From Eledone cirrhosa (Eukaryota), in NCBI GenBank assembly GCA_964016885.1, contig OZ024746.1, forward strand, positions 86,552,001 through 86,616,000: a stretch of DNA of 64,000 nucleotides, in the 5' to 3' direction. This document shows positions 1 to 64,000 of this stretch, piece by piece. Below the pieces are notes generated by a model that saw nothing but the letters and a program-made list of their open reading frames with translations, was not told the origin of the DNA and ran no database searches. Made by a program: the position numbers and the translations under genes. Each line of letters begins with the position of its first letter. Position 1 is the stretch's first letter.

Positions 1-5
1 CTGCA

Positions 6-67
6 TTTTATCTGATGAAAGCGCACCATAATTTGCCTTGGTGGCCCTTGAAATATGTATAATAAAA
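6..67 (+). ncRNA. Type I hammerhead ribozyme motif (Penelope-like pLTR family A)
   Basis: TTTTAT-CTGATGA-[AAG..CACC..GGTG..CTT]-GAA-ATA(TG)TAT-A-ATAAAA: stems I, II and III all pair; followed by an AT-rich tail and (TA)n. Confidence 0.75.
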
Positions 68-103
68 TAAATATGGTTTTATAAATATAGTTTCCATTTA
101 TTA

Positions 104-145
<42 letters not shown>

Positions 146-1428
146 TTAATATAGAAATGGCTTCTACAGGACTAGAACTGTTTCATTCAAAAGAAATCTT
201 TCTTTCTCTTTATATATAGAGAGAAAGTATTTATAAGCTATTCCCGGAGAGGTGTATCTTAAGTAGGGCAGCCTCCTATTATAATGATGCTTTAGATAGA
301 AGTGGTTTCAATGAAAAATAACGTTTATATCGTTAGGATACCCATCATGAAGCAGTGTAAAACTAGGAAGAGGATCCCATTCTGGTTTAATCGTTTAAAT
401 CATGAAATTTCCGAAGAAGCCGGAACAAAGCCACGGTTTTCCTTGATTATAAATAATCACCAAAGTCTAAATAACTATTTACAAATAACCCAAGTCCTCC
501 GATTCCCAGATTGATTCATGGACACCATAGCCTTTCAAATCAAACGCTACAACGGAAAGCACTTCGCAACAACTATCCTAATAAATGCCCCCCCCCCATA
601 CACACATACATACATTCACACACGTACACACACACACACACCCACACAAATACACGCACATACAAGACTCACACACAGACACACGTATACATTCGTAGAC
701 ATACACATAAACACACGCACATACATGCATACACGCACACACACACACACACACACATGCATTCACATACACATACATTTAACCCCCCCCCCACACACAC
801 ACATTCACACAGACGCATACATACATATACAGAAACACACACACGCGTAACCCTCCCCCACACACACATACATACATACACAGAAACACGCACGCACACA
901 CACATACACACATTCACCCCCCCACACACTTTATCTCTCTCTCTCTCTCCCTCTCTCTCTCTCCCTCTCTCTCACACACACACAGACATATACGTATAAA
1001 TTGGTTTTTACAGTAGGAAAATATGATATGATTTAATAGAAGACCTTTTTGTGATTGATTTTGGTTTTCTATGACGAGTAATGTCTGTGTTCTGTAATTT
1101 GATGTCGTATTATGAGGTATGTCGTGTGATTCTTATAGTTTAGTTTATATTTCAAGTGATGTTTTATTGGTAAAATGAAGAATTAGTGGAGAGATTAATC
1201 TATAGTGGTTTTTGATTTTCCAGGGAGATGTTGTTTATTATGTGAATTAGTGTTGTATGTATACACACATACATACATATTGTCACGCTAAATATAAATT
1301 ATAGCTTTAAAGAATTAGCTTTTAATGAATTCCCTTTTCTTTCAACCAATGACCTCCACCCATCCCACTCCCCACCCTCTCCTACCACCAGAAATGATAT
1401 AAATACCACCATATCTACTTGGACAGCT

Positions 1429-1479
1429 AGATTCCTGATGATTTCTCAAGAATGAAACAGTTCTAGTCCTGTAGAATCT
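1429..1479 (+). ncRNA. Type I hammerhead ribozyme motif (family C)
   Basis: AGATTC-CTGATGA-TTTC(tcaa)GAAT-GAA-ACAG(ttctagtc)CTGT-A-GAATCT; related minus-strand copies at ~160-200, 40118-40162 and 60111-60156. Confidence 0.75.
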
Positions 1480-1494
1480 CGTCTATATATATAT

Positions 1495-1701
1495 AGATGT
1501 GAGAAAAACCACAGACCCTCCATCTCAACCCACCTTTTGAAAAGCAGAAGAACTGCGAAACCGGTAAAGGAACCAAATAAATATATATATTTTAAAAAAA
1601 AATAAGACTTCAGTTGCATTTTCGATTTCATCTCTTTTTCTTTATACTTCCACTCGTGTAGGACACCTCGGTTATTTTTCATTTTGTAAAAAAAACCTCA
1701 C

Positions 1702-1708
<7 letters not shown>
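1495..1708 (+). mobile_element. ~214-nt non-autonomous element (family B) with a U3-A8 variant hammerhead at 1533-1570
   Basis: CCTT-TTGAAAA-GCAG(aagaa)CTGC-GAA-ACCGGT-A-AAGG; near-identical copies at 42.2-42.5 kb, 56.9-57.1 kb and 58.7-59.0 kb; flanked by (TA)n. Confidence 0.7.
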
Positions 1709-1734
<26 letters not shown>

Positions 1735-1820
1735 GTAATAATAATAAATTTGAAGACTAAATCCAAAGAGGGCTCGATAAGGATAAATATATATAAAATA
1801 TATAAGAACCCTAGAGCAAA

Positions 1821-2039
<219 letters not shown>

Positions 2040-2462
2040 ATTTACATATACACAAACTAGACAAAGTCACAGATATATATGTGTCTTGGCAACCATTCAC
2101 GATGTGGCTCAATGATGAATTAATAAATTAAATAATCAGAGCAATATTCTATAAAGTATGTCCATAGAATCATTTGATAATATATATACACCATTTCCTC
2201 TCCCAATTAGCATAATTAACCACACAAAAAATCAATTATAATAAGATTAAAAGCACCTATGAAGAAATAATAGATAAATAAACGACAGTAATCTCTTCGC
2301 GGCCAACCGCCATAGAATATTTACCAAACATTTCAACAACACGTGGAAATCGATTAAATATACCGTCAACCATACACAATTAGGTATAAAGTTAAAGTTA
2401 GAAGGAATGCATATACACATAGCAGGATTACGTTTCAAATGATTCTATGGACATACTTTATA

Positions 2463-2565
<103 letters not shown>

Positions 2566-2589
2566 CATATATGTATATATATATATTGT

Positions 2590-2970
2590 TTACCTTGTTG
2601 TTGTGTTTATATTGTTGTGTTTATATTCATTTTTATGATGATTATTATCATTATAATTAATTTTATTTTGATGGATTTCAGTATTTTTATCTATATACTC
2701 AATGTTATTGTTATACCCAGCTTTATGTAGCGCTTCATTATAATATATAGCCTTACTATTAAATATAGATCTATTAGCAGAGAGCCTGGATATTCTTTGT
2801 TGTACACTGTTGACTATCGCATTCTTAACACTTTTAGGATGATTAGAATAAAAACTAACATAATTTAAGTTCTCATGAACTTTGTGAAAAGGGCAATAAA
2901 AGCCTGAGTTAAGATTTAGAGTCACATCCAAAAAATTAACTATTTTATTATTATTTTATATTTCTAATGT
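2590..2970 (-). pseudogene. Penelope-like element reverse transcriptase C-terminal (thumb) fragment
   Basis: FLDVTLNLNSGFYCPFHK...YVSFYSNHPKSVKNAIVNSVQQRISRLS matches the PLE RT motif FLD...SNHP...RLS. Confidence 0.8.
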
Positions 2971-3723
2971 CGGGGCAACATACTATTTATTGTAGAAAAA
3001 CATAACAATAGTGAATTAAATAGAGTACAGAAAGCAATTACAGAATTTTTTAAAAATTACGACCTGAAATTAAAAATAGAAAATAATAATAAAGTAGTTA
3101 ATTTTTTGGATGTGACTTTGAATTTTAACTCAGGCCTTTATTACCCTTTCCACAAAGTTAATGAGAACTTAAATTATGTTAGTTTTTATTCTAATCATCC
3201 TAAAAGTGTTAAGAATGCGATAGTCAACAGTGTACAACAAAGAATATCCATTCATTAAGTGAAATAAAGTTTATGGAGAGTAAATATAACCACAGTTAGA
3301 TTTAAAAAAAAAAATTAAAATTAAAAAATAACGAAGTTTCACATCTTCCCTTTCAACTCCCTTTCTATATTTCTACCTTGCTTTACGTCCTCTTCTTCTC
3401 TAAGTTTGTCATATTATTTGTGGTATAAAAATGTTGAGTGTTGGTGAAATAAATTACTACCCCTACAGGAATTGAATAATCAAAACCCTAGCGGTATATC
3501 GCATATCTAATCTCTCATATATTTTATCTGATGAAAACGTACTGAAACACCATTGTACCTTTGAAATATGTATAATAAAATATATATTTTGGTTATGAGA
3601 ATATTTTTCATTTATTAATATTTTGAATAATATTAAATACTCCAGATAAATACTTGTCGAGTGCTTCTAATCTATTGTAAAATTGTATTCGTTAAATAAT
3701 CAACAAACCATGTAAAATTTTGG

Positions 3724-3727
<4 letters not shown>
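2971..3727 (+). mobile_element. Penelope-like element: RT fragment plus 3' pLTR with a hammerhead at 3522-3580
   Basis: Inverted second copy of the same RT segment (KIENNNKVVNFLDVTLNFNSG...SNHP), then TTTTAT-CTGATGA..GTAC..GTAC..GAAATATGTAT-A-ATAAAA and a tail ending in (TA)n. Confidence 0.75.
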
Positions 3728-3763
<36 letters not shown>

Positions 3764-3888
3764 GTTAAGCCTCTCTTCTTGGTATTTCAAGCGTTAAACT
3801 TCCATGGACTGTGCCGTTTCTGTTATTGTTTTTGTTATTTCTTTTTACATTTTTCATACATACATACATACATACATACATACATAAT

Positions 3889-3937
<49 letters not shown>

Positions 3938-4552
3938 AGTGCACAGTCTTTCCTCACTTTAAAAAATATCTTCACGCACAGGCATTGCACGATAGAATTA
4001 ATTAATAATTATTAATAATGGTATATCGTGCAATGGCCATACTGGATGACGAGGGGGCAGCCATCATATAAATGTGTATATATGTATATATATATATATA
4101 TATATAATTTAATTTATCTTAATTTTGGATATAGATATATAAATACGGCTCCTTAATTGTAGAGCTAACCCTGTTGAAAGAAATCGACTGCTGTTTCTAG
4201 TTGTCGAATTCACGCAACTGAGACGAAGCCGCTGTGGTGTGTAAACACAACACGCGGTAGCGGCCAGTTGAAGTTTTGAACTCGCTGTGTAAGCATCGAT
4301 TGCTGACATTTTTCTTCCTTGTTGATAATCCAAACATATCCACTTCCGTGACTTACCATCTGATTAATTGGTGAAATATATTTCTTTAATGGAATATATA
4401 CAGGGAAGATTAATCATATTAAAAGGTATCTATTTTTGAAGTTCTAGTCAACTTTATTTATTTGTTACCTACCTAGCTATGCGTGGTTACATGCTTGTAA
4501 AAAATATCTCCTGTGATTATTCATGTTTATATATATGTTAATCAATTTCTAG

Positions 4553-4639
<87 letters not shown>

Positions 4640-4664
4640 AGTGTGTGTATGTATATGCGCGGGG

Positions 4665-5010
4665 ACATAGAAATAATCGGGCTGGATACCCGATCGCGCG
4701 GTTAAACCACTGGGAGTGAAGGATCCCTAGCCTTTGTCAGGGCATTCTTCTAGGAGAAGGCAACTCAGGAAACTGGGATAACTCCGATATAAAGCCTGCG
4801 GCTCAGTAGTTACCGATGATGTTGATCTTTTCTTCTTTTCAGGTTATAGCTACTGTCGCTCAGAGAATGGGATTGGTTCAGTGCACAGTATTTCCTCACT
4901 TTAAAAAATATCTTCACGCACAGGCATTGCACAATAGAATTAATTAATAATTATCAATTATGGTATATCGTGCAATGGCCATACTCGATAACGAGAGGGC
5001 AGCCATCATG
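4665..5010 (+). mobile_element. RTE-related non-autonomous SINE-like element ending in (TATG)n
   Basis: Copies at 3938-4066 and 31170-31415; shares the GGGATTGG..AGTGCAC..CACGCACAGGCATTGC domain and the GGCCATACTCG..ACGAG..GGCAGCCA tail with 30625-30926. Confidence 0.7.
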
Positions 5011-5094
5011 TATGTATGTATGTATGTATGTATGTATGTATGTATGTATGTATGTATGTATGTATGTATGTATGTGTGTGTGTGTATATATATA

Positions 5095-5136
<42 letters not shown>

Positions 5137-5559
5137 TGTGTGTGTGCACGTGGGTGTGTGTATATAATCACCAAAAACATAATAACATACACACACATAC
5201 AAATACTCATGCATATATACATATGTTCAGCATGTAGGAACATGCATACATATTATATATAGCATGTGTGATCCATGCATGAAGACTCGTGGGGAGATAA
5301 GCCAGGTTTATCTATTTTCTTTATCGTACAAACGCCCTTGAGCTACATATCCTGAATACTATTACTTCTGATACATACAGAAACATTAGTAAACTTGATC
5401 ATGTAGTTTGTTTACATCAAGTTATCCATATTTAAATCAATGGTCTAGATTTGAGAACCAGACTGGCTTATGTTACACATTCTATATGCATCGACCTTCG
5501 CATAAATCCTTCCGTCCATCCTTCCACACATACATACACACTCCTCACATATATATTTA

Positions 5560-5677
<118 letters not shown>

Positions 5678-6029
5678 CTTACACATCCCGGCGTTGCACG
5701 GGATAAGGTATTTTGGAATGCGGGTCGCCAACAGACCTAATCGTGGAAAAACTGCATGCCTCGACAATATGTAAAGAAAATAAACCGAATACTCTGATGG
5801 CTGGATAATCTTTAAGATTTTCCTCGATGAAGCAGGAAAAATGCAGGTTTTCACCTAACGCGGGCCCTAGGGCATCAAGAAAATGAATTTTTTTTTATGT
5901 GCATAATATGCCTTGAAATTTCCGGAAAATCTGCTAGACGTAACGCCTAAAATAGGCCCTAAAAAAGCTGAAAAAATGAAGATTTTCACCTAATGCGGGC
6001 CCTAGGCCATAAAAAAGTTGTCTATATGC

Positions 6030-6270
6030 TTCAGCTTGTACCCATGGGAGGTCGAGTACTCTGTATTACTGCGTGACGCCAGAGGTAACGGTCGTGTGTC
6101 ATCGCTTTTGAGAGGTGTAATTGGGTAAGGTCGGCTTTTATCACCTCATCCCAGGTCTTTATACCTCTATAGTTTCCTCTATCTAGTGCATCACCTTTTC
6201 CTTTGTAACACTTGACAATGATGCTACTGCACCAATCTTTTGTTATGACACCTTCTAGTATTACCTGGTT
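6030..6270 (-). pseudogene. Internally deleted RTE-clade LINE fragment
   Basis: DWCSSIIVKCYKGKGDALDRGNYRGI (RT N-terminal motif) fused to KTWDEVIKADL (C-terminus). Confidence 0.75.
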
Positions 6271-6509
6271 ATATATATATATATATATATATATACATAC
6301 ACACATATATGTATATATATATCATTATGAATATAAATGTTAAGTTTGCCTTTCATCCTTGCGGGGTCGATAAAATAAAGTACCAGTAATGTACTGGGTA
6401 ATTGCTGGCTTTGTGCCAAAAGTGGAAACAATTATGAATATAAACGTTAGAGTTTTTTTTTTTTTGGAAAATACTTTGAATTGTAGCACATCTTATATAT
6501 GACTTCTTA

Positions 6510-7950
6510 CTCATTGCAGGTAAGTTCAACTGGCATGAGGGACAACTCTGTGAGAGCTTTCATGGGATCCATGGGGGTTACGGGTACGGCCCTAGAAACG
6601 AGGAAGGCTTCAGTCTACTGAAATTCTGCGACGTAAATGACCTATTTATCTGTAACATGAAGTTCAGAAAAGGAGACAGCCACCTAATAACATATAGATC
6701 AGGTGACCACGCCAGCCAAATTGGATTACATTGTTACTAGAAGACGACATGGAATGACCGTTAGGAACACAAAGTCCCTCCCCAGTGAAGAATGCACCTC
6801 CCAACATAACTTAGTAGTTAGCGACCTTATAGTCAGGGCTAGAAGAACCTGACAACAGAAGCCAACCTGGGGGAGACGAGTATGGAAGTTAAAAGACCCA
6901 GTAAGGTCAGAATTAACAATGAATATAGCGAAGAACTTAGCGTGTAGTTTGGTGTGAATCAGTACACGGTTCTTAGCCCTCTCCTATTTATTATCATTCT
7001 GCAGGCAATAACGGAGGAGTTTAAGACCAGCTGCCCATGGGAATTCCTATATAGCTGAACAAGAGATGAAATTCCAAACCTGGAAGCAAGGCCTTGAATT
7101 TAAAGGTCTTAAAGTCAACCTGGCAAAGACTAAAGTCCTAGTAAGTAGAAGGGAAAATAGGGCCCAGTCTTCCTCTGGGAAATGGCCCTGCTCAGTGTGC
7201 AGAAAAGGAGTAGGTTGAAATTCCATTCTATGTTCCAAATGCAAGCAATGGGTACACAAGAGATATAGTGGAATCTCAGGCAGGCTAACAAAGAATGTAG
7301 GTTTTAATTGTGGTCAGTGCACAGTAAGTAGCAAGAACCCTCAGGATACAATCACCTTCAAATGCTCAGAGGGCTCGGTAGAAGTGGTAGATAGTTTATG
7401 TTACCTGGGTGACCAAATCTGTAGTGGGGGAAGGTGTCCTGAAAGTAAAGTAACCAGAGTGAGATCAGGTTGGAAAAAGTTCAGGGAGCTACTACTGTTA
7501 CTAACTACAAAAGGTTTTTCCATCAAAACAAAAGGCAGACTGTATGATGCATGTATATGAACAGCAATGTTGCACAGCAGTCAGACCCGGGCACTGGCTG
7601 CTGAGGATCTGCAAAGACTGGAAATAAATAAAGCCTCTATGCTTCGATGGATGTGCAATAGCAATACGTGAACAGCAATATATAAATGTACTGCGTGAGA
7701 AATTAGCCATAAGCGGGATCAGTTGTTGCGTGCAGGAGAGGAGATTGGTATGGACATGTGATGCATATGAAGGATGACAACTATAAAAAAGTGTAGAATG
7801 CTCAAAGTTAGCCATGGAGTGGGTAGGCCTAGGAAGACTTGGGATGAAGTAATAAAAGCTGACATTGCACAATTACACCTCATCAAAGCAATGACACAGG
7901 TCCTCGACCTCTGGCACTATGCAGTACTACAGAAAAACCTGCCCTACCAT
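6510..7950 (+). pseudogene. Decayed RTE-clade LINE (APE, RT, PHD-like finger, C-terminus)
   Basis: HGGYGYGPRNEEG..LLKFCDVNDLFICN (APE end); VLSPLLFIIIL..EEFKTSCPWEFLY (RT); GRPRKTWDEVIK; many stops and frameshifts. Confidence 0.85.
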
Positions 7951-8464
7951 ATGCTTGAGCTGAGGCATATCTCTAATAAGCAACACCTTCCTCTACCTTC
8001 TCTCCTCCCTTTGCGGTAGCTGTCTCTCCCGTATTACCTACATCCGCAATTTCTCCAAGCCCCCCCAGTTCCCATCTCACACCAGGTAGTGCGCCCCCCT
8101 CACCTTTCAAGACAAAAGCGCCAGTTCATGGTGTAATGTGGTCATGTCGATGACACAACAAAAAGCACCCAGCACACACTGTAAATGTGGTTGGTGTTAG
8201 GAAGGGCATCCAGCTGTAGAAACCAAGCCAAAATCAGCCCCAGGTGAGCTAAAAATGGTCCTTTGACTGACCTGATTCTCTCCCAAAGGGTCAACCATCC
8301 TGCCCATGCTAGCATAGAAAATGGACCTTAAACAATGGTGATGATAATCATGATAACATGTATATATATAATATATATACATATATATATAAGCAAAGAA
8401 TCGCTTAACGGGATCCCGATAAAGGGTGAAAGAAGCGATCCTTTGCTTAAACTTTAATCTGTTA

Positions 8465-8520
<56 letters not shown>

Positions 8521-8523
<3 letters not shown>

Positions 8524-8794
8524 CGAAGGAAATGTGGTAAGGAACCAAGTGGACTATAACGTACCAAAGTACTCAATACTTAGGGTAGTAGAGTGGGTAA
8601 TAGGAACAAATAAGACCCCGACGGCTGAGCTCAAGCCGTTTCGACGGCTAATTCAGTCCAGAATTAGCCGTCGAAACGGCTTGAGCTCAGCCGTCGGGGT
8701 CTTATTTGTTCCTATTACCCACTCTACTACCCTAAGTATTGAGTACTTTGGTACGTTATAGTCCACTTGGTTCCTTACCACATTTCCTTCGCTA
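8521..8794. repeat. Perfect 274-bp palindrome (134-bp arms, AGTCCA loop) of PLE-like family D inside (TA)n
   Basis: Arms read as exact reverse complements; family copies at 35290-35344, 39826-39990, 49156-49345, 59160-59325 and ~10562-10598. Confidence 0.95.
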
Positions 8795-8849
8795 TATATA
8801 TATATATATATATATACATATATATAAGAAATCTGAGGCCATATATATA

Positions 8850-9372
8850 TGGGGGAGGGTGTTCTGAAAGTACAGTAGCCAGAGTAAGAATGGAATAAAG
8901 AAAATTCAGGGAATTACTACCGTTGCTGGCTACAAAAAGTTTTCTTTCAAAATAAAGGGCAGATTGCACAAGGCATGCATACAAACAGCAGTGTTGCATG
9001 GCATCATGTGCAGAGTATCTGAGAAGATTGGAAAGAAATGAAGCCTGCATGCTCCAATGGATGTGTAATAGTAATATACATGAATGGCAAAGCGTAAATG
9101 AACTCAGAGAGAAATTGGGTATAAGAGGAATCAGATGCAGTGTGCAAGAGAGGGGATTGGTTGGTATAGCCATGTGATGTGTATGAAGCATGACAGCTAT
9201 ATAAAAAGGTCCAGGGTGATCAAAGTTGATGAAAGCTTTGGAGTAGGAAGACCGAGGAAGACTTGGGATGAGGTGATAAAAGCTGACATTGCACAATTGC
9301 ACTTCTAAAAGACAATAACACAGGAGGAAATCTTTGTATTTTGCAGTAATACAGAAGACCTGCCTTCCCATG
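8850..9372 (+). pseudogene. Second 3' fragment of the RTE LINE family at 6510-7950
   Basis: Homologous to 7430-7950 (KKFRELLPLLATK..., GVGRPRKTWDEVIKADI). Confidence 0.8.
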
Positions 9373-9517
9373 CACATGAATTAAAGCATACATACATCTA
9401 GTATGCACCTCTTAACCACTATCCTCTCTCTTCTTTCCATACACCTCCCATCCCTAACACTCCTCCCACATCTAATCACACCACCCTTCACCCATACATT
9501 TAAGCCCCCTGCCCCAG

Positions 9518-9910
9518 TCCACACTGTAAAGTGGTCATGTAGGTGTCCCAATAAAAAGTTCGCCACCCACACTGTAAAGTGGTCGTGCTGGTATCACAAT
9601 AAAAAGCATCCACCCCACGCAGTAAATTGTCGTGTAGGTGGCAAAAGCACCCAGCCCACACATTAAATTGATCATGTAGGTGTCACAACGAAAAACACGC
9701 AGCCAACACTGTAAATTGGTTGTGTAGGTGTCACAACAAAAAGCACCCAGCACACACTGTAAATGTGGTTGGTGTTAAGAAGGACATCCTGTCATAAAAA
9801 CCAAGCCTGAAACAGTTCTGTATGAGTAAGACACAGTCACCTGATCATACTTGCCTCCAATGGGACAACCCGTCTAACCCATGCTAGCAAGGAAAATAAA
9901 CATTAAACGA
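9518..9910 (+). repeat. ~50-bp tandem units followed by a SINE/RTE-associated GGTTGGTGTTAGGAAGGGCATCC-type segment
   Basis: About 5 repeats of CACTGTAAA-TGGT..GTAGGTGTC..AAAAAGCACC; single-unit homologue at 8130-8340. Confidence 0.65.
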
Positions 9911-9914
9911 TATA

Positions 9915-11540
<1,626 letters not shown>

Positions 11541-11667
11541 ACAAGCTTATTTTCCTTGGGATATATTCTTAGGTAAGAAACATAAAGCTAGAAGGTTTCA
11601 CCTATATATATATATAGAGGTCTCGATAAGGATAAATATATATCAAATATATAAGAACCGTAGAGCA

Positions 11668-11711
<44 letters not shown>

Positions 11712-11939
11712 TGAGGGAGATTTCGTTGCTACTATTACCATTGCCTAAGACACCAAAAAAAATTATTTGACTGGTGTTCTCAGTATTTTACAAAACTGGA
11801 TTGTGTGTGTGTGTGTATCGTAAAACAGAATTTAATTTTTCTTTGAAGAGATGGATAAAGTAAGCCGCCATCGAAGTTGACAAAATTGACAGACGATATT
11901 TACTGGTGAAGAAATAAACAGACACACATAAAATGTCGA

Positions 11940-13140
11940 ACTTTCTTTGTCGAACTTTCTTGACCACAGGTAATTCTCCAGCTTACCAAATAGACCGGAA
12001 GCCTTAGTCAATCGGTAGCTTACCCCTTTATCAAGTGTGTTGGTTCGGGGGAGAGTATTGCCCAGGTAGACGAACTGATCCACAACCTTCAATATTTTCG
12101 CTTTGACAGATATGGATGATGAAATATATAGATTTAAGGGTGCATGCTGGGGCATCACCATTGTCCTTTTCAGGCTGATTGTCAGCCTAACTACATCACA
12201 AGCTGTCGAGAAGCAATCTATCAGAATTTGAAGGTCTTCTTCTGTGCGACTAACAAGATCACAGTCGTCTGCATAAAGAATCATGTATGAGTGCAATATA
12301 TGTTTTTCATGCAAGGAATCATTGGATGTTAAATAACTTTCCTGTTTCATAACGTAAATATATGCCAACATTGGTGTTGGTGAATGCTGTTAACAAAACA
12401 AATGCAAAGATGTCAAACAAAGTCGGAGCGAGCAAGTCACCCTGATTTCCGCCTGTCTCAACTGACGAGGCTTATATGGAATGTGTTTTATCGAGTCACC
12501 ATGAATCTTTTGTTGTTCGGAGTTCACGCGGCACTCGGGCTTTACATTCTTTGAAAACATTCTCCCGCAGAGATTTTTCTGCAACTTCCTTTGATCACGA
12601 AAAGAACTTATCCAGTCATGTTTTCTTATCTCATAGGAGGCTGGATCATTTACAGTAAACCGGTTCTGATATGTTTTTCTCTGCGAAACCCAAAATCGTG
12701 GCTGCTGCCTCATAAAGCTGTTTGCTGAAAGACAGACATGCATCATCACTGTTGGTGACTTCAATTTACTGAACTGCTTCTTGAAAGTTCTTTCGTTTTT
12801 CTGGGCAGACATTTATACATCTCTGCACCATTATACTACTATGTTTCATTTTCTTTCGATAACAAACACGGAGTGTTGCTCTTAGGAGACGGTGGTTCGT
12901 CCAGCACTCTGCCCATCCCATAAAACAAATCGTTATTTCTTACAATCACAGAGCCAATAATATGCCAATGACGTGAATGTGGGTGCATCCAGGTCCCACT
13001 GTCTGAATCATGTGTTTCATATGACAAGATCGAATTCCTGTCACACCTGCAACACTAGAAGTCCATTGCTATTACACTTTCCCATTACATGACGACCTAT
13101 GCTGCTCTATGTAGTAGAATTATGAGAATTCGAATCACTC
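11940..13140 (-). pseudogene. Decayed RTE/BovB-like LINE (APE end plus RT)
   Basis: TWMHPHSRHWHII; [32 protein letters not shown]; [12 protein letters not shown]. Confidence 0.85.
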
Positions 13141-13224
13141 TTCACGAGAACTTTGTCATCCCAATTTACATTTTTCAAGACTATTCACAGATTCACGTAA
13201 AATGTATCTGCCTTTTAGATATAT

Positions 13225-13820
13225 ATATTTATTTATTAGCCACAAGGGTGAACAAGAAAAGGGGACAAAACAAAGACATGCCGGGGATTTTACATACAAT
13301 CGTATAAAAATATGAAACAAACAATTATAACAATCGAAATCCCCAATAGTGGGGAGGCGCCACAAATGGGTTGTTTAATACCCCGTCGATAGAAATACCC
13401 TCAACTCCAGGAGCGTGTTATGCAAGTGCTCCTTTCTTCCTTTTGCTCTCTTCTTCAGCCTACAGGTTTATATACAGAGAAGACCCAATCACTCGGGCCA
13501 TTTTTGCCACATTCACCCACCTTCCAGTAAATTTACTGGGGTGCAGTGCCTCTCTCTCCACTCTGATTCTCCTTCTAAAGTGGTATCTAAAGAAGGGAAT
13601 GAGTTGTTGTCCGGAGAGAAAGGCATCTGTCCTCAGTCCTCTCAATCTCGTCCACCATATAATCTCTTTCACCATAGCCACTATACAGAGGAAAACCGCC
13701 TCTCTTTCGTTTTTGAAAGAAGGTTTGATCCTTACTATGGACTCGGCAGTAAACTGGATTTGTCTCATAATCGACAGCAGTTGTTCCCCGTAGATAGTTA
13801 GATTGTCTACACGCATTGGT
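13225..13820 (-). pseudogene. Tx1/L1-like LINE 3' end
   Basis: ORF 13460-13816 (AMVKEIIWWTRLRGL..FFRYHFRRRIRVER..RWV) followed by a 3' UTR ending CCTTGTGGCTAATAAA; copies at 52720-53037 and related 44900-45190. Confidence 0.6.
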
Positions 13821-14458
13821 TGTTATGATTATGTGAGTGTTTGTGTGTATGCATATGTGTTTGTGTAAATTATATTTATATATACTATTTGTGTGTGTGT
13901 ATATATATGTGCTTGTGTAAATTATATTTATATATATTTGAGTGAGTGTATATAAGTTTCCATGTGTTTATTTAGAAAGATACACAGACAATAGAATTAC
14001 AAGCACACACGAATCTACACATACATATATATAAATCGACACACTTAGAAAAAATAATTATTACATACACACACATCTATGTGATGACTGGGGAAGGAGT
14101 GGGGGAGAATCTATAAAAGGTCCAGCATTCTAAGATTCGTCACACTTGTATGAAGGAACCAATCAAACAACCAGCCAACCAACAAACAAACATCTCTTTT
14201 TTTATATTATGTATAGATATTACAATTAACCGCCATTTTCGACGACTCAGGGCCAACTTACCTTATTTAATACATTGAACTTAAATCTCATAAGCATGTC
14301 ATAAACGTCACTTAGAAAGGCAAAGGGATTTAAGAAACATTTTCAATCTTAGGAGTTATTTCCCTTTCAACCAAACTGTTACGCGTGTGTGTATGTGTAT
14401 TAATCGGGGCGATCTTTTATCGTAAAATATCTAGATGTGCACACACACATATGTATGC

Positions 14459-14518
<60 letters not shown>

Positions 14519-14620
14519 TAAATATTTATATTATATTTTTTAATTTTGATTAATTTTAATTGTAAATTAATTTTGATTTATTTTGAAAAATTGGTTGAAT
14601 TTTGCTTGTTCTGCTTATCT

Positions 14621-14694
<74 letters not shown>

Positions 14695-14764
14695 GGTGTT
14701 GGATGGTTAAAGCGTCCGTATGCGGTAGGCCGTATGATCACACGATGCTCGCATAGAGCAGAGT

Positions 14765-15794
<1,030 letters not shown>

Positions 15795-17659
15795 ATACAT
15801 TATAAAGAAAGAAGAAACATGGGGTTGGTAGTATGAATGTTTCTGTGGGGGTTCTTGTTTTGTTTAATTTCATTATAAAGGGGTTATCTGTGTGATGCAT
15901 TGCTTTGAAATCCTCTTCATATTTGAGGAACCAATTTTAAGATTTTTCCCATCGTTTTAGTGAGATTAGTTCTGCATTCACTCAGTCCTGTTTCTAGGAT
16001 TTAATTACATTTTGTAGAGTTGGTCCCTCAGTGTGTTTAGCACATTCTGTTTCCATTAGTTGATCGATATATTTTTATATATATACATCCTCACACTATA
16101 CACACACTCCCTAAAACCATATTCCAATAATAGAATTTCATTTCTTTTACAACCCTACTGCTGCCATAGAATTTGTCTCTAGCTTACAAGCCCCACCCTC
16201 GCCACCCCCATTTGCACTCTTGACCAGTCAATTAACACAACCAAGATATACACACACATATTTACAGATTATTTCCTTCGACCCCCTCCAACAATTTTCT
16301 TCTGTGAAGAAACACACCTACCACCACTGCTGCTGCTACTTTATGACTACACCTCTCTATACACAAGAGTTCATCCTCTAGTCTCCTTCTCAGCAAGGAA
16401 GATAAAAAAAAACTTACCTCTTAATTTTAAATCTTTAATTTTTAGTTTTTAATTCTTATTAATTCTTTTTAATTGTAATACTCAACATTTGATAAGATGA
16501 ATTTTAATAATACATCAAAACCGGTTATACTTTATATATTTTATATACATTATAAAACTCTTTTTTAAAAGAATTGTCCCTTTCATTTTTTCAATAATGT
16601 TACTTTGACGAATCAAAAAAAGGAAAAAAAAAGGAAAACAGACCCTAAAATATATTTTCCGTGCTATTTCCAACTTCCCCTTCTCTCTCTCGCTCTCTCC
16701 CCCTCCCCCTCTCTCTCTTCCAAAGAGTGAGAAACACTTGTATTCATTGTGTTACCAGTCCCAACATAAGGTCAACTAATTATTTAACCAGGATAGTTTG
16801 TGTGTGTGTGTTTGTGTGTGCGTACATGTGAGCGTGCGTGTCTATGAGTGAGAAAGAGAAAGATACAAAGAATGAGTTTGTGTGTGATTTACGAAAGACA
16901 GATCTTTCAAGGGAGATAAACAGCATTTTATGTAAGGGAGATAAGCAACAGTTATTTTCCAAGGGAACAAACTTATGTAAACCTTTGTTTTTATCGCAAT
17001 ATGTTATTTATAAAGCGTTACTTAATTTCAAGTAAGCTAACGAAACGAAATTAATGCCAAAGAGACTTAAATATACATTCATCATTAAATTACATATATT
17101 TTGTAATACAATTTGGGAAAGGAAAATGGAAGTAAGCTATATATTTGAAACAAATAAATGATGTGGAATGGAAGAAAACCATAAACTACATCGCATTGAT
17201 TTATATCATACAGTTTATTTGTGTCACGCTGAATCTCCCTGAAAACTTCATTAAAGACACACGTGTATGTGGAATGTTCAGCTACTTGCACGTTAATTTC
17301 AAGTGCAGACTGTTCGATCAACTGCATCATAAGTCGTCAGAAGCCCAACAACAAGCTTTCTATTTCCATATTCATACAAAAAATTAACGAAAATTCGTAG
17401 GACTAGGTGGCTACTAAGTACTACCCCACCCCCGAGACTGACAAGCGCACACGCATATATACAAAGACACACAGAAACACACACACGCAAACACACACAC
17501 ATGCTAACTCACACACGTACACCCACCCACCACGCACATACACTAACTAAAGGCCTATAAAGCCGGTGTTTTGTCCTCATCTCATGGTGTTACACAAAGA
17601 AGCTATACAACTATACAATCAACTAGTTATGAATCAATTAATTACCCCTGCTGTAATAT

Positions 17660-17830
17660 ACAGTCTGTTCGCTTTTTAAGCGAACTTGAAGTATGCGAAT
17701 TCGCTTTAACGCCTCTTGAAAAAATATAAAATATTTACTTTGTGTGAATGACGAACTATAACGCGTGTGGTTTTTAATTTTTTTTATTTATCAGAAAATC
17801 AGACTTGAATTACGCGAATTTGCGTTACGC
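17660..17830. mobile_element. Tc1/pogo (Tigger-like) MITE remnant
   Basis: TA-CAGT start with repeated ACTTGAA.TA.GCGAATT.GC.TTA.GC subterminal motifs. Confidence 0.4.
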
Positions 17831-17834
17831 GGCC

Positions 17835-18490
17835 GCGCGGGCGGAATAGAGAAGGCGTTTCCTCGGAGGCTGGTGAGGGAGTCGCGCTGGAATAGCCATT
17901 CTAACTCGCGAGGCTCACATCTACGTGTAGCCATCTCTGTACCGATGGTGGTTAGTAGGGAGGTGGCCCTAGAGCCAAGGTCACTAGAAGTCCCCACTGC
18001 CACGGGATCGACTGCAAACCTGTCGGAGAGCGACCGATTCATTAGAAATGTTATGAAAATTCTTGTTAAACATTAACAAGAATTTTGTCAATGTTTAACA
18101 AGAATTTTGAATTAGAAAAATATATTTTTTAAAACTAAAGTATAGTTATATAAACATATATATATATATATCAGGTCCGAATACAAAAGAACCAAACTGC
18201 CACTGTCCCTGCCTCCTTCTCTCCCGCTATCCCCATCCCTCACTATTGTGAACAAATGGGGGCCCACGTGCTGGCCGCCGCGAGGTCGCGGCGAGCAGAA
18301 TAGAGAAGGCGTTTCCCCGGAGGATGGTGAGAGAGAGAGATGTGCTGGAAGAGCCATTCCAGCTCGCGAGTCTTTCACCTGCGGGCAGCCAGCACTGTGC
18401 TGATGGTGGTGAGCATGGAGCTGGTCCTAAGGCTATGGTGTCCAAAGTCTCCACTGCCACGGGCTCGACTGTCGGAGAGCGACCGATATA
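17835..18490 (-). pseudogene. Two tandem 3' fragments of a CRE-clade non-LTR retrotransposon (RLE C-terminus)
   Basis: PVAVGTSSDLG..ELEWLFQRDSLTSLRGNAFSI and MAVETLDTI..LSLTILRGNAFSIL; homologous to 37500-37740. Confidence 0.8.
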
Positions 18491-19819
18491 GGTTGTATAG
18501 GAGTTATTCTGTGACGGTGTCTTGGATACTGAAATGCTACGGTTGCGTGGGCAGTAGTAATAGACATAGATATGGCGGGGTGATTAAAAAGCTCGTTTTG
18601 CGACCACGGGCTTATGGTTTCGGTCCTACTTCGTTCTACCTTGGGCAAATGTATTTTAGTATAGAAGACATTTGCCCAAGGTAGAACGCAGTGGGACCGA
18701 AATAGCTGAGTAATATAGTTGAATAAAATTTAAAAACAAATTTAAAACCTTGTGAATAAAATTTAAAAACAAAACTCTTTTGAAGCCTGTAATAGTATAT
18801 ACAGCGGCGTGCAGAGCTTTGATGATGCCCGGGGCAAATCTTGATTGTATGCCCCAAAGACTCAAGTATAAGGCCTGATATACTGAGAGATATTATGAGA
18901 CAGGAAAACATTTAAAATATATAAATATAGATGAAACATGAAATAAACGCTTTATTCTATTTTAATATAAATCAATCAAATTTATTAAGCTCTTTTCCAC
19001 AAATGATACCTCCATCCAAAGAATGCCCGGGGCCAGGCCAACGCACCGTCACCCCGCCCCTCGCTCTTCACGCTACTGAGTATATATACATACTTAAACG
19101 TATGTATGTGTGTGTGAGTGTGTGCGTGTGTACGTGTGTGTATACCCGACGCGTTCGTTTCTGTTTACTTTTACATCTCATAAAAATCAGTATCGTTTAT
19201 GGAATCTAATTTAGCAGTTCGACAAATAGAAACCAATGAAATATGTACTGGTGTTGATATTATTGACTAAACCCTTGCTGGTGGTGCCTCAGCATGTAAA
19301 AGAAAGTTTTCGTTTTAAACAATATGGACACCCAACTGATTTGCATCGTGTTTCAGAAACTAATGCTTTTTATGCATATTGTTATCCATGTTGTGTCCAC
19401 ACCATTTCAAACCTCGCTCTAATCACTTCCTTTAGTTTATGCATTTCTAAAATATCAGCTCTCCGGAATTTGTATCTTGTTCATGATTCGGTCTTCAGCT
19501 GCCAATCTGTAATTTTTTTAATGAATTTTTATATGAATTTTATTCACAGTTGTATACCCCCCCCCTTTACATTCATTACTGACTTTCATTACTTCAACAA
19601 GCAAATATGAGAAAGAAAGATAAAAGAATAATGAAGTAATGGAAAAATGTGGAAGGGCAGATCTGGCTATATGGGAAAGTAGAGGAAAGGACTATGAAAG
19701 TCATAAATGAGAGGAAAAGGAGGGGAAAAGCAAGGACTCTTGGGGTCACAGAAGAAATGGAGGGGGAAGGGAGGAGGGTGGTGGACTCTGTGTCTTGGGT
19801 GCGGATGTGTTGGGGCTAC

Positions 19820-20125
19820 AACCCATGGACAAGACCACAAATGCAATTCCACGGACAATGACCTGCGACACCTGCTGCAACAGTCACCGTACCTCACGGG
19901 GTTTCTGCCTCAGACGGGCTGCTGACGTTCAGATCTTGCGGAGGAGTTCGGCAGTACGGGGTCCAAGTCCGCCCGAGGTAGCGTCGGCGACCGGTGCGGA
20001 GAGGAAGCGGCCGGACAATCCTCGGTTTTTGTTTGTCTTCTTTTCCTCTGCATTGCGGGCCGCTTTAGAGGGGTTTGCGGCCGAAGCGACTAGGTTGGAA
20101 GCGGAAATTTTTCTAGAGCAGGGGT
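19820..20125 (-). pseudogene. CRE-clade RLE fragment (divergent subfamily)
   Basis: AARNAEEKKTNK..PVADATSGGLGPRTAELLRKI..LLQQVSQVIVRGIA. Confidence 0.7.
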
Positions 20126-20235
20126 GTGCAACATATTGCATTGGCGGGTCACTTTTGAACATTGGAATAACTATTAGAGCCATTAATATTTATTAAGCAC
20201 TATTACAAAAACTTCTTTCCATAACATGGAACTGG

Positions 20236-20728
20236 GAAATTATAACACATATAAACCTATCAGAAATTATAACACATATAAACCTATCAGAAATTATAAC
20301 ACATATAAACCTATCAGAAATTATAACACATAAACCTATCAGAAATTATAACACATATAAACCTATCAGAAATTATAACACATAAACCTATCAGAAATTA
20401 TAACACATATAAACCTATCAGAAATTATAACACATATAAACCTATCAGAAATTATAACACATATAAACCTATCAGAAATTATAACACATATAAACCTATC
20501 AGAAATTATAACACATATAAACCTATCAGAAATTATAACACATAAACCTATCAGAAATTATAACACATATAAACCTATCAGAAATTATAACACATATAAA
20601 CCTATCAGAAATTATAACACATATAAACCTATCAGAAATTATAACATATAAACCTATCAGAAATTATAACACATATAAACCTATCAGAAATTATAACACA
20701 TAAACCTATCAGAAATTATAACACATAT
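20236..20728 (+). repeat. 27-bp minisatellite, ~18 copies
   Basis: Unit GAAATTATAACACATATAAACCTATCA; some units lack 2 bp. Confidence 0.95.
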
Positions 20729-20972
20729 ACCCTTTAGTATAGTTCAACTAACAGAAAATTGGATTACGGTTACGAAAAAAATGTTAAATAAGCCTACAAG
20801 ATAAAAATTAAAAACGGTAATCGCGGGCCACTGTGACTGGTCTGGTGGGCCGGATTGTGGCCCCCGGGCCGCCTGTTGCATGGCCCTGTTCTAGAGTAAG
20901 ATTGAATGCGTTTTACTCACCGATCTCGAGTGGATTACGAAGGTCACCGCCATTTTCTTTAGGCACAAAAAT

Positions 20973-21171
<199 letters not shown>

Positions 21172-21584
21172 TACACATCTATATAGAGATAACTGTACAC
21201 TTATTAGTCTCATCTAGATTGTAGATATATAGATTTCTGAAATACGGTGATTGGCAAAATCTATTAAAACCAACTTTAAGTATATACATTCAATTTGCTG
21301 TCACTGATTATATCACTAGGCGAAAATACATTAGATACTCGTTAGTCTGATAAAAATCAACAATTTTCCTGATTCACTTCAAAAGTCTGTCTGGCTACTA
21401 TATCCCTAATATGACATTAGCCTGCCAGTCAATTTTTTTTCTTTATTCTCATGCTGGTTTCAGTCCACTGGGGCCGCAGGGCGGCCAGAGCGTGGGCCCC
21501 CATTTGTTTATAATAGTGAGAGATGGGGAAAGCGAGATAGATGGAGGCAGTGACGACACATACATACATACACATTCCAGATTC

Positions 21585-21685
<101 letters not shown>

Positions 21686-21743
21686 GTGTGTGTGTGTGTT
21701 GAATGTGGAATGTGTATGCATGTGTGTATAAATTTATATATAT

Positions 21744-21796
<53 letters not shown>

Positions 21797-21924
21797 TAAA
21801 TATATAAAAACACGTGTGGCTAAGTGGTTAGAGAATTGGATTCACAATCTTGAGGTTGTGAGTTCGATTCCTGGACCGGGCGATGCGTTATATATATATG
21901 TATATATATATATATATATATATG

Positions 21925-22115
21925 AAGGCGCGGGGCTTAGTGGTTAGAGCATTGGGCTTGCAATCGGAACGATGTGAGTTCGATTGTCGGACCGGGTAAT
22001 GCGTTGTGTCCCTGAGCAAGACGCTTTAGTTGACGTTGCTCCAGTTCACTCAGCTGTGGAAACGAGTTATGACGTCACTGGCGCCAAGCTGGATCGACCA
22101 TTGCCTTTCCCTTGT
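21925..22115 (+). mobile_element. tRNA-derived CORE-type SINE
   Basis: A box (GGCTTAGTGGTTAGAGC), B box (GTTCGATT) and core TGTCC.TGAGCAAGAC..TT..GTTGCTCCAG..CACTCAGCTG; copies at 21810-21890, 23520-23630(-), 24085-24230, 44135-44410 and 45630-45910. Confidence 0.8.
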
Positions 22116-22571
22116 GCTGTGTCGTTTGTTTTGTTATTGTTGTTATTACTTTTACACACACACACACACATATATATATATACGTACATACATATTTTGA
22201 TCCTCAAAAGAACAAAAACCCAACTGTACTGAAGCTCAGCAGACAGACACATTGAAGGCTTCCTTCTATTCAATTTATTGACGCCATTATTTAGTCTGGC
22301 ACATATTTTATTGATTACCATTCACCAAACGGCTAACTGTGCTTTGTTACACAACGGTCACATACAGACACATGCACACACACACACATATATATGTAGC
22401 CAGACACAGACTCACATACACACGCACGCACGCACAGAGATGTCCATACACATATACACACATACATACATGCACACACACACCCTTACACACACACGCA
22501 CACAGACTTACATACACACGCACACACACATGCATGCACATATACATACACACACATATACATACACACAT

Positions 22572-22605
<34 letters not shown>

Positions 22606-22819
22606 GTATACATAGAATAAGCTTGAGCACAGTCAATTCGAGACTTCGAAAGAAGTTATTTGCCTAAAACCTTGCAAGGTTGGTGTGGAACTCGAAACAA
22701 TATGATAGTTAAACCGACTTCTTAGCCACATTGTCATTCATGAATCTAGCCAGGAATTTGTAATTAAATCTTCAAATGTCGATAGAAAGCGTTAGGAATA
22801 ACAAGCACACTAAGTTACA

Positions 22820-23130
22820 TTCATGGTCATGAATCTTGGGTAATGACCGGAAGAATACGATCGCGAATACAAGCAGCGGAAATGGGGTCCCTTCGAAGGG
22901 TCTTTGGAGTAACATTACTCAATAGAATGCGTAACTCTGAGATAAGAGAGCGACTCCTGGTAGAGCCGCTATTTCTCCTATTTGAGAGATCACAGCTCCG
23001 ATACTATGGCCATGTGGGTAATTTGTCTCAGGAAAGAATCGCTGAATAGATTTTACCGGCAAAACCAACCGACAGAAGACCCAGGGCTAGATTCCGAGCA
23101 AGATGGTTAGATAACGTCCATGAGCTGTAA
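22820..23130 (+). pseudogene. RTE (Expander/Rex3-like) LINE 3' fragment
   Basis: GHESWVMTGRIRSRIQAAEMGSLRRVFG..RNSEIRERL.VEPL..ERSQLRYYGHV. Confidence 0.8.
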
Positions 23131-23642
23131 CTTTTAATTATATCTCCATGCCATATAACAACACACAATGATCGTACAACTGTCAGGAAGCGTTAAATAT
23201 TTCTAAATAGATGTTCGCTACATAAGGTATGTCAGCACTAACTTAACTACTTGGTTTTCGTGACGATAACGTTACTGAGTAATTAACCTGCACAGTATTG
23301 TATATCAAGTGATTCGATAGTTACTACTTTGGCAAGTATTGTGATGTGTAAGCTTTGTCAAGGGAAAAGCTTACACCAAGACTGAAACATGTTCGGAATT
23401 GTCTCCCTTATGATCGATTGAATCCATCGACAAAATCCGCCCCTATTCGCTTACCAAGTGGGAGTAGAACTTGGCCTTTCTATTGCCGATAGTGGTCGCC
23501 ACTCTTGGCAGAAATAGCAACATGAAATAAAGTGTCTTGCTCAAGGACATAACGCGTCATCCGATCAGGGAATCGAACTCACAACCTCACGATTGTGAAG
23601 CAAATGTTCTAACAACTAAGACACGCGTATGATACAAATATA

Positions 23643-23871
23643 TTAACCCTTTAGCATTTAAACCGGCCATATCCGGCCAGAATTCTCTTACCTCTTTCTG
23701 TTCAAACTGGCTGTAACCGACTACTCATACTGATGTTAAGGTATTATTCTCAAAATAAATAATATCAAAATCTCTTAGCTTCAATATTATGTGAGATAAT
23801 TATGTGAAGTAAAGCCTTTACCGTGAAAATATAATTGTATATATAGAGTAACGTGAATGCTAAAGGGTTAA
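23643..23871. mobile_element. piggyBac-type MITE
   Basis: TTAA target site plus CCCTTTAGCATT terminal inverted repeats; copies at 28629-28857 and 48181-48398. Confidence 0.8.
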
Positions 23872-25649
23872 ATCTCTCGTATGATATATGATAAACATAT
23901 TTTAAATCCTTGTTTTTTCCCGTACATATGCATTTTGACTTAGCTTTTCAATGCTCCACGCATTAAATATATCCACGGTAACTAGTCTGTTAAGTCGATT
24001 GACTTTCGTCAAATCGGACCGAGGAAACAATGTTTCCGTTGGTCTTTCCAAGTGCTAATACTATCTATCTGTCGCAACTCTAGGATAAAGAAGCAATGTG
24101 AAATAAAGTGTCTTGCTCAAGGACATAACGCATCGCTCGGTCCAGGAATCGAACTCATAACTTCATGATTGCGAATCCACACGCCTTCACGTTGCTCCAG
24201 TTTACTCAGCTGTAGAAATGAGTTGCGATCCTGCCAAATCAATGGGTGGCAGTAGTTCCAGCTGCACGCATCGAAAGACTGGTGTAGTGGTTCTGAGAAC
24301 AATACGGCTTTGCAGATTATCAATGCAAATTAGCAATGGAAAGGCGCTCCCGCTCAAGTTAGAAGAGAACTATTGACCTCCAGGAGAAGCAGAGATCCCT
24401 GATTGTATTCAGCAACCGACAAATATGATGTACACCAAATCCAATGCTCCTAGGGGCGGCCCTGGTTCTTCTTATTTGCGAGTGTAAACTCGGCCAGATT
24501 CGAGATTCGATAGTCTATTAACTTTTGGGCTGATGACCGCTCAGAATGATTAAATTTCTTAACAGTATTATTTGTATATGTCAACAAATGGCCCGTGGAG
24601 TATACTTTCTTAATGGCTCTTTCATAGCTATTTCATTAAAACGATGCTGAGTATATTTCGCCGAAGAGGACAGAATAATTCTCATGTATATATCAGAAAA
24701 ATAAAAAATAACATTGTTTTGATTGGTCGATTTGTTTTACTTTCACGAGGGAGAAAACCTATTTTGAATTTGATTTTTCGAAGCAAAAATAATAATTGAA
24801 ATAGTAGAATCGTGTTTAATGTATTCCATAATGAATACTTTGTAAAGTAGATAATAAAACTCCTAGAGTTTCAATCACATATACAAATAACATCTTAATA
24901 GTTTTTTGAAGCTGATGCTGAAATCAAATTTATTTACAAAAATCAAGATAGAAAGCAGTTTCTCAAACTCACGAATTCAAATGTTTACAGAACATTTTTC
25001 ATCTTTCAAGATTTTTTCTTTCTCTGTTTTAGTTGGTGTTATATTTCAGTGCGTGTAAATCCATTTAGGCGAACGAAACATACACTTGAATATAATATTA
25101 TACACTGAAAAAGTCACTCTTTCTTTGGTTCGTCACACTTTATTGTATTCTTATGTAGCTTCTAGACATCACCTTCACAACTATAACTAACTTACCGCCT
25201 CTGGATCCTTGCTTACAGGATGGGGAATACATTTCCCTGGAGAACGGGAAGGAGACGTGCTGGAACAGATACTCCACCCCGCAAGGTTCGCACCTGCTGG
25301 CAGCCAACTCCGCTCCGATAACAAACACATCTCTGCATAGAAATCATATTAGTACAAACTTTACTTGTTATAAATATTCCTTCTGATAACACAAACCATT
25401 CAAAGATTTGAACGTCATTTCAGTACTAAGAATCTCTCTGACGAGCTGGACAGCAGGATGTCTTCAGAGAAGAAACGTATCTCAAGCGACCGTTTCGGCC
25501 CTTATCTCAGGTTGACAAATAAATAACTCTATTTGTACTTAGCTGATGTCTTTCTTTTTCCTCTGTACGCCATTTGTTAATATCAAGTTTTGCGGATATG
25601 AATTACAATCATATATTTTCTTCTCTTTCTCTCTCACTCACTACTCCTG

Positions 25650-25716
<67 letters not shown>

Positions 25717-25933
25717 TATGAAGGGGGCCGTCCGGACTAGCAACTGCTAATTTTTGGCCGCCTTCTCGTCTTGGGCATTTCTCTCGGCTTTTCAGCGACT
25801 TGGATTGTGCCTATTATTATATTCCTTTGTTGGATAAATTGGTGTCACTGGATTCACACTGAACCCGGTCATTGAAATGTTCATAGTATAATAAATCTTT
25901 AAGGAATTACACCAGTCCAACCTCCTGTTATTT

Positions 25934-26210
<277 letters not shown>

Positions 26211-28217
26211 TATATATATATATATTTAGGTCAGTACTACAACCAGGAGCCTCGTTTGCCTTAAAAATGTGAAGGGGGACAAACCAACATTTGTTGATTC
26301 TTAAAGGAGTATAAATTGCTTATGGTGCCTTTCCCAGACCCTATCATATGAGTAAAATTTTACGCTAATTAAATTTTATATATTCAAATGAAGTTCAGAT
26401 ATAAAAAAAGTAAGTTTAAAAATAATTTATTATATCAAATAAACAAAAAATAAAACATAGACTTTTGAAAAAGTCCCCTGGTACCCCCCCCCCGAAACAA
26501 GGCCCTTGACTACAACGACACCATACTAAGTACGTACGTTTCGTTGATCACATGACGACCAACTTGTTCAACCTGTGCTGATGGAAAAGAACCGGAAAGT
26601 GTTTACTCATAGGACCGAAAAGAAAAAGACAGGAAGAGAAGGCGACGTAGAGCCGGTATTCTTTGCAGAACTCCCGAGATCTTTCAATAATATGACGAAG
26701 GTCACCAAGATCCTCCTCAGCTGTTCTATTCCAGCCATTAGAAGCAGACGTCGCCCACAAGCCAGATTCTTGCTAAATCGATCTGCCGCAGACAACATTT
26801 CTACCCATCATCTCATTATTAAATAAAATGATTGTGAAATAAAATTATTCTAAATGGTTGATGAACGAAATGAAGTTGGATAATAATGTACCGATTATGT
26901 ACGGAGTTTGCTAAAGTTATGCGCTAAGTAATAGAGACTTAAAACGAAAGTATACCTTTAGGCTTTCTTTCGTTTTAAGTCTTTATTACATATCATATAT
27001 CAACATTCTCATTCAATCGCCCTACATCATCGGGCAATAAAATGAAGGTAAACTTGTAATTATTAGTATAAAGTGATACAAAATGAAATCTGGCTTGATA
27101 ACAATGTTCTGATTATAAAGAGAGAATGCTGAAATTCTGTGATACGTAATGGCGACATAAACTTAAAGATCGCTCGATGGTGTGTTTCTCATTTTAGTCT
27201 CCATTTTGTAACTAATGTGTACATACACACACACATACACACACACCCACGCACACACACCCACCCACACACACACACACTCACGCACACACACACACAC
27301 ACTCACTCACACATATATATAGATATGTTCACACATTTATGTTGCCCACATTACAACAGATAACCTAAGTGGTTGCTCTTTCTGTTAGAAATAACAGCTA
27401 AATTTCCTTCTAATGTTAGCAGAGAAAAGGGCACATTTGATGATGTTGTGCTCGTACTAAACAACAAAATTATGCACGTGAATTTGCAGAGTTGTTAGGG
27501 TATCGGATAAAATTCTTTACGGTAGTTCAAATCTTGAAGAGGACTACTTTACATTTCATTCTTTCAGAGTCAATAAATATCAGTCCAGTACTAGGGTAGA
27601 TATATCCTCTCTGTCCTTTCCCTCTTTCACACCCTCTACATTCTCTCGAAGCAATCGTCAGGGGTGAAACCGAAAGAGGAAAGAGCATCACCAAGTTTAG
27701 AAACAACGGCGCCCCTAAGAATCTAACACGAGTTAAGATATTAATAATTAGTGAGAATATACGAAGTGATGTTCATCTGAAACAGTTTATATTTTCTAAT
27801 GAGCTACTCGTGTTAGTTGAAATGTAATCTATTAGTTTACAAAAGGTGAACGGTTGGCTGTGTTGTCGACTGCCACTGCAACTATTACCATATTAACTAG
27901 CTATCATCTGCACTTTTAGAATATTGCCTCAGGATAACGAACTAAACCATAAAAAAACTGTACTTCTTATTCTCTTTTAAAAAGCAAGCAAACACATTAG
28001 GCAAGTGAATCTTAATAGAAAATGTTTGCATATGTTGGTTTATATAGGTATCGAGGTGCGTAATGGAAAAATGGAAAATGCGAATTGATTTCCTGGTTAG
28101 AGGCAAACACCCCCCCCCCCCCCCACACACACACACATGTGGATACTTATCTATCTTCAATGCCGTATATATGGACACACACACACACACACATATATAT
28201 CGCCATATCTCTCTCGT

Positions 28218-28259
<42 letters not shown>

Positions 28260-28319
28260 GACCGAGAGAGATATGGTGAGAAAATGGAAGAAGAGAAAGG
28301 AAGGGTGAGAGAGAGAGGA

Positions 28320-28380
<61 letters not shown>

Positions 28381-29157
28381 GTGGCAGGGGTAAAAACATG
28401 AAGGCAAAGGAAATGAAGAATTTCTAAAGAATTACTACAGTGTTTGAAATATGTCAGTAGATTTGTATTATTCGTAACTTATAAATGATTATTAACATTA
28501 CGCTAGTGAGCGCTTTTTCATGATAGCTGAGTCATAAATATACAAACTTTGAAATCAATAACTATTGACTATATTCACCAATTCCAAGAATGTATCATGA
28601 CAAATATTTTCATAACCGCATTAATCGTTTAACCGTTTAGCATTTCCATTACTCTATATTTACTATAGTATTTTCACAGTAAATCCTTTATCTTACATAC
28701 TTATCTCCCATAATATCGAATCTTCGAGATTTTGATGTTATTCATTTTGAGAACAATACCTTAAAGTCAGTATGAATGGCTAGTTATGGGCGGTTTGATT
28801 AGAAAGAGGTGAAAGAATTCTGGGCGGATATGGCTGGTATAAATGCTAAAGGGTTAAAAGTCATTTTCCCTGCTAAAACAAAGGTTAGATTTGCGAGTTA
28901 GTGTCAAGCTTCATACTCAGCAATGCGGTCCATCCATCTCTCCACCTACCATTAACTCATCCAAATCCATCTATCTACCCATCCATCCATCGATCAGCCC
29001 TTAACACCAGATGGAGTTTTGGGGAACAGATGTGATTCTTGAGCATCTGCGAAACCCATCCATCGCTCCTTTGGTCAGAATAAACTATTTTTTCCGAGAA
29101 ATGCGCGTGCGCATATATATATATTCCGACCAAAAGATATATAGATATATTTGCGCA

Positions 29158-29239
<82 letters not shown>

Positions 29240-30150
29240 CCGACTTATCTTATCCCAGCCAGTCACTTCCAGCCCAGCTGCATATATCAATCCAATTCCT
29301 GAAGATTATGAACAGCAGAGTTGAATTTGCGCACCTTCAGCGGAGTCCTACTCCCACATTGAATGGTTTCGATTTAACACCATTTAGTCGAACGCAAATA
29401 CCTGGGCATTCATATGGAAATATCAGAGCAACGAGAACCTTTTCATCACCCAGCAGGACCCCTGGAATGCAGTCGTATGCCTTTTTGAGGTTTACGAAAC
29501 AAGCATACACCTTTTGGCAGTATTCCCACGATTTCTCAGCGAGCGACCAGTGTGAATATTTGGTCGGCTGCGCTGCGTTCGTGGCGAAGATTACACTGTA
29601 CATCAGCTAGCTTGGACTCGTCAATCTCTCTACATCTATTTGCCAGACACTTACCACAGACTTTACCGGGGAGGCTTAACGAGATCCCTTTACAATTAGA
29701 GCAATATCTTTTGACTTTCTTTTTGAAAATTGAGACTACCAAGGCCGATTATCATTGCTTAGGTGCCTTTCTAGAGATCCCGGCCACTCAGCCAGAGAAT
29801 ATATTCTCTATGTAAGGTTTTTAACATCTTGGGCCAAATTTCACCGTCCCCAACGGCCTTACCGCATTTGAGCTCTTTAATTGCTCTTGTGACCTCAGCC
29901 GCGAAGAGAATAGTCATCGCTCCCAGATGCACCTTGTGTACATCAGAAGATGCTGTTGTGACCAAGTTTAGGAGATCAGCAAAATATCTTCTCCACCTCG
30001 CGAGTATGCACCTTTCTAAGGAGAGGAGAATCACTGACGCGTTTCTGATGTGTGGAGGAGGACTTGTGTACTTGTGTAGGATGTGTGTACGACGTCGGTG
30101 GATGATCTGCCAGAACGCTTTATTTGCTGATCTGAAGTCGGCTTTCTTGC
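29240..30150 (-). pseudogene. RTE (Expander-like) LINE RT fragment
   Basis: LKCGKAVGDGEIWPKMLK; CSNCKGISLSLPGKV; EKSWEYCQKVYACFVNLKKAYD; SKPFNVGVGLR. Confidence 0.85.
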
Positions 30151-30550
30151 CTACCCATATCTTAATTTTTCTGTAGAGGTAGAATTGACCCCAGTACTGG
30201 ACTGGGACTTTTTTATCGACCTCGAAAGGAGGAAAGGCAAAGTTGACCACCACCGGATTTGAACTTGGAGCACGCAATGAGGTGGGGCGAATACCGTAAA
30301 GCATTCTATCCGACGTCTTAACCACTCTGCTACTTTGTCGCCTGTACACATCTGCTTATACACCTATATAGATAGATATAGATGTTATTAATTAGGCATT
30401 TTAAGATGATTATTCAAATTAGTACCAGATACTGTAAGGGAAGTAGACTGTAGAAGTTATCATAAGAAATGTAAGCTCTAGAACCAAGTTTAAATAATTT
30501 CGTAGAGAGAATTTACTTGAATACCAGTCAACCAAAACACTTCTATATAC

Positions 30551-30581
<31 letters not shown>

Positions 30582-30624
30582 TGTATGTATGTATGTATGT
30601 ATGTATGTTGACTTGTTCTTCTTT

Positions 30625-30926
30625 TTGGTAAATATCATCTTGGTTAAGAGAGTGGGATTGGCTTTGTGCAGTGCCTTTGTCCACTATACAAGCTTCACGG
30701 CACAGGCATTGCTTTATATCTGGAGATCTCTCTGCACTTGTCGTCACATGGTACCATGGGCTCAGCACTATGTCAATAATTGTCACAAGTGTAGTGTTTG
30801 TACCAGAGTTTTCAAGTCGCTGGCTGGACTAAAAAAGTCACACTCGTTCAGCGCATCGGTAGGGGTTCTCCTACATGAATATAAAGTAGTGGCCGTACTC
30901 GAAAACGAGTTGGCAGCCACCACGAT
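30625..30926 (+). mobile_element. Bipartite RTE-derived element (5' UTR-like domain plus C2H2-type C-terminus and tail) inside (TATG)n
   Basis: CHKCSVCTRVFKSLAGLK and the tail GGCCGTACTCGAAAACGAGTTGGCAGCCA. Confidence 0.6.
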
Positions 30927-31622
30927 GTATGTATGTATGTAAGTATGTCGGGTCACTCTTGAGTGCTACTGGTAACATGTAACCCAGTACAACCTGTCGC
31001 ATGGTCGGGTCGTCGGCGACTAAACCGGCAACCCCACCAAGTTTACCTGGTGAGGAGGGTGATTTTGGACACGCTGCAGGACAAAAAACAAAACCTGACA
31101 AAAGGCGGAAGAACTCATAAGAGTCAACGGCCATCCAAAAGTGTGTAAATATGTATATACACATGTACCACACGGTTAAACCACTGGGAGTGAAGGAACC
31201 CTAGCCTTTGTCAGGGCATTCTTCTAGGAGAAGGCAACTCAGGAAACTGGGATAACTCCGATATAAAACTTGCGGCTCAGTAGTTACCGATGATGTTGAT
31301 ATTTTCTTCTTTTCGGGTTATAGCTACTGTCGCTCAGAGAGTGGGATGGGCTCAGTGCACAGTCTTTCCTCACTTTAAAAAAATATCTTCACGCACAAGC
31401 ATTGCACGATAGAATTACTTAATTGTTTCTACTTTTGGCACAAGGCCAGCAATTACCCAGTGTATTACTTGTGCTTTATTTTATCGACCCCGTAAGGATG
31501 AAAGGCAAAGTTAACCTCGGCGGGATTTGAACTCAGAATGGCAAGGGCCGTAACTCTATGCGTCAAAGCATGGCGTCCGACCCTCTACCTATACTGCCAA
31601 TCCAAGAATTAATTAATAATTA

Positions 31623-31666
<44 letters not shown>

Positions 31667-31680
31667 GTATATATATGTAT

Positions 31681-31849
<169 letters not shown>

Positions 31850-31851
31850 TG

Positions 31852-31940
<89 letters not shown>

Positions 31941-31990
31941 TAATTATATAGCAGAAACACACACACGCAGAAACACACACACACGCCCAT

Positions 31991-32127
<137 letters not shown>

Positions 32128-32627
32128 GTGTATGTGTGTGTGTATGGGCGTGTGTGTGTGTTTCTGCGTGTGTGTGTTTCTGCTATATGAATGAAAGAAT
32201 TGTGTGTATGTGTATGTGTCTGTGTGAGTGTGTGTGTCTGTGTGTGCGTATGTGTGTATGTGTGTATGTGTTTGTGCCTGTGTGTGTGTATGTGCGTCTG
32301 TGTGTGTATGTGTGTGTGTATGTGCGTGTGTGTGTGTTTCTGCGTGTGTGTGTTTAAGACTATACAGAGCATTTGATGTTTTTCCAAATTGAAGGATAAG
32401 TATTTTAAACTTTATTTTATCATGAGTTAAGGGTCTATTGATTTTTCCCTGGATTTCACTAAATTCTGTGGATGAATTTGTATCCTGATTCTCTTTTGAG
32501 ATGAGTTTGAATTATTTTTCCTAAATCTTACGTTAACTACTTTTCCCATCTTGACGACATAGTCGCATATATGTTATATGTTATAGAATACTATTAGCTT
32601 CTCGCTAAAACAATTTCTATACCTTTC

Positions 32628-32667
<40 letters not shown>

Positions 32668-33144
32668 CTCTGCTTAGTACACCACTGGAAACTACGCATC
32701 GGGTGCTCACTCTGGTAAACCTACAGTAATTTGACGTTAAAATCCCTAAACTACACACAGACACACACACGCACGCACGCCCCCCCCCCCCCCCACACAC
32801 ATACATATATATATATAATTTCTTAATTCTTTCTAAATACACAATTCTGATTATACAGTCCCGTGTAAGGAAACAACGATTTTCCTTCAATTTCAAAAGC
32901 ATTCATGTTGGCGGCTATAAGTTGAGAGCAATTCTTTCCATTATTAGAATGTGTAACATTGATATGATTTTGACAAGAGACAAAGCTGTTTGAATGCGAT
33001 GCTTTTGGGCTACCGTTGTTAATGCACGCACTCTAATTAGTTAAACGTTTCCCAACCCAATAAAATATCTAAGGCAGAGAAATGATCTAATGCAACTCAA
33101 TACAATATATTCTTTAGAAATGCTGTACATTTTCACGGGGCCTG

Positions 33145-33182
33145 CATTCTTTCATTCATATAGCAGAAACACACAGACGCAG

Positions 33183-33256
<74 letters not shown>

Positions 33257-35230
33257 ACACACACACACACATACACACAGAGACGCACATACGCACACAC
33301 AAACACAGGCACAGACACATATACACACACACATACACACATACGCACACACAGACACACACACTCACACAGACACATACACATACACACAATTCTTTCA
33401 TTCATATAGCAGAAACACACACACACACACAAACACAGGCACAGACACATATACACACACACATACACATATACGCACACACAGACACACACACTCACAC
33501 AGACACATACACATACACACAATTCTTTCATTCATATAGCAGAAACACACACACGCAGAAACACACGTACACACACGCACATACACACACATATACACAT
33601 ACACACACAGACGCACATACACACACACAGACACATACACACATACACACATACACACATACACATACACAGACACACACACTCACACAGGAACACACAC
33701 ATACACACAATTCTTTCATTCATATAGCAGAAACACACACACGCAGAAACACACACACACACACACGCACATACACACACACACACATACACACACAGAC
33801 GCACATACACACACACACACAGGTACAGACACATACACACATTACACAAATACGCACACACAGACACACACACTCACACAGACATACACATACACACAAT
33901 TCTTTCATTCATATAGCAGAAACACACACACGCAGAAACACACACACACGCACATACACACACACATACACGCACAGACGCACATACACACACACAGACA
34001 CAAACACATATACACATACACACATACGCACACACAGACACACACACTCACACAGGCGCACACACATACACACAATTCTTTCATTCATATAGCAGAAACA
34101 CACACACACACAAACACAGGCACAGACACATATACACACACACATACACACATACGCACACACAGACACACACACTCACACAGACACATACACATACACA
34201 CAATTCTTTCATTCATATAGCAGAAACACACACACACACAAACACAGGCACAGACACATATACACACAGACACATACACATATACGCACACACAGACACA
34301 CACACTCACACAGACACATACACATACACACAATTCTTTCATTCATATAGCAGAAACACACACACGCAGAAACACACGTACACACACGCACATACACACA
34401 CATATACACATACACACACAGACGCACATACACACACACAGACACATACACACATACACACATACACACATACACACACACAGACACACACACTCACACA
34501 GGAACACACACATACACACAATTCTTTCATTCATATAGCAGAAACACACACACGCAGAAACACACACACACACGCACATACACACACACACACATACACA
34601 CACAGACGCACATACACACACACACACAGGCACATACACATACACACATACACACATACGCACACACAGACACACACAATCACACAGACATACACATACA
34701 CACAATTCTTTCATTCATATAGCAGAAACACACACACGCAGAAACACACACACACGCACATACACGCACAGACGCACATACACACACACAGACACAAACA
34801 CATACACACATACACACATACGCACACACAGACACACACACTCACACAGACACATACACACAATTCTTTCATTCATATAGCAGAAACACACACACGCAGA
34901 AACACACACACACGCACATACACATACACATACACACACAGACGCACATACACACACACACAGACACAAACACATACACACATACACACATACGCACACA
35001 CAGACACACACACTCACACAGACACATACACATACACACAATTCTTTCATTCATATAGCAGAAAGACACACACGCAGAAACACACACACACACGCCCATA
35101 CACACACACATACACACACAAACGCACATACACACACACAGACACAGGCACATATACACATACACACATACACACATACACGCATACAGACACACACACT
35201 CACACACATACACACATACACACGCTTACT
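33145..35230 (+). repeat. CA-rich compound minisatellite, 12 units of ~130-240 bp
   Basis: Recurrent anchor ATTCTTTCATTCATATAGCAGAAAC; inverted unit at 32130-32352 and partial unit at 31947-32005. Confidence 0.9.
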
Positions 35231-35347
35231 TACACAAACATACACACCCACATACCCCCCCCCCCCATATATATATATATATATATAGGAACCAGTAAGA
35301 CCCCGACAGCTGAGCTCAAGCCGTTTCGACGGCTAATTCTGGACATA

Positions 35348-35547
35348 TACAAATGAATATATGATAGGGATAAACACTAATACAAGTATATAAGTGTTTC
35401 TATTGCAAATGACCAAGTTAGCTAGATTGAAAAATACTAATAAAATTAATTAAATTTAATTAGTATTTTTCAATCTAGCTAACTTGGTCATTTGCAATAC
35501 AAACACTTATATACTTGTATCAGTGTTTATCATATATTCATTTGTAT
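35348..35547. repeat. ~200-bp palindrome
   Basis: TACAAATGAATATATGATA..TTGCAAATGACCAAGTTAGCTAGATTGAAAAATACTAAT / reverse complement. Confidence 0.9.
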
Positions 35548-36089
35548 TACACGGCTCAGAAATATCTCTTTCTTTGAGCTATTTAATTGTAAAAGACTGT
35601 TTGAGTTTATAACTCTATATATAATATATATATATATATAGTTATTTATGATCATACACAGAACAAAAAGCGCTACCTTAGGTTCCAAGGTTCATTTGTG
35701 GCCATTTCCTCATATAATTGTTTCTACTTTAGGCACAAGGCCAGCAAATACCCAGTGCATTACTGGTACTTTATTTTATCGACCCCGTAAGGATGAAAGG
35801 CAAAGTCAGCCTCGCCTCATATAATGAATATAAGTGCAGAATGCACGTAGGAGCGATCAAATAGGTGATCTAGTCACTAGGCAGAGGACGAATATGAAGA
35901 TATCGTTAAAGGTGTAGCGCTACGAAGTTAGCTTTGCCTTTCATCCATACGGGGGTCGATAAAATAAAGTACCAGTAATGCACTGGGATAATTGCTGGCC
36001 TTGTGCCAAAAGTAGGAACAATTGTTGACGTACTTGTATTTCTCTTGTCTATATATCTTTCTAAGTAAACACACAAACACACATATAAA

Positions 36090-36535
36090 GCGGTGGATTG
36101 GCAGTATCGGTAGAACGTCGGACGCCATGCATTGCAGCATAGAGTAACTCCCCTTTACGGTCTGAGTTCAAATCCCGCCGAGGCTAACTTTGCCTTTCAT
36201 CCTTACGGGGGTCGATAAAATGAAGTACTGGGATAATTGCTGGCCTTGTGCCAAAAGTAGAAACAATTATTTACGTACTAGCTGACCCCGTGTTGTAAAG
36301 AATGACAGCTTATTGTAATATGTACACATAGGGCGGTGGATTGGCAGTATCGGTATTGTTGCAGCATAGAGTTACGGTCCTTTATGATCAGAGTTCAAAT
36401 CCTGCAGAGGTTAACTTTGCCTTTCATCCTTACGGGGTCGATAAAATAAAGCAGCATTAACGCACTGGGGTTGATTTAATCGACTTTCCCCTCCCCCCAA
36501 ATTACTGGCCTTGTGCCAATACTAGAAACCATTGT
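36090..36535 (+). mobile_element. tRNA-derived SINEs with Nin/Deu-type central domain (two copies)
   Basis: GAGTTCAAATCC B box plus AACTTTGCCTTTCATCCTTACGGGGTCGATAAAATAAAGTACCAG; other copies at ~6345, 30175(-), 31420(-), 35715(-), 35925, 43340(-), 44710(-) and 46400. Confidence 0.8.
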
Positions 36536-36954
36536 AATATGTATACATAATATAAAAAAAAAATGTTTGTTTGTTTGTTGGTTGGTTGGTTCTTTTGCGC
36601 TCACTCACACAAGTGATACAAACATACTAACACGCAGACAATGTGTGTAGCAAAATCGGTACATCCACACACACACACAAGTGTGACGAATCTTAGAACG
36701 CGGGACATCTATATTTTCTCACCTCCTCCTTTCTCAGTCATCACATAGATGTGTGTGTATGTAATAATTCTTTTTTTCTAAATGTGTCTGTTTATATATA
36801 TGTATATGTAGATTCATGTGTGTTTGTAATTCCATTTTCTATGTACCTTTCTAAGTAAACACACAAACACACATATGCACTCACACAAATATCATATATC
36901 AATATAATTTACATAAACACACGTATACACACACACAAACACTCACATACTCAT

Positions 36955-37740
36955 AACGCACTTGGGATGCCATCCAGTGCAGCCTGGCCTCAGACAGGCT
37001 CACGCGCCAGCTCGACCAGCACCACCTTGCTTGTTTTCGTGCAGCCTCCAAACCCCGCAGTGGAGCCAGGCTCCATGCACTGCCCTCCTTCTCCACTGGC
37101 ACGCAGCTAGACAACCATAGCCTGCGAATCGGCGTTTCCCTGAGGCTCGGCCTCCGGATCTGCCAGTCATACCAATGTCGCTGCGGTTCCACCGTGGACC
37201 CTTTCGGTCTCCACCCGCTTTCCTGTCGCAACAGAGCCGGCCGCATTCAACGCCATGCTGCCCTCAACGAGGTCATTAAGCATGGCTTGCAGCTTCCCTT
37301 CCCAGCTCGAGCCGGTGGGGCTGGATCGAGGGGACGGCAAAAGGCCAGATGGCATGACCATCTTCCCGTTCCGCGGTGGCAAACCCCTCGTCTGGGATAC
37401 CACTTGCACCGACACTTTCTGCAGCCGCAACCTGGTGCAGTCTGCGACTGACCCAGGTTCTGCTGCACGTCGGGCTGAGGGGGCCAAACTCCTCAAATAC
37501 CGGTCGCTCTCCGAAGGTTTGCGGTCGTACTCCTGGCAGTGGAGACTTCTGGCGTCCTTGGCCCCAGGGCTACCTCCTTACTCACCACCATATGCGCTGA
37601 GCTGGCCAGTCGCAGGTGTGAGGTTCGCGAGTTGGAGTGGCTTTTCCAGAGCGTCTCCCTTGCCGTCCTCCGGGGAAACGCCTTCTCCATTTTGTCCGCC
37701 GAGGCTGTGGGTGGGCCCCATCGCGTACCGTTGTAGTTGT
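36955..37740 (+). pseudogene. CRE-clade non-LTR retrotransposon C-terminus (zinc knuckle plus restriction-like endonuclease), frameshifted
   Basis: CRCGSTVDPFGLHPLSC..RHAALN; EPVGLDRGDGKRPDGMTIFPFRGGKPLVWDTTC; VETSGVLGP; LFQSVSLAVLRGNA. Confidence 0.9.
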
Positions 37741-37927
37741 TGTATACAGATATTAACTCATCAATCCCATTGTCCTCATCCATAAACGTAGATATGCCGA
37801 TTACACCCCATAACAATACATATATATGTCCCTAATATATATTTAATGATATCATAACAACCAAAGTGTGTAGCCAATTCTCTATACATATAGACACACA
37901 CAAATGTAGCAAATATTGGAAGCTGCC

Positions 37928-38180
37928 ACCTTTTCTTCCTAAGTCGACGTTATTACCCCTTTCCTCCTAAGTCGAGTTTATCACCCCTTCCTTCCTAAGT
38001 CGATGTTATCACCCCTTCCTTCCTAAGTCAACAGAATCACCCCTTCCTTTCTCGGTCGACGTTATCACCCCTTCCTTTCTCAGTCGACGTTATCACCCCT
38101 TCCTTCCTAAGTCGATGTTATCACCCTTTCTTTTCTCAGTCGACATGATCATCCCTTCCTTTCTCAGGCGACGTTATCAC
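37928..38180 (+). repeat. 28-bp minisatellite, ~9 copies
   Basis: Unit ~CACCCCTTCCTTCCTAAGTCGACGTTAT. Confidence 0.9.
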
Positions 38181-39242
38181 TTGTGACGGACAAATACACA
38201 AGCGTATTATATATTAATGGATTATAATAAAGGGAAATAACTCATAAGAAAAACAGAGTACGAGCTGCCGTGATTACTTCTACGTCTTGCCCACCCCTAT
38301 CGACGCGAAAGAAAGGACGGTGATTTTTGTACGACAGAAGTGTTGGAAATTATGACCGGGAAAAATTCATTGCCCTCTAAACAGGTTAGAATATTTAATT
38401 GTAAACATAAATACCTAAAAACTTTATTTAGATATAGTCCAAGCTAAGCTGTAATTTGATCTTATGAATCTACATACATTTTCATACGAACTTCATATCT
38501 TTTGACTGGCGGAATTTCATGACAAAGAGGACTGGCGCCAAATAAATATTACAATATCTGTGATCATGAATAATCTTTTCATCTCTAATGTTTATCTTCT
38601 CCTCTATTTAGTATGTTAGCCCTTAAATCATACAGGCATCCTGGAATGGATTTCACGTTTAGCTTCCTTTCATGACAATAGCCACTCCCATTTCCTAAAA
38701 TGGTCTTCTTTGAACTATAGCAAATATTCCTTTCAACCAATAACATTTCGTACTCCAGCAGTGCCATGAATACTAGAATCCCATTGGCTATTATTCACTT
38801 TGCTTCGTCTTCCTTCCCTTTCTACACAAACATTCCTAAAAAAATATTTATACATTATTTCATTCACCTTTGAAGATTTGCCGAGCACTGACAAAAGTGA
38901 GTGAATCTAAAAAAATATTTTCTATATATATCTCTCGTCGATGATTACACAATTGGCAAGGAAACACATTTTAGATTATTTAATCAAATACATCTTTCTT
39001 CGAATTTCTTGTCACTTCTTATCTGTTTTATTTTCTAAAATAATATATATATATATATTATGTTTTCATTTTTTATTTCCTTTTTTAACGTTCCCTTACT
39101 AATCTTCGGAATTTCTGTTCTCTCCCATCCGAACTTTCCTGATGAAGGACATTTCTCCGGAACGTCGAAAGGTCCTCCACTTCCACCAAGCGTGAACCTA
39201 ATATAACTGTGTAAAATTGCCTGCTGTGTTTTGTGGTGAAAT

Positions 39243-39825
<583 letters not shown>

Positions 39826-39989
39826 AGAACGAGTAGGACCCCGACGGCTGAGCTCAAGCCGTTTCGACGGCTAATTCTGGACTAAAAAAAAAAAAAAAAT
39901 ACTCGTTCTTATTACCCACTCTACTACCCTAAGTATTGAGTACTTTGGTGCGTTATGGTCCACCTGGTTCCTTACCACATTTCCTTCGT

Positions 39990-40021
<32 letters not shown>

Positions 40022-40158
40022 CGTGTGTGCGTATCCCGGGTTCAATCGGAGGTAACCATTGTAAGTAAGCTACCCAATACATAACAGAATATTAGATTTT
40101 AAAAATATAGAAATGGCTTCTACAGGGCTCTAACTGTTTCATTCGAAGGAAATCATCA

Positions 40159-40244
<86 letters not shown>

Positions 40245-40321
40245 ACCTGTTATTCTTATCTAAAGACATTTTTCCAATTCCATCCCGCCCGTCCCCTCAA
40301 TCTATTTTATTTCTCATTCAT

Positions 40322-40357
40322 TCTTCTGATGAAGGACTAGCCTCCGAAACGTTAAGA
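40322..40357 (+). ncRNA. Minimal type I hammerhead with palindromic ACGT stem III
   Basis: TCTT-CTGATGA-AGGA(ctagcc)TCC-GAA-ACGT-T-AAGA; relatives at 57719-57754 (ACGC, defective) and 39134-39171 (GGAA, defective). Confidence 0.75.
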
Positions 40358-40439
40358 CCCACTTCCTGCTATATAAAGCTTTAACCTAATATATACCTTC
40401 CATATACTCTACCGATTGTGTTGTTATTTGTATTTACCT

Positions 40440-40471
<32 letters not shown>

Positions 40472-40502
40472 CATACATACATACATACATACATACATAC
40501 AT

Positions 40503-40988
40503 AGACAGATGGCACTAAGGAATACTGGTGGAACCTGAAAATAAAAACTGCCATCAAATTAAAGCACAACCGGCCTGATATCGTTGTTTGTGACCACACA
40601 TTGAAAACGTGTTCTGTTGTGGAGATCAGCTGCCCACTTGATGTAAACGATGTGAGAAAAATACAAGAGAAGGAGGACATCTACGGACCATTGATGAGGA
40701 GTTTACAAATCCAGTATCCAAGATACACCTTTAGCTTCGTACCCATCATTATTGGAGCTACGGGTTATATACCAACCCGCTTGGACCAATGTATGACTGA
40801 ACTTGGATTTACGGACAAAAAGCGCAGCTCCCTAATTCATAGTCTACAAATGGCTGCGATAGCTGGCACCTTCAAAATTTGCAAAACATTCTTGCGATTC
40901 AAGGGATGACAATTTCTTTTCTTTTACAACCTTGCCACCAGGAAGGTGGCCGGTCAAAAAAATATACTCGAAATTAAGAGAAAGAGAT
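40503..40988 (+). pseudogene. R4/Dong-clade non-LTR element 3' end (RLE) inserted in (TACA)n
   Basis: YWWNLKIKTAIKLKHNRPDIVV..VVEISCPLD..EKEDIYGPL..VPIIIGATG is an open frame ending at 40909. Confidence 0.85.
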
Positions 40989-40993
40989 ATACA

Positions 40994-41024
<31 letters not shown>

Positions 41025-41029
<5 letters not shown>

Positions 41030-41570
41030 TGAATTAAAAAATAGAACAAGGAACCAGGACTATTCATCATCAGTGATCTTCTGGCCATCATAGGTATTTC
41101 TTAGCATTAAAGATCAGATACCTCAGGCCAGCGCGAACAATAACTAAAATAAGTTATTGGGATAAAAAGAATTGGGTGGAGAAAGAGAGACATGTAAACA
41201 ACTCTCTGCTACTCCTCCTCTCTCACTTCCTCCCGTCCGGCACCGTGTGAAATTCTTTTCTCGCTCACATTTCGCATGGCTAAGATGTGACTTTCGTCTT
41301 CTCGTCAATGATTCGCTAGATCTTATGTTCACATGTATCACTGAATTGTTTTCTCATTTTTCCTCTCTTGACGTTGCCTCACCATTCTTGTTTGTTTACA
41401 TGTCTCTCTTTCTCCACCCAATTCTTTTTATCCCAATAACTTATTTTAGTTATGTGTTCGCGCTGGCCTGAGGTATATGATTTTTAATGCGAAGAAATAC
41501 CCATGAGGCCAGAAGATCACTGATGATGGATAGTTCTGGCTTCTCGTCCTATTTTTTAATTCATATGTAT
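41025..41570. mobile_element. Repeat element (family E) with an inverted 3' duplicate carrying a pseudoknotted hammerhead-like RNA
   Basis: Arms 41025-41200(-) and 41385-41570(+); divergent homologue at 56235-56760(-). Confidence 0.75.
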
Positions 41571-41605
41571 CACATTCGCAACAACGCAGTACGCCATTTC
41601 TCATT

Positions 41606-41685
<80 letters not shown>

Positions 41686-42051
41686 TATAGATAAATGTAT
41701 GCATAAATATTTACATTTATATATATGTGGGGTGTCCGTGATGCTAAAACCAGAAGGACCCCAAAATCAGTGTAGTACTCGATGCAAGATGAGATGCAGA
41801 GTACATATATTGAAGAGGTTGTACACCAGCGGCGAACACCAGACGTTTCAAATTGAGCGTCACAATCATTTACTAGGGTAAAACTGTGGAAGTGAAGTAG
41901 AAACAACCAGCTGTTGAAAGTCTACTCTTCAACATTTACTCTGCCCCCACACCACACACATACACACACAATACACACTCATACACACACACAAACATAC
42001 AAATAAATATATAAACATAATATATATATAAGTATAAACACTCACACACAT

Positions 42052-42083
<32 letters not shown>

Positions 42084-42097
42084 TATATATATATATA

Positions 42098-42570
<473 letters not shown>

Positions 42571-43162
42571 TCTCCACAAAATTCTCAATGAGTATTTATT
42601 TTAGCCAACGGCAACCTGGCAGTTTTCTTTCTGCGTAAAATTCTAATGCGCACTTAAGTTTCACTATAATTCTTAACAAAAGACTTTTACATTTCCGACA
42701 AGAAATTTGAATGCAAATATAATCTCTTTTCAAAGATGTTTGAATAACAACTACTATGAAATTATTAAAGAAATTGTATCATGGCGTGTTTCTTCTGCCA
42801 TCCTGTATTTGGATAACATCTTCATTTATAAAATTTAAACTTCTATGCGTTCAATTCTCATGATAGAGCACCCTATATTTTAAGTTTGTAACAGCTTATT
42901 TAATCACGATAAGGAATGTGCTTGCTGCTAATCTTAAAATTCTCCTTTCTCGCTGAATTCCTATTGAATGAGAAGAACCAACTTGGTTACGAGAAGAACC
43001 AGCTTGGCATTTTGATTGCCATTTTAAGCGCGAAGCGACATAGCAAATAAATCAATCATAATAATATGCCAAATGTGTTTGTATATTTATATATATATCT
43101 CCGCTTGTAACACTTAAAAATTTGCATACAAAACATACACCCACATATACACAATGCATTAC

Positions 43163-43238
43163 CTGTAACAGTCTTCTGGCTGCAATAAAAGTTAGCTTTC
43201 TCATTACAAGGTCTTCAGTCCTAGCTTTACTTTTGTTC
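43163..43238 (-). CDS. Candidate 76-nt internal exon of an unidentified host transcript
   Basis: tttacag acceptor, CAG|gtaatg donor, open frame NKSKARTEDLVMRKLTFIAARRLLQ in apparently non-repetitive sequence. Confidence 0.3.
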
Positions 43239-43939
43239 CTGTAAATAGCTATTTCTCAAAATTTACTCATACGTTTAATCCTGTATGTAATTTTCGCATA
43301 TATGCTGAACATTTATGTAATTCGTGAGTTTATATCAAATAATAATTGTTTCTACATTTGGCACAAGGCCAGCAATTATCCCCGTGCATTACTGGTACTT
43401 TATTGTATCGACCCCGTAAGGATTAAAAGCAAAGTTTGAACGCAGAATGTAAAGGGCCATAACTCTATGCGGCAAAGCGTGGTATCTGACGCTCTACCGA
43501 TACTGCCAATCCACCGCATAATAATATTCGTTTCGTTTGCAAACAGACAGTCTCATAACACTATGTGTTTCAGACGACTATCGCTATCCTTTTGTTTTAG
43601 CGGTAGCAGAAAAAACAATCGACAATTGTTTCAGGGTTATTAACCTTTTTCAAGATTGTGTGTCTCTCCATTTCTACCACACACTAGAACAAATTTTGTT
43701 TTTATTTATGTAATTATATCCTATAAATAAATTATCAAAATATTCTACTTATCCTTAATAACTTTCGTGTATCAATAATCACCAGAAACTATCGAGTTTC
43801 TCTTATGCAAACCCTTACTTTATGAAAACTCAAATTCCTCAGTAATCCTGTTATATATGGCATACCAACTCTGAACACCAGACATTTAATACATTGGTCT
43901 GTATTGTCGTCAATATTGATGGCTCGGATCAACGGAATA

Positions 43940-44520
43940 CAAAGGATCTCAAACATATTGGGCCACTTCCCCCCTCCTCACGGCCACGTAATACTCTCAT
44001 CGCACCCCCATTTCCAGAAAGACCTGCTATACACAAATTGTAAATAATATATAATAAATAAAATCGTTAATTTATTTTATTATATTTATCTATAATATGT
44101 ACCAGTTGATATTTAATACACTATTATCTCTGTGGAGGCACGTGGCCTAGTGGTAAGGGTGTTGGATTTATGGTCACAATATAGTGGGTTCGATTCCTGG
44201 GTTGCGTGTTGTGTTCTTGAGCAAAACACTTTATTTCACGTTGCTCCAGTATACTCAGCTGAAAACGAGTACCAGCAATAGCTGGAGGTTTAACTCTGCG
44301 ATGGACTGGCGTCCTGTCCAGGGGGAAGTCTTGTACTCTCAGTCGCTTCACGCCATGAAACCGAGATAAGCACGGACCAAATGAGCCTTCTGGCTTAAGA
44401 CTGCCTTTAGACTTTATATCATCTCTACCCCCTCTCCCATCACCCATTTAAGCACCAGTGCCCCCTGAACCATCTCAACACCCCAGCCCAAGGCGGTAAC
44501 ACACACTTTGAGAATCTCTG
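43940..44520 (+). mobile_element. hAT-type MITE interrupted by a CORE SINE
   Basis: CAAAGGATCTCAAAC...TTTGAGAATCTCTG termini; homologous to 48401-48705. Confidence 0.65.
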
Positions 44521-47100
44521 CCCTAGTACAATATAAAACACTGACTCAACTAGAAGCAACACAATTTAAATTTTATTGTTAAAGGTGTGACCTCACGTTA
44601 CTTAACATTAACAATATTTTCGTTAGATATCTGTTTGTCTGTGACTGAAACAGAGAAAGAAAAGAATAATAATTGACCCTGCTACTTTATCTGTCGACTC
44701 CAAAATAATGGTTTCTTATATAGGCACAAGGTCAGCAATTTTTGGGGAGGGGAAAGTCGATTAAATCGACTCCAGTGCATTACTGGTACTTTATTTTATC
44801 GACCCCGTAAGGATGAAAGACAAAGTTAACCACAGCGGGATTTGAACTCTATGCTGAAAAGCATGGCATCCGACCCTAGTCGACTCCAAAATAATGATTT
44901 CATTTATTGGCCACAAGGGCCGACATATAGGGGACAATACAAAAGTCTGGGACAGTGGGGTTTTACAGAAAAATCGAGTAAACAATATGAATAACAATAA
45001 CAAAGTAACAAGAAAAATACAACAAGAATAATTCCCCAATAGGGAGGGATGACCACCCAGGATTCGCTCAGGTACCCCACCAATCCTGAACGACCCGACG
45101 CTTCGAAAGCACCCGGGAAGGGCACCCCTCTCCTCCTCAAATTTACCCACCTACAGGCGCATGATCAGAGTAGGCCCACTCAAACGGGCCAAGTCGACTC
45201 CAAAATAATCAAAGGCAAAGTTAGCTAGGCTGAATTTGAACTCAAAGCGCAGGGAACTGGACCGAATCGCAAAACCTATTTCACCCGGTGCCCTAAAGAC
45301 TCTGCCAATTTACTCTCTTTTCTTTGTCGTGATGAATACTACAAATCATTTTATCCGACCCTGTAATGACTACCAAATTCATCACCTTCGCATAATATAT
45401 ATATAGATATGATGAAATAACAAAATGCTGTCGCTTTTCTTTTTAAGTTTTCAAACAACTATCGATCGGTTGGGACGGTTGTTATCTCTCAAGTAAAATA
45501 CCAGTATTTATAGAGATTAGTCTCAAGTATTAGGAGGATTACAAGATAAGGATGAATCTGGAGGAAAGTTTGAAGCAGTTGGTTTGCGAACAATTGTGTA
45601 TGAATTAAAAGAAAATAGCTAAAATAATGCAACCGTGAGGTTGTGAGTTATATGCGTTGAGACCTTGAACAAGACACTTTATTTCACGCTGCTTCAGTTT
45701 ACTCATCTGTAGAAATGTGTTGCGATGTCACTGGTGCCAAGCTGTATCGGCCATTGCCTTTCACTTGGACAACATCGGTGTTGTGGAGAGGGAAACCGGT
45801 ATGCATGAGTGACTGCTGGTCTTCAACAAACAATATTGCCCGGATTTGTAACTCGGAGAGGAACTTTCTAGGTGCAAATCCCATGGTCATTTGTTAAGGA
45901 AGGGCGTGTTTACCTAAAATATTAAAGTATTACGCAAAGCTTAATCCAACCCAATACATATTTTTCTAAATTTCTTTTTCTCATTAACCTCTTCCATACG
46001 AAAAGTTATCTTAAAAAAAGTAACAGGAAGCTTGCTACTGGTAAGCAACTGCTAGGGAGTGGCAGCCACACTGTGTGAGGTATTATACTTCTCCAATGTG
46101 CTTTCCCACGGTTACTGCTTGCAAAATTCACCTCACAAAACTTTGATCAACATGAGTCTATGGTAGCAGACACTTATCCAATGAGCACCGCAGTGGGATG
46201 GAACTAACAACCACGTAACTGCAATGCAAATTTGTTAACCACACCGCCATGTGAGATTTAGTCTGAAGGAAAACGTGAATGTTATAAATTCCTAGTTCCT
46301 CTCGATCATTAATACTCAATGTTTATATGATATCTATTTCTATACATTTAGGGAGATAACAATTTAGCTGTTTCATTATTTTTTTGGACGATTATTTTTA
46401 GGGCAGTGGTTTGGCAGTATCAGTAGAAGGGTCGGATGCCATGCTTTGCAGCAAAGTTACGGCCGTTTATGGTCTGAGTTCAAATCCCACCTAGGTTAAC
46501 TTTGCCTTTCATCCTTACGGGGTCGATAAAATAAAGTACCAGTCACGCTCTGGGGTCGATTTAATCGACTTCCCCCTCCCCCCAAATTGCTGGCCTTGTG
46601 CCTATATAAGAAACCATTATTTTTTTAGCCGACATGGAAGATGTAAAATTAATATGTTGTCAAGTAAATTAGAAACTTTATGAGATGAAATTGCCAATGA
46701 TTACACGGTTGTTCAACCTGCCAGAGCTAGTAGCAATCTTCCGCAAATCACATACTAACGTCTTAAGACTAAATGATACATTGGATTATGTCGTGTTGTA
46801 GTCTTGTATTCAAGAAAAAAAAATAAAACGGGGTAGTCAGTTGAAAATTCATGTTATTTAATATTTAGTCAGGAAGAATAGAGGGGGTGCTTCTCTTACG
46901 ACCTGTTTTCCAGCTCTCCCGAGAGTTTCTTACCACTGAAACGACGTTCAAATCTGTGGATGGTTTGTATTAACAGAAGGGATATTTATAATGATTAAGG
47001 TTTGTACTAATACGATTTTTGTGCCGAGATGTTTTGAGGCGTTTGTATTACTGGGTGAATGAGTTGAATATGCTCTATATGCAAATGAGCATCCGTATAC

Positions 47101-47156
<56 letters not shown>

Positions 47157-47211
47157 TTATTTGTCTTATCGAGCCGTCTTTGGATTTTAGTCTTCACATT
47201 TATTATGATTA

Positions 47212-47288
<77 letters not shown>

Positions 47289-47317
47289 CACACACATATA
47301 TATATATATATTATTCA

Positions 47318-47735
47318 GAATATTAATAAATGAAGACATTCACATAATCAAAATATATGTTTTATTATATATATTTCGAAGGTACTGTGCTGTTCTTTCA
47401 GTACGTCCTCGTCAGATAAAATACATGAATTGATGTATGACATACCTCAACGGTCTTGATGGTTCAATTCCAGTATTGGAATTGAACCATCAAGACCATT
47501 GAGGTATGTTATACACCAATTCCTTTAATTTATCTGACGAGGACGTACTGAAAAAACAGCACAGTACCTTCGAAATATATATAATAAAACATATATTTTG
47601 ATTATGTGAATGTCTTCATTTATTAATAGCCTGAATAATATTAATAACTCCAGAAAACTTCTTTGTAGAGTGCTTTTAATCTATTGTAAAACTATATTCA
47701 TTGAGTAATCAGTGAGCTTATTAATCTTTGGTTAT
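47318..47735. mobile_element. Family A pLTR with a ~320-bp palindrome and two opposed hammerheads
   Basis: TTTAT-CTGACGA-GGACGTACTG..CAGTACCTTC-GAA-ATATATAT-A-ATAAA at 47529-47588(+) and 47360-47421(-); tail homologous to 3580-3727. Confidence 0.85.
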
Positions 47736-47753
47736 ATATATATATATATATAT

Positions 47754-48107
47754 ATGTTGACTGAAAAGTTCATAGGCTGACTATGAAGGAGTGATGCTAG
47801 CGCTGTGAAAGCTTGCATGCATTACCAGACCTGTCAACCATCCTTGTCCGACGGGGAGATCTCCAACCCACTTTGGGGTGGGTGAGTTATGTATTCTCTC
47901 ATAAAAATGGGTATAGCTTTCATTATGTAAAATCTTCCCATTTTGCCTTATTTCTCTCTGTTTTGGGGCACTTTATTTTCATGGTACTCCCCGTTTGGGT
48001 TTTTAGAGGATGGCAGAACCGCATTAATTTCAGCTCTTGTTATTAATAACTGCTTTGTTTCTTTCAAGAGATTATGTTGAAAAATAACTTTTCAGCCGAC
48101 TCTTGTA
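47754..48107. mobile_element. mariner-type MITE
   Basis: GTTGACTGAAAAGTT...AACTTTTCAGCCGAC..TA terminal inverted repeats; another mariner-like end AAACACCCTGTA at ~53908-53919. Confidence 0.55.
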
Positions 48108-48400
48108 AATCTGAACACCGGAACGAATACTTGCAACAGAGAAAAGCCTGCCAAAGGTAGCCACGGACCAGAATATTATGTTAACCCTTTAGAATTTAAA
48201 CCGGCCATAATTATCTCCCATCTTTCTGTTCAAACTGGCCATAATCGGCTGCTCATACTTATGTTAAGCTGTGTTCTCGAAATAAATAGCATCAAAATCT
48301 CATAGATTTAATATTATGTGAGATAATTATATGAAATAAAGTGATTACCGTGAAAATACAATAGTAAATATAGAGTAATGTAAATGCTAAAGGGTTAAAC

Positions 48401-48705
48401 CAGAGGTTCTCAAACCTTTTGGGCCAACACCCCGCTCACAGACACGTAATGCCCTCAACGCCCAACCCTATTTCCAGAAAGAACTGCCTACATACAAATT
48501 GTAAATTACATATAATAAATAAATTCACTAATTTATATACGAGTATAAATAAATAGTATATATATATTTTACTATATCTCTCTATCTATATATGTACTAT
48601 TTGATATTTAATATACTATTATATCATCTCAGTGCCTCCGGAACCTTGTAAACGTTCCCCCGGGGAGGTGGCGCGGGGTGGTTGTGCCTGCTTTGAGAAC
48701 GTCTG
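48401..48705 (+). mobile_element. hAT (Charlie-like) MITE
   Basis: CAGAGGTTCTCAAA / TTTGAGAACGTCTG inverted termini with 8-bp target duplication GGTTAAAC/TGTTAAAC. Confidence 0.75.
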
Positions 48706-48970
48706 TGTTAAACCAAGCGACCTCTTACGTCTACCATTCAACAGAAATAGAGTTATGCTTTATCAGGGATGCAGAGTTTTAAAGAAAAACTAAGGTGAAT
48801 TAAAAACTATAACGGGTCGCAGACTAGATTCGCTTGTAGCTTAGCAACCACCTTAACGGCTCTCAATACTTTAAAGGAATATTTTTAGTAATTAAACGAT
48901 CAAATATTATTGACCAATTAATTCAATCAATTCAGTAAACGATTGCTTCAACACTTTGTAATTTTGGTTA

Positions 48971-49113
<143 letters not shown>

Positions 49114-49392
49114 CATACACACACACAGATATATATATATATATATATATATAAAACGAAGGAGTTGTGGTAAGGAACCAGATGGACCATAACGCAGCAG
49201 AGTACTCAATACTTAGTGCAGTAGAGTGGGTAATAGGAAAAAGTATGACCCCGACGGCAGAGCTCAAGCCGTTTCGACGGCTATTTCTGGACTGAAATAG
49301 CCGTCGAAACGGCTTGAGCCCTGCTGTCGGAGTCATACTTTTCCCATATATATATATGTATATATATATATACATATATATATATGGGAAAA

Positions 49393-49437
<45 letters not shown>

Positions 49438-49439
49438 TC

Positions 49440-49733
49440 AGTATACACTGAGGATAAAAAACTCAGAGCTGTATGGGAGCATCCCAAAAGTCAGCTCAAA
49501 AGTGACACAGAGGAGACTGAGGTTAGCTGGACATGCTCACCGACATCCAGAGTTGACATTGCACTCAGTGCTCCTTTGGGAGCCCCTACATAGACTCACT
49601 AGAAGAGGAAGACCAAGGTTAACGTATGTTGATGCCCTAAGGACAGACACTGGTCTGTTGGAGACGCAGGACATGGCAGCGATAATGAGGGACAGAGACC
49701 GCTGGAGAGAACTCGTCCATGGAATTTTACCCG

Positions 49734-49735
<2 letters not shown>
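49440..49735 (+). pseudogene. RTE/RTEX-like LINE 3' fragment in (TA)n
   Basis: [45 protein letters not shown]. Confidence 0.75.
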
Positions 49736-49795
<60 letters not shown>

Positions 49796-49855
49796 ATGTA
49801 TACACACACACACACATATATATATATATGTGTATGTGTATATATGCATATATCC

Positions 49856-49934
<79 letters not shown>

Positions 49935-50044
49935 TATACATACATACATAGACACACACACATATATATATATATATATAAAGACAAAAGAGATGTTAAA
50001 TAATAGCACGAAAACAATAATAGAAATAATAGAAGTGAAATGAA

Positions 50045-50937
50045 AAAAACATAACAACAAAACCTAAAGTATATATATAATAAACAACATAACAACAAGC
50101 AAAGTGTACATACATAACAACAGACAATGTATATATATAATAGAAAACATAACAACAGACAAAGTATATATATAATAAAAACATAACAACAAAAACTAAA
50201 GTATATATATAATAGAAACATAACAACAAAAACCAAAGTATATATATAATAGAAACATAACAACAAAAACCAAAGTATATATATAATAGAAACATACCAA
50301 CAAAAACCAAAGTATATATATAATAGAAACATCACAACAAAAACCAAAGTATATATATAATAGAAACATCACAACAAAAACCAAAGTATATATATAATAG
50401 AAACATCACAACAAAAACCAAAGTATATATATAATAGAAACATAACAACAAAAACCAAAGTATATATATAATAGAAACATCACAACAAAAACCAAAGTAT
50501 ATATATAATAGAAACATCACAACAAAAACCAAAGTATATATATAATAGAAACATAACAAAAACCAAAGTATATATATATAATAGAAACATAACAACAAAA
50601 ACCAAAGTATATATATAATAGAAACATAACAACAAACACAAAGTATATATATAATAAAAACAACATAACAACAAAACCTAAAGTATATTTACATAATAAA
50701 AAAAACATAACAACAAAAACCAAAGTATATATATAATAGAAACATAACAACAAACACCAAAGTATATATATAATAGAAACATAACAACAAACACCAAAGT
50801 ATATATATAATAGAAACATAACAACAAAAACCAAAGTATATATATATAATAGAAACATAACAACAAACACCAAAGTATATATATAATAGAAACATAACAA
50901 CAAACACCAAAGTATATATATAATAGAAACATAACAA
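50045..50937 (+). repeat. 37-bp minisatellite, ~24 copies
   Basis: Unit AAACATAACAACAAAAACCAAAGTATATATATAATAG. Confidence 0.95.
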
Positions 50938-51065
50938 ACGATTAATTTTCGTTGATAGTTTAATTTAATCTCATTGATACTATTTCTTGATTGATCAATA
51001 AAAAATACATTGTTTCTCGAAGACTGATTACTTGTTATTGATTTATTTTACAGTAGAATATAGAT

Positions 51066-51117
<52 letters not shown>

Positions 51118-51197
51118 ACACACACAAACACACAAACACACACATATATATATACACACGCACATATATATATATATTAAATATATATACAAATATA

Positions 51198-51236
<39 letters not shown>

Positions 51237-51335
51237 CAGTACAAAAATATATATATACACAGATATATATATATATATATATATACATACACACGCAAAC
51301 ACACACACATACATATATATATATATGTGTATGTG

Positions 51336-51390
<55 letters not shown>

Positions 51391-51412
51391 TTTATGTGTG
51401 TGCGTGTGTATG

Positions 51413-51478
<66 letters not shown>

Positions 51479-51831
51479 GTGTGTGCGTGTGTGCGTGCGT
51501 GTGTATGTGTGTGCCTGTATTTACATGTAAATATACAGTATAATATATATATCAAGTACAAGCGTTTCTCTCTCACTCTATCTAGTTGTCTATTCCTCTC
51601 TGTCTTTCTCACGACACACACACACACATGGACACACACACATGTACGCACACACACTCATGTACACACAATCATGCACACACATGTACACACACACATG
51701 TACGCACACACACTCATGTACACACGCTCACGCACACACACTCATGTACACACAATCATGCACACACACTCATGTACACACGCTCACGTATACACAATCA
51801 TGTACGCACACTCATGTTGACACACAATAGT

Positions 51832-51878
<47 letters not shown>

Positions 51879-52673
51879 AGTGATTTTGTTGTTTTTATTT
51901 AAGAAAAATTCTGGAATATTTAAAAAATATCTCATGAAAAAACAAAAACAAAAAAATAGAAAGCCACATACTCACACACATGTACTCACACACACATACT
52001 CACACACACACATACCCTCACTCACACAGAAACACTGATACACACGCATAAACATACATAAACATACACACACTGATACGCACTCATAAACATACACACA
52101 CTGATACACACTCATAAACATACACACACTGATACACACTCATAAATATACACACACTGATACACACTCATAAACATACACACACTCACACAGAAACACT
52201 GATACACATTCATAAACACACTCACACACACACACACACACACACTGACACACATTTATAAACACACTGGTTCACACACTCATAAACACTCTTAAACACA
52301 CTCACAAATGCACTCACACACATACTCACACACACTCACAAACACACTGGCACACACACTAACACACACGCTCACAAGCATACTTACACTCACACACAAT
52401 CACACACACACACACACACTCAAAAACACATGAATACGCACACTCACAAACACACTCCCACATACACTCACAAACACACACTGACTCACGCCAACAACTC
52501 TCTCACACACACACTCACAAACACACACACACACATACACACACTGACAGACCCGACATACTTAAATGATGAGTTTTTCTTTGTCTGTTGTGAAGATTAG
52601 TTTACCATTTTGGTGAACTTTGTAAATTTACCTTTCAATTATATTGTTATTGTTACTTTTGTTGAAGAGATAT

Positions 52674-53648
52674 GAGATTGGTTTACATATATAGACCAGT
52701 AGATAGAGAATAAGATAGATTTCTTTATTTGCCACAAGGGCGCACAAGAAAAGGGGACAAAACAGAGACACATGCCGGGGATTTTACATACAATCGTGTA
52801 AAATTATTGAAACAAACAAATTTAACATTAGAAATCCCCAATAGGGGGGAGGCGCCAGAAATGGGTTGTTTAATACCCCGTAGATAGAACAACCCTCAAC
52901 TTCAGGAGCGTGTTGTGCAAGTGTTCCTTTCTTCCTTTTGCTCTCTTCTTCAACCTGCAGCTTTATATACAGAGAAGGCCCAATCACTCGGGCCATTTTT
53001 GCCACATTCACCCACATTTCAGTAAATTTACTGGGGTGTAGATAGAGAATAAGATAGAGATTGGTTTATATATATAGACCAGTAGATAGAGAATAAGATA
53101 GAGATTGGTTTACATATATAGACCAGTAGATAGAGGATAAGATAGAGATTGGTTTACATATATAGACCAGTAGATGGAGAATAAGATAGAGATTGGTTTA
53201 CATATATAGACTAGTAGATAGAGAATAAGATAGAGATGGTTTACATATATAGACCAGTAGATAGAGAATAAGATAGAGATTGGTTTACATATATAGACTA
53301 GTAGATAGAGGATAAGATAGAGATTGGTTTACATATATAGACCAGTAGATAGAGAATAAGATAGAGATTGGTTTACATATATAGACCAGTAGATAGAGAA
53401 TAAGATAGAGATTGGTTTACATATATAGACTAGTAGATAGAGGATAAGATAGAGATTGGTTTACATATATAGACCAGTAGATAGAGAATAAGATAGAGAT
53501 GGTTTACATATATAGACCAGTAGATAGAGAATAAGATAGAGATGGTTTACATATATAGACCAGTAGATAGAGAATAAGATAGAGATTGGTTTACATATAT
53601 AGACCAGTAGATAGAGGATAATATAGAGATTGGTTTACATATATAGAT
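52674..53648 (+). repeat. 44-bp minisatellite (~15 copies) interrupted by a Tx1-like 3' fragment
   Basis: Unit GAGATTGGTTTACATATATAGACCAGTAGATAGAGAATAAGATA. Confidence 0.95.
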
Positions 53649-53973
53649 ATAGAAGTTGGTGACCTTTTAGAAAACTCTCTTCACAAATGCACGCTGCACA
53701 GTCTTGTTCGACTGTGTTCGAGAATACTCCAACACACAAAACGCCTTTTCTCTTCGAGTGAATGCCATTTCTATACCTGAAAAGATAAACATATTAAACA
53801 TTACACATACAATTTTGACATGTTTCTACACATGCTGTTAAAATTTGAAGTCATTTGAACGGGAACTGGCAAAGTTATTAGATTGCGAAATGATATCAAA
53901 TTTTTTGAAACACCCTGTATATATAAGTATATATATTATATATAAGTATATATATTATATATATGTATATATA

Positions 53974-54217
<244 letters not shown>

Positions 54218-54885
54218 TATATATGTATATATATATATATATGCATGTATATATATATATATATATATGTGTGCGTGCGTGTGTATAAAAGGTAAACAGA
54301 AATAACAAAACAAAGCGCAAAATACACGGAAGGAATATATTAGTTTAACACTTGAAAGAGCATGAAGAGGGTTTTAACATTTCGGACACAAGTCCTTCAC
54401 AAAATAAAAAGAAAAAAAGGAATGAGAAATTAAAGAAATAGTAAGATTGAGGAGATGGCCAGGGCAGAAATGAATATTTTTTTTGTTAGAGTTAAATAAC
54501 AGGTCCATTCATGCTGTCATCTCTTGGAAAACTGTTGATGCCGGGGTTTTGTGTAATATACATTTTTTGAAAAGTTGATGATGGAGCAGGTCTATCTGAA
54601 AATGTAGAAACCCATTTGTATATCGAGCTGTGCGCATGCGTATACGTGTGTCTGTGTGTTTTTATACGCCCGTCCGAAGCTAAAAGGATATGTGTGTGTG
54701 TATATGTAAGTAATAGATCAAAATTGGACTATTCTCAACGCGAGGGGTAGCCGTACACAGCTGGATACTATTTGCATAGTAAATAATGTTTTTTTTTGGG
54801 GGGGGGGGGAAGATAAAACCACAAATCGAACGGAGAGTGGAAGAGAGAGGGAGAAAGAGAGTCAAAGTATGAGGTGAGAAATGAG

Positions 54886-54946
<61 letters not shown>

Positions 54947-55169
54947 AGAGAGAGAGGGGGGAGGGGGTGGGGAAGAAAGAGAGTCTAAAGTATGAGATGA
55001 GAAATGAGAGGGTTATATAGAGAGAGAAGGGACGAGGAGGAGAGGAGAAAAATAGGGACGAAAACGATGGAGCAAAACGAAGAGATGGATAATAAAAAAA
55101 TGGAGTGAATAGACTAACAAATCAAAGGAACTTAGCGCCATCTGAATCATCAGCTTCCCAACAATACCG

Positions 55170-55224
<55 letters not shown>

Positions 55225-55385
55225 TGTATACATCGCTACTTCAGAGCACTAATCCTAACACCCAATTTTTGCTGGATCGGCAATCGCTCTGTATAATTAG
55301 CTCTGTATAATTAGCTCCTGATTATTACTAGAATTCTATAAGAATCCAGCTTCTATAATTTTCGGCGGAAGCAGGGGAGTGCGTG

Positions 55386-55426
55386 GCTCTGATGAACGCC
55401 AACCAGCGTGAAACAGACTATCAGCT
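55386..55426 (+). ncRNA. Type I hammerhead motif
   Basis: GCT-CTGATGA-ACGC(caacca)GCGT-GAA-ACAGACTAT-C-AGC; stem III imperfect. Confidence 0.6.
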
Positions 55427-55542
55427 TCTCTCCCTTCTTTCGACGAAAAGAAGTAAGTCATTACTTTAAAACTGATAACGTATGGTCTTCTAAATGTTTT
55501 TAATTAAACATATGGTATATTGCCAAATATACTATACATACA

Positions 55543-55612
<70 letters not shown>

Positions 55613-55653
55613 AAAGAACACAAGAGCGTCTACAACATCAAAAGATTTTTATT

Positions 55654-55699
55654 GGCTTACAATGTTTCTTCCTTACGTAACCGTAGGATTCGTCAGAGC
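55654..55699 (-). ncRNA. Type I hammerhead motif
   Basis: GCT-CTGACGA-ATCCTACG(gtta)CGTAAGGAA-GAA-ACA(t)TGT-A-AGC. Confidence 0.7.
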
Positions 55700-55887
55700 T
55701 ATAAAAGGGGTTTGATTGGTGTTATGGACTCTACCAATCAAACATTCAAGAACAATATATATATATATATGCTTTCAGTTCCTCGGAGGACTAACAACAC
55801 ACCCAGGAGCTGGACATATCGATGTATTGACAGAGTGGAACACACTTCAACAACATGTGTACCTGTCTTTTCCACACTAATTCGGAC

Positions 55888-55938
55888 TGCCTGAAGAGGT
55901 TACAGCCAATAATAGCTGTCAACGAAATATATATAGCA
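55888..55938 (+). ncRNA. Type I hammerhead motif
   Basis: TGC-CTGAAGA-GGTTACAGC(caataata)GCTGTCAAC-GAA-ATATATAT-A-GCA. Confidence 0.75.
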
Positions 55939-55967
55939 AATTTTACATGTTTGACTTACTTATTTTT

Positions 55968-56041
<74 letters not shown>

Positions 56042-56053
56042 TCTATATATAAC

Positions 56054-56134
<81 letters not shown>

Positions 56135-56159
56135 ATATCTATATATCTATATATATCTA

Positions 56160-56234
<75 letters not shown>

Positions 56235-57293
56235 GATAATAAGGGCGCTGCGGAGTTGCAAATGGGTTACATATGAAAAAAGTTTGTCCTTCATCAGTGA
56301 TCTTCCAACTATCATAGGCATTTCATCGCTTTAAAGACCATATACCTCCGGTTGGTGCGAGCAACGGCTAAAAAAAGTCGTTGAGACACGTAAATAAAGG
56401 GGACGTAAGGGTAAACAAACAAAATGGTGAAGCAACAGAAAGTGAGGAAGAAGGAGACAAGTCCCAGATTTCTATGAATTTAAGTTCGATGAAATCGCGA
56501 ACGAGAGAATAAAGACCATCAAACCTGGTTGAAATGTGAGCAAGGAAGGAATTTCGCACAGGTCTAACGGAAGGAAGAAGGGGTCTGGTCTGCGAATTCG
56601 GTAAACATAAGTTCTGTGAAATCGTAGACGAGAGAGAAAAAATTCCGACCAGCTTGGCCGAGAATGTGAGAGAAAAGAATTACTCACAGGTCAAACGGGA
56701 AGAAAGAGGAGGAGGAGAGGTAGTGACAGAGAATGAGTGAGTGAAGGGTGAGGAAGAGGCTAACAGAGAGAGAGACTGCTAGAAAGGGTAAAGATACATA
56801 GAACGAAAAAGACGGTGTAGCAACAGAGGAAAAAAATATGTGTAAATATGATAATAAGGGCGCTGCGGAGTTGTAAATGGGTTACATATGAAAAAAGTTT
56901 GTCCTTCATCCGTGATCTTCCAACTTATATATATATATATATATATGCGAGTAAAACCACAAACCCTCCATCTCAATTCTACTTTTGCAAAGCATAAGAA
57001 ATGTGAAACCGGTAAAGGAAACAAATACATATTATTAAAAAGACTCCAGTTGCATTTCCGATTTCTTTTCCTTATATATATATATATATTTCTCCTTTTC
57101 GGGTAGTGTTTTCGATGCTCAAGAGTGGGATTGGTTGAGTGCAAGGCCTTTCCCCACTTACAAAACCTTCTAAGCACAGGCATTGCTTGTTCAGGATATG
57201 TTACAGGTTCGTGTGGCTCGCCTTAGCCTAAAAGTGCACCATTTTCTGAATCTGACAAGCGATTGCAATACTCTTACCAGGGTTTGCAGCCAT

Positions 57294-57328
<35 letters not shown>

Positions 57329-57907
57329 TCCACTTGTCACTTCACAGCTCTGTATATACACATCCATATCCTTATATTAACATATTTTGGCTCATAGCTT
57401 CGTACTTACAACACATACACACTCTTTTACTTACATATACACACACATATCTTCTTAACTTCGTACGGACGTATAATAATACATACATGCATACGCACGC
57501 GCACTTGTATAGCTCTTTATACAAAACGTATTTTTTTACATTTCAGGTAGACGCGCTCCATCATCCACGTTTATAAAAAAATAATCATACACACATCGCC
57601 AACATCAACAGTTTTCCAAGAGATGTCAACATGAATGGAACTGTTATTTTTATCTAAAGACATTTTTTCCAATTCCAACCCGTCCGTCCCTTTGAATCTA
57701 TCTTAATATCTCATTCTTTCTTCTGATGAAAGACTAGCGTCTGAAACGCTAAGACCCTCTTCGTGCTATTTCAAGCGTTAACCTAATATATTCCTTCCAT
57801 ATACTGTACCGATTGTGTTGTTATTTCTGTTTACATTTTACCCCCCCCCCTATATATATATAATATGGAAAACGAAGAATCAGTGATGCATCGGAACACA
57901 ATTTATT

Positions 57908-58000
57908 ACGTATTAAAGTTGTTTCACCGGCGAACAGCTCGAGGTGCGACCTGTTTGTGGATCGAACCTGACTCTGGATTCGCAAGTTCCTCAGACACGT
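57908..58000 (-). ncRNA. Type I hammerhead with ~60-nt stem II
   Basis: ACGTGT-CTGAGGA-[long bulged hairpin]-GAA-ACAACTTT-A-ATACGT. Confidence 0.6.
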
Positions 58001-58505
58001 CTAAGTATTTGCTTCGAAATCACTACATCATCTTCGAAATCACGAGACTTTACTCTTCTCCGAAGGAACATAGAGTGCTCAACCGGCATACCGCCTTGTT
58101 ACTCTGGAGCTTCACCAGCGCACTCACACGATCGTCAGATAAGACACTGATGATCCTGTGAGAGCGCAGATGAAACTGTAAAGGAACAGAGAGTAAGGAA
58201 TAAATATTTAAACTCTACTTTGGTATTAATTACTCATTCTTTCGTCCATCAATAATACATACGTATAGATATACAATGATATTAAATAAATGGAAACTAT
58301 ATTTATAAAACCATATTTATTCTATTATATATATTTCAAGGGTACCAAAATTTTGGTACGCTATCATCTATGTATGTGTACGTGTGTGTGTATCTACATA
58401 TATGCTAATTTTCATCATTTAACGTCAATTTACCATTTATTCCACATCATGGGTTGAAATAAAGATGGCTAAAACCCCCTATAATATCAATAATAGGATA
58501 TTTTA

Positions 58506-59045
<540 letters not shown>

Positions 59046-59049
59046 TCTC

Positions 59050-59153
<104 letters not shown>

Positions 59154-59364
59154 TAACAAAAAAGGTGTGGTAAGATACCAGGTGGACCATAACGTACCAG
59201 AGCACTCGATACTTAGGGTAGTAAAGTGGGTAATAGGAAAAGAGTCAGGACCCCGACGGCTGAGCTTCGGATCTAGCTATCGAAACGGCCGGAGCTCAGC
59301 CATCAGGGTCCCGACTCTTTTCTTATACACACACATACGCACGCCCCCCCCCCACACGCATGTA

Positions 59365-59605
59365 TTCAAAATGACAACAGAAGGCCGGACTGGAAGATAT
59401 GCTGTAAATTTTAATATCGTGAACTCACTATAGATATTTCAATGGCCCAGCTCCATCATCCATTTATGATGCAAGACAGAACGGTCTCATCAGGTGACTT
59501 CCACATAAATGGATGATGGAGTTGATTCATTGAAATATGTATAGTGTTTTCACGGAATTAAAATTTACAGCATATCTTCCAATCTGGCCCCCAGTTGTCT
59601 TTATA
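59365..59605. repeat. Diverged ~240-bp palindrome
   Basis: GGAAGATATGCTGTAAATTTTAAT..CTCCATCATCCATTTATG / CATAAATGGATGATGGAG..ATTAAAATTTACAGCATATCTTCC. Confidence 0.85.
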
Positions 59606-59867
59606 CTTTACTCCGTTTCCTGCGCCAACCACTTAATACCACATAAACGATGGATGATGTCCATAACTACGAGTGCTTTATTAATTCATTGCATCATGGT
59701 TTACCTACCAGAAACACCAGTTCTGCTCTTAGCTGCTGAAAATATATATCTTAAATGGAATATATATAGCGTCTGAAACGTTAAGACCCTCTTCCTGCTA
59801 TATCAAGCGTTAACCTAATATATACCTTCCATATACTGTACCGATTGTATTGTTATTTCCGTTTACC

Positions 59868-60024
<157 letters not shown>

Positions 60025-60275
60025 AGTTTATCCTGGGTTCAATCACAGTAAGTACAGTAAGTAAGGTACTCAATACATAGAAGAGTATAAATATCTAATA
60101 TAGAAATGCATTCTACAGGAATAGAACTGTTTCATTCGGGAGAAATCATCACGAAGCTTCCTGATGATATATATATAATGTATATCTCTATATATATATC
60201 ATCAGGAAGCTTCCTGATGATTTATAAATATATATATGTATATATATTATGTATATCTCTCTATATATATACATT

Positions 60276-60361
<86 letters not shown>

Positions 60362-61262
60362 TATATATATATACATATGTACATATGTACATATACAGGT
60401 ATGTGTATGTATATCCATATATATATATATATATAGTAAAAAATTGAACGGGAACATATATATATATATATATATATATAATACAGATTGCCGATTAGTT
60501 TAAGTTGGTTGCACAATGTTCTAGTTTTTTTTAAAGATTGTTGTAATTAGATATGTTGAATGATTTTCCTCCGATACCCTTATAATATATAATCCTAATT
60601 ACATTTCCAATTACAAACACTGTGTAAAGAATTCCTTTTACCGAATACAGAAAAATTACTAAAATCGAATTTGATATATGTTTGAATAAAAGGCAATATC
60701 ACGGCTGTATACTTCTGATCATAGTTTCTGTTATACAACTATAACCACAAACATATAATAATAAATAAGGTTATCCACGTATCCACGTTTGTAAATTTTG
60801 AACTTAACATTTTTTTTAATTTACAGACGAAATACGGTAGTAAAATTTAATTAACACAACGGCTCGACACACTATCTGGATTTATACAGGTTGTTTGTGG
60901 GAAAACCATGTTTAAGTGATTTTTCTTGCCTTTATTGATGTCTGGGAAATTGCGTTTGTTGCAACATATGTTCGAATCAAAGCAAGTTTACTCTAACAGT
61001 GTATTAGAAAGAGGACAAATTTAGATTTTTCAATAATTGCAAAATTCTTTTTATTCAATTTCGAACACATTTAGACATCTCAATTATCGTCGTTGTTGTT
61101 GCTGTTGTTGGTGATGTAGTTTTGCTGTTTTTGTTCGTTTAAATATTTCTCACTTTCTCCTTTCTCGTTATGCATTAACTCATGTCTATCTATCTATCTA
61201 TCTATCTACCTATCTATCTATCTATCTATCTATCTTTCTACCTCTCTTCCACTTTCTCTTTC

Positions 61263-61361
<99 letters not shown>

Positions 61362-61680
61362 CAGGCTCCCCCTCTCTCTATCTCTATCAATATCTTTTTA
61401 TCTTTCTCTCGCTTTTATTCAATTTTTTGAATAAGGAAAAGAAATTGTTTACTAAATTGATGATAATACTTTTATTTTACTTCATTGTTTCTTATATATT
61501 ATTGGTGAAAAATATTTACAGATTTATACATACACAGACATGTATATAAACCCTAATATCCTCATATACACACGTACGTGTATACATAGATACATGTATG
61601 TATATAAATATACATACAGACATATATTGAAATATAGAGATATGTTAAGCTAAAGAAACGTACATTTCATATATGAATGT

Positions 61681-61754
<74 letters not shown>

Positions 61755-61901
61755 ATACACACACACACATTTATTTGTGTGTGTATGCATAAATACCTAA
61801 AACTTCACATATGTTTATAAATATGTTCGTATATAAATAGATACTTACATCTATATCCACTATGTACAAACACAGAACGAAGCATACGTATATATATACT
61901 T

Positions 61902-61938
<37 letters not shown>

Positions 61939-62008
61939 CACACATACATATATATATACATACATACACATTTGTATATAATATATATACATATATATAT
62001 ATACATAC

Positions 62009-62063
<55 letters not shown>

Positions 62064-62455
62064 TTCATACAAATATATATAATATATATGTATATATATA
62101 CAGTATATACACACTCATACACACACTCATACACACATACACACACAAACACACACAAACACACACGCACACATATATATATATAACATATATAAAATAT
62201 ATATATTTTTTTTATTTTTTAGCCTTTATTTTCGCTAAAGTAATTTCCTTATAGCTGTAACTACATTAAGTGAATGTTGAAAATTGCCGGAGCAATATAT
62301 GAGATTAATACAACTTCTCAAATAGAAAAGAAGCGATGTGTTGTTTAATTTTTCACACTGATGCCTCTAGGGAGAATTGATTAACAGAAATTAACAATGA
62401 CACCACATTAGCATTGCAATAATGTGTAAGTTTTGGCACACACACACACACACAC

Positions 62456-62493
<38 letters not shown>

Positions 62494-62665
62494 TCTCTCT
62501 CTAGTAATTCTTACCTCTACGCAAGTCTAGATGTCTGTACACACACACACATACATAGGCACGAATCTATCTATATATCTATGTATCTCTATGTATGTAT
62601 GTATGTATGTATGTATGTATGTATGTATGTATGTATCTACCTATCTATCTATCTATTTATCCCTA

Positions 62666-62748
<83 letters not shown>

Positions 62749-63229
62749 ATATTTGGGGAGGGTCATATTGTTATATTATTGCCAGAAATAATAATAGAAC
62801 ACACTCACTGTTTGGTTTGGGTTGGTTTTTCGCTTCTGTATCTTTTATAACTCCATAGTTAATTTATCTGGCAGTCAATGTTTATCATTGATTGACCAAC
62901 GGTTAAAAATACAGATATAAATATATATATATATAGTCTATCAAAGTTCTTTCGTTGCACATCTGCAACATCATATATATATGTTCATACATTAATTCAG
63001 ATACCCATATACATAGGTCCATTTTGTTTGTTCGAACTTTGAGTAGTGTCTTCCAATGTTCCTGTGAGAAAGATTTATATCAGGTTATATTTTACGTCTC
63101 TCTTCTAGAACAGAGGCTATCTTAAACAATATTATTATTTCCCTGCTCCTGGACGTTGTGCTTCGTTTGAAGATGTTGCTTCAGTGTTATTATCCGGGTC
63201 TCGTAAGTTGTTAATATGGCTATTAAACC

Positions 63230-64000
63230 TTAGCCACTCTCCTTACTTGAGAAATATAGCCTATTCACATCACCAATGTTTTCAGTAACACTGAGCAGCT
63301 TGCGGGTCCTTATATCCATCTCACTCAATTCTTGCGAAGACAAATTCAATAAGGTAAATGTTGCTATTAGGATGGACACAGCAAAAATTATAGGCAAGGT
63401 ACCTGTTGCATGCTGAGAGTTCTTATGATCAAATTCTCTTCTCAATTCTGAATTATTCATTTATGATCTGCTCCTTATTTATGGGTCCATCATGTCTGAC
63501 ATTCTCATCCTGTCCAGTATTGTCACTTGACTGTAGATGTATCGTCAGGCCATTCATCCTTCAAGTTTTCAGGGAAGGGCATAACCTTTCCACCTTTTAT
63601 TGTCATAAATACACAGTTGGACTCACACAATTTTATATAATATCAGTAGAAAATTGGATAATGAGGTCCAATTGTTTTTTATGTGGTTGACATTTGGCCC
63701 ACACAACTTCAGGTCATCGAGAATGAACAGAGGGGAGATACTTCTGGATCCATTTCTATGGCCACTATGTTTTGTCAGCAGGTATGTTAGTGGGTTTAAA
63801 GAAGGACGAAGAGCAGCACTGACAAGCTATCACCCTGAAAGATGCCTTTTTGTTAGAGAATACTATCAGTTTGCTCCTTATCAACCCCTACGGAACAAAA
63901 TGGTGTACCAAGTCTTGGTCAAACGTTCTTTAACAGCTTACTAGTGGTTTCGAGGATTTAGCTTACTGCAAAGCCTTGATAATCCACTCATGTGGTACAC
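63230..64000 (-). pseudogene. Decayed R4/Dong-like reverse transcriptase
   Basis: GIFQGDSLSVLLFVLSLNPL..LFILDDLKL; ELSEMDIRTRKLL..VNRLY. Confidence 0.75.

What the first reader, a model, noticed from the sequence alone, without database searches (positions are those of the whole stretch)
41055..41160. Covarying pseudoknot/K-turn RNA carrying hammerhead core strands in non-circularly permuted order
Seen: three copies align as follows. 41055-41160(-) reads CTGGCC TG AGGTAT C TGATCTT TAATGCTAA GAA ATACCT ATGAT GGCCAG AAGATCA CTGATGA. 41463-41527(+) reads CTGGCC TG AGGTAT A TGATTTT TAATGCGAA GAA ATACCC ATGA GGCCAG AAGATCA CTGATGA. 56290-56355(-) reads CCAACC GG AGGTAT A TGGTCTT TAAAGCGAT GAA ATGCCT ATGAT AGTTGG AAGATCA CTGATGA. 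The outer helix changes sequence but keeps pairing (CTGGC/GCCAG vs CCAAC/GTTGG). Two helices change mainly by G-U-compatible substitutions. An upstream hairpin also covaries (CAATAACT/AGTTATTG vs CAACGACT/AGCCGTTG). Established: a hammerhead needs stem I-CUGANGA, GAA-stem III and stem III-UH-stem I. Inference: here AGGUAU-H-UGAUCUU is the cleavage strand (H = C or A), GAA-AUACCU the second strand and AAGAUCA-CUGAUGA the third. Their order is the reverse of the circular types I-III, so folding requires a pseudoknot. The junction CUGA-GGUAU / AUACC-UAU-GAUG is a box C/D-type kink-turn that could bend the chain to allow this. Non-circular HHR permutations have been reported but are rare; I cannot tell whether this family is known. 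Weakness: stem II is reduced to about one covarying pair (T-A vs A-T).
Basis: partly seen in the sequence, partly recalled or inferred. Interest (0 to 1): 0.85.

Follow-up and report, generated by a model that had tools for sequence, protein, structure and literature searches.

The report
Rewired hammerhead ribozyme in animal retrozyme
This animal genome carries over ten thousand copies of a small non-coding repeat whose RNA holds the hammerhead ribozyme core in a scrambled, pseudoknotted order, with a kink-turn and a four-way junction we found no report of in a hammerhead; it likely cuts itself into unit-length pieces that Penelope-type retrotransposon enzymes likely copy back into the genome.

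Summary
Observation confirmed. The motif is the most conserved part of a 470-750-bp non-coding repeat with at least ~12,700 pattern matches in the genome (reversed controls 0-1). It sits in tandem and inverted copies inside (TA)n tracts, like Penelope-like elements (PLEs) and non-LTR retrozymes. Across seven subfamilies, stems I and III, the helix beyond the K-turn and a new helix (II') show compensatory changes. The core behaves like a hammerhead: H17 is non-G in 57 of 58 copies, and N7 variants (2,976) outnumber G5 variants (198). Block order S-G-C is the known non-circular type SGC (Eckert 2023), reported only from metatranscriptomes. [quoted passage not shown] Cleavage, circles, protein binding and the mobilising PLE are untested. 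Verdict: new variant of a known kind; active hammerhead about 0.85, this monomer fold about 0.7.

The parts
41061..41164 (-). Copy 1 (subfamily B), whole predicted ribozyme domain P0a to P0b
   Evidence: nested part (P0, hairpin, NC, III) recovered by unconstrained folding, z -2.5
41160..41164 (-). P0 5' strand (pairs with 41061-41065)
   Evidence: 35-46 of 50 rows paired per column, with G-C/A-U/C-G swaps, but not significant against the tree null
41138..41159 (-). Hairpin Ph, one arm of the four-way junction
   Evidence: compensatory changes between subfamilies seen by eye, not counted
41133..41136 (-). Helix II' 5' strand (UCGC), pairs with positions 11.2-11.5 at 41102-41105
   Evidence: 3 of 4 pairs change on both sides; one pair E 0.0095 against the tree null
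41123..41131 (-). NC helix 5' strand and K-turn 2n,1n (GA)
41110..41122 (-). Block S: stem III strand, U16.1, H17 (C, 41117), stem I strand; predicted cut between 41117 and 41116
   Evidence: U16.1-A15.1 in 56 of 58, H17 non-G in 57 of 58; H17 A or C in 100 of 100 listed matches
41093..41105 (-). Block G: II' 3' strand, 11.1, G12-A13-A14 (41098-41100), stem III strand
41081..41092 (-). K-turn bulge (L1-L3), 1b,2b GA and NC helix 3' strand
   Evidence: L2 purine in 57 of 58; L3 pyrimidine and the GA were partly imposed by the search patterns
41061..41080 (-). Block C: stem I strand, CUGAUGA (41067-41073), N (41066), P0 3' strand
   Evidence: N7 variants 2,976 vs G5 variants 198; N and 11.1 purine/pyrimidine-complementary in 52 of 58
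41429..41532 (+). Copy 2 (subfamily B); H17 = A at 41477; one base lost in NC
41023..41608 (.). One insertion: short inverted 5'-truncated arm (41023-41201, -) joined head-to-head to a longer arm (41202 to about 41608, +), between (TA)n-type tracts
   Evidence: the end near 41608 is read by eye
56285..56388 (-). Copy 3 (subfamily A); H17 = A at 56341
56900..56925 (-). Copy 4: 5'-truncated remnant (NC 3' strand, stem I strand, mutated CUGA box)
56233..56925 (-). Partial tandem element: 615-bp pyrimidine-rich non-coding unit plus tail, flanked by (TA)n

Best explanation
The repeat is a non-coding, retrozyme-like element whose RNA carries the hammerhead core in S-G-C order and is predicted to fold as a single pseudoknotted domain that likely cuts itself 3' of H17, likely giving unit-length RNAs or circles that Penelope-like reverse transcriptase/endonuclease would copy into (TA)n tracts. 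Shown by sequence and calls: copy number, tandem and inverted layout, (TA)n flanks, covariation of stems I, III, NC and II', and hammerhead-type constraint on H17, 16.1-15.1, N7 and G5. Inferred fold, 5' to 3': P0a - hairpin - II'a - purine - NCa - GA - IIIa - H17 - Ia - UAA(U/A) - II'b - 11.1 - GAA - IIIb - 3-nt bulge - GA - NCb - Ib - CUGANGA - N - P0b. Stem I, II' and NC meet at a distal three-way junction with linkers of mostly 4 (2-5), 1 and 0 nt. This resembles the junction of stem I, stem II and helix 'I' in HRIMA-1 (about 3, 1, 0 nt), so NC would play helix 'I' and II' would play stem II. The chain is then HRIMA-1 closed through a K-turn at the end of stem III and reopened right after A9-N, where P0, the hairpin, II' and the N.11.1 pair form a four-way junction that leads to the rest of the unit. 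Inferred, not shown: catalysis, ligation to circles, K-turn binding by Snu13/15.5K, and PLE mobilisation.
For: Gapless alignment of 33 copies: 89% of cells paired (shuffled 70%, slid controls 33-48%), 19 of 23 pairs change on both sides, 0 of 500 shuffles reach it. In 58 anchored copies, 10 of the top 15 of 3,160 column pairs are among the 30 proposed pairs, and 8 have E < 0.05 within the structure against a home-made tree null (I: 3, III: 2, NC: 2, II': 1). Blind check: families found from blocks G+C alone had the complementary block S upstream with new sequences (GAUGU/ACAUC, AUAGU/ACUAU). 81 of 163 genomic hits versus 1 of 119 chance hits in viral contigs reach UH plus at least 10 of 11 pairs. 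H17 is C 27, A 26, U 4, G 1. CUGACGA/CUGAAGA forms have amplified in several lineages (2,976), while G5 changes are scattered (198). Units are 470-750 bp, 67-72% pyrimidine, with no ATG-started frame over 151 aa. A ~515-bp tandem array was sampled in 7 stretches over ~160 kb. Partial tandems with inverted 5'-truncated copies and (TA)n targets match PLE descriptions (Craig et al.). Intact ~1,230-aa PLE-type frames exist in the genome. One direct head-to-head junction joins the element to a Neptune-like fragment (L048).
Against: No cleavage, RNA or 3D data. All validated type-SGC ribozymes have a regular stem II with G10.1-C11.1 next to CUGAnGA(N); here 11.1 is U, A or C and only 42 of 58 rows pair N with 11.1 (not significant, E 0.29). 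P0 is not significant against the tree null (best E 0.21). Only one pair reaches E 0.05 over all column pairs. Rows were hand-picked, and related subfamilies inflate shuffle tests. Three mutually crossing helices must thread in a monomer; steric feasibility was not modelled. Subfamily C lacks the K-turn. 5' junctions at the predicted cut are only weakly enriched: 10 of 35 sites, p about 0.04 post hoc, confounded by TA microhomology, and 1 of 13 in a separate held set. The element is not the pseudo-LTR of the two PLE families tested.
Confidence: 0.7

Rival explanations
1. It is an active hammerhead, but the same helices form between two units of a tandem transcript (strand-swapped dimer) rather than as a monomer pseudoknot, as for minimal PLE hammerheads.
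For: Tandem copies are common. Minimal PLE hammerheads work as dimers (PMC4209133). Covariation cannot tell cis from trans pairing.
Against: Stem III is a full 5-bp non-palindromic helix. Short fixed linkers (76-column gapless alignment) mirror monomeric HRIMA-1, whose single 79-81-nt transcripts cleave. The nested scaffold folds within one unit.
Confidence: 0.12
2. It is a simpler type-SGC fold: N is the usual extra base after A9, the next G pairs with 11.1 in a 1-2-bp stem II, and II' and P0 form an alternative, inhibitory or replication-related conformation.
For: HRIMA-1 and PLE hammerheads have an extra base before G10.1. The base after N is G in all A-D rows. In subfamilies C and D it could form G-C or G.U plus G-C.
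Against: 11.1 pairs with N in 42 of 58 rows but with N+1 in only 29. 11.2 pairs with N+1 in 18 of 48. The reading fails in B, E1 and E2. II' covaries in all subfamilies.
Confidence: 0.08
3. It is a hammerhead-derived structure that no longer cleaves (or only with host factors) and serves as a protein-binding or template signal for retrotransposition.
For: PLE minimal hammerheads show low activity in vitro. Stem II is atypical. Genomic 3' ends lie about 70 nt or more past the predicted cut, so the copied template had that site intact or re-ligated. No 3' end at GGUAUC was seen among 18 listed matches.
Against: The constraint pattern is that of the catalytic core: H17 varies among A, C and U but not G; N7 is free; G5 is fixed.
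Confidence: 0.08
4. It is a box C/D snoRNA-like repeat, and the hammerhead likeness is chance.
For: The K-turn reads like AUGAUG/CUGA. One Rfam C/D snoRNA hit at E 9.7, far below its threshold.
Against: The bulged and non-bulged strands are in the opposite 5'-3' order to boxes C and D. It does not explain stem I, GAAA, the UH rule or the CUGACGA variants. The K-turn is lost in subfamily C.
Confidence: 0.02

Closest known systems
Type-SGC hammerhead ribozymes (HRIMA-1 and variants; Eckert et al. 2023, PMC10085705)
   Same: Block order S-G-C, CUGAnGA, GAAA, UH site, covarying stems I and III, a short U/A-rich linker from stem I to the stem II strand, and a helix entering stem I with no spacer.
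   Different: There stem II is a regular helix next to CUGAnGA(N) with G10.1-C11.1, and helix 'I' is closed by the 3' end. Here stem II is at most one pair plus a four-way junction, its partner and the 'I' partner come from the 5' leader, and stem III continues through a K-turn. Those ribozymes were found in metatranscriptomes and none in genomes of known organisms. 'kink' and 'k-turn' do not occur in their supplement text.
Metazoan non-LTR retrozymes (Cervera and de la Pena 2020, PMC7229834; Li et al. 2026 bioRxiv 10.64898/2026.07.22.740005)
   Same: Non-coding tandem repeats, one hammerhead per unit, GC below 45%, monomers to long arrays, coexistence with PLEs.
   Different: Described members carry type I hammerheads, and both surveys used circular-type descriptors. 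Invertebrate units are mostly 170-400 nt (51-972 bp across vertebrate families); here 470-750 bp. circRNA was not tested here.
Penelope-like elements and their pseudo-LTR hammerheads (Cervera and de la Pena 2014, PMC4209133; Craig et al. bioRxiv 10.1101/2021.04.23.441226)
   Same: Partial tandems, inverted 5'-truncated copies, tails past the ribozyme, (TA)n targets.
   Different: No open reading frame. The ribozyme is not type I. The two PLE families checked carry their own canonical hammerheads (28 of 30 and 25 of 30 loci).
K-turns (box C/D, Kt-23; PMC5061560, PMC5689011)
   Same: 3-nt bulge, tandem G.A/A.G, 3b.3n mostly U.U in A'/B/E, 2n = U form in D.
   Different: Embedded between hammerhead stem III and the helix that joins stems I and II; -1n is G or A; lost in subfamily C; folding and protein binding untested.

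Membership tests
Hammerhead ribozyme | CUGANGA with N7 free and G5 essential | tested here: met
   2,976 N7 variants in several amplified lineages vs 198 scattered G5 variants
Hammerhead ribozyme | GAA-A15.1 paired to U16.1, H17 not G | tested here: met
   56 of 58 and 57 of 58; A or C in 100 of 100 listed of 7,827; GAAA itself was a search anchor
Hammerhead ribozyme | Stems I and III flank the core and covary | tested here: met
Hammerhead ribozyme | Stem II closes the core at 10.1-11.1 | tested here: inconclusive
   N.11.1 paired in 42 of 58, R/Y-complementary in 52 of 58, E 0.29; beyond it the helix is taken over by II' and P0
Hammerhead ribozyme | Site-specific self-cleavage lost with G5A | not testable with these tools
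   needs in vitro transcription
Hammerhead types I-III (Rfam models) | Circular block order with nested stems | tested here: not met
   order is S-G-C; no Rfam hammerhead hit at E up to 10
Type SGC / HRIMA-1 | Block order S-G-C | tested here: met
   definition
Type SGC / HRIMA-1 | Uninterrupted block C: stem II strand follows CUGAnGA within 1-2 nt and pairs with the linker strand (G10.1-C11.1) | tested here: not met
   11.2 pairs with the 5' leader, not with the strand after CUGAUGA (51 of 58 vs 18 of 48); published alignments
Type SGC / HRIMA-1 | [quoted passage not shown] | tested here: not met
   an equivalent helix (NC) exists but is closed by a 5' strand
K-turn | C helix, 3-nt bulge, 1b.1n G.A and 2b.2n A.G, NC helix | tested here: met
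   2n,1n = GA in 20 of 24 (A/B), 8 of 10 (E1), 5 of 8 (E2); UA in 8 of 10 (D); absent in C; bulged-strand GA imposed by some patterns
K-turn | Kinked fold, L7Ae/15.5K binding | not testable with these tools
   no RNA 3D or binding tool
Non-LTR retrozyme | Non-coding tandem units, one ribozyme per unit | tested here: met
Non-LTR retrozyme | Type I hammerhead | tested here: not met
   S-G-C order
Non-LTR retrozyme | Expressed as linear monomers and circRNA | not testable with these tools
   needs RNA from the organism
Autonomous PLE pseudo-LTR | Flanks an RT + GIY-YIG frame in sense | tested here: not met
   1 of 30 and 2 of 30 PLE loci held a full motif, all being the query loci, separated by (AT)n or antisense; only two PLE families tested

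The most novel reading that the evidence does not exclude
A seventh hammerhead wiring, outside the six block orders thought possible: block C is split after A9-N, the whole ~500-nt body of a circular retroelement RNA is inserted there through a four-way junction, and a natural K-turn lets the host Snu13/15.5K protein switch cleavage on. Such ribozymes are invisible to circular-type descriptors, so they may be common in animal repeats now scored as ribozyme-free, possibly including PLE clades such as Naiad.
Probability: 0.4. Interest if true: 0.92.

Novelty: new variant of a known kind. Interest (0 to 1): 0.8.

Why it matters
Non-circular hammerheads were described from anonymous environmental RNAs only. 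Here an S-G-C form is amplified more than ten thousand times in an animal genome, in at least seven diverged subfamilies, and is also present in runs labelled as other organisms, which gives the class a host, a probable job and a rich natural mutagenesis set. It breaks the assumption that the core blocks cannot be interrupted. [quoted passage not shown] It suggests natural protein control of a hammerhead. And it implies that retrozyme and PLE surveys built on type I/III descriptors undercount. All of this is testable with a 104-nt transcript.

Tried and rejected
Rfam scans: only microsatellite-driven miRNA hits and a sub-threshold snoRNA hit. Sequencing runs: no RNA holder listed, which is no evidence on expression. 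Metagenome scan with the family A/B pattern: 0 hits. Viral contigs with a correctly spaced general pattern: 0. The patterns had one N too many, so they do not test for the motif elsewhere; their hits do not pair and serves only as a chance control. Prokaryote genomes are therefore untested, and metagenomes are tested for family A/B only. The 2.9-kb direct repeat at L061/L062 first looked like pseudo-LTRs around a PLE, but the Neptune-like frame is antisense and has its own canonical hammerhead. PLE adjacency overall: 26 of 171 loci, mixed orientation. Pfam named 1 of 10 frame fragments, so PLE calls rest on motifs read by eye (recalled: YIDD, FLD, GIY-YIG, CxxC). Junction mapping at the predicted cut was inconclusive; L382 shows one junction from mid-unit sequence straight into position 1.1. 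Earlier findings of this scan: three look-ups, nothing. The taxon was not determined; 'octopus' was a guess from the microsatellite content.

Full report
1. Observation. The three copies are at the stated places and are far beyond chance in the window (4 matches vs 0.11 expected). Copies 1 and 2 are two arms of one inverted insertion, and copy 3 forms a 615-bp partial tandem with a truncated fourth copy. The genome (G000, 3.0 Gb, taxon not determined; taken to be an animal from its size and repeat content) holds 1,339 exact matches to blocks G+C of the window's families, 9,794 to an S-G-C pattern (a few sites counted twice), 7,827 to S+G alone and 2,976 more with a changed N7. Reversed-pattern controls gave 0-1. 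Searches do not overlap, so about 12,700 is a lower bound.

2. Diversity. Patterns anchored only on GAAA, the K-turn GA and CUGAUGA found other subfamilies (924 matches vs 73 control; 87 vs 2; 160 vs 3). After fetching, their upstream strands were complementary with new letters: stem III GGUAU/AUACC (A, A', B), GAUGU/ACAUC (C, D), AUAGU/ACUAU (E1, E2); stem I UGGUC/GAUCA, UAGUC/GACUA, UUGUC/GACAA, CUGUU/AACAG, UCAACC/GGUUGA. This was a blind prediction of the hammerhead reading. As a chance control, 1 of 119 pattern hits in viral contigs reached UH plus at least 10 of 11 pairs, against 81 of 163 genomic hits, which include truncated and decayed copies.

3. Structure. II' pairs positions 11.2-11.5 with a strand just 5' of the NC helix (UCGC/GCGA, GCGC/GCGC, GAUGC/GCAUC, GUGC/GCAC). 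P0 pairs the strand after CUGAUGA-N with a strand 5' of the hairpin (UGUCC/GGACA, UAUCC/GGAUA, UUCCC/GGGAA, UCCCG/CGGGA). On a gapless MAFFT alignment of 33 equal-length copies, 89% of cells pair, 19 of 23 pairs change on both sides, 0 of 500 shuffles reach these values, and slid controls give 33-48% (this control ignores relatedness, and P0 was not in this alignment). I also ran a home-made R-scape-like test: G-test with APC, against a null of 60 alignments simulated along the tree. It used 58 copies picked by eye as full-length from the 180 distinct hits left after a microsatellite filter (197 before; truncated, fold-back, chance and very decayed hits left out; about 6 mis-parsed rows kept). 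Ten of the 15 best of 3,160 column pairs are among the 30 proposed pairs. Eight have E < 0.05 within the structure (three in I, two in III, two in NC, one in II'). Only one reaches E 0.05 over all pairs, and P0 and N.11.1 are not significant. Unconstrained folding recovers the nested scaffold P0 + hairpin + NC + III in window copies 1-3 and a C copy, but not fully in two other copies (z -0.2 to -4.2).

4. Core behaviour. U16.1-A15.1 holds in 56 of 58 copies and H17 is C 27, A 26, U 4, G 1; all 100 listed matches of a pattern with H17 free have A or C (read by eye). With the same anchors, N7 changes number 2,976 and include whole lineages with CUGACGA or CUGAAGA, while G5 changes number 198 and are scattered. 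That is the known hammerhead pattern (N7 free, G5 essential; the inactivating mutant of Eckert et al. changes this G), and neutral decay would not give it. N and 11.1 are purine/pyrimidine-complementary in 52 of 58 rows. The alternative, with N as an extra base and the next G paired to 11.1, fits 29 of 58.

5. K-turn. The bulge has a purine at L2 (57 of 58). 2n,1n is GA in 20 of 24 A/B, 8 of 10 E1 and 5 of 8 E2 rows, and UA in 8 of 10 D rows (the Kt-23 form). It is absent in C. 3b.3n = U.U with 4b.4n = G:C, seen in A' and B copies, impairs folding without L7Ae/15.5K according to Ashraf et al.. Family A has 3n = G and D has 3b = C, which favour folding in ions alone (McPhee et al., abstract start only). 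So protein dependence is plausible for some subfamilies, not all; the loss in C says a bend matters more than a specific protein.

6. The element. Natural tandem units are 470-750 bp, 67-72% pyrimidine on the ribozyme strand, GC 38-44%, longest ATG frame 151 aa or less (three composite intervals of other composition set aside). One array of ~515-bp units was sampled in 7 stretches across ~160 kb. 3' ends cluster at CAU|AU sites about 18 and 65 nt past CUGAUGA and run into (TA)n, and 5' ends are scattered. This is the layout described for PLEs and animal retrozymes. It is not the pseudo-LTR of the two PLE families tested. One has intact ~1,230-aa frames and a canonical hammerhead in 28 of 30 loci; the Neptune-like one has its own in 25 of 30. 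One direct head-to-head junction with a Neptune-like fragment (L048) and one three-part junction (L061, duplicated as L062) hint at template switching, but two cases are not a test. 5' junctions fall at position 1.1 in 10 of 35 sites among the first 100 of 188 rows (p about 0.04 post hoc among T-starting positions) but in 1 of 13 in held loci: inconclusive. Contigs of runs labelled organisms B and D span the ribozyme with 9 and 6 differences, and E covers part; these are four studies including organism A.

7. Mechanism. Shown: numbers, layout, covariation, core constraint. Inferred: transcripts through tandem units fold the pseudoknotted core and cut at H17; monomers are ligated to circles, or multimers persist; a PLE enzyme nicks (TA)n, primes at CAU|AU and copies more than one unit, which would explain why genomic copies keep the site intact. 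Rivals and odds: monomer fold 0.7, dimer 0.12, simple stem II 0.08, non-cleaving 0.08, snoRNA-like 0.02.

8. Comparison. It works like a type-SGC hammerhead in a non-LTR retrozyme. It is not a member of types I-III (order; no Rfam hit). It fails two defining features of published type SGC: the uninterrupted block C and the 3'-closed helix 'I'. The distal junction has nearly the same spacing as in HRIMA-1, so the fold reads as HRIMA-1 closed through a K-turn and reopened after A9-N. Eckert et al. state that no known alignment has more than 1-2 nt between CUGAnGA and its stems, that direct stem III-to-'I' links are hard to reconcile with the crystal structure, and that none of their RNAs but one GCS candidate came from a known organism.

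9. Literature seen. PMC10085705: main text parts 1-6 of 8, supplement passages and part 6 of 42 (figures not visible). PMC4209133: parts 1-2 of 4. bioRxiv 10.64898/2026.07.22.740005: parts 1-2 of 5. PMC7229834, bioRxiv 10.1101/2021.04.23.441226, PMC6765202 and PMC5061560: passages. PMC5689011: abstract and discussion. PMC4382518: listing only. Searches for a prior report found 'type-SGC' only in the Eckert paper, no paper with hammerhead + k-turn + Penelope, and no listed title or abstract start on a natural K-turn hammerhead. Subscription papers, repeat databases and bioRxiv supplements were not searchable, so a prior description there is possible.

10. Verdict. Real feature; new variant of a known kind; interest 0.8.

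Noticed in passing
window 1435+, 3528+, 40159-, 40326+, 55389+, 55696-, 57723+, 58147+: At least eight canonical-order CUGANGA...GAAA motifs of several families, typical of minimal type I hammerheads of PLEs and small retrozymes.
   Followed up: partly
window 40240-40440(+) and 57723(+); L061:5802(-), 6357(+): A small repeat with a canonical hammerhead shares the 14 bases from CUGAUGA onward with subfamily A2 of the S-G-C element; its stem II resembles P0. It may be a relative or chance.
   Followed up: partly
window 40505-40909(+): Frame that looks like the C-terminal restriction-like endonuclease of a non-LTR retrotransposon (by eye; no Pfam hit), ending just before copy 1.
   Followed up: partly
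window 2590-2955(-) and 2968-3258(+): Inverted pair of PLE reverse-transcriptase fragments (44-56% identical to L149 frame).
   Followed up: partly
L290, L291, L296, L298, L301, L304: Young PLE-type family with open frames of 1,226-1,261 aa and a canonical CUGAAGA hammerhead in its 3' repeat.
   Followed up: partly
G000:C1 about 81.54-81.70 Mb (L131, L132, L383-L387): Satellite-like array of ~515-bp ribozyme-bearing units, at least 110 units in the 7 stretches read.
   Followed up: partly
window 41215-41290(+); L032:1690-1960: A second conserved block inside the units (CUUCC..CCCGU..G core), duplicated at ~130 bp in subfamily A; function not examined.
   Followed up: partly
L084, L085, L100, L156 (subfamily C): Where the K-turn is lost, several copies have a 6-7-nt insertion on the non-bulged strand that could form a small extra hairpin.
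   Followed up: no
L382:1-601: Two successive copies both begin at the predicted position 1.1, the second joined to mid-unit sequence without a (TA)n tract.
   Followed up: partly
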